This document shows, one piece after another, positions 1-40,983 of a DNA stretch of 40,983 nucleotides. Positions within the stretch are counted from its first letter, which is position 1. Each line of letters starts with the position of its first letter. The stretch comes from a bacterium (GTDB taxonomy: Bacteria; Cyanobacteriota; Vampirovibrionia; Obscuribacterales; JAKAZS01): NCBI GenBank assembly GCA_021785395.1, contig JAJYFO010000002.1:1-40983 (forward strand), in the 5' to 3' direction. The translations under genes were made by a program, and so were the position numbers. The notes under the pieces are model-generated. The model was not told where the DNA came from. It saw only the letters and a program-made list of their open reading frames with translations, and searched no databases.

Positions 1-114
1 AATTAAATCAACAGAGTAGTGCCACTATATTCAGTACCTAAAATGCAAAATTTTTCATATATTTTTTTTAATCAACGAAGAAATAGGCATTTCGGGACAC
101 CGACACGCCAAAAA

Positions 115-153
115 TAGCGAGTTTTCTACACTTGAAATGTAGAAAACTCGCTA
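115..153 (-). terminator. Intrinsic-terminator-like hairpin immediately after the stop of ORF 157..549
   Basis: Perfect 16-bp stem: tagcgagttttctaca (115-130), 7-nt loop cttgaaa, tgtagaaaactcgcta (138-153). On the minus strand the stem is followed by TTTTT (complement of 110-114). Confidence 0.6.
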
Positions 154-156
154 AAA

Positions 157-549
157 TTAATAAAAATTTATTATAGTCGGCGAAGTCGGGCTAGCTAGGC
201 TGTCAACACTATCCCACCAGGATTTTATTTTTACTAACTTTAATAAATAGTTTAAATCAGATATATTTAAATTTTTTTTATGGTAATCGAGTATATCGAT
301 AGCAATATATTGAAATTCACGCTCTGGTAGCTGCCATAGAAAATCTACAATTACGAAAATTTCTTTACTTGATTTGTCTTTTAAGTTATCTAGAAATGGT
401 TTTATTAATTCACGACGTTGAGGTGTTTGGATACCAAGGAAAGTAAATTTGTTTTGCATATAATTTGACATCTTACTGGATTTACTTAAATCAGTATGTG
501 CTTTTAACAAAGCAACTAGGTTCTCTATGTTTATTTGGACTTTGGCCAT
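157..549 (-). pseudogene. DNA alkylation repair protein family (AlkD/PF08713-like HEAT-repeat), N-terminal ~120 aa only; probably a truncated remnant
   Basis: MSNYMQNKFxFLGIQTPxRR and KSWWDSVDSLA resemble the first half of DNA-alkylation-repair proteins, which I recall as ~220-240 aa. After WWDSVDSLA the ORF runs into unrelated SPTSPTIINFY and stops. No continuation is visible in any frame of 1..156. Confidence 0.45.
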
Positions 550-802
550 AGTGATAATTTATTTAATTTCGTCAAGATTTACTAGAACATTATTACTTAC
601 AAATAATAATAAAGCTAAAAAAATAAAAATTTAAATTTAGTAAGCTTCATCTTGGGTTAAATTATTATAGTCTAATATGGATCGATTAATTAATTAAACC
701 AAAATATAAATTGAAAAATCTTTAAAATTGCTATCCAGCATTTTTTATTTAGGTTTATTTTTGATAAAGTTTAGTTAGCTAAATAAATCGTAAACGATAA
801 AC

Positions 803-2299
803 CTAAATTTCAAGCGGAAGCTTTCCGGTTGGATTTTGTTTGTATACTAAAGAGCTAGCCAAAGCTTCTAGTCCAAGCGAACCTGGGTCAAGACAAGCTA
901 GTATCATTTTGACGTTGGTTAGATTTTTAATACCATAGGGTAAATCAATAATAATTAAATAAATGTTCTGGCTATTACTTTCCAATAATTTTAATAAATC
1001 AAATTGTGTAGTATTGATAACGGGACGGTATAGTACCAGTATAATGTTTTTATCCTTACTTAACTTAGCTAGATTACTAATTACAGCTAACGTTGGTTTG
1101 TAATTGTACGGCTTTGACTTGAATTGGTAAGTTTTGTGATTTTTTATAGCTAAAGGCAGGTCAAAATCATAACGAAAATGTTTAGGGTGGAATATATAGT
1201 CTATAGTATTTAGATCAGGTAAATGACCACTGATTAAGCACAATCCTGCTTTGGCCGCTTCTAAATTTTGTTTGAAATCATTGTTTAAGGTATTACTATC
1301 GATTAAATTGCGTTTTAAATCAGGCTTATTGATATTATAAAGTTTAATTTTATTAACCGTCTGTTCAAGCCTTAATTGCAAATTTTTATCCTGACTTATG
1401 TTTTCATTTAAATAATCAATAGTATTACTAACCAAGGCAAAATCGTCACAAAGCATCAAATAATCAGCCCCAGCTAAGAAAGCCTTTAGAGTAGCCTCGT
1501 TTAACCCGTAGTATTTTTTTATTGCGAGCATGGCCATATCATCAGTAAAAACTAAGCCTTTAAAATTTAAAGTATTGAATAAATAGTTATAAGCATTTTG
1601 GGCCAAAGAAGCTGGAATTTTATAAGGCTCGATAGACGGTGTATAAACGTGTGCCATCATTACCGACTTTATTAAACCGACTAAATCGTTATATGGTTTA
1701 AGGTCAATGTTTTTAAGTAAATTAATATTATTGGGGTTAATAGCCAAATCTAGATGTGAATCTTCGACTGTAGAACCATGACCCGGAAAATGTTTCGTTA
1801 CGGCTAAAATGCCTAATTCATCGGCTATTTCAAGGTATATTTGGGCAAATTTAATAATCGTACTGACGTCATCGCTATAAGCACGGGTAGCAATAATCGG
1901 ATTTATGATACTATTAACGACATCTAGTACGGGGGCTAAAATACAGTTGATACCTAATTGTTTTAGTTGGCTTAGGCTAGACTTTATTACTTTTGTGAAT
2001 AATTCGGTATCATTGGTGGCAGCTAGCGACATAGCCGAGGGTATTGGTGTTATTATTTTACAAAACCGGTCAACTGCGCCACCTTCTTGATCGCAGGCAA
2101 TTAAAGGATAATGGTAGCTTGCGCTATAAATGTCGCTAATTAAATTGAATAGCTGGTTTTGGCTATAAACATTGTCGCTAAAAAGTACAACCCCACCAAT
2201 ATGTCCAACCTCAAAAGCTTTACGAATATTTTTAGGTAATGTATGGCCAGGGATTCTAACGAGCACCGTCTGGCCAATAATTTTACGGTAATCTTTCAA
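803..2299 (-). CDS. nagZ: Glycoside hydrolase family 3 beta-N-acetylhexosaminidase (NagZ-like) with a ~160-aa C-terminal extension
   Basis: CDQEGG, KHFPGHGSTVEDSH (Asp-His dyad region) and FTDDMAM motifs. TTG start at 2299. Confidence 0.75.
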   Translation of the reverse strand: MKDYRKIIGQTVLVRIPGHTLPKNIRKAFEVGHIGGVVLFSDNVYSQNQLFNLISDIYSASYHYPLIACDQEGGAVDRFCKIITPIPSAMSLAATNDTELFTKVIKSSLSQLKQLGINCILAPVLDVVNSIINPIIATRAYSDDVSTIIKFAQIYLEIADELGILAVTKHFPGHGSTVEDSHLDLAINPNNINLLKNIDLKPYNDLVGLIKSVMMAHVYTPSIEPYKIPASLAQNAYNYLFNTLNFKGLVFTDDMAMLAIKKYYGLNEATLKAFLAGADYLMLCDDFALVSNTIDYLNENISQDKNLQLRLEQTVNKIKLYNINKPDLKRNLIDSNTLNNDFKQNLEAAKAGLCLISGHLPDLNTIDYIFHPKHFRYDFDLPLAIKNHKTYQFKSKPYNYKPTLAVISNLAKLSKDKNIILVLYRPVINTTQFDLLKLLESNSQNIYLIIIDLPYGIKNLTNVKMILACLDPGSLGLEALASSLVYKQNPTGKLPLEI

Positions 2300-2432
2300 G
2301 TATCTGCTAGCCTCACTAGTATCTATAACGATAAGCCTTTAACCCATATATTTTACTTGGGTTTTTCCAAAATCATTCTTATATATGTTGCTTAATTAAT
2401 AGCCAAGAAATAACTATAAAATACTTTATAGT

Positions 2433-3698
2433 CTAGTTGACTTTGCTAAGCTTTCCCAAATGCGAATTCAAGGCGTCAACCTGGTCTAATTCTTCCCAAG
2501 GTAAATTTAGGTCGTTGCGGCCAAAATGACCATAGGCTGCTAAGTTTTGGTAAAAGCGGCCGTTATTTAATTGGGGCAACTGATTTAACTTGAATTTTTC
2601 GATTATAGCTTTGGGTCTTAGGTCGAAAGTTTTATCGACTAGGTCTTTTATGCTTTCGTCGCTAATAGACCCTGTTCCAAACGTGGAAACATTGAGTGAT
2701 ACTGGTCTAGCCACACCTATAGCGTAGGCTACTTGAACTTCGCAATGGGTCGCCAATTTGGCCGCTACAATATTTTTAGCTACGTATCTGGCCGCATATG
2801 AGGCTGACCGGTCGACTTTAGTCGGATCTTTACCAGAATAAGCGCCCCCACCGTGACGGGCGTAGCCACCATAAGTGTCAACGATTATTTTGCGACCGGT
2901 TAAGCCGCTGTCGGCTCTTGGTCCACCTATTACGAAACGACCGGCCGGATTTATGTGAATTTTCGTATAGCGGTCAAGTTTTAGGCTAAAGTCACTAAAA
3001 ATCGGGTCTATTACGTGTTCTTTAAGGTCGGCTTCGATAATTTTTTGGATTTTGTCATTATCGGTTTCATTATTTACACATTCATCGTGCTGGGTAGAAA
3101 TAACTATAGAATGAATGCGTTTAGGTTTTTGATTCTCGTATTCGACCGTTACTTGGGTTTTTCCATCCGGACCCAAATATGGCAATAAGCCAGATTTTCG
3201 AACTTTACTTAATTGTCTAGCTAACATATTGGCACAGGCGATAGGAGCCGGCATAAATTCAGATGTCTCATTGCAGGCATAGCCAAACATCATGCCTTGG
3301 TCACCAGCGCCTAAATCATCAAGGTTATCGGTATTTTTAAGACTTTTATCACGAACCTCAAAAGCCGTATCAACGGCGCTGGCAATGTCAGATGACTGTT
3401 TATTTACACAGACTAAAACGGCTAAATTATCTCCGTCAAATCCAGTGCCGTTTTTACCACAGTAACCGATTTCACGCACAACCTGACGGGCGATGCTTTG
3501 ATAGTCAACTTGAGCACGGCTGGTTATTTCTCCGGTTAAAAATACCAGGCCGCTAGATACAACGCTTTCCATAGCCACCCGACTATTAATATCCTGGCTC
3601 AATATATTATCGACGATGGCGTCAGAAATTTGGTCGCAAACCTTGTCGGGATGACCTTCGGTAACTGATTCTGAAGTAAATAAATAAGTGTTTAGCAA
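2433..3698 (-). CDS. metK: S-adenosylmethionine synthetase
   Basis: [32 protein letters not shown] and [16 protein letters not shown] motifs. TTG start preceded by AGGAG 9 nt upstream. Confidence 0.97.
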
Positions 3699-3790
3699 AG
3701 TAATAACTCCTGTTGTATATAATGAAACTTTTATTGGTGGGTATGTATCATAATATTATGATGGTTGGTGAATTTGTTTTGGCACGCTAA

Positions 3791-3820
3791 TTGACTTGAA
3801 AATTATTTTTAACTTTTAAT
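3791..3820 (+). promoter_or_regulatory. Candidate sigma-70-type promoter upstream of the ECF sigma operon
   Basis: TTGACT (3791-3796), 18-nt spacer, TTTAAT (3815-3820), ~125 nt upstream of ATG 3944. Such matches are frequent in AT-rich DNA. Confidence 0.25.
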
Positions 3821-3943
3821 GCTTTAAAATCGAAAAATTAGGCTAAAATAATAAATTAACGTTCCTTGATTTTATAATACTTTTTAAGTAATCGATTTTA
3901 AGTTCATTTTTATTTTAATTATTGCAGATTGTAAAGAGGTATC

Positions 3944-4576
3944 ATGGCCATAAGTTACAGCCAAAAAACTGACCGAGAATTAGTGATCGCCTGTCAAGCA
4001 AGAGATAGCGGAGCTTTTGAGGAATTGGTTAGACGTTACCAGAAAACCGTTTATCATTTACTGTACCAGTTAGCTCCCGATTGGCACGATACAGCTGACC
4101 TATCTCAGGAAGTTTTTATTAAGGTATGGCGTTCGATAAACAGTTTAAGAAACCCGGCGGCATTTAAAATTTGGCTTACACAAATTGTTACAAATCTGTT
4201 TTATGACGAATTACGCAAACGCCCTAAACAGGTTCCTACTATTTCTATGGACGATAATGATGACTTTGACGGGGTTATGCAGGCTAGTAAAGAGATTCCC
4301 GATAGTCACAGTCTTCCCGATGAAGTTGTCATGAATCAAGAAATTTCGGTTGTCATCAGAAAAGCTATGGCAAAACTTCCGGAACAGTTTCGCGTTGCTA
4401 TCGTCTTAAGAGAAATAGAAGGTTTAACTTACGAAGAGATAGCTGTAATTATGAAAACCGAGATGGGAACAGTAAAATCTAGAATTGCTAGAGCCAGGAT
4501 GAAATTACAGGATTTGTTAGGGCCTTATTTGAATCAATCAACACAGGTAAAAGACGTTAAGACAACCGAGGTTTAG
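3944..4576 (+). CDS. ECF (group 4) RNA polymerase sigma-70 family factor
   Basis: Region 2 (YQKTVYHLLYQL..DLSQEVFIKVWRSI) and region 4 HTH (EGLTYEEIAVIMKTEMGTVKSRIARARMKL). The anti-sigma gene follows 8 nt downstream. Confidence 0.9.
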   Translation: MAISYSQKTDRELVIACQARDSGAFEELVRRYQKTVYHLLYQLAPDWHDTADLSQEVFIKVWRSINSLRNPAAFKIWLTQIVTNLFYDELRKRPKQVPTISMDDNDDFDGVMQASKEIPDSHSLPDEVVMNQEISVVIRKAMAKLPEQFRVAIVLREIEGLTYEEIAVIMKTEMGTVKSRIARARMKLQDLLGPYLNQSTQVKDVKTTEV

Positions 4577-4584
4577 ATATCCAT

Positions 4585-5490
4585 ATGCAAAATGTTAACT
4601 GTCTAAGTATTGAAAATCTTTCGGCGTTGTATGACAACCAATTGGAGAATTATGACCGTAATTTGGCTTATGGGCATTTGGGTCAATGTAAAGATTGTTC
4701 TTACCAGTTTGACCTGATAAGTAAGACCAGCGCTAATTTACGTAAGGGTTTTGAGCAGATGGCCAAGTCTTATAATGTCGATTTGGTCGGTAGGTTGACC
4801 TGCCAGAATGATGTCTGTAGTGCCATTGTCGTTGATTTGTCGGCCTTTGTCGACAATGAATTGACCCAGGCTGCCAGTGAAGGTATTAAATCGCACTTAA
4901 AGCATTGCAAGCCTTGTTTAGCTAAATTTAATGGTCTAAGAAATCTCAACCAAACCCTCCAAAATGCCTTTAAATTGCCAAATTCGCATAACATTGATTT
5001 GGTGGCAGCGATTAAAGATAAAATTAACAACGATTGCAAACAAATGGCTAGCGATTTTTCAGCCTTTCTAGATTCTTCTTTGAATACTACAAGGCATTAC
5101 GAAATTACCAAGCATTTAATGGCTTGTTCGAATTGTCAGAACCAGATTGATAAACTTATGGACGTAAGCAACCTTATAAAAACCGAATACCGAGCTCCGA
5201 TGGACGTTAATTTATTGCCGGGTATTCAAAATAAATTGAAATTGAAAGTTGTTAGCAATAAACCGGTTTCTAACGTTAAAAATTTAAAACTCCCCAAATT
5301 TGCTATAGCCAGTGTAGCCAGTTTTGTTGTATTATTGTTAGCCGGTACTGTATTGTTGAATTTTCCCAACGCAAGTATTGAAGACAAACCTTTGACTGCA
5401 GAATCTTATATACTCGACAATTCTTTTCTTGAAAACTCTGATTATGATTCCCACAAAAATGCCGAGGTGGTTTTATATGAACAACCTTAA
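4585..5490 (+). CDS. Membrane-anchored anti-sigma factor with three tandem zf-HC2 (ZAS) units and one C-terminal TM helix
   Basis: H-x3-C-x2-C occurs at H31/C35/C38, H104/C108/C111 and H177/C181/C184. Each is preceded by a Cys 25-26 residues upstream (C6, C78, C151). TM helix FAIASVASFVVLLLAGTVLL. The gene lies directly after the ECF sigma gene. Confidence 0.8.
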   Translation: MQNVNCLSIENLSALYDNQLENYDRNLAYGHLGQCKDCSYQFDLISKTSANLRKGFEQMAKSYNVDLVGRLTCQNDVCSAIVVDLSAFVDNELTQAASEGIKSHLKHCKPCLAKFNGLRNLNQTLQNAFKLPNSHNIDLVAAIKDKINNDCKQMASDFSAFLDSSLNTTRHYEITKHLMACSNCQNQIDKLMDVSNLIKTEYRAPMDVNLLPGIQNKLKLKVVSNKPVSNVKNLKLPKFAIASVASFVVLLLAGTVLLNFPNASIEDKPLTAESYILDNSFLENSDYDSHKNAEVVLYEQP

Positions 5491-5974
5491 ATTACTCGTA
5501 ACTTTGAGCTTGCTTATAACTTTGAATCAGGGCGTTTGGGCCTATGACGGTCAAAAACCGATGATTGACTGGAATAAGCTTAACTTAACCAAAGAACAGA
5601 GTCAGGCCATAGATGATTTAAATGCTAAGTGGCTTAAAGATTACGGTGAGATTCAGCCTTCTATAGTTGAAGATCAGCGCAAATTGACCCAGTTGTTGGG
5701 TCCTCATAATAGTGACCCTGTAGAAATAATGTCAGTCCAGCAGTCTTTAGCCCATAAGCGGGAAAAACTAAAAAATATTGCTATGGTGAATTATCTAAAA
5801 AAGCGCCAGGTTTTAAATGAAACGCAGCGTCATGAATTAGACATAATGGTCGGTGAAGTCATAGCTCAAAGGCAGAATAATAATTCGGCTAATGTAAATT
5901 TAGTTGGCAACGACCGCTTTCAAAATTTAATTCAAAGAGTTCGTAATTTTGTTCCGGCTAATCCTCAACGCTAG
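5477..5974 (+). CDS. Periplasmic Spy/CpxP/ZraP-family (LTxxQ) protein
   Basis: Signal peptide MNNLKLLVTLSLLITLNQGVWA. LTKEQ and a second LNETQ motif in a helical, basic protein. ATG 5477 has GAGGTGG 6 nt upstream and overlaps the anti-sigma stop by 14 nt. The longer ORF start at 5429 is rejected. Confidence 0.65.
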   Translation: MNNLKLLVTLSLLITLNQGVWAYDGQKPMIDWNKLNLTKEQSQAIDDLNAKWLKDYGEIQPSIVEDQRKLTQLLGPHNSDPVEIMSVQQSLAHKREKLKNIAMVNYLKKRQVLNETQRHELDIMVGEVIAQRQNNNSANVNLVGNDRFQNLIQRVRNFVPANPQR

Positions 5975-5986
5975 TTTTTTTCACAG

Positions 5987-7723
5987 ATGGAATTAATATT
6001 AACCGATTTGATTTGGCAGGCCTGTTTAATTCTTAAAGGCCAAAATGATTTAATTGTTGATATTGATAAAGATTCTATCGTCATAGAAAAGCCAAAGAAC
6101 CTAAGTTTTGGCGATTTCTCTTGTGGTTTGGCTTTTAAATTGAGTGTTAAAAACAAAAAGTCACCTCTGGATATAGCCAATATTATTCAGCAAGTTTTAG
6201 TTGCTAAAATTACCGAATATCAAAATTACATCAGCCAAATTAGTGTAAGTAAGCCTGGATACATTAATTTTACGGTTAGTCAAGGCTATTTATTATCAAT
6301 ACTGGATGAAATTTTAAATGACGGCGATAATTTTGGTCGGTCTAAATATAAAGATAAATTCTTGATAGAATACGTTTCGGCTAATCCAACCGGACCAATG
6401 CATATTGGGCACGCCAGAAACGCTGTTTTTGGTAGCTGTTTGTCTAATCTATTAAAATTTGCCGGATTCTACGTTGAAGAAGAATTCTATATCAATGATA
6501 CTGGTCAACAAATTATTAAACTTGGAAAAAGCCTTCTTGTCTGTTATCGGCGTGAATGCGGTAATTTAGATTATAATTATGATGACGACAGCTATCCAGA
6601 AAGTTTATTGATAGACACTGTAAGACAAATTTTGCATGACCATAAAAATAGTCTAAGTAATTTGACTGATGATCAATTGAGCGTTAGTTTAGCTAAACTG
6701 TTTATGGAACTAACTATAAATAGTCAAAAAGAAGAGCTAGAGCAGTTGAATATAAATTTTAATACCTGGTTTAGCGAAAAAACTCTCCACGACAATGGGT
6801 CAATTGATGAAATGCTCGATTTACTAAAGGCTAACAATATGACGTATGAGTTAGATGGTGCCTTATGGTTAAAATCAAAGGATTTGGGTGATGAGAGGGA
6901 CAGGGTTTTAATTAAAAATAATGGTCATTTGACTTATTTAGCTGTTGATGCAGCTTACCATTTAAACAAATATAAACGTGGGTTTGATAAAATCATAAAT
7001 ATCTGGGGGGCTGACCACCACGGCCAAATTCCCAGTTTGGCAGCTGTTTTAAAAGCGCTAGATTGCAATGTTGATTCATTTAAAGTTATTTTGACGCAAA
7101 TGGTAAATCTAACTAAAAATGGCGAGATACTGCGCATGTCCAAACGTATGGGTACTGTCGTTACCTTGAAAGAGGTTCTTGATGAAGTTGGTAGTGATGC
7201 CATGCGATATTTTTTAATAGAGTCAAGTCCCAGTAATTCAATTAATTTTGACCTTGAATTGGCCAAACAGGCTAGCAGTGAAAATCCCATATTCTATATA
7301 CAATATGCCCACGCAAGATCCTCTTCGATTATGCGTAAAGCCATGAGTTTGAGCCCAAGTTATAATTTGTTAAATTCAAGTGTTAAAGAGATTTATGCAA
7401 TATGCAAATCTAATAAAGATATTATCGAAAATGTTTTTGAAAACGATAACGAAAAATATAATTTACAGAAAAAAATAATCTTAGAGCTAGCTTATTTTAA
7501 GACGCTTGTGCAAGAAAGTGCCAATAGTTATTTACCCCATCGAATTGCGCATTTCGCGTATGAATTAGCTTATGACTTTCAGAAATTTTATGAAAATTCC
7601 AAAGTTTTATATTCCGATAATATCAATTTAAGTTTGGCCAGAATATTATTTGTTTTAGCCATTAGAACAGTTATAGGTAATTGCTTAAAAATACTCGGGA
7701 TTTCAGCACCAGAAAAAATGTAA
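5987..7723 (+). CDS. argS: Arginine--tRNA ligase
   Basis: SANPTGPMHIGHARN (HIGH) and MSKRMG (KMSKS-like). Typical N-terminal Arg_tRNA_synt_N region and DALR-type C-terminus. Confidence 0.95.
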   Translation: MELILTDLIWQACLILKGQNDLIVDIDKDSIVIEKPKNLSFGDFSCGLAFKLSVKNKKSPLDIANIIQQVLVAKITEYQNYISQISVSKPGYINFTVSQGYLLSILDEILNDGDNFGRSKYKDKFLIEYVSANPTGPMHIGHARNAVFGSCLSNLLKFAGFYVEEEFYINDTGQQIIKLGKSLLVCYRRECGNLDYNYDDDSYPESLLIDTVRQILHDHKNSLSNLTDDQLSVSLAKLFMELTINSQKEELEQLNINFNTWFSEKTLHDNGSIDEMLDLLKANNMTYELDGALWLKSKDLGDERDRVLIKNNGHLTYLAVDAAYHLNKYKRGFDKIINIWGADHHGQIPSLAAVLKALDCNVDSFKVILTQMVNLTKNGEILRMSKRMGTVVTLKEVLDEVGSDAMRYFLIESSPSNSINFDLELAKQASSENPIFYIQYAHARSSSIMRKAMSLSPSYNLLNSSVKEIYAICKSNKDIIENVFENDNEKYNLQKKIILELAYFKTLVQESANSYLPHRIAHFAYELAYDFQKFYENSKVLYSDNINLSLARILFVLAIRTVIGNCLKILGISAPEKM

Positions 7724-7816
7724 AATTAAAATCTAAAATTTTATCTAAGAGTATAGACTAATAACTACGATAAAGGGTATGATAGAACTAGATACAAAAA
7801 TTATAGGTTTATTACC

Positions 7817-8425
7817 ATGAATTATAATTGTAATTTTGAGTTATCCCAGGAAGAATGCCTAGTATTGTTGACCAGTTTGCGACTGCTCGATAAACTGGTT
7901 ATGGGGATGACGATTCACAATGAAAACCAGGATGAGTTAATTCAAAACCTGATTGACAAAGTATCCCAATCGCTTCCACAAAAGATGACTTCGGTTTCTA
8001 AATCTTTGGCTAATGCTATCTTAGATTCACTTTTAACTATAATTTACGAAGAATACATAAAAAACACCAATCCGGGTGAAAAACCCAGTAGTTTAATGTT
8101 TACCCACGATGAAGAAGATTTTCCGCCCATGTATTCAACTGAATCCACTCTTCCTCAATTGCAATCAGCCTTGGTTAACCATCACCAGGTTAAAGTGGAG
8201 TATTACAGCTTAGCTAAAGAATCGGTAGATTACCTCGATTTAAACCCTTTAACCATACAAGCTGACAATAATTTGTGGAAAATGCTGGCTTTTTGCCATC
8301 AAAAAGAAGAAATACTGAATTTTAGGATAGACCGTATTAAAAGTGTTGAAACTAGTGAACAGAAATTTAATATTCCAATTAATTTTAATATAAATAGCGT
8401 TAACGAATATTCTTTTTATAAATAG
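7817..8425 (+). CDS. WYL-domain protein lacking an N-terminal wHTH
   Basis: The C-terminal half, VKVEYYSLAKESVDYLDLNPLTIQADNNLWKMLAFCHQKEEILNFRIDRIKSVE, matches the WYL-domain pattern (x.Y.s....r.v.P..l....WYl.a.c......FrldRI). No DNA-binding HTH is evident in aa 1-110. Confidence 0.6.
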   Translation: MNYNCNFELSQEECLVLLTSLRLLDKLVMGMTIHNENQDELIQNLIDKVSQSLPQKMTSVSKSLANAILDSLLTIIYEEYIKNTNPGEKPSSLMFTHDEEDFPPMYSTESTLPQLQSALVNHHQVKVEYYSLAKESVDYLDLNPLTIQADNNLWKMLAFCHQKEEILNFRIDRIKSVETSEQKFNIPINFNINSVNEYSFYK

Positions 8426-8766
8426 GCGATTTTAATCGATATTTTACTATAATTTGTCAGTTTAGAACCTTTTTAGTTATCCCTTAATCCCTCATCGAAA
8501 ATGCAATGATCGTATCGTAAAGCTAAGCGTCCTCGATACGATAATTTATCTTTAGACTTTTCATTTAGGGTGATAATTATGCAATAAGTAATTTCTAACC
8601 CAAAAACTTTGATTTAACCTAGATATTTTTTTTTGCTGAAACAAGCACCAGATTACATTCTCGCCTTAAGATTCTAACCTAAGGACTTGTCTTAAGTTTA
8701 GGTTTCAATCTTACATCTTTGAATAATAGCGATGTATTTAAGTTTTATGATTGTCCAATAATCGGT

Positions 8767-9903
8767 TTACATCATGGGCATGCGCAAGTCTTCGCCAAGT
8801 TCTATTTTTAACTCGTCACCGGGGCGAACTTCGACTTTTTTCCCTTTTTTGGCTAAAAATATGGCGACACCGATGGCTGCACCAACACCAGCGCCAATTA
8901 AAGCTCCGCCGCCTTTGCCGATCGAACTGCTAGCCGAACTACCAGCCAGATATCCGATACCTACACCTAAGGCAGCCGGCAGAACAACCATTGAACTACA
9001 GATGACGACATCTTTTAAGCCACGTTTAGCGTGAACAATGCCACCTCTTGCCACAAGATTCGCGACAATCGGTATTTGGCGGTTATCGGGTGTGGTCACC
9101 GTATCAAATTTCAAAGCTACCGACCCTGATCGGTTAAGATGCTTGGGTGGATTTAATTTGGCAATTCTTCCGCGTATAATAGATCCGGCCGGAACCGCTA
9201 CTTGCCCATCTATGTCTAAGTCCTCGGCTGTGCGGGCTGAAAATTCATCGCTTTCCTGAGATGTATCGCTATCTACGGCTGTGTCCATAATTATAGGAAT
9301 TTTTGTACCAACAGGAACTACTCTAACGTATCCTTGTAAAACTTTATTGGCAATTTTGGTCTTTTCACCGTCTGTTGTTTCAGTGTCATCGGCGCTGTCG
9401 TTTGCATTGGCGGTTTGCGCGTTTTTATCGTCAGCTGTTTCGCTTGAATCAGCTTTGTCAGAGCTAGCCGTTTCGTTAGAATTGTTTGTGTTAGTCTGAT
9501 TGCTGCTAGTGTCTTCGCTTACATTGCTATTACCGGTATCATCACTAGCCGTTGCTTTGCTGTTGGCCGTCTTTTCAGCGCTATCACTTGATTCAGTATT
9601 ATTTGTAGAATCATTTGCTTGGCTTGCAACCTTGTCACTGGCTTTGGTGCTAGTGCCGTCATTCGGCAACGGGGCGTCACTGGTATTAGTGTTATCGCTA
9701 ACAGGTTCTTCTTTAAATAAATTGGGCGAACCGGGCTTATTTGTTGGGGTATCGGCTGAATTGGATGCCGCATCATCATTGCTGTCACCTTGGTAGACTT
9801 TGAAGTTTAAGTTTTGACTATCCTGAGCTAGAGCGTAGGGCAAGGAATGGTTTAAAAATATGCTTAATGCGGTAATTGTAATGACTGATTTTTTAAATTT
9901 CAT
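8767..9903 (-). CDS. Secreted protein: signal peptide, ~150-aa S/T/N/D-rich low-complexity linker, TrbI/VirB10-like beta segment, C-terminal glycine zipper
   Basis: MKFKKSVITITALSIFLNHSLPYALA signal. VPVGTKIPIIMDTAVDSD..VAVPAGSIIRGRI..GSVALKFDTVTTPDNRQIPI resembles the TrbI/VirB10 C-terminal pattern. GGGALIGAGVGAAIGVAIF is a Gly-zipper. Confidence 0.55.
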   Translation of the reverse strand: MKFKKSVITITALSIFLNHSLPYALAQDSQNLNFKVYQGDSNDDAASNSADTPTNKPGSPNLFKEEPVSDNTNTSDAPLPNDGTSTKASDKVASQANDSTNNTESSDSAEKTANSKATASDDTGNSNVSEDTSSNQTNTNNSNETASSDKADSSETADDKNAQTANANDSADDTETTDGEKTKIANKVLQGYVRVVPVGTKIPIIMDTAVDSDTSQESDEFSARTAEDLDIDGQVAVPAGSIIRGRIAKLNPPKHLNRSGSVALKFDTVTTPDNRQIPIVANLVARGGIVHAKRGLKDVVICSSMVVLPAALGVGIGYLAGSSASSSIGKGGGALIGAGVGAAIGVAIFLAKKGKKVEVRPGDELKIELGEDLRMPMM

Positions 9904-10263
9904 TTTTGTATACCTTGTTTGAACGTGACCCCTAAAATTTAAAACCTAGTTATAAAGTATCGTATATATAGGTTGAGCAGTCAAGCAGTTGACTGAATTT
10001 AGTCTAACATTCTTAAAATATTAATCAAATTAAGTGTTTTAAAGAAATCAACAGGAAATATTAATTTTGCTAAATGTATCATTTTTGATATATTTAACAC
10101 ATAGTTTCTGGTGCAATTTTGAGCCAGATTAGACGCAAAATCATAGTGCAATTATGTTTTTAGCTTATATTTTTTTTATTTTAGCTTTATTTATTTTTCT
10201 TTATGATTTTTTATTAACATTTTTTTAATTTCTGCTACAATAAACTTATATGAGGAATTTACA

Positions 10264-12039
10264 TTGATACAGTGCCATATTTGCCAGGTTATGAACGAAG
10301 ACAATGCCAGATTCTGTGCTGAATGTGGTCAAAGATTTGTTAAGGCGACTAATTCTAATATAGAGGCCATTCAGCCTGCTAACTTGACTAATTCAAACCA
10401 GATTAAGACAAATATACTTTGGAACGATGAAGAGATCGAAAATGATGACGATTCTAAAGTTAGTAAGACAGAATTTAGCAATCGGCCGACACTTAAAAGT
10501 AGCAATTCGGCGCAAAATAGTTTAGGATCTAGTAATCCAAATAACCAATCAACGACTAATAAGGAAAATATGACCGATTTTAATAATTCTAACTCCGATA
10601 ATCCGAAATCTTCAAAAATTCGTTTGCACTCTCCGCTTTTAGGCTCAGCCGTCGATAACGATGAGTCTAATGAAGACCAGACCATGTATCCGGTTAATAA
10701 TTCCAAAAATAGAGGTAAGGGAAAATTGCATTCGCCACTTTTAGGCGGCAGTGAAGACGATGACGATTATAATGATGGCGATTATAAAGGTAGTAAACCC
10801 AATATTAACGGTAAAGGTAAATTACATTCGCCCTTATTAGGAGGATCTGGCGATGACGATTTTGATAATTATGGTGACCGTAATTTTAAGGGTAATAAAC
10901 CTGGTACCAGCGGTAAAAGCAAATTACATTCGCCCTTGTTAGGAGGATCTGGCGATGACGATTTTGACAATTATAGTGACCGTAATTCTAAGGGTAATAA
11001 ACCTGGAACCAGCGGTAAAGGTAAATTGCATTCGCCCTTGTTAGGTGGATCTGACGATGACGATTTTGACGATTATAATGACCGCAATTTTAAGGGTAAT
11101 AAACCTGGTGGCATTGGTAAGGGAAAATTACACTCGCCATTACTAGGTGGAGCTGACGATGATTTCGATAATTATGATAACCGCAATTTTAAGGGTAATA
11201 AACCTGGTGGCAGTGGAAAGGGTAAATTGCATTCGCCATTACTAGGTGGAGCTGACGATGATTATTTTGGTAATTATGATGATCGTAATTTTAAGGGTAA
11301 TAAATCTGGCGGCAGCGGCAAGGGGAAATTACATTCACCTTTATTGGGTGATAGTCTGGATAATTTCGATGATGACGACAACTACAGTTATGAAGAAATT
11401 AACGACCCGAATGTGCTCAGATCACCACTTTTATTGTCAAAAGTTCATACCAATGAACCTAAGCAAACAAATTCTAAATTGAATAATATAAATCCGGCCA
11501 AAATTTCCGATATCCAAAATGATGACACAGGCGTTGATTTAAAAAGTAACAGACCGCTTGAAAGTATAGATTCAGTTGATGAATCGCCTAACATTATAAG
11601 TAAATCTAGGACAAATTATGATGAAATTGATATGCCCGGCTTAAGCCAGTCTAAACCTAATACTAAACTAATTAAACCGGACAATCCTAAACCAATCAGT
11701 TCCAATCTATCCCCAAAATTGACCAGGCAAAACCTTTCCCAAATCACTAATGAAGTTGAAGCGGAAATCGATAATTCCAAAAATCGTAGTCCCGTTAAAG
11801 CTAAAAATATGGCCAAAGAAACCGGAAGTTTCCCTAATAGTCTATCTGGAGCAAGGGTTAAAATTAACCCTGCGGCTATTGTAATGATTTCTATAGCATT
11901 ATTCGTTAAAATAGGTTATATTGTTTTAATATTTACACAAAAGCCCCAGGCAATTAATTTAACCTTTTTCGTAAATGAAATTTCGCAAATTTTATTGTTT
12001 GTAGGTTGTTTAATAGCCGTAAATTCAATAAAAAATTAA
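10264..12039 (+). CDS. Zinc-ribbon / tandem-repeat / C-terminal two-TM membrane protein, function unknown
   Basis: N-terminal CHIC..x11..CAEC zinc ribbon. Eight LHSPLLG repeats. C-terminal hydrophobic helices AAIVMISIALFVKIGYIVLIF and ISQILLFVGCLIAV. TTG start with GAGGA 6 nt upstream. Confidence 0.7.
   Translation: MIQCHICQVMNEDNARFCAECGQRFVKATNSNIEAIQPANLTNSNQIKTNILWNDEEIENDDDSKVSKTEFSNRPTLKSSNSAQNSLGSSNPNNQSTTNKENMTDFNNSNSDNPKSSKIRLHSPLLGSAVDNDESNEDQTMYPVNNSKNRGKGKLHSPLLGGSEDDDDYNDGDYKGSKPNINGKGKLHSPLLGGSGDDDFDNYGDRNFKGNKPGTSGKSKLHSPLLGGSGDDDFDNYSDRNSKGNKPGTSGKGKLHSPLLGGSDDDDFDDYNDRNFKGNKPGGIGKGKLHSPLLGGADDDFDNYDNRNFKGNKPGGSGKGKLHSPLLGGADDDYFGNYDDRNFKGNKSGGSGKGKLHSPLLGDSLDNFDDDDNYSYEEINDPNVLRSPLLLSKVHTNEPKQTNSKLNNINPAKISDIQNDDTGVDLKSNRPLESIDSVDESPNIISKSRTNYDEIDMPGLSQSKPNTKLIKPDNPKPISSNLSPKLTRQNLSQITNEVEAEIDNSKNRSPVKAKNMAKETGSFPNSLSGARVKINPAAIVMISIALFVKIGYIVLIFTQKPQAINLTFFVNEISQILLFVGCLIAVNSIKN
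10621..11436 (+). repeat. In-frame tandem coding repeat, unit 96-102 bp (32-34 aa)
   Basis: AAATTRCAYTCGCC (KLHSP) recurs at 10723, 10819, 10921, 11023, 11125, 11224 and 11326, giving spacings of 96, 102, 102, 102, 99 and 102 bp. Diverged copies lie at 10624 and 11416. Confidence 0.9.
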
Positions 12040-12124
12040 AGTTTAATTTTTTTTTATTTTTATTGCTGGCGTAAAAATTAGGCTAAACCTGCGCAAGGAT
12101 TATAAAAACCTTAAAAATGGCTTA

Positions 12125-12154
12125 TTTGACAAATTTAAACAGTTGTCAAATAAT
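12125..12154 (+). promoter_or_regulatory. Candidate sigma-70 promoter overlapped by an 8-bp inverted repeat (possible operator)
   Basis: TTGACA (12126-12131), 17 nt, AATAAT (12149-12154), ~80 nt upstream of ATG 12236. TTTGACAA (12125-12132) and TTGTCAAA (12143-12150) form a perfect inverted repeat with a 10-nt spacer. Confidence 0.4.
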
Positions 12155-12235
12155 AGTATTTGTGAATTTTGTTATTTCCGGCTATTCAATTATAATTAAT
12201 AGATGCTAAATTGGTGAACTAATACTCTCAGACTA

Positions 12236-13582
12236 ATGCCAAAATCATTTTCAACCTTTATATCGATATCTCTCATAAGTTTAATCGTCTTTGAAGAAAC
12301 TACAGCGCTTAATGCATACGCTTCGTTAATGCCTTCGGCTAAACACGTTTCATTTGATACACCATCTTACGAAAAGCTGGACCAAGGTTCTGGACCTCAG
12401 ACTAACGATGGTAATAATAAAAGTGATGAACCTGTCTCTACTAATAATAATGAAAACTCGTCTGATTCAGTAGATGCAAACCAGGCTATCGGTACAAAAT
12501 TTTCTAAGGTTAATGATAATTCGAATCACGAAAATACTGACAGTATAAGCGTAAGCACGCAGCCAGCTAAAACAGCGCCTAATGATTCTATACTAAATAC
12601 AGATATAGTTAATCAGCTCAAACCTCTTAAGTTAACCGACGACGTTAACAGTGGTACCGTTGTTGACACTGATAGTAATGTTGGTGAAAGTCAAAACGGT
12701 GTTTTGAAGTCAACCGTTTGTGCGACTGGATTTGTGCCTAGAGATCCACTGGCGACTGCATCAACCCCAAGTATTCCAACTAGTATTTTGGGACATAAGA
12801 AAAAACCAAAACAGACAATTATAGAACAGGCCAAACAAGTTACTGCTATGCCGCTACCTTTAATAGAAACGAGTGAAGAAACCGACAAAAAAATTGATAC
12901 TATAATTGACTCGGAACGTCAAGAGTTGTCACAGTTATGGGAAGCAACCTTAACACGGTCGCCTGACATTCAGTTTGTCATTCAAAAACTTATGCCCAGT
13001 AATAATAATGGTACCCACGCTACTACTATTTTAATGCGCATGTTAAGTACGGCTATGTTTGGAGCCATGGGCGCTGTAACAATGATGTCGCCAAGTATTG
13101 GTACCTACGCTGCCAGCAGTATGGGTGGCAGTATGGTTATGAATTTGTTGCAGTTACAAGAAGGTAAAAACGCTAAAAAAGCTAAACTCAGCCAGACCGA
13201 GGCTATTATGCTTTACAACATGATAAGAGCCAATGCTGACAGGCTGGTAGATTGTTTCCGTAATTATAAAAAGAATCTGGTTAGCCTGGATAGGGCTAAT
13301 GCCGACCTAAATGATTTGCAGGCGATGGTGTCGGATACGCGCTCTAACCAGGACAGTTCTAAGCAAGTTGATAATGAGTATACTTTGCGCAAGGCTAAAC
13401 GTGACATTGATTCTTTGTCCGAAGAAGTTCGAAGATACCGTCAAAGCCTTGTTGATCTTGCCGGAACAGAAGCGGTGTGTAAGTTAGACAAGCAAATTAA
13501 CGATGAGCAATTAGCTCTCAAAGATCCCGTTGCTAATACTAAAGATAACGTGAAAACAGCTCAAGCCAGTTCTGCTTTATAG
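12236..13582 (+). CDS. Secreted or membrane-associated protein of unknown function: signal peptide, low-complexity region, Met/Gly-rich hydrophobic segment, C-terminal coiled coil
   Basis: Hydrophobic N-terminus FISISLISLIVF..ALNAYA. Segment ILMRMLSTAMFGAMGAVTMMSPSIGTYAASSMGGSMVM. Heptad-like C-terminus. Stop lies 2 nt before sppA. Confidence 0.6.
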   Translation: MPKSFSTFISISLISLIVFEETTALNAYASLMPSAKHVSFDTPSYEKLDQGSGPQTNDGNNKSDEPVSTNNNENSSDSVDANQAIGTKFSKVNDNSNHENTDSISVSTQPAKTAPNDSILNTDIVNQLKPLKLTDDVNSGTVVDTDSNVGESQNGVLKSTVCATGFVPRDPLATASTPSIPTSILGHKKKPKQTIIEQAKQVTAMPLPLIETSEETDKKIDTIIDSERQELSQLWEATLTRSPDIQFVIQKLMPSNNNGTHATTILMRMLSTAMFGAMGAVTMMSPSIGTYAASSMGGSMVMNLLQLQEGKNAKKAKLSQTEAIMLYNMIRANADRLVDCFRNYKKNLVSLDRANADLNDLQAMVSDTRSNQDSSKQVDNEYTLRKAKRDIDSLSEEVRRYRQSLVDLAGTEAVCKLDKQINDEQLALKDPVANTKDNVKTAQASSAL

Positions 13583-13584
13583 AT

Positions 13585-14568
13585 ATGTATTTAAAAAATC
13601 AAGATCGAATTTATATAATTATAATTTTAATCGTTTGTCTTGTATCTGTACCTTTTACATTAAATGCTTTATCTAATCATCAAGATGTCGAAGATAAATC
13701 AGCTAGTGATTATAAAATATCGGTAATAAGTCTAGCTGGGATGATAGCTAATTCCGAAGGTAGCGACTCTATACTGGATTTTGAGTCCAGTGCCTCGCCT
13801 AAAAATGCTCTTAAACTGTTGAAAAAAGCCCTTAAAGATAAACACGTTAAAGCTGTTGTATTAAAAATAAATAGTCCTGGTGGCACAGTTTCAATGTCAC
13901 AGACTATCGCCAAAAAGGTTTGTCAGTTGGTCGCAGCTGATAAATTAGTAGTTGTATCGATGGGTGACTTGGCTGCTTCTGGTGGTTATTATATAGCTTG
14001 TGGTGCCAGTAGAATTTTTGCCGAACCAGGAACTTTAACTGGGTCTATCGGTGTTATTATGGACTTACTAAATTTTACTGGACTAACGCAGAAACTTGGC
14101 ATAACCGCTAACGTTATAAAATCGGGCCCGTTTAAAGATATTGGGTCACCGTTTCGACCTATGACCGAACCCGAGCATAAAATTTTACAGGCCATAATAG
14201 ACGATACTTACAGTCAGTTTGTCGATGCTGTCGCTAAAGGACGTAAAATGCCGATTGATAAAGTAAAGCTAATTGCTAATGGCTCAATATATACTGGTAA
14301 ACAGGCTTTGCAGAATCATCTTATTGACGAATTGGGGGATTATGATGATGCTTTAGATTATGCGCAAAAATACTGTCAGCAAAAATACCATTTAAATGAA
14401 AAATTAAAAGTCGATAAAAACCATGGTAGCCTGATTTTTGAAGATTTAGAGGCTAATATGCACAGCTTTAATTTGCCTATAAGAACCGGTTCAACAATAT
14501 TTAGTGATAACGATTATGTTTCATTTATTAAACGTTATAATCATGTTCCTTTATGGATTATGCAATGA
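13585..14568 (+). CDS. sppA: Signal peptide peptidase SppA (36K type, ClpP/crotonase fold)
   Basis: KAVVLKINSPGG and LAASGGYYIACGASRIFAEPGTLTGSIGV (Ser nucleophile context). N-terminal TM anchor. Confidence 0.9.
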   Translation: MYLKNQDRIYIIIILIVCLVSVPFTLNALSNHQDVEDKSASDYKISVISLAGMIANSEGSDSILDFESSASPKNALKLLKKALKDKHVKAVVLKINSPGGTVSMSQTIAKKVCQLVAADKLVVVSMGDLAASGGYYIACGASRIFAEPGTLTGSIGVIMDLLNFTGLTQKLGITANVIKSGPFKDIGSPFRPMTEPEHKILQAIIDDTYSQFVDAVAKGRKMPIDKVKLIANGSIYTGKQALQNHLIDELGDYDDALDYAQKYCQQKYHLNEKLKVDKNHGSLIFEDLEANMHSFNLPIRTGSTIFSDNDYVSFIKRYNHVPLWIMQ

Positions 14569-15053
14569 ATAAAACTATGGAATTACTCAAAAACATAATT
14601 CTTATAAGTTTAGATTTATTTTATTTTACTTTAGTCAATTCTGAAATGGCTTTTAGATTGATTTATTTTAGTTCTTTTTTTACAACAAGAATAAGTTTAA
14701 TACTGGGTAGTTTAATTTATCTTGTAGCCTATTTCTTGATTTACTTATTTAGACATTATTATACTGCGGTATTTTTGTTTGTAATTTTTATACAGCTGTT
14801 CTATCTAGCGTTGATTTTTACATTATGCAAAATAACTAAAATAGGTGATTTGTTAAATAATAGCCATCTTTACTTAAGTTCTGCATTATTGCTTTTGCCG
14901 GTGTTCTTTATTTCTGTTTTGGGAATTTTTGACCAATTTTTTGACGCGCAAGGCTATATAATGCTTTTAATAATTGAAATATGGATAGTTAGAATTGCAA
15001 CCGACCATTTTAAATTTTTATTGGCGTTAAATAAAGAATTAGAAATTGCATAA
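14565..15053 (+). CDS. Small polytopic membrane protein, unknown function
   Basis: Four to five hydrophobic helices. ATG 14565 overlaps the sppA TGA as ATGA. An alternative in-frame ATG exists at 14553. Confidence 0.55.
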   Translation: MNKTMELLKNIILISLDLFYFTLVNSEMAFRLIYFSSFFTTRISLILGSLIYLVAYFLIYLFRHYYTAVFLFVIFIQLFYLALIFTLCKITKIGDLLNNSHLYLSSALLLLPVFFISVLGIFDQFFDAQGYIMLLIIEIWIVRIATDHFKFLLALNKELEIA

Positions 15054-15059
15054 ATATAG

Positions 15060-15353
15060 TTATTTTAACTTGATGCAATAGTCATATAAAGCTTTTAAGT
15101 CTTCTTTATTGTTTGCAATATTAGGAAAAGCTGGCATAACTCCAACACCATACTTTAGTTGTTCAGCAAAAGTATTAAAATTATTTAAAATAGGAGAACC
15201 AATAATTGGTTTGCTTGGTGCTAATTTGTTGAGACCGTTTATATGACAAGAAGAACAGTTCTCTTTAAATATTTTTTCACCTGTATTAGCATAAACCAGG
15301 TTTTGATTCATCAGAATATTCAAAATTATAAAATGTAAAATTGATTTGTTCAT
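15060..15353 (-). CDS. Small monohaem class-I c-type cytochrome (c6/c553-like) with signal peptide
   Basis: CSSCH haem-binding motif and a distal VMPAF Met ligand context. Signal peptide MNKSILHFIILNILMNQNLVYA. ATG 15353 has GGAGG 7 nt upstream. The longer ORF start at 15461 would overlap the upstream gene and is rejected. Confidence 0.8.
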   Translation of the reverse strand: MNKSILHFIILNILMNQNLVYANTGEKIFKENCSSCHINGLNKLAPSKPIIGSPILNNFNTFAEQLKYGVGVMPAFPNIANNKEDLKALYDYCIKLK

Positions 15354-15372
15354 TGAGTACCTCCAATAAAAA

Positions 15373-18123
15373 TTAAATATTTTCAAGATTTGAAAAATGT
15401 AATTTATTACGTCCTCGTCTGGAAATATTGGCTTTAAGCCAATCATATCGGCTAGTATCATTGGAAAAAATAATTATTTGGTTGTAGTTTGTGATATTCC
15501 TGGCAAGAAATTCAAAATATTTAAGCATTGATTCGTCATCACAGTTGTAAAATGGATCAATAATTACCATGGGAATCCTTTGGTTATTGGTAATAAGCTT
15601 GAATAAACTTAGCCTAATTAGTAGTTCTATAAAATCTATTTTATTAATTAAAATATTTTTATGCGCTATGTCATTAAGATTTATTGTGGTGTCAGGTTTG
15701 GTTGTAACGAAAATACTGAAATCGGCATCAATAAATATATTAGATATGCCAAAGTCTTGTTCAAACGTTGTATTGCGTTCAAAAATTAACTCTAATTCGC
15801 GATTAATTGAATTGACCCAATATTTTAAATCTGGTTTAGATACTTCTTTTATTTTATTAGCAGCAATATAGATTGAATAATCGAAAGTTATGAATGAAAT
15901 TAACTTATTGGTCAAAAAATTAAGCTCATGTTGATTGTTCAAAAACTTTTCGTCAATTTCTTTTCGATTACTATTAATCAGGTTAGCTGTATTTGTAAAT
16001 TTTTGTAATAGCTCTTGTTTGTTTAAGCCAGGCAACAATAACTTATCAGCTTTGTCATTGATCTGGGTAATTTTATCTTCTATTTTGTTAATCGCAGCAA
16101 TTGTGTGGTCGATTACTGAATCTATGTCGTCAATTTGTGTAACTTGAATACTTATATCTTCAGATTCAATAATTTCGTTCCATTTATGAATCGTTGAAAG
16201 TCTTGATTTGTAGATTTCATAAGATTCTTCGAAGGTATTTAAATTTAAAATATTAAACTGAGAAAAAATCTGGGCGATTTTTTGATTTGTGGTATTAAGC
16301 GAATCTATAAGATTTTGACGTCTATTTTGACCAGCATCAATACTTTCTTTAGAATCGTTAAATATATCGCGACTTGATTTAAAAACATTGAGTTCAGAAC
16401 ATAGTTTTTCCAAAAAATCATAAGTTAATTCATTGTATTCAACCGAATTTTTATTGAGTATAGTAGCAATTTTGTCAATTATATTTTTTATTTCAACTTG
16501 TTTTGTATGAATCATTGGACCAATAACGCTTATATTGGTTTTACTAGTTTTAATGTTGTTTAACGTTGTAGTAAGCTTTTCTTGACTGGCATTAATTATT
16601 GAAATTTTATTCTTGATAATAGCTTTGTTATTTTGAAGTATATTTAATTCAGAATTGATGTCTGAAACATTTTGGGATGATGATTTGTTTTTGTTTTTTA
16701 GTACAACTAGTATTCCTGTTATTATTGCAAAAGTAAAACCGACTGCCAACAATAAAAGATAAATTCCTTGCAATGCTTGATGATTAAGTAAAAGTTGGTA
16801 CAATGAAGAACCAATTAAGCCAAGTGAAATTAAACTAGATGTAATAATTATGGGTAGATAAAATTTAGATATAGGACTAACTTTAACTTTATCTAATTCT
16901 TTATTTAACTGAATTTCTTGTTGATCCAAAATTGTTAATTCGTTTTGAGCTGCTTTTAAAAGGGCTTCATTAGTTTTAATGCTTATTTTGGTATCATTAA
17001 TTACGGCATCATTAATTTTAAGGTACGTTGCACTAACGTTTGGAGCTTTTGGATTGTTTTGCTTTTGTAAGTCATTTAATTCATTGTATAATTTTTTTAA
17101 ATTTGTTAATCCGTTATTGATTTCTAATATATCAGTATCAGTGATAGAACTGTATTTTGTATATTTTGACTGAAGTTCGTTTATGTTTTTATCAAATTCG
17201 TTTTTGGTTAAAATTAATTCAGTTTCTAATTTGTTAAAATCGTTAATTGAATTGTTACGCTCTATGATTAATTTTTCAGCTTCAGCCTCAATTATTTTTA
17301 AGATATTATTGTCAACAATAATATCTGCCCAATTAAATTTATGTTGTTTAACTTCATTTTGAATAATTTTAAGTTTTTTTAGTAAATCATTTAAATTATT
17401 AAGTTTGTTTTGATAAACAAAAATATTTTGCTGTTCATCAATAGTTTTAAACTTATCTAGATCTAGATTAATATTTTCTAATTCAATGATTAAGGATGAA
17501 TTATCATTTCTTTTACGGTCAAGAGTTTTTTGTACTTCATAGCATTTAGCTATTTTTGTTTTATGGTCGTTAATAAGGTTCTTTATATCTTTTTCAAAAT
17601 ATAAATCTGTCGAAGAAATTAATTCTAATGCTTTATGCGATTGAATAAATATATTATTTAAAATACCTTTTATTTTTTCGCTTAGACCTGTTACTTGTTC
17701 TTTTTGGTCTAAATAAGATAGGCTATACAAAAATGATAAATCAATTATTTCACTATCAATTCCTGTAATTACTTTATTAAGTAGATTGCTGTTATTTGCA
17801 AATAAATTTTTGGCATTTTCGTTATCAAAAGGTGGTTCTAATACTTTTATTTTAGAATTATGTAAATCCTTGATAATTTTTAAATGTTTTTCATGTAAAT
17901 TAATAATGAGAGCTATTTCGCCCAAATTATTATTTTGAGGCTTTTTTATAAAATTATCGGTGTCTGATTTGTTTTCGTACAAAACCAAATAAACAGATTT
18001 GGCTAGTTTATCTTTACTTGCCTCAGAATCGACTATAATGATGTTAATTTTATCTTCTAGAAAACATAATTTTTTATCATTAAAATTGCCGTATTGCTTA
18101 AAAATTACTTCTTCAATCCACAT
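15373..18123 (-). CDS. SbcC/Rad50/YhaN-like long coiled-coil protein with degenerate ATPase head motifs and a central two-TM hairpin
   Basis: N-terminal head MWIEEVIFKQYGNFNDKKLCF..INIIIVDSEASKDKL. C-terminal head IPMVIIDPFYNCDDE..IIIFSND. Long heptad-rich arms. Hydrophobic helices at aa ~420-444 and ~452-475. ATG 18123 has AAGAGG upstream and overlaps the upstream gene by 11 nt. Confidence 0.6.
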   Translation of the reverse strand: MWIEEVIFKQYGNFNDKKLCFLEDKINIIIVDSEASKDKLAKSVYLVLYENKSDTDNFIKKPQNNNLGEIALIINLHEKHLKIIKDLHNSKIKVLEPPFDNENAKNLFANNSNLLNKVITGIDSEIIDLSFLYSLSYLDQKEQVTGLSEKIKGILNNIFIQSHKALELISSTDLYFEKDIKNLINDHKTKIAKCYEVQKTLDRKRNDNSSLIIELENINLDLDKFKTIDEQQNIFVYQNKLNNLNDLLKKLKIIQNEVKQHKFNWADIIVDNNILKIIEAEAEKLIIERNNSINDFNKLETELILTKNEFDKNINELQSKYTKYSSITDTDILEINNGLTNLKKLYNELNDLQKQNNPKAPNVSATYLKINDAVINDTKISIKTNEALLKAAQNELTILDQQEIQLNKELDKVKVSPISKFYLPIIITSSLISLGLIGSSLYQLLLNHQALQGIYLLLLAVGFTFAIITGILVVLKNKNKSSSQNVSDINSELNILQNNKAIIKNKISIINASQEKLTTTLNNIKTSKTNISVIGPMIHTKQVEIKNIIDKIATILNKNSVEYNELTYDFLEKLCSELNVFKSSRDIFNDSKESIDAGQNRRQNLIDSLNTTNQKIAQIFSQFNILNLNTFEESYEIYKSRLSTIHKWNEIIESEDISIQVTQIDDIDSVIDHTIAAINKIEDKITQINDKADKLLLPGLNKQELLQKFTNTANLINSNRKEIDEKFLNNQHELNFLTNKLISFITFDYSIYIAANKIKEVSKPDLKYWVNSINRELELIFERNTTFEQDFGISNIFIDADFSIFVTTKPDTTINLNDIAHKNILINKIDFIELLIRLSLFKLITNNQRIPMVIIDPFYNCDDESMLKYFEFLARNITNYNQIIIFSNDTSRYDWLKANISRRGRNKLHFSNLENI

Positions 18124-19366
18124 TATAACCTCTTAGCATTTTATTATTTAAAGCATCAAGACCATAAAATAAGGCTTTATCTATAATTTTAGACGTATCT
18201 ATAGTTTTGTGTTGTTTATCTAATATACTTTGGATATCCGGGTCTTCAGGTATTAATCTTGAGATATTTTCGTTGGCATATTCTTTTTTGTAATTTTTAA
18301 TTTCTTCGATGTATTTCAACTGGATACTGTCAGGTTTAAATTGAACAGCTAAATAATCGGGTCTAGCTTCATTAATAATTTCATAGTAATAAAAATCATT
18401 TAAGAAGTTAATTATTGGCTTAAAATAGTCATTTTCATCAATACTATAATTACCAAAAAGTCTTAATATAATCAAATCACTATTTTTAACGGCTTCTACT
18501 TCATGACATAAAGCTTCTATTTCATTAACTAAATTTTCGCTACTTAAACTGCCAACGTTAATAGTTAAATTTATAATTTTGCGCCATGGGTCATATACTT
18601 TTTGTTGATTAAAATTGTAATTACCAGGACTTCCTGACAATTTTACTATGCTTACATTAGATATTTCATCAATGGCTTTTGAAGTTATGTAGGTATTGGC
18701 AGTGCTTAAAATATGGGTATTATTCTCTTTCGTGTAATTGTTTTCTACATAACTCGAAGTTGCAATAAAATCGACGTTTTTTTCTATAAATTGGTCTATA
18801 TTACAAGTATAAGTAAAATGGTTGTCAAAAATAAAATTATTTGAATAATAGCGTCCGTATGGTATTGACAATAAAAGAATATTGAGTCCTTCGTCAATTT
18901 TTAAATTTGGCTTTGGCTCGAAATTATAGTTATAATTGGCTCCATGGATAAATATATTTTTATTAATGGCAAAACTTTGGTACTCATTACTACTAAAAAT
19001 ATGGACATTATCGGACCAAGTCTTTAGGTTAAGAGCTTTTAATAGATTATTGTCATAGGCTAGTTTGAAACTATTATTATTACTGGATATTGGTGCTATA
19101 TAAAAATTTATGTCGTTGTTTTGGGCTAGTACTTCAACAAATTTTTGTTGCGTCTGGGTTCGAACGTTACAGGTGTCAAATAGTCCACCTGGGATTAATA
19201 CGTGTTTAATATTATAGTTGTTAAGGTTGGCTAGCAAATTAAGTATATTGTCGATTAACTCATTGTTTAACGTGGTAATCTGTTGACTGTTAAGATTAAA
19301 GTCACTAAATAACTCCGGACAATCAATTTGCGGTGAGGATAATAATAAAAATTCAAAATTTTCCAT
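18113..19366 (-). CDS. SbcD/Mre11/YhaO-like calcineurin-fold protein with substituted metal-binding motifs (predicted catalytically inactive)
   Basis: Relic motifs: FLLLSSPQID (for hhhhsDxHhg), VLIPGGLFD (for GDLFD), FYIAPISSNNN (for GNHD), NVHIFSS. Translationally coupled to the SbcC-like gene. Confidence 0.5.
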   Translation of the reverse strand: MENFEFLLLSSPQIDCPELFSDFNLNSQQITTLNNELIDNILNLLANLNNYNIKHVLIPGGLFDTCNVRTQTQQKFVEVLAQNNDINFYIAPISSNNNSFKLAYDNNLLKALNLKTWSDNVHIFSSNEYQSFAINKNIFIHGANYNYNFEPKPNLKIDEGLNILLLSIPYGRYYSNNFIFDNHFTYTCNIDQFIEKNVDFIATSSYVENNYTKENNTHILSTANTYITSKAIDEISNVSIVKLSGSPGNYNFNQQKVYDPWRKIINLTINVGSLSSENLVNEIEALCHEVEAVKNSDLIILRLFGNYSIDENDYFKPIINFLNDFYYYEIINEARPDYLAVQFKPDSIQLKYIEEIKNYKKEYANENISRLIPEDPDIQSILDKQHKTIDTSKIIDKALFYGLDALNNKMLRGYNVD

Positions 19367-19373
19367 ATATAAC

Positions 19374-20576
19374 CTAAGGTTTAGACACTATTGTAGCAAT
19401 ACCTTGACCAACACCGATGCACATTGTTGCTAATCCATAATTGAAATTTTGACGTTTCATCTCGTAAATAAGTGTGGTTAATATGCGAGCACCACTTGCT
19501 CCAAGAGGGTGTCCAAGAGCTATAGCTCCCCCGTTTATGTTGACTTTATCTTGGTTCAGCTTTAACTCATTAATACACGCTAAGCTTTGAGCGGCAAAAG
19601 CCTCATTTAATTCAATTAAATCTATTTGTTCTAGCTTTAAGCCAGCTCTCACTAGACATTTTTGAGTAGCGTATACTGGACCTATTCCCATAATAGCTGG
19701 GTCTACCCCGCACACACTTGACGCTACAAAGCGAGCAAGAGGTTTTAGATTTAACTCATTTACAATTCTTTCACTCACAATGAGTAGCACACAGGCACCG
19801 TCATTAATTCCGGAAGAATTACCAGCTGTGACACTTCCATTTTCACTAAAAGCTGGCTTTAGCCTAGTTAAATCTTCAAGTTTAGAGTTTGCACGCGGGT
19901 GCTCGTCAGCATTAAATATAAAGCTTTGCTTTTTTTGTTTGATTTCAATTGGAATAATTTCATCTGCAAATTTGTTGTCGGCTTTAGCTTTGGCGTATTT
20001 AAGCTGACTAGATAAGGCAAATTCGTCCTGATTTTTTCTTGATATGTTATATTTAACAGCGACATTTTCGGCTGTCTGACCCATTGTATATGGGTAATGC
20101 TGTTTAGCTAGTTCGCTATTAATAAATCGCCAGCCAATTGTTGTATCATATAAAGTGGTATCACCTCTTTGAAATGGGTCAGTAGGCTTAGCCATCACAA
20201 ATGGAGCTCTAGACATTGATTCAACCCCACCAGCTATAAATATATCACCTTCATTAGCTAAAATAGAAGTACATGCCATATTAACAGCCATAAGACCCGA
20301 ACCGCAAAGCCTATTAATAGTTGATCCAGCTACCGTAACCGGTAATCCGGCTATTAGACTTGCCATACGTCCAATATTTCTATTATCTTCGCCAGCCTGA
20401 TTGGAGCAACCAAGGATGACGTCGTCAATTTGTTCCGGGTTAATTTTAGGATTGCGCTTAATTAGTTCTTTTATAACTATGGCAGCCATATCGTCTGGCC
20501 TAATTGAACTTAGGCTTCCGGCGTATTTACCAAATGGAGTTCTTAAACCGTCTATGATGTAGGCTGTTTTATTCAT
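19374..20576 (-). CDS. Acetyl-CoA C-acetyltransferase (thiolase II family)
   Basis: NRLCGSGL (active Cys), GNSSGINDGA, NINGGAIALGHPLGASGARI and CIGVGQGIA motifs. ATG 20576 has AAGGA 8 nt upstream. The ORF-track start at 20582 is also possible. Confidence 0.93.
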   Translation of the reverse strand: MNKTAYIIDGLRTPFGKYAGSLSSIRPDDMAAIVIKELIKRNPKINPEQIDDVILGCSNQAGEDNRNIGRMASLIAGLPVTVAGSTINRLCGSGLMAVNMACTSILANEGDIFIAGGVESMSRAPFVMAKPTDPFQRGDTTLYDTTIGWRFINSELAKQHYPYTMGQTAENVAVKYNISRKNQDEFALSSQLKYAKAKADNKFADEIIPIEIKQKKQSFIFNADEHPRANSKLEDLTRLKPAFSENGSVTAGNSSGINDGACVLLIVSERIVNELNLKPLARFVASSVCGVDPAIMGIGPVYATQKCLVRAGLKLEQIDLIELNEAFAAQSLACINELKLNQDKVNINGGAIALGHPLGASGARILTTLIYEMKRQNFNYGLATMCIGVGQGIATIVSKP

Positions 20577-22578
20577 TACCATTATCCTTTGGGTCTAAAA
20601 TCCACCAGGTGTTGTCGGATACAAGTTTTTCGAGTATGTAGCTGGGAGTTTTTAAATTTTTGGCGACACTAGCTCTGACATTAGGATTAGGGTCGAGGCT
20701 TAATTTACTCAATGTCTGCGTATCTGTATTGGGATTTTGAGCTACTAGAAGTCTGATTTTATCATAGGCGTTCTGACTCAATTTTACCAAAACCGAGTCA
20801 GGTGATTTGCCATTTTTGGCTAGCTCTATTAAAACAAGTTTGTCATTTGTGTTAAGAAGACTTTCTAATAAATCTTCTGGGCTTTTAGAATTACCAGCTA
20901 GAACTGCTTTAATGGCGATGTCTGGGTTATTACTTAATTTATTTAGTATATTTACGGGTGTATTATTGCTGCCGGCTAAGAGCAAATGTAATTCTTTGCC
21001 AGCGTGATTATAGATGGTATCATATAATTCATTGGGTAAATTTGGAAGTGTTAAAATCCTCTGGCTTAGGACTATATCGTCAGTATTGGCTAGCCTTAGC
21101 AAAAGCGAAGTTGGCGTGTTTTTGTTTATTACCAGCAATCTTAGGATAAATGAGTTCTTTTCAGTGGCCAAGCTATTTATTACAGTTACCGGTGTTAGGT
21201 CATTTTTAGCTAGAGCAATTTTGATTTTATCATCATTTAGATTATATAATTCGTTGAATAAACCATCTCTATGGCTGTATACTTCATCGTTACCAGCAAA
21301 ATTATTATTGGCTAGAGCTAGAAGTGCACCATAACTACCATTTTTCAAAAGTTCTTTGACACAGGCGTAGGGGATGAATTTATTGCTAGCTAAGGCTGTT
21401 TTTACAATTGAATTATCTATTTGAGCTAAATTTAGATATTCTGTTTCGGTTAAATCAACCCTTAGGGCTAGAGACGCTAAAACACTCGTACAATTTGATT
21501 TTAACAGATTAGTACGAGTTTTAGAATCCAATTTGGGTAATTGACTTATGGCCGTTAAAATGCGTGGATCTTTATCGCTAGACAAATTGTAGATATAATC
21601 CAATGGTGTAATAGGATTCAAAACGACAGCATATCTAACTTTTCCGTTACTATCGATTGATAATTTTTTTAAATCTGTTAAGGAAATATTTTTGTTATGG
21701 GCGGCTTCGGCTCTTACCATGAAATTCTGGTCTTGGGACAATTTGCTTAATAGAGTGGACGAAGCGTTTGGATTACTGGCTATAGCCTGCCTTACGATAG
21801 AATTCTTATCGTTAACGAGGTAGGTTAAATTTTCTATGGTACAGTTGTTATTAGCTGCTACCAGCGACCGAACACCTAAATCTCCATCGTGGCTTAGGAT
21901 AGTTAAAACTTCTTGGTTTTGGTTGGCTTGTTGAGCTAGACAGGTTCTTATCGTTCGGTCTCCGGTTTTAGCCAGGTAAATTTTTAACTCTTTTGATGAG
22001 CTTTTATTTAAGGCCAAATTAATGAGCATGACTTGCGTTTTGACACTGCTTAAGGCAAGTGTGTAAAGCGTTTTGGCCGGCACCTTAGGATTTAAGGCCA
22101 GTAACTCGTATATTTGTGGCTCCTGGCATTTTATTATTTGATTTATAACAGCTTCACTTAAAGCATTGGGGTTTTGTAATAGATAAGCTTTAACCAGCGA
22201 AGTTGAATTGGCAGCCAGATTATAGGCTGTATTGGCTGGAATTCTGGGGTTTGAGGCGACTGCACTTTTATATACATCATAAATTCGAGGGTTTTGATTG
22301 ACACCTGAATTGGCAATTTTATTTAAGCACTCGGTTGGACAATTAGGATTTGATAAGGCAAATAGACTTACAAAAGGTAAAGGATGTTTATAAATTAAAT
22401 TTTTATTAAAGTCGTACCTTGGGATTAAAGTATCGATCCATAAATCGTGATAACTACCAATATTAAATTCTTCATCTTTTACGGTAGAATTTTGAGAGCT
22501 GGCAAAGTTGGCACTAACGCCTAAAAAAAGGATTATCACTATAATATATTTTTTTAAATTTATCTTAATTAAATTCAT
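20569..22578 (-). CDS. Secreted leucine-rich-repeat-variant (LRV/HEAT-like) repeat protein
   Basis: Signal peptide MNLIKINLKKYIIVIILFLGVSANFASS. More than 20 degenerate ~23-24-aa repeats of the form D..VR.a.A.NPN.p...L.kLs, for example VRQAIASNPNASSTLLSKLSQDQNFMVRAEAAHNKNISLTDLKKLS. Confidence 0.6.
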   Translation of the reverse strand: MNLIKINLKKYIIVIILFLGVSANFASSQNSTVKDEEFNIGSYHDLWIDTLIPRYDFNKNLIYKHPLPFVSLFALSNPNCPTECLNKIANSGVNQNPRIYDVYKSAVASNPRIPANTAYNLAANSTSLVKAYLLQNPNALSEAVINQIIKCQEPQIYELLALNPKVPAKTLYTLALSSVKTQVMLINLALNKSSSKELKIYLAKTGDRTIRTCLAQQANQNQEVLTILSHDGDLGVRSLVAANNNCTIENLTYLVNDKNSIVRQAIASNPNASSTLLSKLSQDQNFMVRAEAAHNKNISLTDLKKLSIDSNGKVRYAVVLNPITPLDYIYNLSSDKDPRILTAISQLPKLDSKTRTNLLKSNCTSVLASLALRVDLTETEYLNLAQIDNSIVKTALASNKFIPYACVKELLKNGSYGALLALANNNFAGNDEVYSHRDGLFNELYNLNDDKIKIALAKNDLTPVTVINSLATEKNSFILRLLVINKNTPTSLLLRLANTDDIVLSQRILTLPNLPNELYDTIYNHAGKELHLLLAGSNNTPVNILNKLSNNPDIAIKAVLAGNSKSPEDLLESLLNTNDKLVLIELAKNGKSPDSVLVKLSQNAYDKIRLLVAQNPNTDTQTLSKLSLDPNPNVRASVAKNLKTPSYILEKLVSDNTWWILDPKDNGNE

Positions 22579-22650
22579 TTCTTGTATATCTATTTCAACT
22601 CCCCAAGGTAATAAAAGAACATTCTATGATTCGTAACTATTGTAAATTAT

Positions 22651-24519
22651 TTATCGATTATTTGTCGTTTTAGATGCTTTAATCTGATTAATTGTATTAA
22701 TAATTATGTCAGGTGTTATAATTTCCGGTAAAATATATGGTTTTAGCCTATCGTTAGGACTATAGAAAACGTATAAGGGTACGCCGCTGCGGTCGTATTT
22801 TTTTAACAGATCAGTTATATCAGGGTTACTAGTTGTCCAGTCAAATTTGATAGCCTTAACGTTATTGTCCTTAAATGATTTTACTACATCTTGATTATCA
22901 AGCACTAATTTTTCGTTGGCTTGACAAGTTAGACACCATTTAGCCGTAAAATCAAAAAATAAAATATTCTCACTAGCCATGAGTTCTTTGAGTAAATCAG
23001 GGGTATAATTTACATAATTAATTTTATTCGTGTCTGAATTTTTGTCATAGGCATTGTTTTGAGTTAAACTTGTTTTGGCGTTAAAGATTGGTGTAACCAA
23101 AAAGTAAAAAAACAAACCTGTCACAAAAATGGCTAATGTGTTTACGATGACTGTTTTCTTATGACTTGTCGATAAGTCGACTAGTTTGCTTTTTAAAAAT
23201 ACTACAAATGACAAAATATTGAGAAAGAATAATAAGTTTATAAACTGGTTAACCTCGATTTGCATGGCTAGGACAGAAATCAGCCATATAGCCGTAAACA
23301 TCATGACAAACCCCATGCTTTGTTTTAAAGTATCCATCCATAGACCTGGTTTTGGAATAAACTTTACTAATTGTGGGCTTATGGCTATCAGTAAATAGGG
23401 CAAGGACATACCCAAGCCAATTGTCATAAAGACCCAAAAAGAAATGTACCATGGTTGGCTAAAGGCAAAACCCAGAGCTGAACCTAAAAAAGGAGCTGTG
23501 CAGGGAGTTGACAGGCAAGTCGCTAAGACCCCGTTAAAAAATGTTCCGGTATACCCACGTTTATCGCTAAGCTTATTTAGGGCTGAAGTAGGCACAGGAA
23601 TGTCAATATAAAATACGCCAAATAAGCTTAGACTTAAAACAACTATCAAAAGTATCATAAATACTAAAAATAGTGGCGATTGAAACTGAAAACCCCAGCC
23701 AATATTGCGACCCAAATTTTGTAGGGTAATTATTATAAGACCTAAAATGGCAAAAGAAGACCATATTCCGCTTGAAAAAATGATCGTCTGCTTGCGGATA
23801 ATAGCCTTGTCGTTATGGGCTTCTTCGACAAAGTTTAATACTTTTAAAGCTACTACAGGAAGTACACAGGGCATGAAATTTAAAATAATGCCACCTATAA
23901 AGGCAAAACCTATAAAGCCCAAAATTTTAAGTAATTTTTCAGGAGTTAAACGATTTTGATTGGTTGTGGTATTAGATAAAGAGTCTGGTTTGACTTCATT
24001 ACTGGTATTAAAATTAGTATTTGCTTGGCTTATTGCCTCGATGGGGATACTTATATCGAGTTTAGTTTGTCCAGGAATACACGAATCTTTGCACGCCAGC
24101 CAAGCAATATTAGCTTCTATATTTAAATTAGAACCAGGTTTGGGTTTAGAATTTAAAATTAATTCGTAAGGGAAAACTACCGAATCTTCGTAACCTATTG
24201 TTTTAAAGCCAGAATCAATAAAAACTTTGGGCTTAGGCCAGGGTTTTTCATTAATCGTGTAATCAGGACTTTTCGACCAGGTAATCGTAGTGGGTTTACC
24301 AATGTCGCCGGGATTTTTATAATAAATGTGATAGTGGGGCTGTAGTTTAAATACTACGTTTATACCGAATTTATTAGTATTCTGGCTTAAATTCAAATAC
24401 TGTGGTATTATCTGACAATTTAAAGTTTTGCCAGAATACTCTTGACTTGCCATTGTGACAACTGTGTTTAAACTTAAAAAAAACAGCCATAATAAAATTG
24501 TTTTTAGTTTAAACATCAA
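22651..24519 (-). CDS. dsbD: Thiol:disulfide interchange protein DsbD (alpha domain, CcdA-like membrane core, C-terminal thioredoxin)
   Basis: CKDSCIPG (alpha domain), FMPCVLPV and TPCTAPFLG (membrane Cys pair), WCLTCQ (thioredoxin CxxC). Confidence 0.9.
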   Translation of the reverse strand: MMFKLKTILLWLFFLSLNTVVTMASQEYSGKTLNCQIIPQYLNLSQNTNKFGINVVFKLQPHYHIYYKNPGDIGKPTTITWSKSPDYTINEKPWPKPKVFIDSGFKTIGYEDSVVFPYELILNSKPKPGSNLNIEANIAWLACKDSCIPGQTKLDISIPIEAISQANTNFNTSNEVKPDSLSNTTTNQNRLTPEKLLKILGFIGFAFIGGIILNFMPCVLPVVALKVLNFVEEAHNDKAIIRKQTIIFSSGIWSSFAILGLIIITLQNLGRNIGWGFQFQSPLFLVFMILLIVVLSLSLFGVFYIDIPVPTSALNKLSDKRGYTGTFFNGVLATCLSTPCTAPFLGSALGFAFSQPWYISFWVFMTIGLGMSLPYLLIAISPQLVKFIPKPGLWMDTLKQSMGFVMMFTAIWLISVLAMQIEVNQFINLLFFLNILSFVVFLKSKLVDLSTSHKKTVIVNTLAIFVTGLFFYFLVTPIFNAKTSLTQNNAYDKNSDTNKINYVNYTPDLLKELMASENILFFDFTAKWCLTCQANEKLVLDNQDVVKSFKDNNVKAIKFDWTTSNPDITDLLKKYDRSGVPLYVFYSPNDRLKPYILPEIITPDIIINTINQIKASKTTNNR

Positions 24520-24587
24520 CTATTGGGCTCCAGACAATTACTTTATTCAATAATTATAAGTCGAAAACAGTAAAAGTTTAAAGGAAA

Positions 24588-26030
24588 TTAAGAAAATTTG
24601 CTTTGTAAAATGGTGCCAGGCAATATCAACGGTTTGTTTAGTAAATGACTTTCAATACAGCGTTTTTGGGCAATTTCGCCTAGTAACCTGGCGCTTAGCC
24701 GCAAGTCGCGAATCTGGTTGGCGTAATTTATTCTAATTAGGCCAAACCTTGGTGTTAGACCAAGGTCCCATTCAAAATTGTCGATTAATGACCAGTATAA
24801 GTAACTTCTAATATCGACACCTGTTTTAATAGCCTCATGAACAACTTTTAAATGGGAAAGTATATATTCACAGCGGTTGTGGTCGGTTAGTGACCAATCG
24901 CCTGAATCATTATCAGCTGTATGATTTTCCGGATATCCGTTTTCGGTGATATACACGGGCACTGTCTGGTTGTTTTTAAGCTTCAAGTAGGGTTTTATTT
25001 CAGTCGTTAAAATCTGGTACAAAGCTTCTGGAGCCAATTGCCAGCCTAGGCAATTAGTCTTGGTGTTTTTCTTTAAAACTATATCGCCAAATATATTGTA
25101 AGGGTTGGCAAGCGAGTATTGGCAGGTATCTTGTGTGTAAAAATTGATCCCTAGGTAGTCAAGCGTGTTTTCTATATTCGGTATATAGCCCTGTAAATTA
25201 GCTATATTTCGGTCAAAACAAATTTCTCGGGGAAAACTTAAGTGACCTGATTTCAAAGCATTCATAAAACCTTTGTTGAAAACCTCGTCTCGAAGCCCAC
25301 ATACATAATGGTCGAGGGGATTAAATTGATTATAGGGTTTAAATAGTCGCCAGTGCTTCGACAGACTAATATCAAAAGGTCTTATTGATTTTAAGTTATG
25401 ATAGGCTAGACCATGGCCTTTAAGAAGGTTTTTCATTGCCCGAAAGGCCATGTAGTAGTCATTCGTAAGACCTGGTGGCCAATTGCCTGAAATGAAACTA
25501 TGGTAAACGTAAACCATAGGTTCATTAATGGTGATTATATAATCGATTTCGTCTTTAAATGTTTCACCTACTAATTTGGCGAAAAGGGCAAATTGCGTTA
25601 CCGTCAATTCGTTAGTCCAGCCACCAATATTAGCTAAATAACTTGGTAGTGTGAAATGAAATAGGGTTACAAAATTAGTAAGGCCATATTGTTTTAAAAG
25701 CCTAAAAATATTTTTGTAAAAATCTACAGCTTCTGGGTTTAATTTAGGTGCTAAAGACAAATTGTCGGGTGGGTTAGGGCACAAATAAGCCCAATTTAAA
25801 CTAAAGCGAAACGCTTTTAAATTTAGTTTATAGGCTAATTCTATATCTTGGGCGTAAGCAAGGCTAAAGGCCGATCCTGGATATGGACTCGTAGAGTCTT
25901 TGATTTTGTTGTTCTGTTTGGTCCAAATAGACCAGTCGGACAAATTGCGCTGAAATTCAAGGTCGATACCTTCTACTTGAAAATGTGACGTAGATGAGCC
26001 AAATAAAAAATTTTCAGGAAAATGCAACAT
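24588..26030 (-). CDS. Glycoside hydrolase family 1 beta-glucosidase
   Basis: FPENFLFGSSTSHFQVEG N-terminus, TINEP acid/base motif and YITENGY nucleophile motif. Confidence 0.9.
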   Translation of the reverse strand: MLHFPENFLFGSSTSHFQVEGIDLEFQRNLSDWSIWTKQNNKIKDSTSPYPGSAFSLAYAQDIELAYKLNLKAFRFSLNWAYLCPNPPDNLSLAPKLNPEAVDFYKNIFRLLKQYGLTNFVTLFHFTLPSYLANIGGWTNELTVTQFALFAKLVGETFKDEIDYIITINEPMVYVYHSFISGNWPPGLTNDYYMAFRAMKNLLKGHGLAYHNLKSIRPFDISLSKHWRLFKPYNQFNPLDHYVCGLRDEVFNKGFMNALKSGHLSFPREICFDRNIANLQGYIPNIENTLDYLGINFYTQDTCQYSLANPYNIFGDIVLKKNTKTNCLGWQLAPEALYQILTTEIKPYLKLKNNQTVPVYITENGYPENHTADNDSGDWSLTDHNRCEYILSHLKVVHEAIKTGVDIRSYLYWSLIDNFEWDLGLTPRFGLIRINYANQIRDLRLSARLLGEIAQKRCIESHLLNKPLILPGTILQSKFS

Positions 26031-26135
26031 AGGCGAAATTGAATAAAAATAGACCTCACACTCTCATTAAATCTTAAAAATTCAGTTCTGGCTAGGTTTT
26101 GGATGGTTTTTTTAATAATATTAAAAAAAATTAAT

Positions 26136-27263
26136 CTAATTTTTTTTAATATATTTTTTTCCAGAATCTGTAAAGCCATGAATGACGGTATCGTTGCCAA
26201 GATTATAAGTTTCTTGCGGGGTAAATTTAACTAAGCTATCTATCGAACGGTTAGAAATCCTGTTTAGAGAGTTGACAGCCAAATTATCATTAAAAAAGAT
26301 AGGTGCTAGGATCCAGTATATCTCATCGATTAGATTTTCTTCCATTAGGCTGGCAGCTAGTCTAGAACCACCTTCGCAAAGAATATAGTTTTGTTCGAGC
26401 TTCTTTAATTCTGCCATCACGGCTTTTAAATTTAATTGATTAGATTCTTCATCACTTGATATAGCCCTGAATTCGACGTTATTAAGTTTGGGTGTTTCAA
26501 TTTTGATTCGCTCATTATAAAATACCACGCTATGGCTTGGTTCGCTCAAGAGCTCGTATTTGGCTAGCGTTTTTAATTGAGGGTCGAGTATAACTCGCCA
26601 GGGTTGTCTTTTGCTACCTGTTAATCTGACATTAAGCTTGCTTTCGTCTTTTAAAAAAGTTTTAGCGCCTACCATAACTGCGCCACTTTGAGCTCTTAGC
26701 TGATGGACGAGCAATTGTGCTTTGGGGCCACTTAGATATTTGCTGTCCTCTTTATAGTCGGCAATTTTTCCATCTAGGCTAACAGCCATTTTTAAAGTTA
26801 ACCAAGGATAATCGCTACTTATATACTTAAAAAATCCTCGGTTTAAATAAGTGCACTCATCTTTTAAAATATCGGTAATAACCTCAATATTATGGTCTTT
26901 TAAAATTTTTAAACCTTGCCCTTTAACTTTTGGGTTGGGGTCTAAACAGCCAATAACTACTTTTTTGATCCCAGCTTTTATAATGGCTTCGGCACAAGGA
27001 CCGGTTCGTCCCTCGTGGCAGCAGGGCTCAAGGTTAACATAAAGGGTAGAACCATTGGTGGAAGTCTTACAGTTGCTTAAAGCCGTAATTTCAGCGTGGG
27101 GACCACCCAGGTAATCGTGGTAGCCTTGGGCAATGATTCGCTGCTGGTTGTCAACAATAATGGCTCCAACTAAAGGATTTGGGATCGTTGAAGACCCCCC
27201 TAAACTAGCAAGTTTAAGGACTTCTTTCATGATGTCTTCATGTAACATGTTTATAACAGACAA
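26136..27263 (-). CDS. ribD: Bifunctional riboflavin biosynthesis protein RibD (deaminase/reductase)
   Basis: HAEITAL and LEPCCHEGRTGPC zinc deaminase motifs plus a C-terminal RibD_C reductase domain. Starts 1 nt after the pfk stop. Confidence 0.93.
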   Translation of the reverse strand: MSVINMLHEDIMKEVLKLASLGGSSTIPNPLVGAIIVDNQQRIIAQGYHDYLGGPHAEITALSNCKTSTNGSTLYVNLEPCCHEGRTGPCAEAIIKAGIKKVVIGCLDPNPKVKGQGLKILKDHNIEVITDILKDECTYLNRGFFKYISSDYPWLTLKMAVSLDGKIADYKEDSKYLSGPKAQLLVHQLRAQSGAVMVGAKTFLKDESKLNVRLTGSKRQPWRVILDPQLKTLAKYELLSEPSHSVVFYNERIKIETPKLNNVEFRAISSDEESNQLNLKAVMAELKKLEQNYILCEGGSRLAASLMEENLIDEIYWILAPIFFNDNLAVNSLNRISNRSIDSLVKFTPQETYNLGNDTVIHGFTDSGKKYIKKN

Positions 27264-27264
27264 A

Positions 27265-28293
27265 TTAACCGAAAAATACGGTAGATAAATCGTACAAATT
27301 CATGTCTAAGGTTTTAAGCGAATCAACGGCGTCTTTAATACTTACTGCTTTAATCTCGTTTCCACTTAAGGCGACCATGTGTCCGAATTTTTTTTCATGG
27401 ACTAGGTCGCAGGCTTTAACCCCGAAACGTGTAGCCAAAACCCTGTCAAAGGCCGTTGGACTTCCACCGCGCTGTAGGTGACCTAAAACCATGGTGCGTG
27501 TTTCATAACCGGTTTCTTTTTCGATAATTTTTGATAACTGTTCGCCAATGCCACCTAGTTTCACGTGGCCAAATGAGTCTAATTCTGTATCTTTTAATAT
27601 TTCATTATTGTCGAATTTGGCTCCTTCGGCTACTACAACTATTGAAAAATCCTTGCCGCGGGTGTGACGAGTTTTTATAGCTTTGACAATTTCACTGACA
27701 TTAATTGGTTTTTCTGGTACCAATATAAAATCGGCTCCACCAGCTATACCACCGTAACAGGCGATCCAGCCAGCATGGCGCCCCATTACTTCACAGACTA
27801 GAACACGGTTATGTGATTCAGCTGTGGTATGAAGCCTATCCAAGGCTTCGGTTACGATGTTGACGGCTGTATCAAAGCCAAAAGTAAAATCGGTGGCGTT
27901 AAGGTCATTGTCAATAGTTTTGGGCACACAGACAACGGTTAAATTGTGTTCGTTGAACATTTTATAGGCTACACCGCAGGTATCCTCGCCACCTATGGCG
28001 ATTAATGCATCAAGGTTATTGGCCTCCATATTTTTTAAAATTTGGCTAGGTCCATTGGCTAATTTAAACGGATTCGTCCGGCTAGTGCGCAAAATGGTTC
28101 CACCTTTACGAATCAACCCGCTTGTAGAAGAGAGGGTTAAAGGCATATACATATTTTCAACGATGCCTTTCCAACCTTCAAAAAATCCGATAACTTCAGA
28201 CTTATAATTTTTAATTGCTTGTCTGACAACTGCTCTGATAACAGCATTTAAACCAGGACAATCCCCACCACCGGTTAATATTCCAAGACGCAT
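27265..28293 (-). CDS. pfkA: 6-phosphofructokinase (PfkA family; residue signature suggests a PPi-dependent type)
   Basis: GILTGGGDCPGLNAVIR, IGGEDT, PKTIDNDL and MGRHAGW motifs. ATG 28293 (MRLGILTGGG) has GGAG 9 nt upstream. The GTG at 28308 used by the ORF track is less likely. Confidence 0.92.
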   Translation of the reverse strand: MRLGILTGGGDCPGLNAVIRAVVRQAIKNYKSEVIGFFEGWKGIVENMYMPLTLSSTSGLIRKGGTILRTSRTNPFKLANGPSQILKNMEANNLDALIAIGGEDTCGVAYKMFNEHNLTVVCVPKTIDNDLNATDFTFGFDTAVNIVTEALDRLHTTAESHNRVLVCEVMGRHAGWIACYGGIAGGADFILVPEKPINVSEIVKAIKTRHTRGKDFSIVVVAEGAKFDNNEILKDTELDSFGHVKLGGIGEQLSKIIEKETGYETRTMVLGHLQRGGSPTAFDRVLATRFGVKACDLVHEKKFGHMVALSGNEIKAVSIKDAVDSLKTLDMNLYDLSTVFFG

Positions 28294-28547
28294 ATGTTTG
28301 AGCTCCACAAAAATTGAACTATTTCCACAACGTTAATTATTTATAACTTGCGGTCGAAAATCAATTGATTGTAAATTGAAAATTTTAAAAAAAATCATTT
28401 TGTTACATAATCTTTAGCTTCAGGTTTGCGAAAATTAATTTATTGATTAATTTTTGCGGTAAGCCTTTAAACTTATGCGAAGATAGAACCTATAGTTGTT
28501 GATTGGTAAATCAAAAATTGTTTTTTTGCGTTTTGGAGGACATACAA

Positions 28548-29654
28548 TTGAATTTATACGAATTTGAAGCTAAGACCATATTTGCCCAATTTGGCATTCC
28601 CGTGCCTCCCTCTAAGCTTGTCAATAATCCTAAGGACTTGAGCAAAGTTTTTTTGGGCTACCCGTTAACGCTGAAATGTCAAGTGTTGACCGGTGGTCGT
28701 GGTAAAGCTGGGGGAATTAAATTTGCCAATTCTTTTGTCGAAGCCCAAAAATTAACCCAAGACCTCCTAAACTTAGAGATTAAAGGCTGTAAAACGATGA
28801 GTGTTTTGGTCGAGCCTAAGCTTAGTATTACTCATGAATATTATTTGTCAGTAACTCTAGATAGGGAATTGGGCGTACCTGTTTTTATAGCTACTAAAGA
28901 TGGTGGGGTTGAAGTTGAGTCGGCTAAAAATGTGGTTAAATTACCTATTACTTATCCATATTCAGCTTTTTTGTCTAGATTGCTAGCCTACAAAATTGGT
29001 CTAAGAGGGGAAGTATTAAACAAATTTGCCAATATCGCCGATAGGCTTTATAAACTTTTTATTGAACGTGACCTTGACTTAGCTGAAATAAATCCTCTAG
29101 TTGAAATTGAGGGCAATGAATTGTTGGCTTTAGACGGTAAAATAGTCGTCAATGACGATAGCCTGATGCGCCAGCCGTATTTTCAGGGTTGGCTGGAAAG
29201 TCATTTGGTGGATTTGCCACCAGTTGAAAGACAGGCTAAATTGCACGGTGTTAACCTGGTTGAATTAGACGGTGATATAGGTATTTTGTGTAATGGCGCT
29301 GGTCTTACCATGGCTACAATGGACATGGTGGCAGAATTTGGTGGCAAACCGGCTAATTTCTTAGACGCTGGTGGTGGGTCTGACCAGGCTAAGACTTTGG
29401 CGGCTCTTGAACTGGTAAATCAGAATCCCAAGGTAAAGGTAATACTTTTGAATATCTTAGGCGGTATTACAGCCTGCGACGACGTTGCCAACGCTCTCGT
29501 TGATTTCGTAAAAATGCATAAAAACGTCAAACTAGTGGTAAGGCTGCGTGGTAATAACCAGGATAAGGCCAAGGAAATTTTGAGTAATTATAACGTTAAA
29601 TTGATACCTGACTTAGAAGAAGCCGTAAAAGAAGCGGTTAAACTAGCCAGTTAA
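28548..29654 (+). CDS. sucC: Succinate--CoA ligase beta subunit
   Basis: (M)NLYEFEAKTIFAQFGIPVP and LKCQVLTGGRGKAGGIKF motifs. TTG 28548 has GGAGGA 7 nt upstream. The upstream extension to 28503 has no family counterpart. Confidence 0.92.
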   Translation: MNLYEFEAKTIFAQFGIPVPPSKLVNNPKDLSKVFLGYPLTLKCQVLTGGRGKAGGIKFANSFVEAQKLTQDLLNLEIKGCKTMSVLVEPKLSITHEYYLSVTLDRELGVPVFIATKDGGVEVESAKNVVKLPITYPYSAFLSRLLAYKIGLRGEVLNKFANIADRLYKLFIERDLDLAEINPLVEIEGNELLALDGKIVVNDDSLMRQPYFQGWLESHLVDLPPVERQAKLHGVNLVELDGDIGILCNGAGLTMATMDMVAEFGGKPANFLDAGGGSDQAKTLAALELVNQNPKVKVILLNILGGITACDDVANALVDFVKMHKNVKLVVRLRGNNQDKAKEILSNYNVKLIPDLEEAVKEAVKLAS

Positions 29655-29683
29655 TGTAATTAATCTATAAGGAGTGTAAACAA

Positions 29684-30565
29684 GTGATTTTAGTTAATAA
29701 AGATACAAAAGTTGTCGTACAGGGTATTACCGGTAAAATGGGACAGACTCATACTAAACGTATGCTTGACTATGGAACGCAAATAGTAGCCGGTGTAACA
29801 CCCGGTCGCGGTGGACAAAGTGTGCATGGAATTCCGGTATTTGATACTGTAAGCGAAGCGGTCGAAAAAACCGGTGCTAATTGTTCCGTCGTTTTTGTGC
29901 CACCCTATTTAGCTTGCGATGCTGGCTTTGAGGCCGTTAACGCTGGGGTTAGCCTGTTGGTTGTAATAACCGAAGGTATACCGCCTAATGATACGTCTAA
30001 GCTAGTAAATTATGCTAATATGCATGAGGTGACTTTTATAGGGCCCAATTGCCCTGGTGTCGTTTCACCAGGGCATAGTCTAATAGGCATTATGCCTGGG
30101 TCAATTTTTAAAGAAGGTCGTGTTGGTATGGTCAGCAAAAGTGGAACGTTGACGTATGAAATTGCGCTTGCTTTGAGTGAGGCTAATCTTGGTCAATCTA
30201 CCTGTGTAGGAGTAGGTGGAGACCCTGTCAAAGGTATCGAATATCAGCCGGTTTTGAATTTGTTTGAAAACGATTCTAATACTGATGTTATAGTTTTAAT
30301 AGGTGAAATTGGCGGGAATGCTGAAGAAAAAGCGGCTAATTTTATCAAAGAGCATATCAAAAAACCTGTGGTCGGATTTATAGCTGGACAAACAGCACCA
30401 CCAGGTAAACGTATGGGGCATGCTGGAGCTATTATATCGCAAGGGTCTGGGACAGCTCAGTCTAAAATCGAAGCCTTCAATAAGGCTGGTATTAAAGTCG
30501 CTAAAACACCAACCCAGGTTGCAAAGCTTGTTGCTGAACTGATTAAACAGCCTATCCGTAAATAA
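29684..30565 (+). CDS. sucD: Succinate--CoA ligase alpha subunit
   Basis: VVVQGITGKMG, SKSGTLTYE and MGHAGAII (phosphohistidine) motifs. GTG start with AAGGAG 9 nt upstream. Confidence 0.95.
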   Translation: MILVNKDTKVVVQGITGKMGQTHTKRMLDYGTQIVAGVTPGRGGQSVHGIPVFDTVSEAVEKTGANCSVVFVPPYLACDAGFEAVNAGVSLLVVITEGIPPNDTSKLVNYANMHEVTFIGPNCPGVVSPGHSLIGIMPGSIFKEGRVGMVSKSGTLTYEIALALSEANLGQSTCVGVGGDPVKGIEYQPVLNLFENDSNTDVIVLIGEIGGNAEEKAANFIKEHIKKPVVGFIAGQTAPPGKRMGHAGAIISQGSGTAQSKIEAFNKAGIKVAKTPTQVAKLVAELIKQPIRK

Positions 30566-30584
30566 ATTATTAGTTGGATAAATA

Positions 30585-31586
30585 ATGAATATTTTAATTC
30601 TCGGAGCTGGTGCCTGGGGTAGCACTTTGGCTTACGTCTTTAGTCAAAGCGGTAAAAACGTCACTTTGTGGTCGCATAACCCCAACAAACTAGACGCCAT
30701 TGATAGTAATAGTTTTTACATAAAAGACCATAAAATCAGCTTTAACCAGAACCTAAAGACTGAAAAAAATCTTGTTAGGGGCATAATTAACAATCAAATA
30801 ATCATTTTCTGTTCAACTTCCCAGACCCTTAGAAGTTTAAGTAATAGCGTTAATGAATGTTTTAAGGCTGAGAAACTCAACGTTAGTGAATACTATTTGA
30901 TTAGTGGTGTAAAGGGGCTTGAGCTTTCAAGCTTTCTTACCATGTCGCAAATATTAAACGAGGTATTTAACATTGAAAACGCCAGCGTCATATCAGGGCC
31001 AAATTTAGCCTTGGAAATATTGTCCAATTTGCCTTGTGCCAGTGTAATCGCCTGTAAAGACGATGAAAAATTAAATATTCTCCAGCACAATTTGACTTGT
31101 CGAAACTTAAGGCTTTATGCTAACAATGATATTATCGGGGTTGAAATTGGTGCGGCCTATAAAAATGTTATTGCTATTGCCTGTGGTATCTGTGACGGAC
31201 TTAATCTGGGTTATAATGCTAAAGCTTCCCTTTTAACCAGAGGCATCAAAGAAATGGCCAGGGTAGTCGAGCTTTTTGGCGGTCAAAAACAAACTGTTTA
31301 TGGCTTATCTGGTTTAGGAGACCTCATCGCTACCTCATCAGCACCATTGTCGAGAAATTATAGCCTTGGTTATTATCTGGCTAATGATATGCCAATAGCA
31401 CAGGTTGAAAAAAAATTAGACGCACAAATTGAAGGAATCCCGACTAGCTATGCCATAATGGAGTATACCAGGCTCAATAATATCGATTTACCCATTACGA
31501 CCCAAGTCTATAATGTTTTAACTAAGCAAAAAAGCCCGACAGACGCTATTAAGGCTTTGATGACAAGACCCTTGGTCAAAGAATAG
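30585..31586 (+). CDS. gpsA: NAD(P)H-dependent glycerol-3-phosphate dehydrogenase
   Basis: ILGAGAWGSTLA Rossmann motif and GAAYKNVIAIACG. Confidence 0.9.
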   Translation: MNILILGAGAWGSTLAYVFSQSGKNVTLWSHNPNKLDAIDSNSFYIKDHKISFNQNLKTEKNLVRGIINNQIIIFCSTSQTLRSLSNSVNECFKAEKLNVSEYYLISGVKGLELSSFLTMSQILNEVFNIENASVISGPNLALEILSNLPCASVIACKDDEKLNILQHNLTCRNLRLYANNDIIGVEIGAAYKNVIAIACGICDGLNLGYNAKASLLTRGIKEMARVVELFGGQKQTVYGLSGLGDLIATSSAPLSRNYSLGYYLANDMPIAQVEKKLDAQIEGIPTSYAIMEYTRLNNIDLPITTQVYNVLTKQKSPTDAIKALMTRPLVKE

Positions 31587-31587
31587 G

Positions 31588-32628
31588 TTAAAAATATTTA
31601 AGAACATTATTACTAGGTATATTCCATTTTGGCTTTTGGTCAAGATAATTATCGCTAGCTGATTTAAAAGACTGATAAGCTAAGTCTGGTTTTTGTAAAC
31701 TTAAATAAATTATACTATTATATAAATCGCATATATAGCTGGGTTTTTGGGGTAGCATTTTTACCAATTCTAAAGCGTGCTTGAACTGTTTTATAAATAT
31801 CGCATAGTTAATTGCTTCGGTAATTAGGTCGATTTCACCTTGGCTGGCTTTAGCATCGTCAATCAAAGCTTTTAGGACAAGTTTAGGTTGGCTGCCATCT
31901 GCTTTGAGTAATTCGACTATTTTGGGCGATAAAACGTAATTTTGTTCGTATATTTTCTTAAATTCGGCTAAGCCTTCTTTATTTTCATCTAACTTAGACT
32001 GAAGAAAAGTTAATAAGTATTCAACGTCTTTGTTATTGGGAAAAATTAAATTAGCTTTTTCCAGAATATCGAAAGCCTGTTTATAATTTTTTAGTTGTAT
32101 ATAATTACGGCTAAGCTCTACGTATAGATAGACACTTTTAACTTCTTTTGACAGAAATAAATTGTTGAATACGTTTAGGCTGTCTAAGTATTTTCCGCTT
32201 AAAAGTAACCCTTCACCGTAATACAAACGGATAAATTTATTATTAGGAGCTAATTTAACAGCTTCTAGCAATAGTTCTAGCCCCTTATCTTGGTTGCCGG
32301 TGGCAAAGAAAACTTGAGCGCTGGATAATAATATTTTTATATCGTATGGGTTAGACTTGAGCAGTTTATAGCATAAATCACTTGCGTTTAATACCTGATT
32401 GTCACGTAAAAGCTTGACTGCTTCCATATTATTTACAGATTCAAAAAGATTATTGGTGTTTAACTTTGGATCACGACTGTTCAATACACTAAAAGGGGTA
32501 ATAAAAGCTGGTATTTTAGTATCATCCTTAGGTAAAGTTAGGGTGAACAAAATTATAAACAAAGCCGAAACTGAAGTTTCGACCAGTAAGGGTATTTTTA
32601 CAAAGGATAAATTCACGGATTTATTCAT
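31588..32628 (-). CDS. TPR-repeat protein with N-terminal membrane anchor
   Basis: Hydrophobic segment VSALFIILFTLTL. Repeated 34-aa A/Y/L patterns (LLSSAQVFFATGNQDKGLELLLEAVKLAPNN and others). 4-nt overlap with holB. Confidence 0.6.
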   Translation of the reverse strand: MNKSVNLSFVKIPLLVETSVSALFIILFTLTLPKDDTKIPAFITPFSVLNSRDPKLNTNNLFESVNNMEAVKLLRDNQVLNASDLCYKLLKSNPYDIKILLSSAQVFFATGNQDKGLELLLEAVKLAPNNKFIRLYYGEGLLLSGKYLDSLNVFNNLFLSKEVKSVYLYVELSRNYIQLKNYKQAFDILEKANLIFPNNKDVEYLLTFLQSKLDENKEGLAEFKKIYEQNYVLSPKIVELLKADGSQPKLVLKALIDDAKASQGEIDLITEAINYAIFIKQFKHALELVKMLPQKPSYICDLYNSIIYLSLQKPDLAYQSFKSASDNYLDQKPKWNIPSNNVLKYF

Positions 32629-33524
32629 TTCCCAATTATCAAATATTTTTCAGCCATTATAAACCAGTTTTTGACAAACCATTGCCATGAAGACATTGTG
32701 TTTACATAGTTATTATTGTACTCTAAATGTTTTATCACTAAATCTTGAAAAGCATTTAAATAAGAAAATTTATTCTGAAATAGCTTAAATTGGTTATCTG
32801 TAATTTGTTTATGAAGCAATTTAAAATTGACAACTTTGCTTTCATCGTCTAGAAGTTTTACAAAATTTAGTTTTTCTCTATCATGTATCTTAAAGTTTAC
32901 TTTAATCATTTTGTTTATAAATTCGGTGATTTTGGGGTTTAATTCGTAGTCTAAGTTTTCTTGGGCTGGATTGTTGATATAGCACACTTGACATCGACTT
33001 TTTAAAGTCGGTAAGATTTCAAATTCTTGGCTGCTACACAATAGGAATAAAACTTTTACTTTAGGCTCTTCAATAGTTTTAAGCAGGCAGTTGCCACTGG
33101 GGCGGTGCAGAACTTCGCTGTCAGCGTTTTCAAAAAAGACTACTCTGTAAAATGAAGATGTCATAGTTAAATCTTCGTTAAGCTCACGGATTCTGTCTAC
33201 TTTTATTTTTGTTTCATTTTCGTTAAGCTTAATAACCGATAGGCATTTGGGGTGATTTAGACTTTTTAACCACTGGCAGTTGCGGCAATAATTTAACTGG
33301 CTTTGGTCTAACTCAGCCTGTTTCAGGCAATGCCCGCAGGTAAGCGCGTTTGAATTGCTGCAGTTCAAAAGCATGGCTAATTCGCAAGCCAGGTTAAGTT
33401 TATCGCTAGTATTTGAACCAACAAGGAAATAAGCTTGCGATAGTCGGTTTTGGGCTATGGCCTGGGAGAAAAAAGTGGTTAGATGACTTTGTGAATTTAT
33501 AAGTTTTGATGTAAAGAGATTCAT
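32625..33524 (-). CDS. holB: DNA polymerase III delta-prime subunit
   Basis: LSQAYFLVGSN..LACELAMLLNC, a Cys-rich zinc module (CGHC..CRNC), LLKTIEEP and TLKSRCQ motifs. The degenerate P-loop is typical of delta-prime. Confidence 0.75.
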   Translation of the reverse strand: MNLFTSKLINSQSHLTTFFSQAIAQNRLSQAYFLVGSNTSDKLNLACELAMLLNCSNSNALTCGHCLKQAELDQSQLNYCRNCQWLKSLNHPKCLSVIKLNENETKIKVDRIRELNEDLTMTSSFYRVVFFENADSEVLHRPSGNCLLKTIEEPKVKVLFLLCSSQEFEILPTLKSRCQVCYINNPAQENLDYELNPKITEFINKMIKVNFKIHDREKLNFVKLLDDESKVVNFKLLHKQITDNQFKLFQNKFSYLNAFQDLVIKHLEYNNNYVNTMSSWQWFVKNWFIMAEKYLIIGK

Positions 33525-33688
33525 TTCCGGACGGATAAAAAATTAGTTCTATAAAACTAGTTTACTAAATATACTTAAAATTTGACATAATCGCCGTAAT
33601 TATCTTAAACTATTAGTTATCTAATAATTATGTATAACTTGTGCGACTGAAGTATTATATTTTATTTAGTTGTTTTTTTTATTCTTGA

Positions 33689-35032
<1,344 letters not shown>

Positions 35033-35099
35033 TGGCAATTTTAAATTAGTAATTTCTAAAATTAAGGCTTAACTGTTTAAGGTACATAATTAATAATTC

Positions 35100-37397
35100 A
35101 TGACATACGAAGATCCTGCTTCTAGTTATAAGTTATTAAGTATTTTGAAAATTATATTTATCGCCTTTATATTGGCTCTATTTACTACTGGTTATACGTT
35201 GTGGGTTAATCAGAAATTTTATGTAAACGAAGCTAACGATATCTTTTCGCAAATAAGCCGGTATACCGCTAATGAGTTATGTAAATTGTATATTTTCGAC
35301 GATAGTTTTGGTGCGCTTGGTTTAAAAAACTCTAAATTGATTAATCCACCAAGTCTAAACAGTGAAAAAGACCTGTATAGTTTTAACTATTTACGTAAGT
35401 TGTTTATTAAAGACTTATCTCTTGCCAGAGATCTCAATCTGACATTTTTAGCAAAGTTGATTGATAATGATCAAAAACAGATTATGAGCCTTGAGAAAGA
35501 TTATAACATCAAAATACGTCAAGCCGTTGAACCAGCAAAAGCTTTATCTGACGAAACTAATAAAGATACCTATATAAATTTAAATGACTCCAATGTAAAT
35601 ATTCAAGGCTGTGTGTACAATAAAGTTTTTCAGAAACTAAAGACTTTGAATAACGATAAACTCGGTCAAATAGTAGCTTTTGAAATAAAATTGGGTAATG
35701 CTCCAGAATATTTAAGTAAACGCAAACAAGATTATATTCTTATAGACCCTATTTATTTTCATGAAACAGACACAACACCTAATGCTTTATTGATAACTGC
35801 CAAGTTTAATAAAAGTGTTATCGATAAAAATATAGTTATAAAATCAACCGTGCAGAAATCCTGTGTGCTTATTAAAAATAATAAATTACCAAAAGTAAAA
35901 TCGGTAATAATGTTAAATTTTCCCCAAGGTACACCCAGCAATATTAAATGCTTTAATGATTTATTAATTAATTCAATTTGGAAAAACAGTGGAAAATGGT
36001 ATCAGGTTATTGATGATGAATTTCCTGGTAAAGGTTCGCTATCACCTCCGTTACAGTCATTTTTAAATTCCATGACACCAGATCAAAGTATACAGCTTTT
36101 GTTATACCACTGGCTAAAAGAATTGGGTCCAGATGTTGATAGTAACAAGCTTAAAAATCTGATTAATTCTAAATGGTTGTTGATAAATAATCAGGCTAGA
36201 GATTCAAAACTTGTTGTTGTTTCGAATTCAGCTTTGGTAAATGACGTAAATAATTATGATAGTATTTTAAACAACATTAATTTTGCCAAGCCATTTATAC
36301 AAAACTTAGTTAATCTATGTTTTAAATATCAATATGATCATTCATCGTTTTTTCCTAGTAATGCTCTATCAATCAAGATAAACAACAATAACGAGTGCCT
36401 TGTTCCCAATTCTCAGTCAAAAGTTAATGAAACCGGTTTTGATTTTTTAGCAAACTTGGCTAATACTCTGAATTATTCTAATAATATTTTAGTAATATTA
36501 AATGATTTGTTAGCTAAAAACTATATCATCCAGGCACAATTTAATAATAAGGCTAGGTTAACCGAAAATAATGGTTTGTTATTAGAAATAACTTATAAAG
36601 AAAAAAATCTATATAATATTTTTAAGCTTGTTAACTATCAGTGCCAGTATCTGTCTGATAATCTGTTGAATATTTCGCAAAATGGTTTTTATAAAATTCC
36701 AGGTAATATAAGAGCGTTTTATTTGAATAAAGACAATATTTTTGTACCTTATTTCCAAACCAATCAACCTTTAAACAGTTTATGTCAACTTAAATATGAT
36801 ACTGCTAATCTAAAAGCTATCAATAAAATTTTAGACAATTTTATAAAACAGTTACCTAGTAATGATATGAAAGCTGTTTATACTGCCCAAAATTATACAA
36901 AATTTATTAAAGATAAATATAACCAGAACATTGACTTTGAGATCATGAATAAAAAATATTTAAATAATTTAAATGTTGATAATCAGATTAATCCTTATTG
37001 TGTTTTATTAGATTCATCTAAAGTTATTAACAATGATAATTTTGATAGTGAATTTAATAATGTTTTTATAAGGTTTAAAAATCCTTTTGCAAATATTGAA
37101 AGATTTCCCGTTAATACTTTGTTTTATAATTCACATAGTGCTTTAAACAACAGTAATAATGTATTTTGGTCTGTCGCTATAATGGATTTTGTTGGTAAAA
37201 CAAATAAATATGATGCATTTTCACCAATTACTTCTTCTGACGCTTTATGGTATCAACCAAATGATTCTATTGCTAATCAGGCTCCTGGGCTAGCAGGTAT
37301 AATTAATATTTATATGCCTATGGTTGGCTTAAATAAATTCCCACAATCGGAAAAATTAAAAATTAATACTTTAATACCACAGTTAAACATGCCCTAA
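35100..37397 (+). CDS. Large N-terminally membrane-anchored Asn/Lys-rich protein, unknown function
   Basis: Single hydrophobic helix LLSILKIIFIAFILALFTTGYTLWV, then ~720 aa with no motif I recognise. Confidence 0.55.
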   Translation: MTYEDPASSYKLLSILKIIFIAFILALFTTGYTLWVNQKFYVNEANDIFSQISRYTANELCKLYIFDDSFGALGLKNSKLINPPSLNSEKDLYSFNYLRKLFIKDLSLARDLNLTFLAKLIDNDQKQIMSLEKDYNIKIRQAVEPAKALSDETNKDTYINLNDSNVNIQGCVYNKVFQKLKTLNNDKLGQIVAFEIKLGNAPEYLSKRKQDYILIDPIYFHETDTTPNALLITAKFNKSVIDKNIVIKSTVQKSCVLIKNNKLPKVKSVIMLNFPQGTPSNIKCFNDLLINSIWKNSGKWYQVIDDEFPGKGSLSPPLQSFLNSMTPDQSIQLLLYHWLKELGPDVDSNKLKNLINSKWLLINNQARDSKLVVVSNSALVNDVNNYDSILNNINFAKPFIQNLVNLCFKYQYDHSSFFPSNALSIKINNNNECLVPNSQSKVNETGFDFLANLANTLNYSNNILVILNDLLAKNYIIQAQFNNKARLTENNGLLLEITYKEKNLYNIFKLVNYQCQYLSDNLLNISQNGFYKIPGNIRAFYLNKDNIFVPYFQTNQPLNSLCQLKYDTANLKAINKILDNFIKQLPSNDMKAVYTAQNYTKFIKDKYNQNIDFEIMNKKYLNNLNVDNQINPYCVLLDSSKVINNDNFDSEFNNVFIRFKNPFANIERFPVNTLFYNSHSALNNSNNVFWSVAIMDFVGKTNKYDAFSPITSSDALWYQPNDSIANQAPGLAGIINIYMPMVGLNKFPQSEKLKINTLIPQLNMP

Positions 37398-37431
37398 TTT
37401 ATCTTTGGGTTGCAGTTTTCAGTTGTTAAGC

Positions 37432-37460
37432 TTGAAAAAATGGCTCTTTAATACTATAAT
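37432..37460 (+). promoter_or_regulatory. Candidate sigma-70 promoter for the 37496 gene
   Basis: TTGAAA (37432-37437), 17-nt spacer, TATAAT (37455-37460), 36 nt upstream of ATG 37496. Confidence 0.45.
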
Positions 37461-37495
37461 ACGATTACAAAATCTTTATGAGTAGGTTTTAAATT

Positions 37496-38224
37496 ATGAC
37501 AGAGTCTAACAATAATAATATTGAGCCTTATAAATCACGGCTAGCCAGGCTTGAAAGCATAATTGATAGCTTGTCAGAATTTGAACAGGACGAAATCCGC
37601 CTAAAGCTCATGTATTTAGAAGCTAGAAATCATGTAAGACTCGTTGAAAACTGGAAGTCCACTTTGGCGGTTGCTTTTCATATATTTCCATTTTTTTTTA
37701 TAATTCTTTCAATATCAGTTATAATTCCTAGTTTAATATTTCAATTTCATTTTATAGCTAATTTTAATTTATTGCTCTTATTTTCTTTAATTGCTTTATT
37801 TAGTCTTATCTCAACAGTTTTTGCTATTTTAGGGATTATGTTGACTATTCCTTCTCTTAATATACTTTATGCAATTAAAAAAGCCAGACAATTTCAGGTG
37901 AACCACTTTGAAATTCCACTTGATATAGATGATAGCCTGCACATTTGCCAGGCGGTTTTATACTCTAAATCAGACGTAATTATTGAGTCTGTCGATACGG
38001 TAAATAATATAATTAAAGCCCGTACTAAATTTAGTTTTAGAAGTCCTGGCGAGCTTATTGGCATAAATATTTATCCTATATCGCCAAAGTCATCTAAAGT
38101 ATCTGTCTATAGTAAATCTCTATTTCCGTCTATAGATTTGGGAAAAAATTATAGTAATGTTATCTTATTAACTAATTTAATTACGCAAGCAGCCAATGAT
38201 AAAACATACTTGAATGAGAATTAG
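37496..38224 (+). CDS. Membrane protein: N-terminal helix, two to three TM helices, C-terminal soluble domain (tentatively DUF1499-like)
   Basis: Hydrophobic block LAVAFHIFPFFFIILSISVIIPSLIF..LLLLFSLIALFSLISTVFAILGIMLTIPSL. The C-terminal IKARTKFSFRSPGELIGINI..SVYSKSLFPSIDLGKNYSNV loosely recalls the DUF1499 pattern. Confidence 0.5.
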   Translation: MTESNNNNIEPYKSRLARLESIIDSLSEFEQDEIRLKLMYLEARNHVRLVENWKSTLAVAFHIFPFFFIILSISVIIPSLIFQFHFIANFNLLLLFSLIALFSLISTVFAILGIMLTIPSLNILYAIKKARQFQVNHFEIPLDIDDSLHICQAVLYSKSDVIIESVDTVNNIIKARTKFSFRSPGELIGINIYPISPKSSKVSVYSKSLFPSIDLGKNYSNVILLTNLITQAANDKTYLNEN

Positions 38225-38246
38225 TTTTTAAAGTTAATTAGTATTT

Positions 38247-38963
38247 TTAAGCTATTTGGAATTCAATTGTGGAGGGTAGAATGTTGTTTAGAGCGTATTC
38301 TATATGTAGTACACGCCTGGTTGAATTTGTTGAGGCTATTTTAGGTGAGCTATGCACGATTAATGGCTTCATGATTATAATATCACCTGTTAATGCCTGG
38401 CAAGAAACGATATTAGTTTGATTAGTAATTAAATCGTTAATTTGACTTTGTGTTAATATACCACTTAAGTGAGAACCTTTATAGAATTTTATAGCACCAT
38501 TAGAATTGGTAGAATCGTCTAAATGAATTCTTATAGCTAACATCTGTTCTAAAATATGGGCTGGTGGCTGAACGTGAATCAATCCATCTTTTAGTGTATA
38601 GTTAATAAAACCTGGAAATATTTTATGTTCTTTAACGGCAATGGTTATATCTTGATGCCAGGGTACAAACCAGTTAGAATTTGACGTTTTATTAAATAAT
38701 AGGGCTCGTACAGGCTGGCAATCATTACCAAGCGCAACGCTGGCAAGCTCCATTATTTGGGGTGAATTAGCAAAATCATAAACAATTTTTGATGATTTTA
38801 GCATATGTCTTTGACCTGGCTTATTTAAAGACATCTTATCAGTCAAAACCGAGTCAACGGCCAGGGCTAGTTCTTTTAAATTAAAAGAACTAACAGCTGA
38901 TTTGACAAGGTCAAAGCCTAGATTAAATAAATTTACCAAATTAGGTTTAAGTGTTTTGCTCAT
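38247..38963 (-). CDS. Phytanoyl-CoA dioxygenase (PhyH) family Fe(II)/2-oxoglutarate oxygenase
   Basis: VPWHQD (H-x-D facial triad), distal His in IIIMKPLIVHSS, and Arg in TRRVLHIEY. Confidence 0.7.
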   Translation of the reverse strand: MSKTLKPNLVNLFNLGFDLVKSAVSSFNLKELALAVDSVLTDKMSLNKPGQRHMLKSSKIVYDFANSPQIMELASVALGNDCQPVRALLFNKTSNSNWFVPWHQDITIAVKEHKIFPGFINYTLKDGLIHVQPPAHILEQMLAIRIHLDDSTNSNGAIKFYKGSHLSGILTQSQINDLITNQTNIVSCQALTGDIIIMKPLIVHSSPKIASTNSTRRVLHIEYALNNILPSTIEFQIA

Positions 38964-39333
38964 GCTTCTATTGTACTATAACTTATAAATTAATTTTAAT
39001 AATTATCCTTATTTCAATTTGATATTGAACGTTAATTCTAGATTTATCAAAACAGATACTTAAAAATTAAACTTACAAGTTATTGCGATAATAGGTAAAA
39101 TAAGATTAAATATTTCTAATTAATTAAAAGCTTGAATAAATTAACAAAATTTAACAATGTTTTTTATTAACCTTGGATAATTGTGGTTTAATGTATTATA
39201 CAAACCTTACTACGATTTAGAATATAATTACGTGTACATTGTCATCGATTATTTATATTGTGTTAGATTAGTCTTTAATTTTGGTAGAATATCTATAGCT
39301 AAATTGTTTTAGGATAATTATTTTAAATAAACT

Positions 39334-40179
39334 ATGGAGCGGTCATTGAATTTAAACATCCAGTCGTCAACCTTTAAACCAACCAGTTTCAGACCCAAAA
39401 CCATTTTATGTGAAAGGCATGAGCTGATTAGGTTTGGTCTTAAAAGGGTGGTCTCGGAAGTAGTTGAAATTATCGGTGAGGCCAGTGACGGATTGACGGC
39501 GATGGAAATTATCCGCCGCCTCAAGCCTGAGTTAGTTATATTAGAGCTTGATTTAGATGGGCTCAACGGTGTAGAAATAGCCAGGCGCGTGCGTGAAGAA
39601 ATGCCGAACTCTAATGTATTGGTTTTGACCGATTCTTACCACGCCACCAAGTATTACAACCAATTGTCCAGAGCTGGAGCCAGGGGGTTTTGCCTTAAAA
39701 GCTCTGGTCCAAGAACCTTATTTGAGGCAATTGAACAGGTGACCAGAAATTTACCTTACTGCGACCCCAAGATAATCCAGCTAATCAAACAAAGTCCGGC
39801 TAATTCGATGCCTAACTGTAATTTGACCGAGCGTGAAATCGAAGTCTTGATTAGGTTAGACTTGCGCAATAAAGAGATTTCTGACGAATTGGATATGAAG
39901 CTTAGAACCGTTGAAAAGCACATTGAATGCATACTAGCCAAGTTAAAAGTTCCCACGCGAACGGCGGCTGCTTTAAAAGCCGTTCAGTTAGGGTATGTTT
40001 TATTGCCTAAAACACCAGGGCGAGATCCATCCACTGGTATCAGTCACGAGCAGACCGTGGCCGAACTTCAGGCTGAACTTGTGATCGCTAATGAACACTT
40101 GAAAAACCTCTTAAAGCAAAATGAATTGCTAAAAGAAGCCCTAAATGACCGCTTAAAAGGTTCTAAAGAGCAGTCTTAA
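39334..40179 (+). CDS. LuxR/NarL-family response regulator with atypical (non-phosphorylatable) receiver domain and C-terminal coiled-coil tail
   Basis: Receiver fold with KPELVILELDLDGLNG, VLVLTDS and GFCLKS. LuxR HTH LTEREIEVLIRL..NKEISDEL..TVEKHIECILAKLKV. The start may instead be TTG 39346, which has GGAG 6 nt upstream. Confidence 0.8.
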   Translation: MERSLNLNIQSSTFKPTSFRPKTILCERHELIRFGLKRVVSEVVEIIGEASDGLTAMEIIRRLKPELVILELDLDGLNGVEIARRVREEMPNSNVLVLTDSYHATKYYNQLSRAGARGFCLKSSGPRTLFEAIEQVTRNLPYCDPKIIQLIKQSPANSMPNCNLTEREIEVLIRLDLRNKEISDELDMKLRTVEKHIECILAKLKVPTRTAAALKAVQLGYVLLPKTPGRDPSTGISHEQTVAELQAELVIANEHLKNLLKQNELLKEALNDRLKGSKEQS

Positions 40180-40314
40180 ATATTTTTGTTTAATAAATCG
40201 ATGTCATAAACCTTAATTCGTCTCTATTAAACAAATTAAAGAGCAGTTCTAGTTTTTTCTATATTATATTTTTAGTAATTATGCTTATGACGCGAGGTTT
40301 TGGACAGGCTTTTA

Positions 40315-40983
40315 CTAAATGCTAAATAAAGATCGGCGGTTGGCGTACATTTCGTTTAGGTCTTTTTGTATTATATACTGTATTTCCCGTGAAATATTTA
40401 AAACCGTTCTACGGTTATTGGCCATGCTTGGGTCAAGGTTTAAGTATATTGGCTTATGTACGTTAATTTGCCACTGGATAGGCAGCGGAAAAAACATAAG
40501 CGGAAAGGGAAGCCAGGGAAATAGAGGAGTTATCGGAAAAAACGGCATTTTGACCAAGCGTGCTATTTTATTAACGTTTTTTAAAACCATATACGTTTCA
40601 TCACCACCTAAAGTGGCAACGGGTATAATCGGCAAGTTTTTAGATATGGCCAGTTTGACATAACCGGGGTTAAAATCGATTAGCCGATATTTTTGCTTTA
40701 CCGGTTTACTGACGCCTTTGATACCTTCTGGGTATATGCCGACCAATTCTCCTTTGTCGACTAATTTAATAGCATTGTCAAGTGTGGCGCGGACCTGTCC
40801 GGTCTGCGTCATCCAATTTAATAAGCCGGGGACTTTAAAAAACCAATCGGTAACCAAATACCTAATCCGTCTTGGCTCAGGGTGTAATTTGCACATCGCC
40901 ATGGTCAGCATAACCGCATCGATGGGCAGCATACCTGAATGGTTACCCACTAATAGGGCTGGACCAGACGACGGAATATTCTC
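40315..40983 (-). CDS. PlsC-family (lysophospholipid/glycerol-3-phosphate) acyltransferase; N-terminus runs off the window
   Basis: The reading frame is open to the window edge (ENIPSSGPALLVGNHSGMLPIDA). The NHxxxxxD block, YPEGIKG (for FPEGTR) and IIPVATLG (for IxPV) are acyltransferase motifs. Confidence 0.7.
   Translation of the reverse strand, partial: ENIPSSGPALLVGNHSGMLPIDAVMLTMAMCKLHPEPRRIRYLVTDWFFKVPGLLNWMTQTGQVRATLDNAIKLVDKGELVGIYPEGIKGVSKPVKQKYRLIDFNPGYVKLAISKNLPIIPVATLGGDETYMVLKNVNKIARLVKMPFFPITPLFPWLPFPLMFFPLPIQWQINVHKPIYLNLDPSMANNRRTVLNISREIQYIIQKDLNEMYANRRSLFSI

Follow-up and report, generated by a model that had tools for sequence, protein, structure and literature searches.

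The sigma/anti-sigma locus and its third gene

The window, meaning the whole 40,983-nt stretch of DNA analysed, comes from an Obscuribacterales-like (Melainabacteria) chromosome and carries three consecutive genes that encode an ECF sigma factor, an anti-sigma factor and a Spy/CpxP/ZraP-like protein (Table 1). The sigma factor is identified by its Pfam matches (Sigma70_r2, E 3e-18; Sigma70_r4_2, E 8e-16) and by the NCBIfam sigma70-ECF profile, against which it scores 113 bits (cut-off 42.9). It is encoded by the only sigma gene found in the 41-kb window, without a paralogue there, and its orthologues across Obscuribacterales, one per locus, are 63-85% identical. The anti-sigma reading frame is co-oriented and starts 9 nt past the sigma stop codon; the interval 4600-5238 assigned to this factor in the initial annotation corresponds to residues 6-218 of the frame. 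The same succession of co-oriented sigma and anti-sigma genes is found in the orthologous loci with available upstream sequence (63 of the 65 loci L004-L068), and the sigma factor is presumed to be the cognate partner of the anti-sigma factor.

Table 1. Features of the module and of its anti-sigma protein, in positions of the window
Feature	Position	Strand	Remarks
ECF (group IV) sigma factor gene, 210 aa	3944..4576	+	Sigma70_r2, Sigma70_r4_2 and sigma70-ECF profile matches
Anti-sigma factor ORF, 301 aa + stop	4585..5490	+	ORF list; zf-HC2 56.6 bits
Unit 1, class-I ZAS anti-sigma domain, aa 1-73	4585..4803	+	Putative Zn ligands C6, H31, C35, C38
Unit 2, ZAS anti-sigma domain, aa 74-146	4804..5022	+	Putative Zn ligands C78, H104, C108, C111
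Unit 3, ZAS anti-sigma domain, aa 147-219	5023..5241	+	Putative Zn ligands C151, H177, C181, C184
Lys-rich juxtamembrane linker, aa 220-236	5242..5292	+	Sequence LKVVSNKPVSNVKNLKLPKF; low pLDDT
Single transmembrane helix, aa 237-258	5293..5358	+	AlphaFold2 helix; hydropathy
Extracytoplasmic tail, about 41 aa, aa 259-301	5359..5487	+	Motif (S/T)AExYL(I/L)xS..L.EP....AE.V.YE
Third operon gene, 165 aa, putative periplasmic Spy/CpxP/ZraP-like	5477..5974	+	First 14 nt shared with the anti-sigma gene's 3' end

In the window, the region upstream of the sigma gene shows no ECF-type autoregulated promoter and contains a TATAAT at 3873-3878. Among orthologues, the element GGAACA-N17-GCGTCA at about -55 is confined to one subclade, and a by-eye, uncounted reading of upstream sequences reveals a TGnTAnnAT-like extended -10 box in many of them. 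No protease gene linked to the module was found in the 41-kb window.

CpxP, Spy and ZraP are periplasmic LTXXQ proteins that modulate cognate membrane sensors. The product of the third gene resembles them in its signal-peptide-like N-terminus, in two LTXXQ-type motifs (LTKEQ at residue 37 and LNETQ at residue 113) and in the profile matches of its orthologues, whereas its presumed membrane partner, judging from the conserved gene linkage, would be the anti-sigma tail instead of a histidine kinase. By itself, this product gives weak matches to LTXXQ (E 0.016; 16.3 bits, below the cut-off of 24.3) and ZraP (E 0.008). Among 25 orthologues, 15 match PF13801 (Metal_resist) and 8 match PF07813 (LTXXQ), and the family profile matches best Spy (3oeo, E 0.009) and ZraP (3lay). 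The gene was detected by tblastn at 61 of the 68 family loci (L001-L068), and six of the seven misses concern loci that are either truncated or stop before any sequence downstream of the anti-sigma gene. This conserved third gene, encoding a putative periplasmic LTXXQ/PF13801 protein, belongs to the sigma/anti-sigma system.

Group ECF281 has been described with an ECF sigma gene followed by genes for a zinc-finger anti-sigma factor (+1) and a PF13801 heavy-metal resistance protein (+2), an operon context that has been linked to heavy-metal stress (PMC7826278). Gene order and Pfam families are alike in the module described here, whose sigma factor may belong to this group. Repeated anti-sigma domains receive no mention in the main text of the ECF281 paper (PMC7826278).

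Three tandem anti-sigma domains and their conservation

The cytoplasmic part of the anti-sigma protein consists of three 73-aa units, each carrying a C-x24/25-H-x3-C-x2-C arrangement, so that the zinc-ligand motif of ZAS factors (H/C-x23-26-H-x3-C-x2-C) occurs three times. The HxxxCxxC motifs begin at residues 31, 104 and 177 and follow the exact 73-aa period ascribed to the repeat in the initial annotation; the periodicity does not extend to the upstream Cys residues (6, 78 and 151), as the first of them lies one residue closer to its His (C-x24-H in unit 1, C-x25-H in units 2 and 3). The helix-1 strings given there (LSALYDNQLE, LSAFVDNELT and FSAFLDSSLN) and the helix-4 strings (YNVDLVGRL, HNIDLVAAI and MDVNLLPGI) are present as quoted, with helix 4 of unit 1 lying around residues 64-71.

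As a whole, the protein scores 56.6 bits against zf-HC2 (PF13490), for which the cut-off is 22.2. Three independent zf-HC2 matches had been expected, and zf-HC2 is indeed the best Pfam family of every separately scanned unit, but only unit 2 exceeds the cut-off alone (13.6, 32.4 and 19.1 bits for units 1, 2 and 3, respectively). Three passing zf-HC2 stretches are present in one orthologue (P0003). NCBIfam TIGR03988, the RsrA equivalog model, likewise matches three stretches, one per unit. Its total of 65.9 (cut-off 62.5) is the sum of these partial stretches, the best of which, in unit 2, covers model positions 2-40 of 77, and the protein is therefore not an RsrA equivalog, which would be soluble, about 100 aa long and matched over the whole model.

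The homology of the units extends far beyond the HxxxCxxC string. Unit profiles built from 28 orthologues align with one another over 67-70 columns (99.3-99.4% probability, E 1e-20 to 1e-21), and residues 7-72 of RsiW align with the section of the family profile that represents unit 1 (E 1e-4). In-register identity between units is 16-25% at the protein level and 35-42% at the DNA level, and no 219-bp tandem repeat was detected, which speaks against a duplication introduced during assembly. The earlier description of three complete tandem ZAS units is thus borne out: they are complete, anciently duplicated class-I zinc-type anti-sigma domains arranged head to tail.

AlphaFold2 models each unit as a confident helical bundle, with three helices of pLDDT > 90 and a fourth of lower confidence, and places no unit confidently against another. 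The low pTM of the model (0.29-0.39) suggests that the units behave as independent beads; in the same model, a helix spanning residues 139-155 links helix 4 of unit 2 to the C151-bearing segment of unit 3. In a Foldseek comparison with the PDB, class-I anti-sigma domains make up all of the best 17-18 matches (TMt up to 0.70), which include RslA, RsiW, ChrR, RskA, DdvA and MucA; the E-values, at least 0.5, are weak because the domains are short. The models are consistent with the four-helix anti-sigma fold, in which a three-helix bundle is supplemented by a flexible helix 4.

Homologues do not uniformly carry a single unit, as a survey of their repeat number makes clear. The three motifs occur in 53 of 56 full-length Obscuribacterales/Melainabacteria orthologues, the remainder being two frameshifted reading frames and one protein (L057) without the unit-1 ligands, and the motifs of units 2 and 3 are 73 residues apart in all orthologues except one. 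The family comprises 94 homologous clusters of about 295-317 aa; its architecture recurs in about 58 genomes assembled independently of one another, with a single sigma gene per locus. The three-unit layout is therefore conserved order-wide in these non-photosynthetic cyanobacterial relatives (Obscuribacterales). Among 28 orthologues, the zinc ligands are invariant in units 2 and 3 and at least 90% conserved in unit 1. Mean pairwise identity is 0.34, 0.585 and 0.55 for units 1, 2 and 3, respectively, making unit 1 the fastest-evolving and unit 2 the best-conserved. Units 2 and 3 also possess invariant residues of their own (E99-G100 and R170-H171/T175, respectively).

The Asp of the LSAxxD motif (D17, D90 and D163) is conserved in 98-99 of 99 homologues. 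In the profile alignment D17, to which D90 and D163 correspond in register, lies opposite D16 of RsiW, the residue that makes the central contact with sigma4 in the SigW/RsiW structure (PMC5358783). The helix-4 Trp is present in all three units (W/W/W) in 81 of 99 homologues and is lost from all three in the clade of the window. This concerted loss was considered as a sign of a shared partner surface and set aside, since it is confined to a single lineage, the accompanying sigma changes are conservative and an AT-biased composition could explain it.

Beyond the third unit, the positive-inside rule assigns the Lys-rich linker, whose mean pairwise identity is 0.30, to the cytoplasm. The linker precedes one hydrophobic helix, the most hydrophobic 19-aa window of which begins at residue 240 (Kyte-Doolittle 2.5), and the predicted topology is single-pass and N-in, with cytoplasmic anti-sigma domains. 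Both the single transmembrane helix and the short outer tail of about 40 residues noticed at first inspection are thus recovered. The tail, with a mean pairwise identity of 0.49, is more conserved than either unit 1 or the transmembrane helix, contains four residues invariant in 28 orthologues (E273, Y275, E294 and Y298) and is presumed to be a sensing or site-1-cleavage segment. Two further proteins (P0024 and P0027) appear by eye, in unaligned sequences, to have a comparable tail.

Relation to known anti-sigma factors and other multi-unit proteins

RsiW, the SigW-binding factor of Bacillus subtilis (PDB 5WUQ), resembles the protein in its CHCC zinc motif, four-helix anti-sigma domain, conserved helix-1 Asp and single transmembrane helix, as well as in the position of its gene directly after that of an ECF sigma factor, and it ranks with the best matches in the structural comparison (TMt 0.64-0.68). 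However, where RsiW combines a single anti-sigma domain with a larger extracytoplasmic domain, three domains and a tail of about 41 aa are found here. RsrA, RslA and ChrR, which are soluble or redox-responsive ZAS anti-sigma factors, share the H/C-x23-26-H-x3-C-x2-C motif and the fold, with RslA and ChrR being top Foldseek matches, but they are single-domain proteins; RsrA is furthermore soluble and actinobacterial, unlike the membrane-anchored 301-aa protein of the window. The surroundings of the unit 2 zinc site (C-x-P-C-L-x-K-F) resemble those of redox-sensing RsrA, in which E39, E40, L45 and E46 contribute to redox sensitivity (PMC5358783); in a by-eye comparison without a formal alignment, unit 2 seems to keep none of these except the Leu that follows the last Cys.

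The repeated layout is not unique to this locus; the order-wide family is part of a wider set of uncharacterised anti-sigma proteins that carry 2-5 such units and are placed in Melainabacteria, a cyanobacterium (Laspinema) and Poribacteria. Six multi-unit proteins that were inspected, including three-, four- and five-unit forms, each have one adjoining sigma gene. In Poribacteria the units are near-identical and number two or three depending on the genome, while the sigma factors are 91-96% identical. Another Melainabacteria lineage (L082) pairs a one-unit anti-sigma factor with a related sigma factor (48-63% identical), so that inhibition as such does not require extra units. Nearly all units of other families score best against the unit-1 HMM, probably as a result of this being the least specific profile, the exception being unit 3 of P0024, P0026 and P0028, which tracks unit 3 of the Obscuribacterales family. 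Orthology between individual units of different families was considered and set aside.

The literature searched, including ECF and anti-sigma classification studies and the paper on the structure of RsiW, yielded no account of a protein with tandem anti-sigma or ZAS domains, which is not proof of absence. It is conceivable, although on balance doubtful, that poly-domain anti-sigma factors, with 2-5 tandem class-I domains and a single ECF sigma gene, form an unrecognised class in which several sigma molecules are bound per chain and domain copy number sets silencing capacity, activation threshold and burst size. Such a class would break the 1:1 paradigm.

Possible modes of sigma binding and release

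Both textbooks and synthetic-biology toolkits usually regard an ECF sigma factor and its anti-sigma factor as a 1:1 switch. The present layout suggests that one inhibitor may hold several sigma molecules. A 1:3 stoichiometry, the capture of further sigma factors and a graded or redox-tunable release were raised as possibilities in the initial annotation. The best overall explanation, which is given slightly less than an even chance, is a three-gene stress module in which a three-domain membrane-anchored inhibitor holds more than one, possibly three, copies of its sigma factor and lets them go by a membrane route. The anti-sigma protein would then act alongside the ECF sigma factor and the periplasmic Spy/CpxP/ZraP-like protein. 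Each domain appears to retain the sigma-binding features of solved complexes, namely the helix-1 Asp for contact with sigma4, a bundle of three helices clamped by zinc and, for contact with sigma2, the P-D-L-W helix 4, from which we infer that more than one domain, and possibly all three, can hold the adjacent sigma factor. Since the sigma and anti-sigma genes are tightly adjacent or overlapping, similar amounts of the two proteins are probably made. A multivalent inhibitor would thus provide excess binding capacity, resulting in tight silencing and a threshold, and the destruction of each inhibitor would free several sigma molecules. Release would most likely proceed along the RsiW/RseA membrane route: by analogy with CpxP/CpxA and ZraP/ZraS, the tail and its LTXXQ partner may relay a signal from the periplasm, after which cleavage by site-1 and site-2 proteases, including an intramembrane step, and cytoplasmic degradation by ClpXP would follow. 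The zinc sites would then play a mainly structural role, as in RsiW.

Several observations count against multivalent binding. The strong divergence of the units (16-25% identity), together with their own invariant residues, hints at specialised, non-equivalent roles; unit 1 evolves much faster than the others (0.34 versus 0.55-0.585) and has lost its ligands in L057; and in L082 a related sigma factor works with an anti-sigma factor of one unit. In addition, the helix predicted to run from unit 2 into unit 3 is rigid, continuous and of invariant length, and two sigma factors may not fit side by side on it. The missing ECF-type autoregulated promoter upstream in the window weighs against the module as proposed. 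Covariation between the two proteins (mutual information, 54 sigma/anti-sigma pairs) was also used to locate the sigma-contacting unit; the top 40 pairs of columns fell mainly in units 3 and 2, but a MetK control from the same loci had the same bias, so the signal was considered phylogenetic and discarded.

It has also to be considered that a single unit is the working clamp, binding sigma 1:1, and that the other two are regulatory, acting as zinc, redox or thiophilic-metal sensors whose state is relayed along the rigid helix between units 2 and 3, as docking sites for a protease or adaptor, or as an intramolecular lid that adjusts affinity. This arrangement, which is possible but rather unlikely, would account for the residues invariant in individual units, for their unequal conservation (0.34, 0.585 and 0.55) and for the sufficiency of one unit in L082. 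The continuity of unit 2 helix 4 with the C151 segment, at invariant spacing, suggests mechanical coupling, while the RsrA-like zinc site of unit 2, which also yields the best TIGR03988 stretch, and the tie between the ECF281 operon context and heavy-metal stress would suit a sensory function. However, the RsiW-aligned Asp and the helix-4 motif are found in all three units and would be unnecessary in a pure sensor module. To our knowledge, sigma binding is also the sole function established for the class-I anti-sigma fold. Furthermore, ZAS factors bound to the membrane, RsiW for example, are not under redox control (PMC5358783), and the post-Cys Leu is the only one of four RsrA redox residues that looks, by eye, to be kept in unit 2.

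Alternatively, the three units might serve different partners, the adjacent sigma factor being joined by other ECF sigma factors, encoded elsewhere in the genome, or by another regulator, in which case the protein would be a hub that frees several regulons together. Distinct partners would be expected to leave units divergent from each other yet well conserved across orthologues, as is the case here, and specificity for the cognate ECF group is the general rule among class-I anti-sigma domains (discussed in PMC7406223). This possibility is nonetheless improbable, as every inspected locus has a single sigma gene and the variation between two and three units in Poribacteria, with sigma factors 91-96% identical, fits copy-number tuning to one partner better. 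That the repeat is spurious, through duplication during assembly or a chance recurrence of a short Cys/His motif, or else a decaying relic without function, is hardly credible, despite the sub-cut-off Pfam scores of units 1 and 3 scanned alone, given the full-length homology of the units (E about 1e-21), the lack of a DNA-level repeat, the three zf-HC2 stretches in P0003 and the recurrence of this architecture, with invariant ligands in units 2 and 3, across 94 clusters and about 58 genomes from independent assemblies.

If each domain does bind sigma, as multivalent inhibition supposes, stoichiometry would become an evolvable parameter tuning threshold, leakiness and output burst; if the extra domains do not bind it, they would represent a new regulatory use of the anti-sigma fold. 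In either case, the analysis annotates an order-wide conserved, uncharacterised stress module in the little-studied non-photosynthetic Melainabacteria.

A three-domain anti-sigma protein

The protein encoded downstream of the ECF sigma gene contains HxxxCxxC motifs starting at residues 31, 104 and 177 of its 301 residues, with a period of exactly 73, and upstream Cys residues at positions 6, 78 and 151 complete a C-x24-H arrangement in unit 1 and a C-x25-H arrangement in units 2 and 3. The three in-register zinc-binding anti-sigma (ZAS) units described in the initial annotation are thus present, together with all the helix-1 and helix-4 strings quoted there. The whole protein scores 56.6 bits against Pfam zf-HC2 (cut-off 22.2). 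That each unit would score independently holds in part: zf-HC2 is the top family for every 73-aa unit scanned alone (13.6, 32.4 and 19.1 bits for units 1, 2 and 3), but only unit 2 exceeds the cut-off. The RsrA model of NCBIfam matches three stretches of the protein, and its assignment as an RsrA equivalog was rejected.

Profiles of the units built from 28 orthologues align with one another over 67-70 columns (99.3-99.4% probability, E 1e-20 to 1e-21), so the similarity spans whole domains rather than the Cys/His string alone. In-register identity between units is only 16-25% in protein and 35-42% in DNA, and no 219-bp repeat is detectable; the tandem triplication is therefore ancient and not an assembly artefact.

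Structure prediction with AlphaFold2 gave a mean pLDDT of 75 and a pTM of 0.29 for the full protein (22-sequence alignment), and 88.4 and 0.39 for residues 1-225 (99 sequences). In each unit three helices exceed pLDDT 90 and the fourth is predicted with lower confidence; given the low pTM, inter-unit packing is not confidently predicted and the model resembles beads on a string. Units 1 and 2 are joined by a loop in the model, while helix 4 of unit 2 continues as a single helix (139-155) into the Cys151-bearing segment of unit 3. A further predicted helix, at 237-258, lies at the hydropathy maximum after a Lys-rich stretch, which indicates an N-in topology and an external tail of about 41 aa, in agreement with the single transmembrane (TM) helix and short outer tail first proposed. 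The top Foldseek matches in the PDB are exclusively class-I anti-sigma domains (RslA 3HUG, RsiW 5WUQ, ChrR 2Q1Z/2Z2S, RskA 4NQW, DdvA 8RLZ and MucA), with TMt up to 0.70 and weak E-values, as expected for helical domains of 60-70 residues. The family sequence profile matches residues 7-72 of RsiW via unit 1 (E 1e-4), as well as RsrA, and DdvA through unit 3. The protein displays the testable features of a class-I ZAS anti-sigma factor; its family, its fold and the position of its gene all identify it as an anti-sigma factor, and it has three complete domains.

A conserved three-gene module

A degenerate-pattern scan for orthologues, with each species represented by one genome, gave full-length hits in about 65 genomes; almost all of these are labelled as Obscuribacterales, Melainabacteria or Cyanobacteria MAGs. 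An intact three-motif ORF occurs in 53 of the 56 loci with a complete gene, the exceptions being two frameshifted ORFs (L016 and L056) and one lacking the unit-1 ligands (L057); one-unit homologues, whose prevalence would have undermined the initial annotation, are not the rule. The spacing between units 2 and 3 is 73 in all complete loci but one (75), and that between units 1 and 2 varies from 70 to 85. Across 28 aligned sequences, none of the eight ligands in units 2 and 3 varies, and conservation of the four unit-1 ligands is 90% or higher. Mean pairwise identities are 0.34, 0.585 and 0.55 in units 1, 2 and 3, 0.365 in the TM helix and 0.49 in the tail. In L057 (6016-6909) the unit-1 Cys/His ligands are lost and units 2 and 3 remain intact; at least one lineage can therefore do without the zinc site of unit 1. 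In the protein database the family comprises 94 clusters (E <= 1e-20), with full-length members of about 290-340 aa and generic names ("zf-HC2 domain-containing protein", "anti-sigma factor", "anti-sigma factor RsiW", "anti-sigma-YlaC factor YlaD").

The three-gene module is conserved. By tblastn, 63 of the 65 scan loci (L004-L068) have one sigma gene immediately upstream, with no upstream sequence for the remaining two, and the sigmas are 63-85% identical to that of the window. Of the 68 family loci (L001-L068), 61 have a detectable downstream gene of the LTXXQ type, and six of the seven loci missing it are truncated or have no sequence 3' of the anti-sigma gene. Among 25 orthologues of this gene, 15 match PF13801 (Metal_resist) and 8 match PF07813 (LTXXQ), and the best matches of the family profile are Spy and ZraP. 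No second sigma or anti-sigma gene occurs in the 41-kb window. In the one orthologous contig group inspected (L001-L003), metK upstream and argS plus a WYL-domain gene downstream are shared with the window.

Genes of the module and other features of the window
Feature	Position	Strand	Remarks
ECF sigma factor gene, 210 aa	3944..4576		Sigma70_r2 + Sigma70_r4_2; NCBIfam sigma70-ECF 113 bits
Anti-sigma factor ORF, 301 aa	4585..5490	+	starts 9 nt past sigma stop codon
Third gene, signal-peptide protein	5477..5974		two LTXXQ-type motifs; 14-nt overlap with anti-sigma stop region
WYL-domain protein gene	7817-8425		after argS, downstream of module; likewise a neighbour in distant orthologous contig L001
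Large ORFs of 916, 417, 591 and 448 aa	15373-19366; 10264-13582	-; +	no Pfam family at E <= 1e-3 to 1e-4
GC minimum of the window	16-20 kb		0.284 versus about 0.35

The region ahead of the sigma gene in the window (3699-3943) shows no evident promoter of the ECF type: it has only a TATAAT at 3873-3878 and no ECF-like box. In one subclade (e.g. L033, L039 and L026) the ECF-like sequence GGAACA-N17-GCGTCA stands some 55 nt ahead of the sigma start, and many orthologues show, by eye and uncounted, a TGnTAnnAT-like extended -10 box.

Tandem anti-sigma domains in other families

A search of 1.84 billion representative proteins with a three-unit profile returned 1376 matches at E <= 1e-3. The best 150 of these include 66 proteins with two motifs, 61 with three, 7 with four and one with five, mostly at periods of 66-80 aa, a tally that shows existence and not frequency because the ranking favours multi-unit proteins. 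Pfam recognizes 3-4 separate zf-HC2 stretches in seven of eight other-family proteins scanned. In one metagenome protein from JGI (P0098, 716 aa), four zf-HC2 stretches share the chain with a Ser/Thr protein kinase domain (Pfam Pkinase, aa 229-476); N-terminal to that domain are three ZAS-like motifs repeating every 55 aa, and C-terminal to it is one.

Each of six multi-unit proteins viewed in genomic context follows exactly one ECF sigma gene, and a PF13801/LTXXQ gene comes next in four of the six loci (3, 3, 4 and 5 units). At a Poribacteria-type three-unit locus (L089/P0032) the third gene (4475-5575) is instead MucB/RseB-like by a weak Pfam match, and no third gene is obvious beside a 660-aa protein of the cyanobacterium Laspinema. 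The Poribacteria-type units are nearly identical and 67 aa long, numbering two in L069 and L072 versus three in L089/P0032; since the sigma factors of these genomes are 91-96% identical, copy number changes on short timescales. In the Gastranaerophilales-type loci L076 (1820-2386) and L083 (747-1313), 188-aa anti-sigma factors with one ZAS unit carry a second helix-1-like motif (LSDLSAYIDNEL / LDLSAYIDNEL) without H-x3-C-x2-C, which may represent a zinc-free second anti-sigma domain.

Predicted sigma contacts and a proposed mechanism

In the SigW/RsiW crystal structure, helix-1 Asp16 of RsiW is the central contact to basic sigma4 residues, and helix 3, its linker and helix 4 occupy hydrophobic grooves of sigma4 and sigma2 (PMC5358783). 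In the profile alignment this Asp pairs with D17 of unit 1, whose in-register equivalents are D90 and D163 in units 2 and 3; of 99 homologues, 98, 99 and 98 retain the respective Asp. All three units carry the helix-4 motif P/x-D-L-W, with W/W/W in 81 of the 99, so that all three appear sigma-binding-competent from their sequences. The Trp is replaced in all three units only in the window clade (window 4585-5241, P0002 and P0004, with V/V/L, V/L/L and L/Y/L); this loss was given no weight, being confined to a single lineage in which every clade-specific sigma change is conservative. A covariation analysis of sigma against the units favoured units 3 and 2 and was discarded as phylogenetic noise because a MetK control behaved alike.

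Clamping an ECF sigma is the only known role of the class-I fold, and for this reason the leading reading, held at slightly less than an even chance, is that more than one unit binds the adjacent sigma. A single clamping unit, with the others serving as sensors or couplers, is the main rival and appears rather unlikely, though several features speak for it: invariant residues specific to one unit (unit 2: E99-G100; unit 3: R170-H171 and T175), rates of evolution that differ between units, the rigid helix of fixed length between units 2 and 3, and RsrA-like residues around the unit-2 zinc site. It also fits L082, from Melainabacteria outside Obscuribacterales, where a one-unit anti-sigma factor works with a sigma 48-63% identical to those of three-unit systems. 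It is improbable that the units hold different sigma factors encoded elsewhere, as all inspected loci have a single adjacent sigma gene and copy number varies among the near-identical Poribacteria units. An artefactual or relic repeat is hardly credible and is excluded by the conservation data.

Sigma and anti-sigma are probably made in similar amounts, as their genes are tightly adjacent or overlapping; if several units do bind the adjacent sigma, spare binding sites on the inhibitor would provide tight silencing and a titration threshold, with the loss of one inhibitor molecule freeing several sigma molecules. In the Cpx and Zra systems, membrane sensors are modulated by proteins of the LTXXQ family. 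A periplasmic trigger, sensed via the short tail and the LTXXQ protein, is probable, since the tail is better conserved than the TM helix and unit 1 and the LTXXQ gene is linked; intramembrane cleavage and then degradation in the cytoplasm are assumed on the model of RsiW and RseA. Casas-Pastor et al. link ECF281-group modules to heavy-metal stress, and the gene order of the window module matches the ECF281-type layout (PMC7826278).

Full-text literature searches, together with ECF and anti-sigma classification studies and the RsiW structure paper (PMC5358783), yielded no description of tandem anti-sigma domains. The tandem architecture is well supported and the mechanism is offered as a proposal. 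Unlike any characterised class-I ZAS anti-sigma factor, the window protein carries a tandem triplication of the whole sigma-binding domain, and beyond this family two to five anti-sigma domains exist next to one sigma gene in other families.

Follow-up and report, generated by a model that had tools for sequence, protein, structure and literature searches.

The window analysed here (the whole stretch of 40,983 nucleotides) encodes a 417-aa member of the Mre11/SbcD/YhaO family in which every ligand of the di-metal site has been replaced. It probably serves, without catalysis, as a subunit of an SMC-like scaffold anchored in the membrane, and its partner has lost its ATPase motifs as well. Both active sites are gone, yet both genes are under selection, which makes a structural rather than an enzymatic role probable. 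The protein is vertically inherited and belongs to a two-gene operon, similar to YhaO/YhaN (SbcF/SbcE), that occurs throughout the Obscuribacterales, an order of non-photosynthetic Cyanobacteriota. The genes concerned are the following:

18113..19366, minus strand: 417-aa Mre11/SbcD/YhaO-family phosphoesterase homologue (pseudo-nuclease) with 0/8 catalytic ligands (ATG start, ORF, HMM, AF2, Foldseek, ligand table)
15373..18123, minus strand: 916-aa YhaN/SbcE-type (AAA_27) SMC-like partner with degenerate ATPase motifs (HMM, orthologues)
18113..18123, minus strand: 11-nt overlap ATGTGGATTGA between the end of the phosphoesterase (..VD-stop) and the start of the partner (MWIE) (sequence)
19374..20582, minus strand: thiolase, 7 nt before the phosphoesterase start (conserved upstream neighbour)
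20569..22578, minus strand: 669-aa LRV/HEAT-like repeat protein (conserved upstream neighbour)

The 417-aa protein is a true relative of Mre11/SbcD, far beyond chance, and its ORF lies exactly where the initial annotation had placed it. Searches of Pfam, NCBIfam and the PDB with the single sequence gave no direct match; an HMM trained solely on orthologues that retain 7/8 ligands or more matched it over its full length (E 6.7e-49), PF00149 is carried by 13 of the 30 aligned homologues, and the PDB chains matched by the family profile were all Mre11/SbcD (E 5e-8). The AF2 model (pLDDT 81.8, pTM 0.74) was computed from an alignment that includes active homologues and is therefore no proof that the dead protein still folds; used as a Foldseek query, its best 50 PDB matches were all Mre11/SbcD (best E 4e-10), with target-normalised TM-scores of at most 0.63 and identities of about 10-15% to the solved structures. 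As in SbcCD and Mre11-Rad50 (E. coli 6S6V; T. maritima 3QG5 and 3THO; M. jannaschii 3AV0; P. furiosus 1II7), the protein keeps a calcineurin-like phosphoesterase core (beta-sandwich), a capping domain and C-terminal helices, and its gene is paired with that of an ATPase; unlike them, it has no metal ligands, and its partner carries dead ATPase motifs and a transmembrane hairpin in place of the zinc hook. Thus the profile and fold searches that the initial annotation had proposed, together with synteny and the conserved 11-nt overlap, uphold its claim of descent from an active SbcD/Mre11/YhaO-type nuclease.

Two alignments, one with 29 homologues and one with 60 genomic orthologues, gave the register of the lost metal site. 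At the eight ligand positions the protein has S11, Q13, G61, S94, S95, S167, S205 and V207 (0/8 canonical), that is, S,Q / G / S,S / S / S,V for the canonical D,H / D / N,H / H / H,H. The relic strings are in register with SDVHLD, IPGDLFD, PGNHD, FHGS and GHYH, and were all placed by alignment:

19322..19339, minus strand: motif I relic SSPQID (aa 10-15) for SDVHLD, with Asp replaced by Ser11 and His by Gln13
19175..19201, minus strand: motif II relic VLIPGGLFD (aa 56-64), with the bridging Asp replaced by Gly61
19079..19099, minus strand: motif III relic IAPISSN (aa 90-96) for I[AT]PGNHD, with Gly replaced by Ile93, Asn by Ser94, His by Ser95 and Asp by Asn96
18860..18883, minus strand: motif IV relic NILLLSIP (aa 162-169) for NILLFHGS, with His replaced by Ser167
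18743..18766, minus strand: motif V relic IATSSYVE (aa 201-208) for [AT]ALGHYHE, with Gly replaced by Ser204 and the two His by Ser205 and Val207

The substitution of every metal-binding motif had been claimed from the sequence of this one protein, and it holds at exactly the residues then named. GD, GN[HR] and GHxH strings were sought throughout the 417-aa protein and none was found, so that the alternative register with intact ligands against which the initial annotation had cautioned does not exist; the sole D-x-H (aa 181-183) lies in a low-confidence loop and is absent as a conserved feature from the 50%-identical orthologues. For two of the strings once cited as relics a small correction is needed: GGLFD does mark the loss of the motif II Asp but is not private to this protein, PGGLWD/PGGLFD being a clade-typical variant common to many Obscuribacterales orthologues that also lack this Asp, and NVHIF is present but is a family-wide motif that contributes no metal ligand. 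With every di-metal ligand lost, canonical Mn-dependent nuclease action would be impossible, and the protein is predicted to have neither exo- nor endonuclease activity of this kind.

The 916-aa partner is matched end to end by an HMM of 47 ATPase-intact orthologues (E 2e-49), and PF13514 gives it 14.7 bits, below the cutoff of 22 that its orthologues pass (39.1 and 31.5 bits). Judged by these profiles, it is a member of AAA_27 by descent whose domain has degenerated. The following features were located in it:

18004..18036, minus strand: Walker A relic IVDSEASKDKL for VE.NEYGKSTL, in which Lys37 is kept but GK[ST] lacks its Gly and Ser/Thr (alignment)
15448..15657, minus strand: signature relic NILINKIDFIE for LSTGTKEQLH, Walker B/D-loop relic IPMVIIDPFYNCDD for LPIILDEPFSEADD, and H-loop relic IIIFSNDTSR for IIIFSCHQQR (alignment)
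16699..16863, minus strand: central hydrophobic hairpin at the apex of the coiled coil, formed by two predicted transmembrane helices (aa 421-475 of 916), in the place of the zinc hook (hydropathy scan)

At the core of these motifs ASKDK stands for YGKST, NILINK for LSTGTK, VIIDPF for ILDEPF and SNDTSR for SCHQQR, and all that is left is the Q-loop Gln and the Walker A Lys. Walker A, signature motif, Walker B and H-loop are all lost in the partners of the window's clade; such loss is limited to this clade, to L057 and, in part, to L056, all other tabulated partners being intact. The coiled coil and the transmembrane hairpin have been kept in the clade's partner, and a search of the window partner for a CxxC zinc hook found none. 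The coupling to an SbcC-like partner proposed previously is therefore confirmed by the adjacent gene, which is more exactly of the YhaN/AAA_27 type, SMC-like and with a transmembrane hairpin. The loss of its ATPase motifs had escaped the initial annotation.

The two genes form one tightly packed string with the thiolase and repeat-protein genes (19374..22578, minus strand). The thiolase lies directly upstream of the phosphoesterase in about 50 of 60 loci, in L002 and L004 the product of the syntenic gene shares 33% identity with the repeat protein (E 1e-89 and 6e-94), and an 11-nt overlap is present in 44 of the 60 orthologous loci, with identical sequence in 29, ATGTGGGTTGA in 14 and ATGTTGATTGA in 1. 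By gene order, the window gene is a syntenic orthologue within an Obscuribacterales (Melainabacteria) operon that runs thiolase, phosphoesterase, AAA_27 ATPase; the thiolase and the repeat protein are linked to the pair by their conserved position. The 'metallophosphoesterase' orthologues of this order (for example P0007/L017, or L048/L053 of Ca. Obscuribacter phosphatis) are 21-28% identical to the window protein, share with it synteny, the overlap, a length of 417-445 aa and the strings PGGLWD, NVHIF, RPDYL and ALYYGLDAL, and differ from it in keeping 1 to 8 ligands and an intact partner ATPase and in being under stronger purifying selection (omega 0.02-0.12). Outside the order, the nearest arrangement is that of B. 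subtilis, where the genes run yhaO-yhaN and the two long coiled-coil arms of SbcE flank a hydrophobic central domain (PMC2811018). The window pair likewise has an SbcD-like phosphoesterase gene immediately upstream of, and co-oriented with, a gene for an SMC-like protein of roughly 900-1000 aa with a hydrophobic centre, no CxxC and an N-terminal domain that is AAA_27 by descent (in the window degenerate and below the PF13514 cutoff); unlike SbcF/SbcE, it has 0/8 nuclease ligands, lacks GK[ST], the signature motif, the Walker B Asp and the H-loop His, and comes from a relative of the Obscuribacterales and not from a Firmicute. The likeness seen is one of gene order and architecture, and the role in double-strand-break repair and competence, known for B. 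subtilis SbcEF only (PMC2811018), should not be presumed for the window pair.

How might two such proteins still work together? They would be co-produced through the overlapping stop and start, a likely case of translational coupling, and the partner would be fixed in the membrane by its central hairpin. Assembly of the two could be mediated by the base of the partner's coiled coil and by the best-conserved segment of the phosphoesterase:

18140..18196, minus strand: C-terminal helix TSKIIDKALFYGLDALNNK, family consensus ALYYGLDAL (alignment, model)

In the alignment with 29 homologues, columns A398-L406 are invariant or nearly so, identity in this segment within the clade is 74% versus 50% for the protein overall, and the AF2 model has a helix at 391-407. 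By analogy with the C-terminal helices of Mre11, which bind the coiled-coil base of Rad50, it is a candidate partner-binding element. Together they would make up a coiled-coil complex anchored in the membrane. Rather than working as an ATP-driven nuclease, this complex would be a static scaffold, or a tether that might join membrane and nucleoid. The role as scaffold or membrane-complex subunit suggested by the initial annotation fits these data. The best-established precedent for such a change comes from the B-subunits of the eukaryotic DNA polymerases alpha, delta and epsilon, in which dead calcineurin-like domains serve as scaffolds (PMC4996933). There too, the catalytic motifs disappeared from a nuclease that belongs to the Mre11-like branch of the same superfamily, and the protein lived on as a scaffold subunit, as we propose for the window; since these subunits belong to another subfamily, carry an inserted OB domain and have a polymerase catalytic subunit as partner, the parallel concerns the mode of evolution and not membership.

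The scaffold reading has to be weighed first against slow decay, in which the operon would have lost its function in an AT-rich lineage and the intact ORFs would reflect residual or recently relaxed selection. We consider this unlikely, although several observations point that way besides the disappearance of both catalytic centres: (i) at comparable dS, the window clade has an omega 3-5 times that of other clades. (ii) In AT and FYMINK content both genes rank in the top four of the window (GC 0.26-0.28, FYMINK 0.44), being lowest in GC and highest in FYMINK among their neighbours, which suggests weaker constraint. (iii) The stem branch was accelerated: the thiolase has 63% identity, against which the phosphoesterase has 22% and the partner 16%. 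(iv) L057, another fully dead lineage, has suffered a similar double loss together with deletions that took away the hairpin as well as the bulk of the C-terminal head, and its state looks more like decay. In the window clade, which is known from three species-level lineages, all MAGs or metagenome contigs, omega is nevertheless 0.14-0.20 for both genes, well below neutrality (binomial P 8e-14 and 4e-18). Despite a GC content of about 27%, at which stops arise easily, the reading frames of 417 and 916 codons have stayed intact in three diverged lineages; the alignment of the three phosphoesterases is gap-free through all 417 aa, with 50% identity; and the 11-nt overlap and the hairpin were retained. 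Within-clade identity is 74% for the thiolase, 50% for the phosphoesterase and about 37-38% for the partner, and divergence calibrated on the thiolase equals that of the other clades, those with live ATPases included (medians 43% for the phosphoesterase and 32% for the partner). The frameshifts and stops that the initial annotation had named as signs of decay are thus missing from all three orthologues, and simple decay is excluded for now.

Still less probable is that the protein remains an enzyme, with a rebuilt active site or with its fold turned to a different chemistry or ligand. Residues conserved in the clade only, such as Q13, S95 and the stretch ANTYITSK (aa 223-230), could be read in this way, and in lineages with 5/8 ligands the change of the motif II Asp to Gly is often paired with that of the motif III Asn to Glu or Asp, which could be a compensating rearrangement there. 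In the window, however, five of the eight former ligand positions vary between the protein and its 50%-identical relatives (S/C, S/T/N, S/P, S/T and V/L), only Q13, G61 and S95 are common to the whole clade, and no new fixed constellation has appeared, nor did the string scan offer an alternative D-x-H, GD, GNH or GHxH site. Ser, Gln, Gly and Val are, moreover, poor ligands for Mn or Fe. The idea that the substitutions might be conserved under purifying selection has therefore survived by half: the selection is seen, but the substituting residues are mostly not conserved.

We regard as very improbable that the pair is part of a mobile anti-phage defence system like Lamassu, which combines an SMC-like ATPase with a nuclease, and that the protein serves there as a decoy or sensor. 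A live orthologue of the partner is weakly similar to LmuB models (E 1e-10), a general SMC-like resemblance, but neither window protein matched in a search of PADLOC-DB 2.0, and the pair occupies the same core-genome position, after the thiolase and the LRV-repeat gene, across the order, which indicates vertical inheritance and not a defence island. Finally, the chance resemblance of a low-complexity, AT-rich ORF to a phosphoesterase, which the lack of direct database matches to the single sequence might suggest, is refuted by the intact-orthologue HMM, the syntenic orthology and the fold search.

The scaffold reading can be set against the rest of the order, where the number of ligands falls from 8/8 to 0/8 across 60 genomes and the sister lineages of the window keep 0/8 to 1/8. 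As judged from the alignments, this erosion is widespread and recurrent and comprises several independent events. In most other Obscuribacterales the complex would have a working ATPase and a nuclease site that is partly or almost fully eroded, which suggests that nuclease chemistry was dispensable before the ATPase was lost. It is possible, though less likely than not, that across the order the membrane-anchored YhaN-type machine needs no nuclease, that its Mre11-like subunit was repeatedly and independently turned non-catalytic while strong purifying selection on it persisted, and that in the window lineage the ATPase became dispensable too, leaving a static membrane-inserted coiled-coil complex. 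If so, the selected core function of the widespread and almost unstudied SbcEF-like family would be structural (membrane-nucleoid tether, cell architecture) and not DNA-end processing. The recurrence of active-site erosion across the order had been missed by the initial annotation. Phosphoesterase omega is 0.02-0.05 in lineages with 7/8 ligands, 0.07 and 0.12 in two pairs with 8/8, and 0.02-0.06 in lineages with 1-2/8 ligands and a live ATPase, which equals the 7/8 values and does not exceed those of the 8/8 pairs; Ca. Obscuribacter phosphatis, with 1/8 ligands, is under strong purifying selection.

The Mre11/SbcD nuclease and its ATPase Rad50/SbcC are among the most conserved DNA-repair machines, and their nuclease and ATPase sites are normally taken as the reason why the machine exists. 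As judged by comparative sequence analysis, we show that the window encodes a catalytically disabled orthologue of the SbcD/Mre11/YhaO-type nucleases, that this phosphoesterase is co-encoded with a catalytically disabled, predicted membrane-anchored, YhaN-type SMC-like protein, and that both genes are under purifying selection. The genes concerned are:

20569..22578, minus strand: LRV/HEAT-like repeat protein, 669 aa, with an N-terminal hydrophobic stretch, possibly a signal peptide
19374..20582, minus strand: thiolase, overlapping the repeat-protein gene by 14 nt; in the junction sequence its stop lies 7 nt from the phosphoesterase start
18113..19366, minus strand: phosphoesterase, ATG start, 417 aa
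15373..18123, minus strand: partner, 916 aa, its start overlapping the phosphoesterase stop by 11 nt

Searched as a single sequence against Pfam, NCBIfam and the PDB sequences, the 417-aa protein matched nothing meaningful, and its remote homology is detectable only with profiles of its homologues. A homologue search recovered 29 proteins: two are exactly 417 aa long and 50% identical to the window protein, while the other 27 (21-31% identity) are, where the source gives a name, a 'metallophosphoesterase' or 'SbcCD nuclease subunit' of Melainabacteria or Obscuribacterales; PF00149 is present in 14 of the 29. The SbcD/Mre11/YhaO-like scaffold proposed in the initial annotation was borne out: (i) among PDB chains, the profile of the homologue alignment (A1) matched Mre11/SbcD alone (best E 5e-8); (ii) an HMM built only from orthologues keeping at least 7 of the 8 metal or catalytic ligands aligned with the whole length of the 417-aa protein (E 6.7e-49); and (iii) an AlphaFold2 model built on A1, which draws on the active homologues within that alignment (mean pLDDT 81.8, pTM 0.74), had Mre11 or SbcD as all of its best 50 Foldseek matches in the PDB (E down to 4e-10). 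These matches establish homology and fold as those of an Mre11/SbcD-type phosphoesterase, and chance resemblance is poorly supported given the match to the near-intact orthologues. Nor is the sequence an assembly artefact, since exactly the same protein recurs in the independent ENA assemblies ERZ27233564, ERZ27237373 and ERZ27236914 and in GCA_027399225.1. An exhaustive representative search for close relatives returned only one of the 417-aa homologues (P0001) and one 105-aa fragment, and two scans of JGI metagenome contigs found no further members of the dead clade.

The canonical ligands are D and H in motif I, D in motif II, N and H in motif III, H in motif IV and two H in motif V; in the alignments the window protein has S11, Q13, G61, S94, S95, S167, S205 and V207 at these positions. 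The motif strings and residue numbers from which all metal motifs had been read as substituted proved correct, and no other register of the protein offers the ligands. The accompanying 'GGLFD relic' exists, but it is not a specific relic, being the clade-typical PGGLWD/PGGLFD found also in many orthologues; likewise, NVHIF(SS) is present but is a family-wide motif and not a ligand. Within the window clade (the window, L001, which is P0001, and L011/L006, which is P0002) the residue varies at five of the eight positions that once carried ligands, and a new catalytic constellation has thus not become fixed; with variable positions and no alternative register, a rebuilt active site is poorly supported.

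The initial annotation had also recognised an SbcC-like partner, which is indeed present, but missed that it has lost all of its ATPase motifs: the Walker A GK[ST], the signature motif, the Walker B Asp and the H-loop His.

ATPase motifs of the partner (orthologues; window partner)
Walker A: YGKST; ASKDK
Signature: LSTGTKEQ; NILINKID
Walker B: ILDEPF; VIIDPF
H-loop: SCHQQR; SNDTSR

The partner of the sister lineage L011 is similarly degenerate (LNKEL, LILVEPF, SDRQDR). A word-indexed homologue search with the 916-aa protein matched only itself, and its relatives were recovered through genomic context; an HMM of 47 ATPase-intact partners then aligns with it from one end to the other at E 2e-49. 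Its two long helical (coiled-coil) arms remain, as does a pair of hydrophobic helices at the centre (aa 421-475, a predicted transmembrane hairpin), and a CxxC hook was looked for and is absent. This architecture of two helical arms around a hydrophobic centre, without a CxxC hook, is the one described for Bacillus subtilis SbcE (YhaN): there the central domain is hydrophobic and insoluble, and the adjacent YhaO (SbcF) resembles SbcD (PMC2811018).

One genome per species was scanned, which yielded 60 loci. The Obscuribacterales gene order is a repeat protein of ~660-710 aa (LRV/HEAT-like), the thiolase, the phosphoesterase and a 920-1010-aa PF13514 (AAA_27) protein, with the thiolase directly upstream of the phosphoesterase in ~50 of the 60. 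The 11-nt overlap of the phosphoesterase stop with the partner start, ATGTGGATTGA at 18113..18123, recurs in 44 of the 60 loci and is identical in sequence in 29, ATGTGGGTTGA being a variant form. In either form it is dual-coding, specifying the ..VD-stop end of the phosphoesterase and the MWIE/MWVE start of the partner, which explains why these two termini are nearly invariant across very divergent lineages. The syntenic genes of L002 and L004 are orthologues of the window's repeat protein (33% identity; E 1e-89 and 6e-94), and the window's thiolase is 61-65% identical to the syntenic Obscuribacterales genes. It is by synteny and best hits that the window is placed as a relative of Obscuribacterales. 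Given this gene order, overlap and orthology, the window phosphoesterase is a vertically inherited orthologue and not a paralogue or a mobile element. A defence function is poorly supported, as PADLOC assigned no defence model to the window proteins.

Across the loci, the ligands have been lost to very different degrees.

Ligand classes of the phosphoesterase orthologues (ligands kept of eight; pattern or lineages)
8/8: canonical; mostly Eisenbacteria, Armatimonadota and a few Obscuribacterales
7/8: GNRD
5/8: PGG + GEGD
4/8: a further step of the series
1-2/8: large clade including Ca. Obscuribacter phosphatis
0/8: window clade and L057

On a neighbour-joining tree computed after masking of the ligand columns, at least five independent erosions are seen, and the partner's ATPase motifs are intact in all classes except in the window clade, L057 and, partly, L056. 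The GNRD pattern, in which the motif III His is replaced by Arg, marks a separate large clade. In the 5/8 lineages (L012-L029, L066), whenever motif II has lost its bridging Asp (to Gly or Ser), motif III has lost its Asn and His as well, the Asn often becoming Glu or Asp (PGG...GEGD / GDSD); the metal site may have been rearranged in compensation. The omega of the phosphoesterase is 0.02-0.06 in the 1-2/8 lineages, just as in lineages keeping 7/8 (0.02-0.05) and no higher than in the two 8/8 pairs (0.07 and 0.12); on these rates, what keeps the Obscuribacterales phosphoesterase strongly conserved is something other than canonical catalysis. In Candidatus Obscuribacter phosphatis (L048 and L053, within the L038-L055 clade) a phosphoesterase with 1/8 ligands lies beside an intact AAA_27 ATPase, with omega ~0.06 for the former and 0.03-0.04 for the partner, which makes it a nuclease-dead subunit under strong selection. 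In another clade (L021, L027, L030 and L036, from MAGs titled Drouetiella, Planktothrix and SZAS-4), the partners of ~918-926 aa have intact ATPase motifs and lack the central hydrophobic hairpin, and the phosphoesterases keep 4/8 or 7/8 ligands; their complex would be a soluble version.

The main rival to a retained non-catalytic function is slow decay of the operon. From the window to its relatives at 50% identity, dS is saturated and dN/dS therefore unusable, so that selection was gauged from the L001/L011 pair and from a calibration against the thiolase. This pair has a dS of ~0.28-0.37, with omega at 0.14-0.20 in the phosphoesterase (binomial P 8e-14 against neutrality) and 0.16-0.18 in the partner (P 4e-18). 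Both values lie far below the neutral expectation and are, as decay would have it, 3-5 times those of other clades at similar dS (omega 0.03-0.07). Within the window clade, identity is 74% for the thiolase, 50% for the phosphoesterase and 37% for the partner (medians elsewhere for the last two, 43% and 32%), so that by this calibration its divergence resembles that of other clades. By the same measure, the stem branch leading to it is accelerated: at a thiolase identity of 63%, the phosphoesterase has 22% (38-41% elsewhere) and the partner 16% (25-30% elsewhere). Part of this may reflect a shift to AT-rich composition. The extreme AT drift also favours decay: in a window of 34.7% GC, the two genes are among the four most AT-rich (GC 0.26-0.28, FYMINK fraction 0.44). 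So does the parallel of L057:224-4094 (contig CAJCIF010000120.1, titled 'Actinobacteria bacterium'), an independent and apparently recent complete loss, whose phosphoesterase has 0/8 ligands yet scores 346 bits against the intact-orthologue HMM, and whose partner has lost Walker A, the transmembrane hairpin by precise deletion (HMM positions 451-502) and most of its degraded C-terminal head. Against decay stand an omega well below 1 and ORFs that are intact and indel-free across deep divergence, the 417-aa phosphoesterases of the three window-clade lineages aligning without gaps at 50% identity.

Under retained function, the phosphoesterase and its partner would still form a complex in these organisms, which are uncultured MAGs. 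Mre11 helices bind the Rad50 coiled coil in structures such as 3QG5 and 3AV0, both among the PDB matches of our profile and Foldseek searches; by analogy, the contact may be made by the C-terminal helix KALFYGLDALNNK, the best-conserved segment of the phosphoesterase. The complex would then be a static scaffold or tether held at the membrane by its anchor.

Calcineurin-like domains that have lost their activity and persist as scaffolds are known already from the B-subunits of eukaryotic DNA polymerases (PMC4996933); new would be total ligand loss in an SMC-linked Mre11/SbcD subunit, whose function we infer. Our literature search found no report of an Mre11/SbcD-type SMC-complex subunit losing all ligands, alone or along with its ATPase, nor of repeated ligand erosion across Obscuribacterales; beyond PMC2811018, it found no dead Mre11- or YhaO-like protein and no membrane-anchored SbcE-like complex, and the only experimental work on the YhaN/SbcE branch that it found was one 2009 B. 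subtilis study. The orthologues form a natural series: some are intact, others pair a dead nuclease with a live ATPase and are under strong selection, and in others again both sites are lost and selection still acts. To ask what the scaffold does by itself, they are a ready-made separation-of-function set, and the finding bears on the purpose of the membrane-anchored YhaN/SbcE branch. Since these proteins escape Pfam and NCBIfam and are unnamed in their sources, the ligand loss is invisible to standard pipelines, and inventories of Melainabacterial metabolism or repair that count 'metallophosphoesterase/SbcD' genes may overstate the nuclease repertoire.

Promoter and terminator scans gave only background levels, and Rfam found no family at gathering score over the 41 kb. 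Elsewhere in the window, the extreme AT/FYMINK bias of the pair is shared by two ORFs, one for a 765-aa protein (35100..37397, plus strand; GC 0.28, FYMINK 0.44) and one for a 166-aa hydrophobic protein with no Pfam match on record (14553..15053, plus strand; GC 0.25, FYMINK 0.42). At 15060..15461 (minus strand), a mechanical ORF of 133 aa holds a c-type cytochrome with a CSSCH motif; an identical metagenome contig has this gene called at just 83 aa (PF13442, Cytochrome_CBB3), so its true start is probably internal.

Follow-up and report, generated by a model that had tools for sequence, protein, structure and literature searches.

The locus described here raises the question of whether two genes laid out like a Rad50-type ATPase and its nuclease partner can encode a working complex when the catalytic residues of both products are gone. 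The window, that is, the whole 40,983-nt stretch of DNA that was analyzed, encodes a 916-aa protein and an adjoining 417-aa partner (Table 1). We assign a probability of roughly 0.75 to the reading that the pair is the Melainabacteria ortholog of YhaN/YhaO (SbcE/SbcF) and acts as a coiled-coil scaffold or tether that is anchored in the membrane and has no catalytic role. A more specific version, in which both subunits would be inert, maintained by selection as a membrane tether of ~40 nm, and the end point of a phylum-wide loss of the nuclease and later of the ATPase, is put forward tentatively, at slightly below even odds.

The 916-aa protein is an end-to-end homologue in the AAA_27/YhaN (SbcE) branch of the Rad50/SbcC-like ATPases. 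When the window clade was compared with 15 canonical members using hhalign, the alignment covered 879 columns with a probability of 100% (E 3.2e-43), and a phmmer search of a library of 1.8 billion proteins identified 49 family members at E ≤ 0.001, with values down to 1e-15 for members of ~975 aa; relatives of the protein carry the JGI label “uncharacterized protein YhaN.” A word-indexed search found only the protein itself, owing to its low-complexity composition (with extreme proportions of Ile, Asn, Lys, and Leu), and it was the exhaustive phmmer search that found the family. The canonical family profile matches both head lobes of Pyrococcus furiosus Rad50 (E 6.5e-11), AAA_27 (PF13514) is matched by 29 of 31 homologues, and the best Foldseek match of the AlphaFold model (mean pLDDT 77) is Rad50 7zr1_C (E 1.9e-14), with further matches to Smc5/6, condensin, and MukB. 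The model displays the bipartite head and antiparallel coiled coil found in Rad50/SbcC, so that the Rad50/SbcC/YhaN-type architecture proposed in the original prediction is borne out. The possibility that a generic low-complexity coiled-coil membrane protein merely resembles SMC-like heads by chance draws on the AAA_27 match of the protein itself, which spans aa 1–204 (profile positions 1–192 of 206) but falls below the Pfam cutoff (E 0.023; 14.7 against 22 bits), and on a phmmer search of PDB sequences, in which it had no match; the same search with the partner gave nothing meaningful. This reading is refuted by the phmmer family, the hhalign and Foldseek results, and the synteny and gene overlap common to canonical loci, and its probability is close to nil. 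Searches of NCBIfam and PADLOC returned no matches for either protein, and assignment to Lamassu, Wadjet, Gabija, or another known defence system is unsupported.

Motif columns were placed by alignment with 30 and then 71 homologues, taking 65 canonical relatives as the reference. Judged from these alignments, the residues that would serve Mg-ATP binding, formation of the ATP sandwich dimer, and ATP hydrolysis are absent from the 916-aa protein, and the peptides that had been assigned to the motifs by eye fall in the columns guessed for them: DSEASKDK on xxNEYGKST, ILINKIDF on (Q)LSxGxxEQ, VIIDPF on ILDEPF, and FSND on FSCH. In Walker A, Gly is replaced by Ser, Ser by Asp, and Thr by Lys, with Lys37 retained; the loss of the second Gly, the Ser, and the Thr is as originally described, but the first Gly is absent throughout the family (E/x-x-N-E-Y-G-K-S-T) and is not a loss in this protein. 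The signature motif carries Leu for Ser825, Asn for Gly827, and Phe for Gln831, and in Walker B, for which the predicted coordinates 15529..15576 correspond to aa 850–865 (IPMVIIDPFYNCDDES), Asp is replaced by Ile and Glu by Asp. The changed columns are 98–100% conserved among the 65 canonical relatives, and the loss is therefore not attributable to chance. All catalytic columns except Lys37 and the D-loop Asp are changed. Two of the eight scored catalytic residues are kept, as are 27 of the 66 columns whose conservation in canonical relatives reaches 90% or more; the identity of the head to canonical heads is 0.21, compared with 0.54–0.57 among canonical proteins. A regular-expression scan of the whole protein found no GxxxxGK[ST], hhhhD[DE], CxxC, or LSxG, so no intact P-loop lies elsewhere in the sequence.

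Across the family in Melainabacteria, all eight ATPase motif residues are kept in 54 of 61 scored sequences, and only seven sequences (the window protein, L005, L006, L045, L061, L063, and L064) are degenerate. Since the Walker A Lys is kept in 7/7 of these, in at least three lineages, a nucleotide-dependent switch has to be considered, in which ATP or another nucleotide would be bound through Lys37, with Asp856 at the Walker B Glu position, and would control head engagement with no or very slow hydrolysis. Such a switch would fit the retention of the D-loop Asp862, Gln882, and possibly the Q-loop Gln, for which the hhalign alignment offers Q140 as a candidate, as well as the acidic residue kept at the catalytic-base position (Asp in the window protein, Glu in L005/L006), and residual nucleotide binding via Lys37, Asp862, and possibly Q140 may persist. 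However, the P-loop no longer has its Gly or the Ser/Thr that coordinates Mg, and the position of the Ser now holds Asp or Glu, which is expected to repel phosphate; the signature motif on which the ATP sandwich depends is absent, Ile or Val stands in place of the Walker B Asp, and the H-loop His is missing. Conservation of the heads in the degenerate clade has also fallen to the level of the arms. A switch of this kind is considered quite improbable. The ATP-hydrolysis-independent membrane tether of the original prediction would fit the data.

The 417-aa partner, as modelled, retains the Mre11/SbcD phosphoesterase and capping-domain fold. A Pfam scan of the partner itself gave no match, and its homologues carry PF00149; the AlphaFold model (pLDDT 79) has 75 PDB matches at E ≤ 0.001 in Foldseek, of which the best 50 are all Mre11 or SbcD (e.g., Mre11 4fcx, E 2.9e-10; SbcD 6s6v, E 3.6e-8). 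None of the seven metal ligands of motifs I–V (D, H, D, N, H, H, H) is present, and the motif III His is absent as well. The degeneracy suspected for this protein in the original prediction was thus recovered in the alignments, in which SDVHLD/PGD/GNHD/H/GHxH reads SSPQID/PGG/ISSN/S/SSYV. The last helix of the partner contains the invariant columns A398, L399, G402, L403, and A405 and, by analogy with Mre11/SbcD architecture, is probably the Rad50-binding element; candidate interface residues (A754, W769, and N774) are retained at the base of the coiled coil in the 916-aa protein.

Table 1. Features of the pseudo-ATPase/pseudo-nuclease locus and adjoining genes (window coordinates).
Feature	Position	Strand	Basis
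YhaN/SbcE-type Rad50-like protein, putative pseudo-ATPase, 916 aa	15373..18123	-	ORF, hhalign, AlphaFold, Foldseek
N-terminal head lobe, aa 1–139, beta strands and P-loop helix	17707..18123	-	AlphaFold, weak AAA_27 match
Walker A remnant VDSEASKDKL, aa 31–40 (family VExNEYGKST)	18004..18033	-	Alignments
Ascending coiled-coil arm, aa 140–418	16870..17706	-	AlphaFold helices
Apical transmembrane hairpin (predicted), aa 419–478	16690..16869	-	Hydropathy, AlphaFold, flank charges
Descending coiled-coil arm, aa 479–790	15754..16689	-	AlphaFold helices
C-terminal head lobe, aa 791–916	15376..15753	-	AlphaFold, alignment
Signature remnant KNILINKIDFIEL, aa 822–834 (family xQLSxGxxEQLHW)	15622..15660	-	Alignments
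Walker B remnant IPMVIIDPF, aa 850–858 (family LPIILDEPF)	15550..15576	-	Alignments
H-loop remnant IIFSNDT, aa 884–890 (family IIFSCHQ)	15454..15474	-	Alignments
Gene overlap of 11 nt, AATGTGGATTGA (NVD-stop and MWIE)	18113..18123	-	Sequence
Mre11/SbcD/YhaO-type partner, putative pseudo-nuclease, 417 aa	18113..19366	-	PF00149 in homologues, AlphaFold, Foldseek, ligand count
Motif I remnant LSSPQIDC (family LSDVHLDS)	19319..19342	-	Alignments
Motif II remnant IPGGLFD (canonical IPGDLWD)	19175..19195	-	Alignments
Motif III remnant APISSNN (canonical APGNHDY)	19076..19096	-	Alignments
Motif IV remnant LLSIPY (canonical LFHGSL)	18857..18874	-	Alignments
Motif V remnant ATSSYVE (canonical ALGHYHD)	18743..18763	-	Alignments
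Last helix of partner, aa 391–407, family-invariant ALFYGLDAL	18146..18196	-	Alignment, AlphaFold
Thiolase, upstream syntenic gene	19374..20582	-	Pfam
LRV/HEAT-repeat protein, upstream syntenic gene	20569..22578	-	Pfam

The N-terminal lobe of the 916-aa protein (pLDDT 80–92) follows the strand and helix order of the Rad50 N-lobe, and the C-terminal lobe (pLDDT 85–93) aligns with the lobe that holds the signature, Walker B, and H-loop in relatives. The two lobes are joined by antiparallel coiled-coil arms of ~280–310 residues each, whose modelled helices span aa 140–258, 272–320, 329–356, and 372–414 on the ascending side and extend to aa 783 on the descending side, with breaks that mirror those of the ascending arm. 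Two hydrophobic helices had been predicted at the center of the protein, at nt 16699..16866, and Kyte-Doolittle peaks over 19 aa occur at the same place (aa 421–441, 1.81; aa 456–474, 2.74). In the model, the helices cover aa 419–445 and start again at aa 450; the uncharged loop QLLLNHQALQ links them, and Lys-rich segments lie on both flanks. None of the four Cys of the protein belongs to a CxxC zinc hook, and the two apical helices occupy the place of the hook, as originally proposed on the basis of the sequence. Hydropathy and family conservation indicate that they form a transmembrane hairpin. Of the 65 canonical relatives scored, most are also predicted to have a hairpin, one short subclade lacking it, as are fully canonical outgroup proteins; it is thus a family-wide trait and no part of what is unusual in the 916-aa protein.

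The partner and the 916-aa gene share an 11-nt overlap preceded by a Shine-Dalgarno-like AAGAGG, an arrangement that implies translational coupling, and the same overlap is found in most of 77 related loci. In 77 of 80 related loci the two genes lie side by side, and the order LRV-repeat protein, thiolase, phosphoesterase, and ATPase is common to more than 60 Melainabacteria loci (tblastn; gene calls in L003/L004). Because this gene order is shared with canonical pairs, the window locus is their positional ortholog and not an extra copy. These data bear on the possibility that the pair is a diverged paralog with a role unrelated to DNA, such as membrane organization or envelope tethering, and that an intact SbcCD/YhaN-type system elsewhere handles DNA ends. 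The nuclease is dead in most Melainabacteria despite an intact ATPase, as if the complex served some purpose other than end processing there, and the tight packing with the thiolase and LRV/HEAT-repeat genes (junctions of -14, +7, and -11 nt from the LRV protein to the 916-aa gene) hints that the function in the phylum may be unrelated to DNA. On the other hand, a scan of 80 species-level genomes found one locus in each, and the data point to no specific non-DNA ligand. Taken with the positional orthology, this makes the paralog explanation unlikely.

The loss of catalytic residues can be followed along the phylum. Five or fewer of the seven nuclease ligands are kept in 49 of 67 Melainabacteria loci, and all seven ATPase-degenerate sequences pair with a partner that keeps four or fewer. 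Since in most Melainabacteria the nuclease is dead and the ATPase still live, the nuclease was probably lost first. It might be argued that the pair has simply become dispensable, its lineage being AT-rich and fast-evolving, and that both genes are decaying into pseudogenes, with the motifs lost under relaxed selection. The 916-aa gene has a GC content of 25%, compared with ~37% for its neighbours, and the composition of its product is extreme, as noted above; the protein forms the longest branch of a neighbour-joining tree, which may suffer from long-branch attraction, and conservation, already low in the count of retained columns, is flat along its length. Nevertheless, neither frame is interrupted in at least four genomes or contigs differing by dS > 2, intact ORFs of both genes and the 11-nt overlap being present in the window, L002, L005, and L006, and the AAGAGG sequence is also retained. 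Between L005 and L006, which belong to a sister lineage and not to that of the window, dN/dS is 0.166 for the ATPase-like gene and 0.193 for the partner (dS 0.29), uniformly across heads, arms, and hairpin. With overall identity at 38%, the length, the position of the hairpin, and the C-terminal block QIIIFS..RYDWLK.NISRRGRNKLH have stayed the same. The gene is therefore intact in the nearest relatives, where purifying selection acts on it, which settles a point on which the original prediction could have failed, and the pseudogene reading, very improbable on this evidence, is rejected.

Comparison with known systems places the pair nearest to SbcE/SbcF (YhaN/YhaO) of Bacillus subtilis, a likeness drawn from the published description of that pair. 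In both, a phosphoesterase gene lies upstream of an adjacent gene for an SMC-like protein of ~920–1000 aa, and both SMC-like proteins have a Rad50-like bipartite head, two long heptad arms, and a hydrophobic center devoid of CxxC. The central domain of B. subtilis SbcE is hydrophobic and insoluble and lacks CxxC, and the protein forms polar foci and has roles in double-strand-break repair and competence (PMC2811018); this agrees with the central membrane segment that the original prediction had mentioned for Bacillus YhaN-type proteins. YhaN of Staphylococcus haemolyticus is a predicted membrane protein recovered by surface shaving (PMC7137321). A search of the literature on AAA_27/PF13514, membrane-anchored Rad50-like proteins, and Rad50/Mre11 pseudoenzymes found only PMC2811018 and a proteomics table. 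Unlike SbcE/SbcF, which occur in Firmicutes, the window pair is from Melainabacteria, and it is further set apart by its losses, which comprise the Gly/Ser/Thr of Walker A, the signature, the Asp of Walker B, the His of the H-loop, and every one of the seven metal ligands of the phosphoesterase. With Rad50/Mre11 and SbcC/SbcD, it shares the folds and the operon pairing of nuclease and ATPase, but it has a predicted membrane hairpin at the apex in place of the zinc hook and apparently no catalytic residues in either protein, so that the ATP-driven clamp and nuclease cycle of Rad50/Mre11 would be unable to operate. Canonical YhaN-type pairs of Melainabacteria/Obscuribacterales (e.g., L013, L036, L047, and L056) have the locus, overlap, length, and hairpin of the window pair, and Candidatus Obscuribacter phosphatis (L054) exemplifies the widespread dead-nuclease, live-ATPase form at the same locus; in contrast to the window, the ATPase motifs are all intact in both of these forms.

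In the favored reading, that of a non-catalytic membrane tether, the hairpin would fix the apex to the cytoplasmic membrane and leave both arms on the cytoplasmic side, as the positively charged flanks suggest, and the head would still bind the pseudo-nuclease, a contact to which the translational coupling, the invariant last helix of the partner, and the conserved residues at the base of the coiled coil lend indirect support. The complex might then serve as a static, nucleotide-independent scaffold or tether of ~40 nm (arm length multiplied by 0.15 nm per residue), joining the membrane to the ligand of the head module, which by analogy with SbcE would most likely be DNA. The lineage of the window would have given up the ATP-driven clamp and the nuclease activity, the latter earlier. 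If this is true, the trend toward inert pairs implies that the core task of YhaN/YhaO (SbcE/SbcF) is structural, that is, membrane-to-DNA or membrane-to-partner tethering and not DNA-end processing.

Although the YhaN/YhaO (SbcE/SbcF) family is widespread, we know of no explanation for its membrane hairpin. The window pair adds a variant in which both subunits are degenerate to this known but poorly studied family, and the orthologous locus in Melainabacteria provides a natural separation-of-function series: canonical, dead nuclease with live ATPase, and both dead. The series reveals the parts kept without catalysis, namely the arms, the hairpin, the C-terminal head block, and the last helix of the partner, and thereby makes the contribution of the scaffold itself visible. 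If the inert pair still localizes and binds its ligand, membrane tethering, and not end resection, would be the conserved function, and Rad50/Mre11 would join the enzyme systems with natural pseudoenzyme descendants.

A scan of the window for promoters and terminators gave results no better than those for shuffled sequence. The window is core chromosome. An apparent overlap of 89 nt with a cytochrome c ORF of 133 aa arises from choosing the longest ORF, and the gene as deposited encodes 83 aa.

The gene at 15373..18123(-) is a real open reading frame of 916 aa in the ORF listing of the window, encodes a protein strongly over-represented in Ile, Asn, Leu and Lys, and has a GC content of approximately 25%, compared with roughly 37% in its neighbours. 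A Pfam search with this protein alone gave a sub-threshold match to AAA_27, the YhaN N-terminal domain (E 0.023; score 14.7 bits, threshold 22), covering profile positions 1–192 of 206; a PDB sequence search gave no match, and a word-indexed homologue search returned only the query itself. An exhaustive phmmer search of 1.8 billion representatives identified 49 proteins at E <= 0.001: P0037, closely related at 39% identity, and others that mostly share 13–17% identity and span 900–1000 aa. AAA_27 is found in 29 and AAA_23 in 23 of the 31 aligned members, and the relatives carry the JGI names “uncharacterized protein YhaN” or “SbcCD ATPase subunit”. The profile of the window clade was aligned end to end by hhalign with that of 15 canonical members, i.e., relatives with intact ATPase motifs (probability 100%, E 3.2e-43, 879 columns), and the canonical profile matched P. 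furiosus Rad50 in each of its two head lobes (E 6.5e-11). An AlphaFold model computed from the 31-sequence alignment (mean pLDDT 77; heads 85–93) was matched best in the PDB by Rad50 (7zr1_C, E 1.9e-14); Smc5/6, condensin and MukB came next. With the sub-threshold Pfam match on one side and these profile and structure matches on the other, chance resemblance is refuted.

The upstream partner gene, 18113..19366(-), encodes 417 aa, for which no match was found in Pfam, NCBIfam or PADLOC. Its homologues number 29; many have PF00149 and bear the names metallophosphoesterase or SbcD/Mre11 in Candidatus Obscuribacterales and Melainabacteria, and the best 50 structure matches of its AlphaFold model (pLDDT 79) are all Mre11 or SbcD (4fcx, E 2.9e-10; 6s6v, E 3.6e-8). 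The phosphoesterase motifs read SSPQID, PGG, ISSN, S and SSYV in place of SDVHLD, PGD, GNHD, H and GHxH; none of the seven metal ligands is kept, and the motif III His is lost as well. The best-conserved element of the partner family is the last helix, ALYYGLDAL (ALFYGLDAL in the window), which, by analogy with Mre11/SbcD, would bind the coiled-coil base of the ATPase subunit, where the window protein keeps columns A754, W769 and N774.

Conservation across 65 canonical relatives lies at 98–100% in the columns N-E-x-G-K-[ST]-T, L-S-x-G-x-x-E-Q, h-h-L-D-E-P-F and S-C-H; the readings of the window protein are listed in the table. Full-length pattern searches for GxxxxGK[ST], hhhhD[DE], CxxC and LSxG all came back empty. 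Canonical proteins share 66 columns at 90% conservation or more, and the window protein keeps 27 of these. The only catalytic positions retained are Lys37, the D-loop Asp862 and Gln882, to which the Q-loop Gln (Q140 in the hhalign alignment) may be added. The original prediction held that both Walker A glycines had been lost; one Gly is specifically lost, whereas the first textbook Gly is missing throughout the YhaN-type family. A residual nucleotide-binding switch could make use of the Walker A Lys, which is retained in all seven ATPase-degenerate sequences (the window, its sister lineage L005 and L006, and the related loci L045, L061, L063 and L064) within the triplets SKD, NKE, NKE, SKD, SKS, LKE and TKC, respectively; the Ser has often become an acidic residue, possibly a convergent filling of the empty phosphate site. 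With the signature, Walker B and H-loop degenerate as well, such a switch is considered quite improbable.

Features of the 916-aa protein and other window genes
Feature	Position	Strand	Description	Basis
N-terminal lobe	first part of protein		strands and P-loop helix	AlphaFold model
Helices	aa 140 to 414			AlphaFold model
Two helices	aa 419-445 and 450 onward			AlphaFold model
Helices	up to aa 783			AlphaFold model
C-terminal lobe	last part of protein		alpha/beta	AlphaFold model
Walker A			S-E-A-S-K-D-K	alignments with relatives
Walker A Lys triplet	aa 36-38, nt 18010..18018	-
Signature			I-L-I-N-K-I-D-F	alignments with relatives
Walker B			V-I-I-D-P-F	alignments with relatives
H-loop			S-N-D	alignments with relatives
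Cytochrome c gene, longest-ORF reading	15060..15461	-	133 aa, PF13442; downstream of 916-aa gene
591-aa ORF	10264..12039	+	N-terminal CxxC...CxxC zinc-ribbon-like start, hydrophobic C-terminal segments

Both genes have complete reading frames in the window, L002, L005 and L006. The L005–L006 comparison (dS 0.29) yields dN/dS values of 0.166 (ATPase-like gene) and 0.193 (partner), and each region (heads, arms and hairpin) falls at 0.14–0.19. The head-specific constraint typical of the family is gone in the degenerate clade: head identity is 54–57% among canonical lineages and 21% between the window protein and canonical heads, and the heads within the clade (37–42%) are no better conserved than the arms (34–40%). 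This combination of purifying selection and lost head constraint indicates that the proteins are maintained, no longer as enzymes; gene decay, with which the eroded motifs would also agree, is very unlikely.

The two hydrophobic helices in the original prediction coincide with Kyte-Doolittle peaks (19-residue window) of 1.81 at aa 423–441 and 2.74 at aa 456–474, and the nucleotide coordinates proposed for the Walker B region and for these helices convert correctly to aa 850–865 and aa 420–475. The inter-helix loop, QLLLNHQALQ, is uncharged and the flanks on both sides are Lys-rich, which fits a topology with both arms cytoplasmic; membrane insertion in this orientation is predicted. Most relatives scored, including fully canonical proteins of Eisenbacteria, Pyrinomonadales and Armatimonadota, have two central hydrophobic segments at the matching position. 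The hairpin is deleted in one subclade of ~920 aa (L018, L023, L027, L031, L038 and L041; ATPase genes at ~7226..10020), whose apex reads KKVMFVLPGG with no CxxC; some MAGs of this subclade are labelled Drouetiella or Planktothrix. Like the window protein, B. subtilis SbcE/YhaN has no CxxC and a hydrophobic centre: according to the only experimental paper on the family in the literature searched, its unique central domain has a completely insoluble, hydrophobic first half with a conserved proline (PMC2811018). For a staphylococcal YhaN, a membrane location was predicted, and surface shaving recovered the protein (PMC7137321). The hairpin, being family-wide and described for SbcE/YhaN, is thus real, yet not the distinguishing trait of the window protein.

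A scan of one genome per species gave 80 loci, in 77 of which a gene of ~950–1000 aa immediately follows the partner gene, with an overlap that is nearly always 11 nt. The window overlap, 18113..18123, is AATGTGGATTGA, preceded by AAGAGG; it encodes NVD-stop at the partner C-terminus and MWIE at the N-terminus of the ATPase-like protein, and this dual coding is probably why both termini are nearly invariant. More than 60 loci, the degenerate ones among them, share the upstream thiolase and LRV/HEAT-repeat genes in synteny, so the window pair is orthologous by position to the canonical pairs and no stray paralog. The four-gene block (LRV/HEAT-repeat protein, thiolase, phosphoesterase and AAA_27 ATPase; 18113..22578(-) in the window) occurs in more than 60 Melainabacteria species, and its window junctions of -14, +7 and -11 nt suggest a single operon; we know of no functional link between thiolase and a Rad50-like complex. 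Melainabacteria-type loci also occur in MAGs labelled Proteobacteria, Actinobacteria, Planktothrix or Drouetiella (L013, L080, L064, L031 and L018), which are probably mislabelled or contaminated bins.

Both proteins are canonical in the outgroup phyla, and the nuclease is eroded in most Melainabacteria species. Across 67 loci, all seven nuclease ligands are present in 18 (four of them with the motif III His as well), at most five in 49 and at most two in 29. The ATPase scores 8/8 in 54 of the 61 loci scored and is degenerate only in the clade of the window, L005 and L006, in L045 with L061, in L063 and in L064; each of the seven has a partner with at most four ligands. In a neighbour-joining tree, the degenerate sequences fall on three or more distinct long branches, and long-branch attraction may act between the first two groups. 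The form with a dead nuclease and a live ATPase is found in most Melainabacteria species (L007–L062; e.g., L054 at 6001..7170, L048 and L011). In Candidatus Obscuribacter phosphatis, the partner motifs read SDIALD/PGGLFE/PGLCDL/LVGSL/ALGLADN and the adjoining ATPase is intact (NEYGKTT, LSTGTKEQ, IIMDEPF and SCH). The ATPase but not the nuclease survives in most species, which makes it probable that the complex has a main role other than end processing in Melainabacteria.

The evidence best supports reading the window pair as a membrane-anchored descendant, catalytically inert, of a Rad50/Mre11-like complex of the YhaN/YhaO (SbcE/SbcF) type. The two subunits would still be in complex with each other, and this complex could serve as a scaffold or tether, roughly 40 nm long, that works independently of nucleotides. 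The default guess for what the head module would hold is DNA. It rests on the analogy with SbcE, a protein that forms polar foci and has a part in repairing double-strand breaks and in transformation (PMC2811018). A rather unlikely alternative is that the pair has been repurposed for a non-DNA role and that the genome encodes another repair system at a different site. The YhaN-type family is already known, as are its phosphoesterase partner and its hydrophobic centre. The literature searched describes neither a pair whose subunits have both lost their catalytic residues under continued selection nor a phylum in which such states form a graded series. The series, which comes from uncultured organisms, is a clean natural separation of functions in a little-studied relative of Rad50, for which we infer the function.

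The window is ordinary core chromosome (MetK, ArgRS, PFK, SucCD, GpsA, HolB, PurA and RibD). An 89-nt overlap of the cytochrome c ORF with the 3′ end of the 916-aa gene is an artefact of the ORF listing, the deposited call being only 83 aa; synteny of the cytochrome c and SppA genes holds in L005 and L006 too. The stretches 3944..5490(+), 7817..8425(+) and 8767..9903(-) hold an ECF sigma factor gene adjoining a zf-HC2 anti-sigma gene, together with a WYL-domain protein gene and a weak TrbI-like ORF that lie upstream of a repeat-protein region. There, in the 591-aa ORF, which has no Pfam match, a 102-nt (34-aa) unit is repeated 5.3 times in tandem at 10809..11350 (86% matches), reading GKGKLHSPLLGGSxDDDFDNYxDRNFKGNKPGG.
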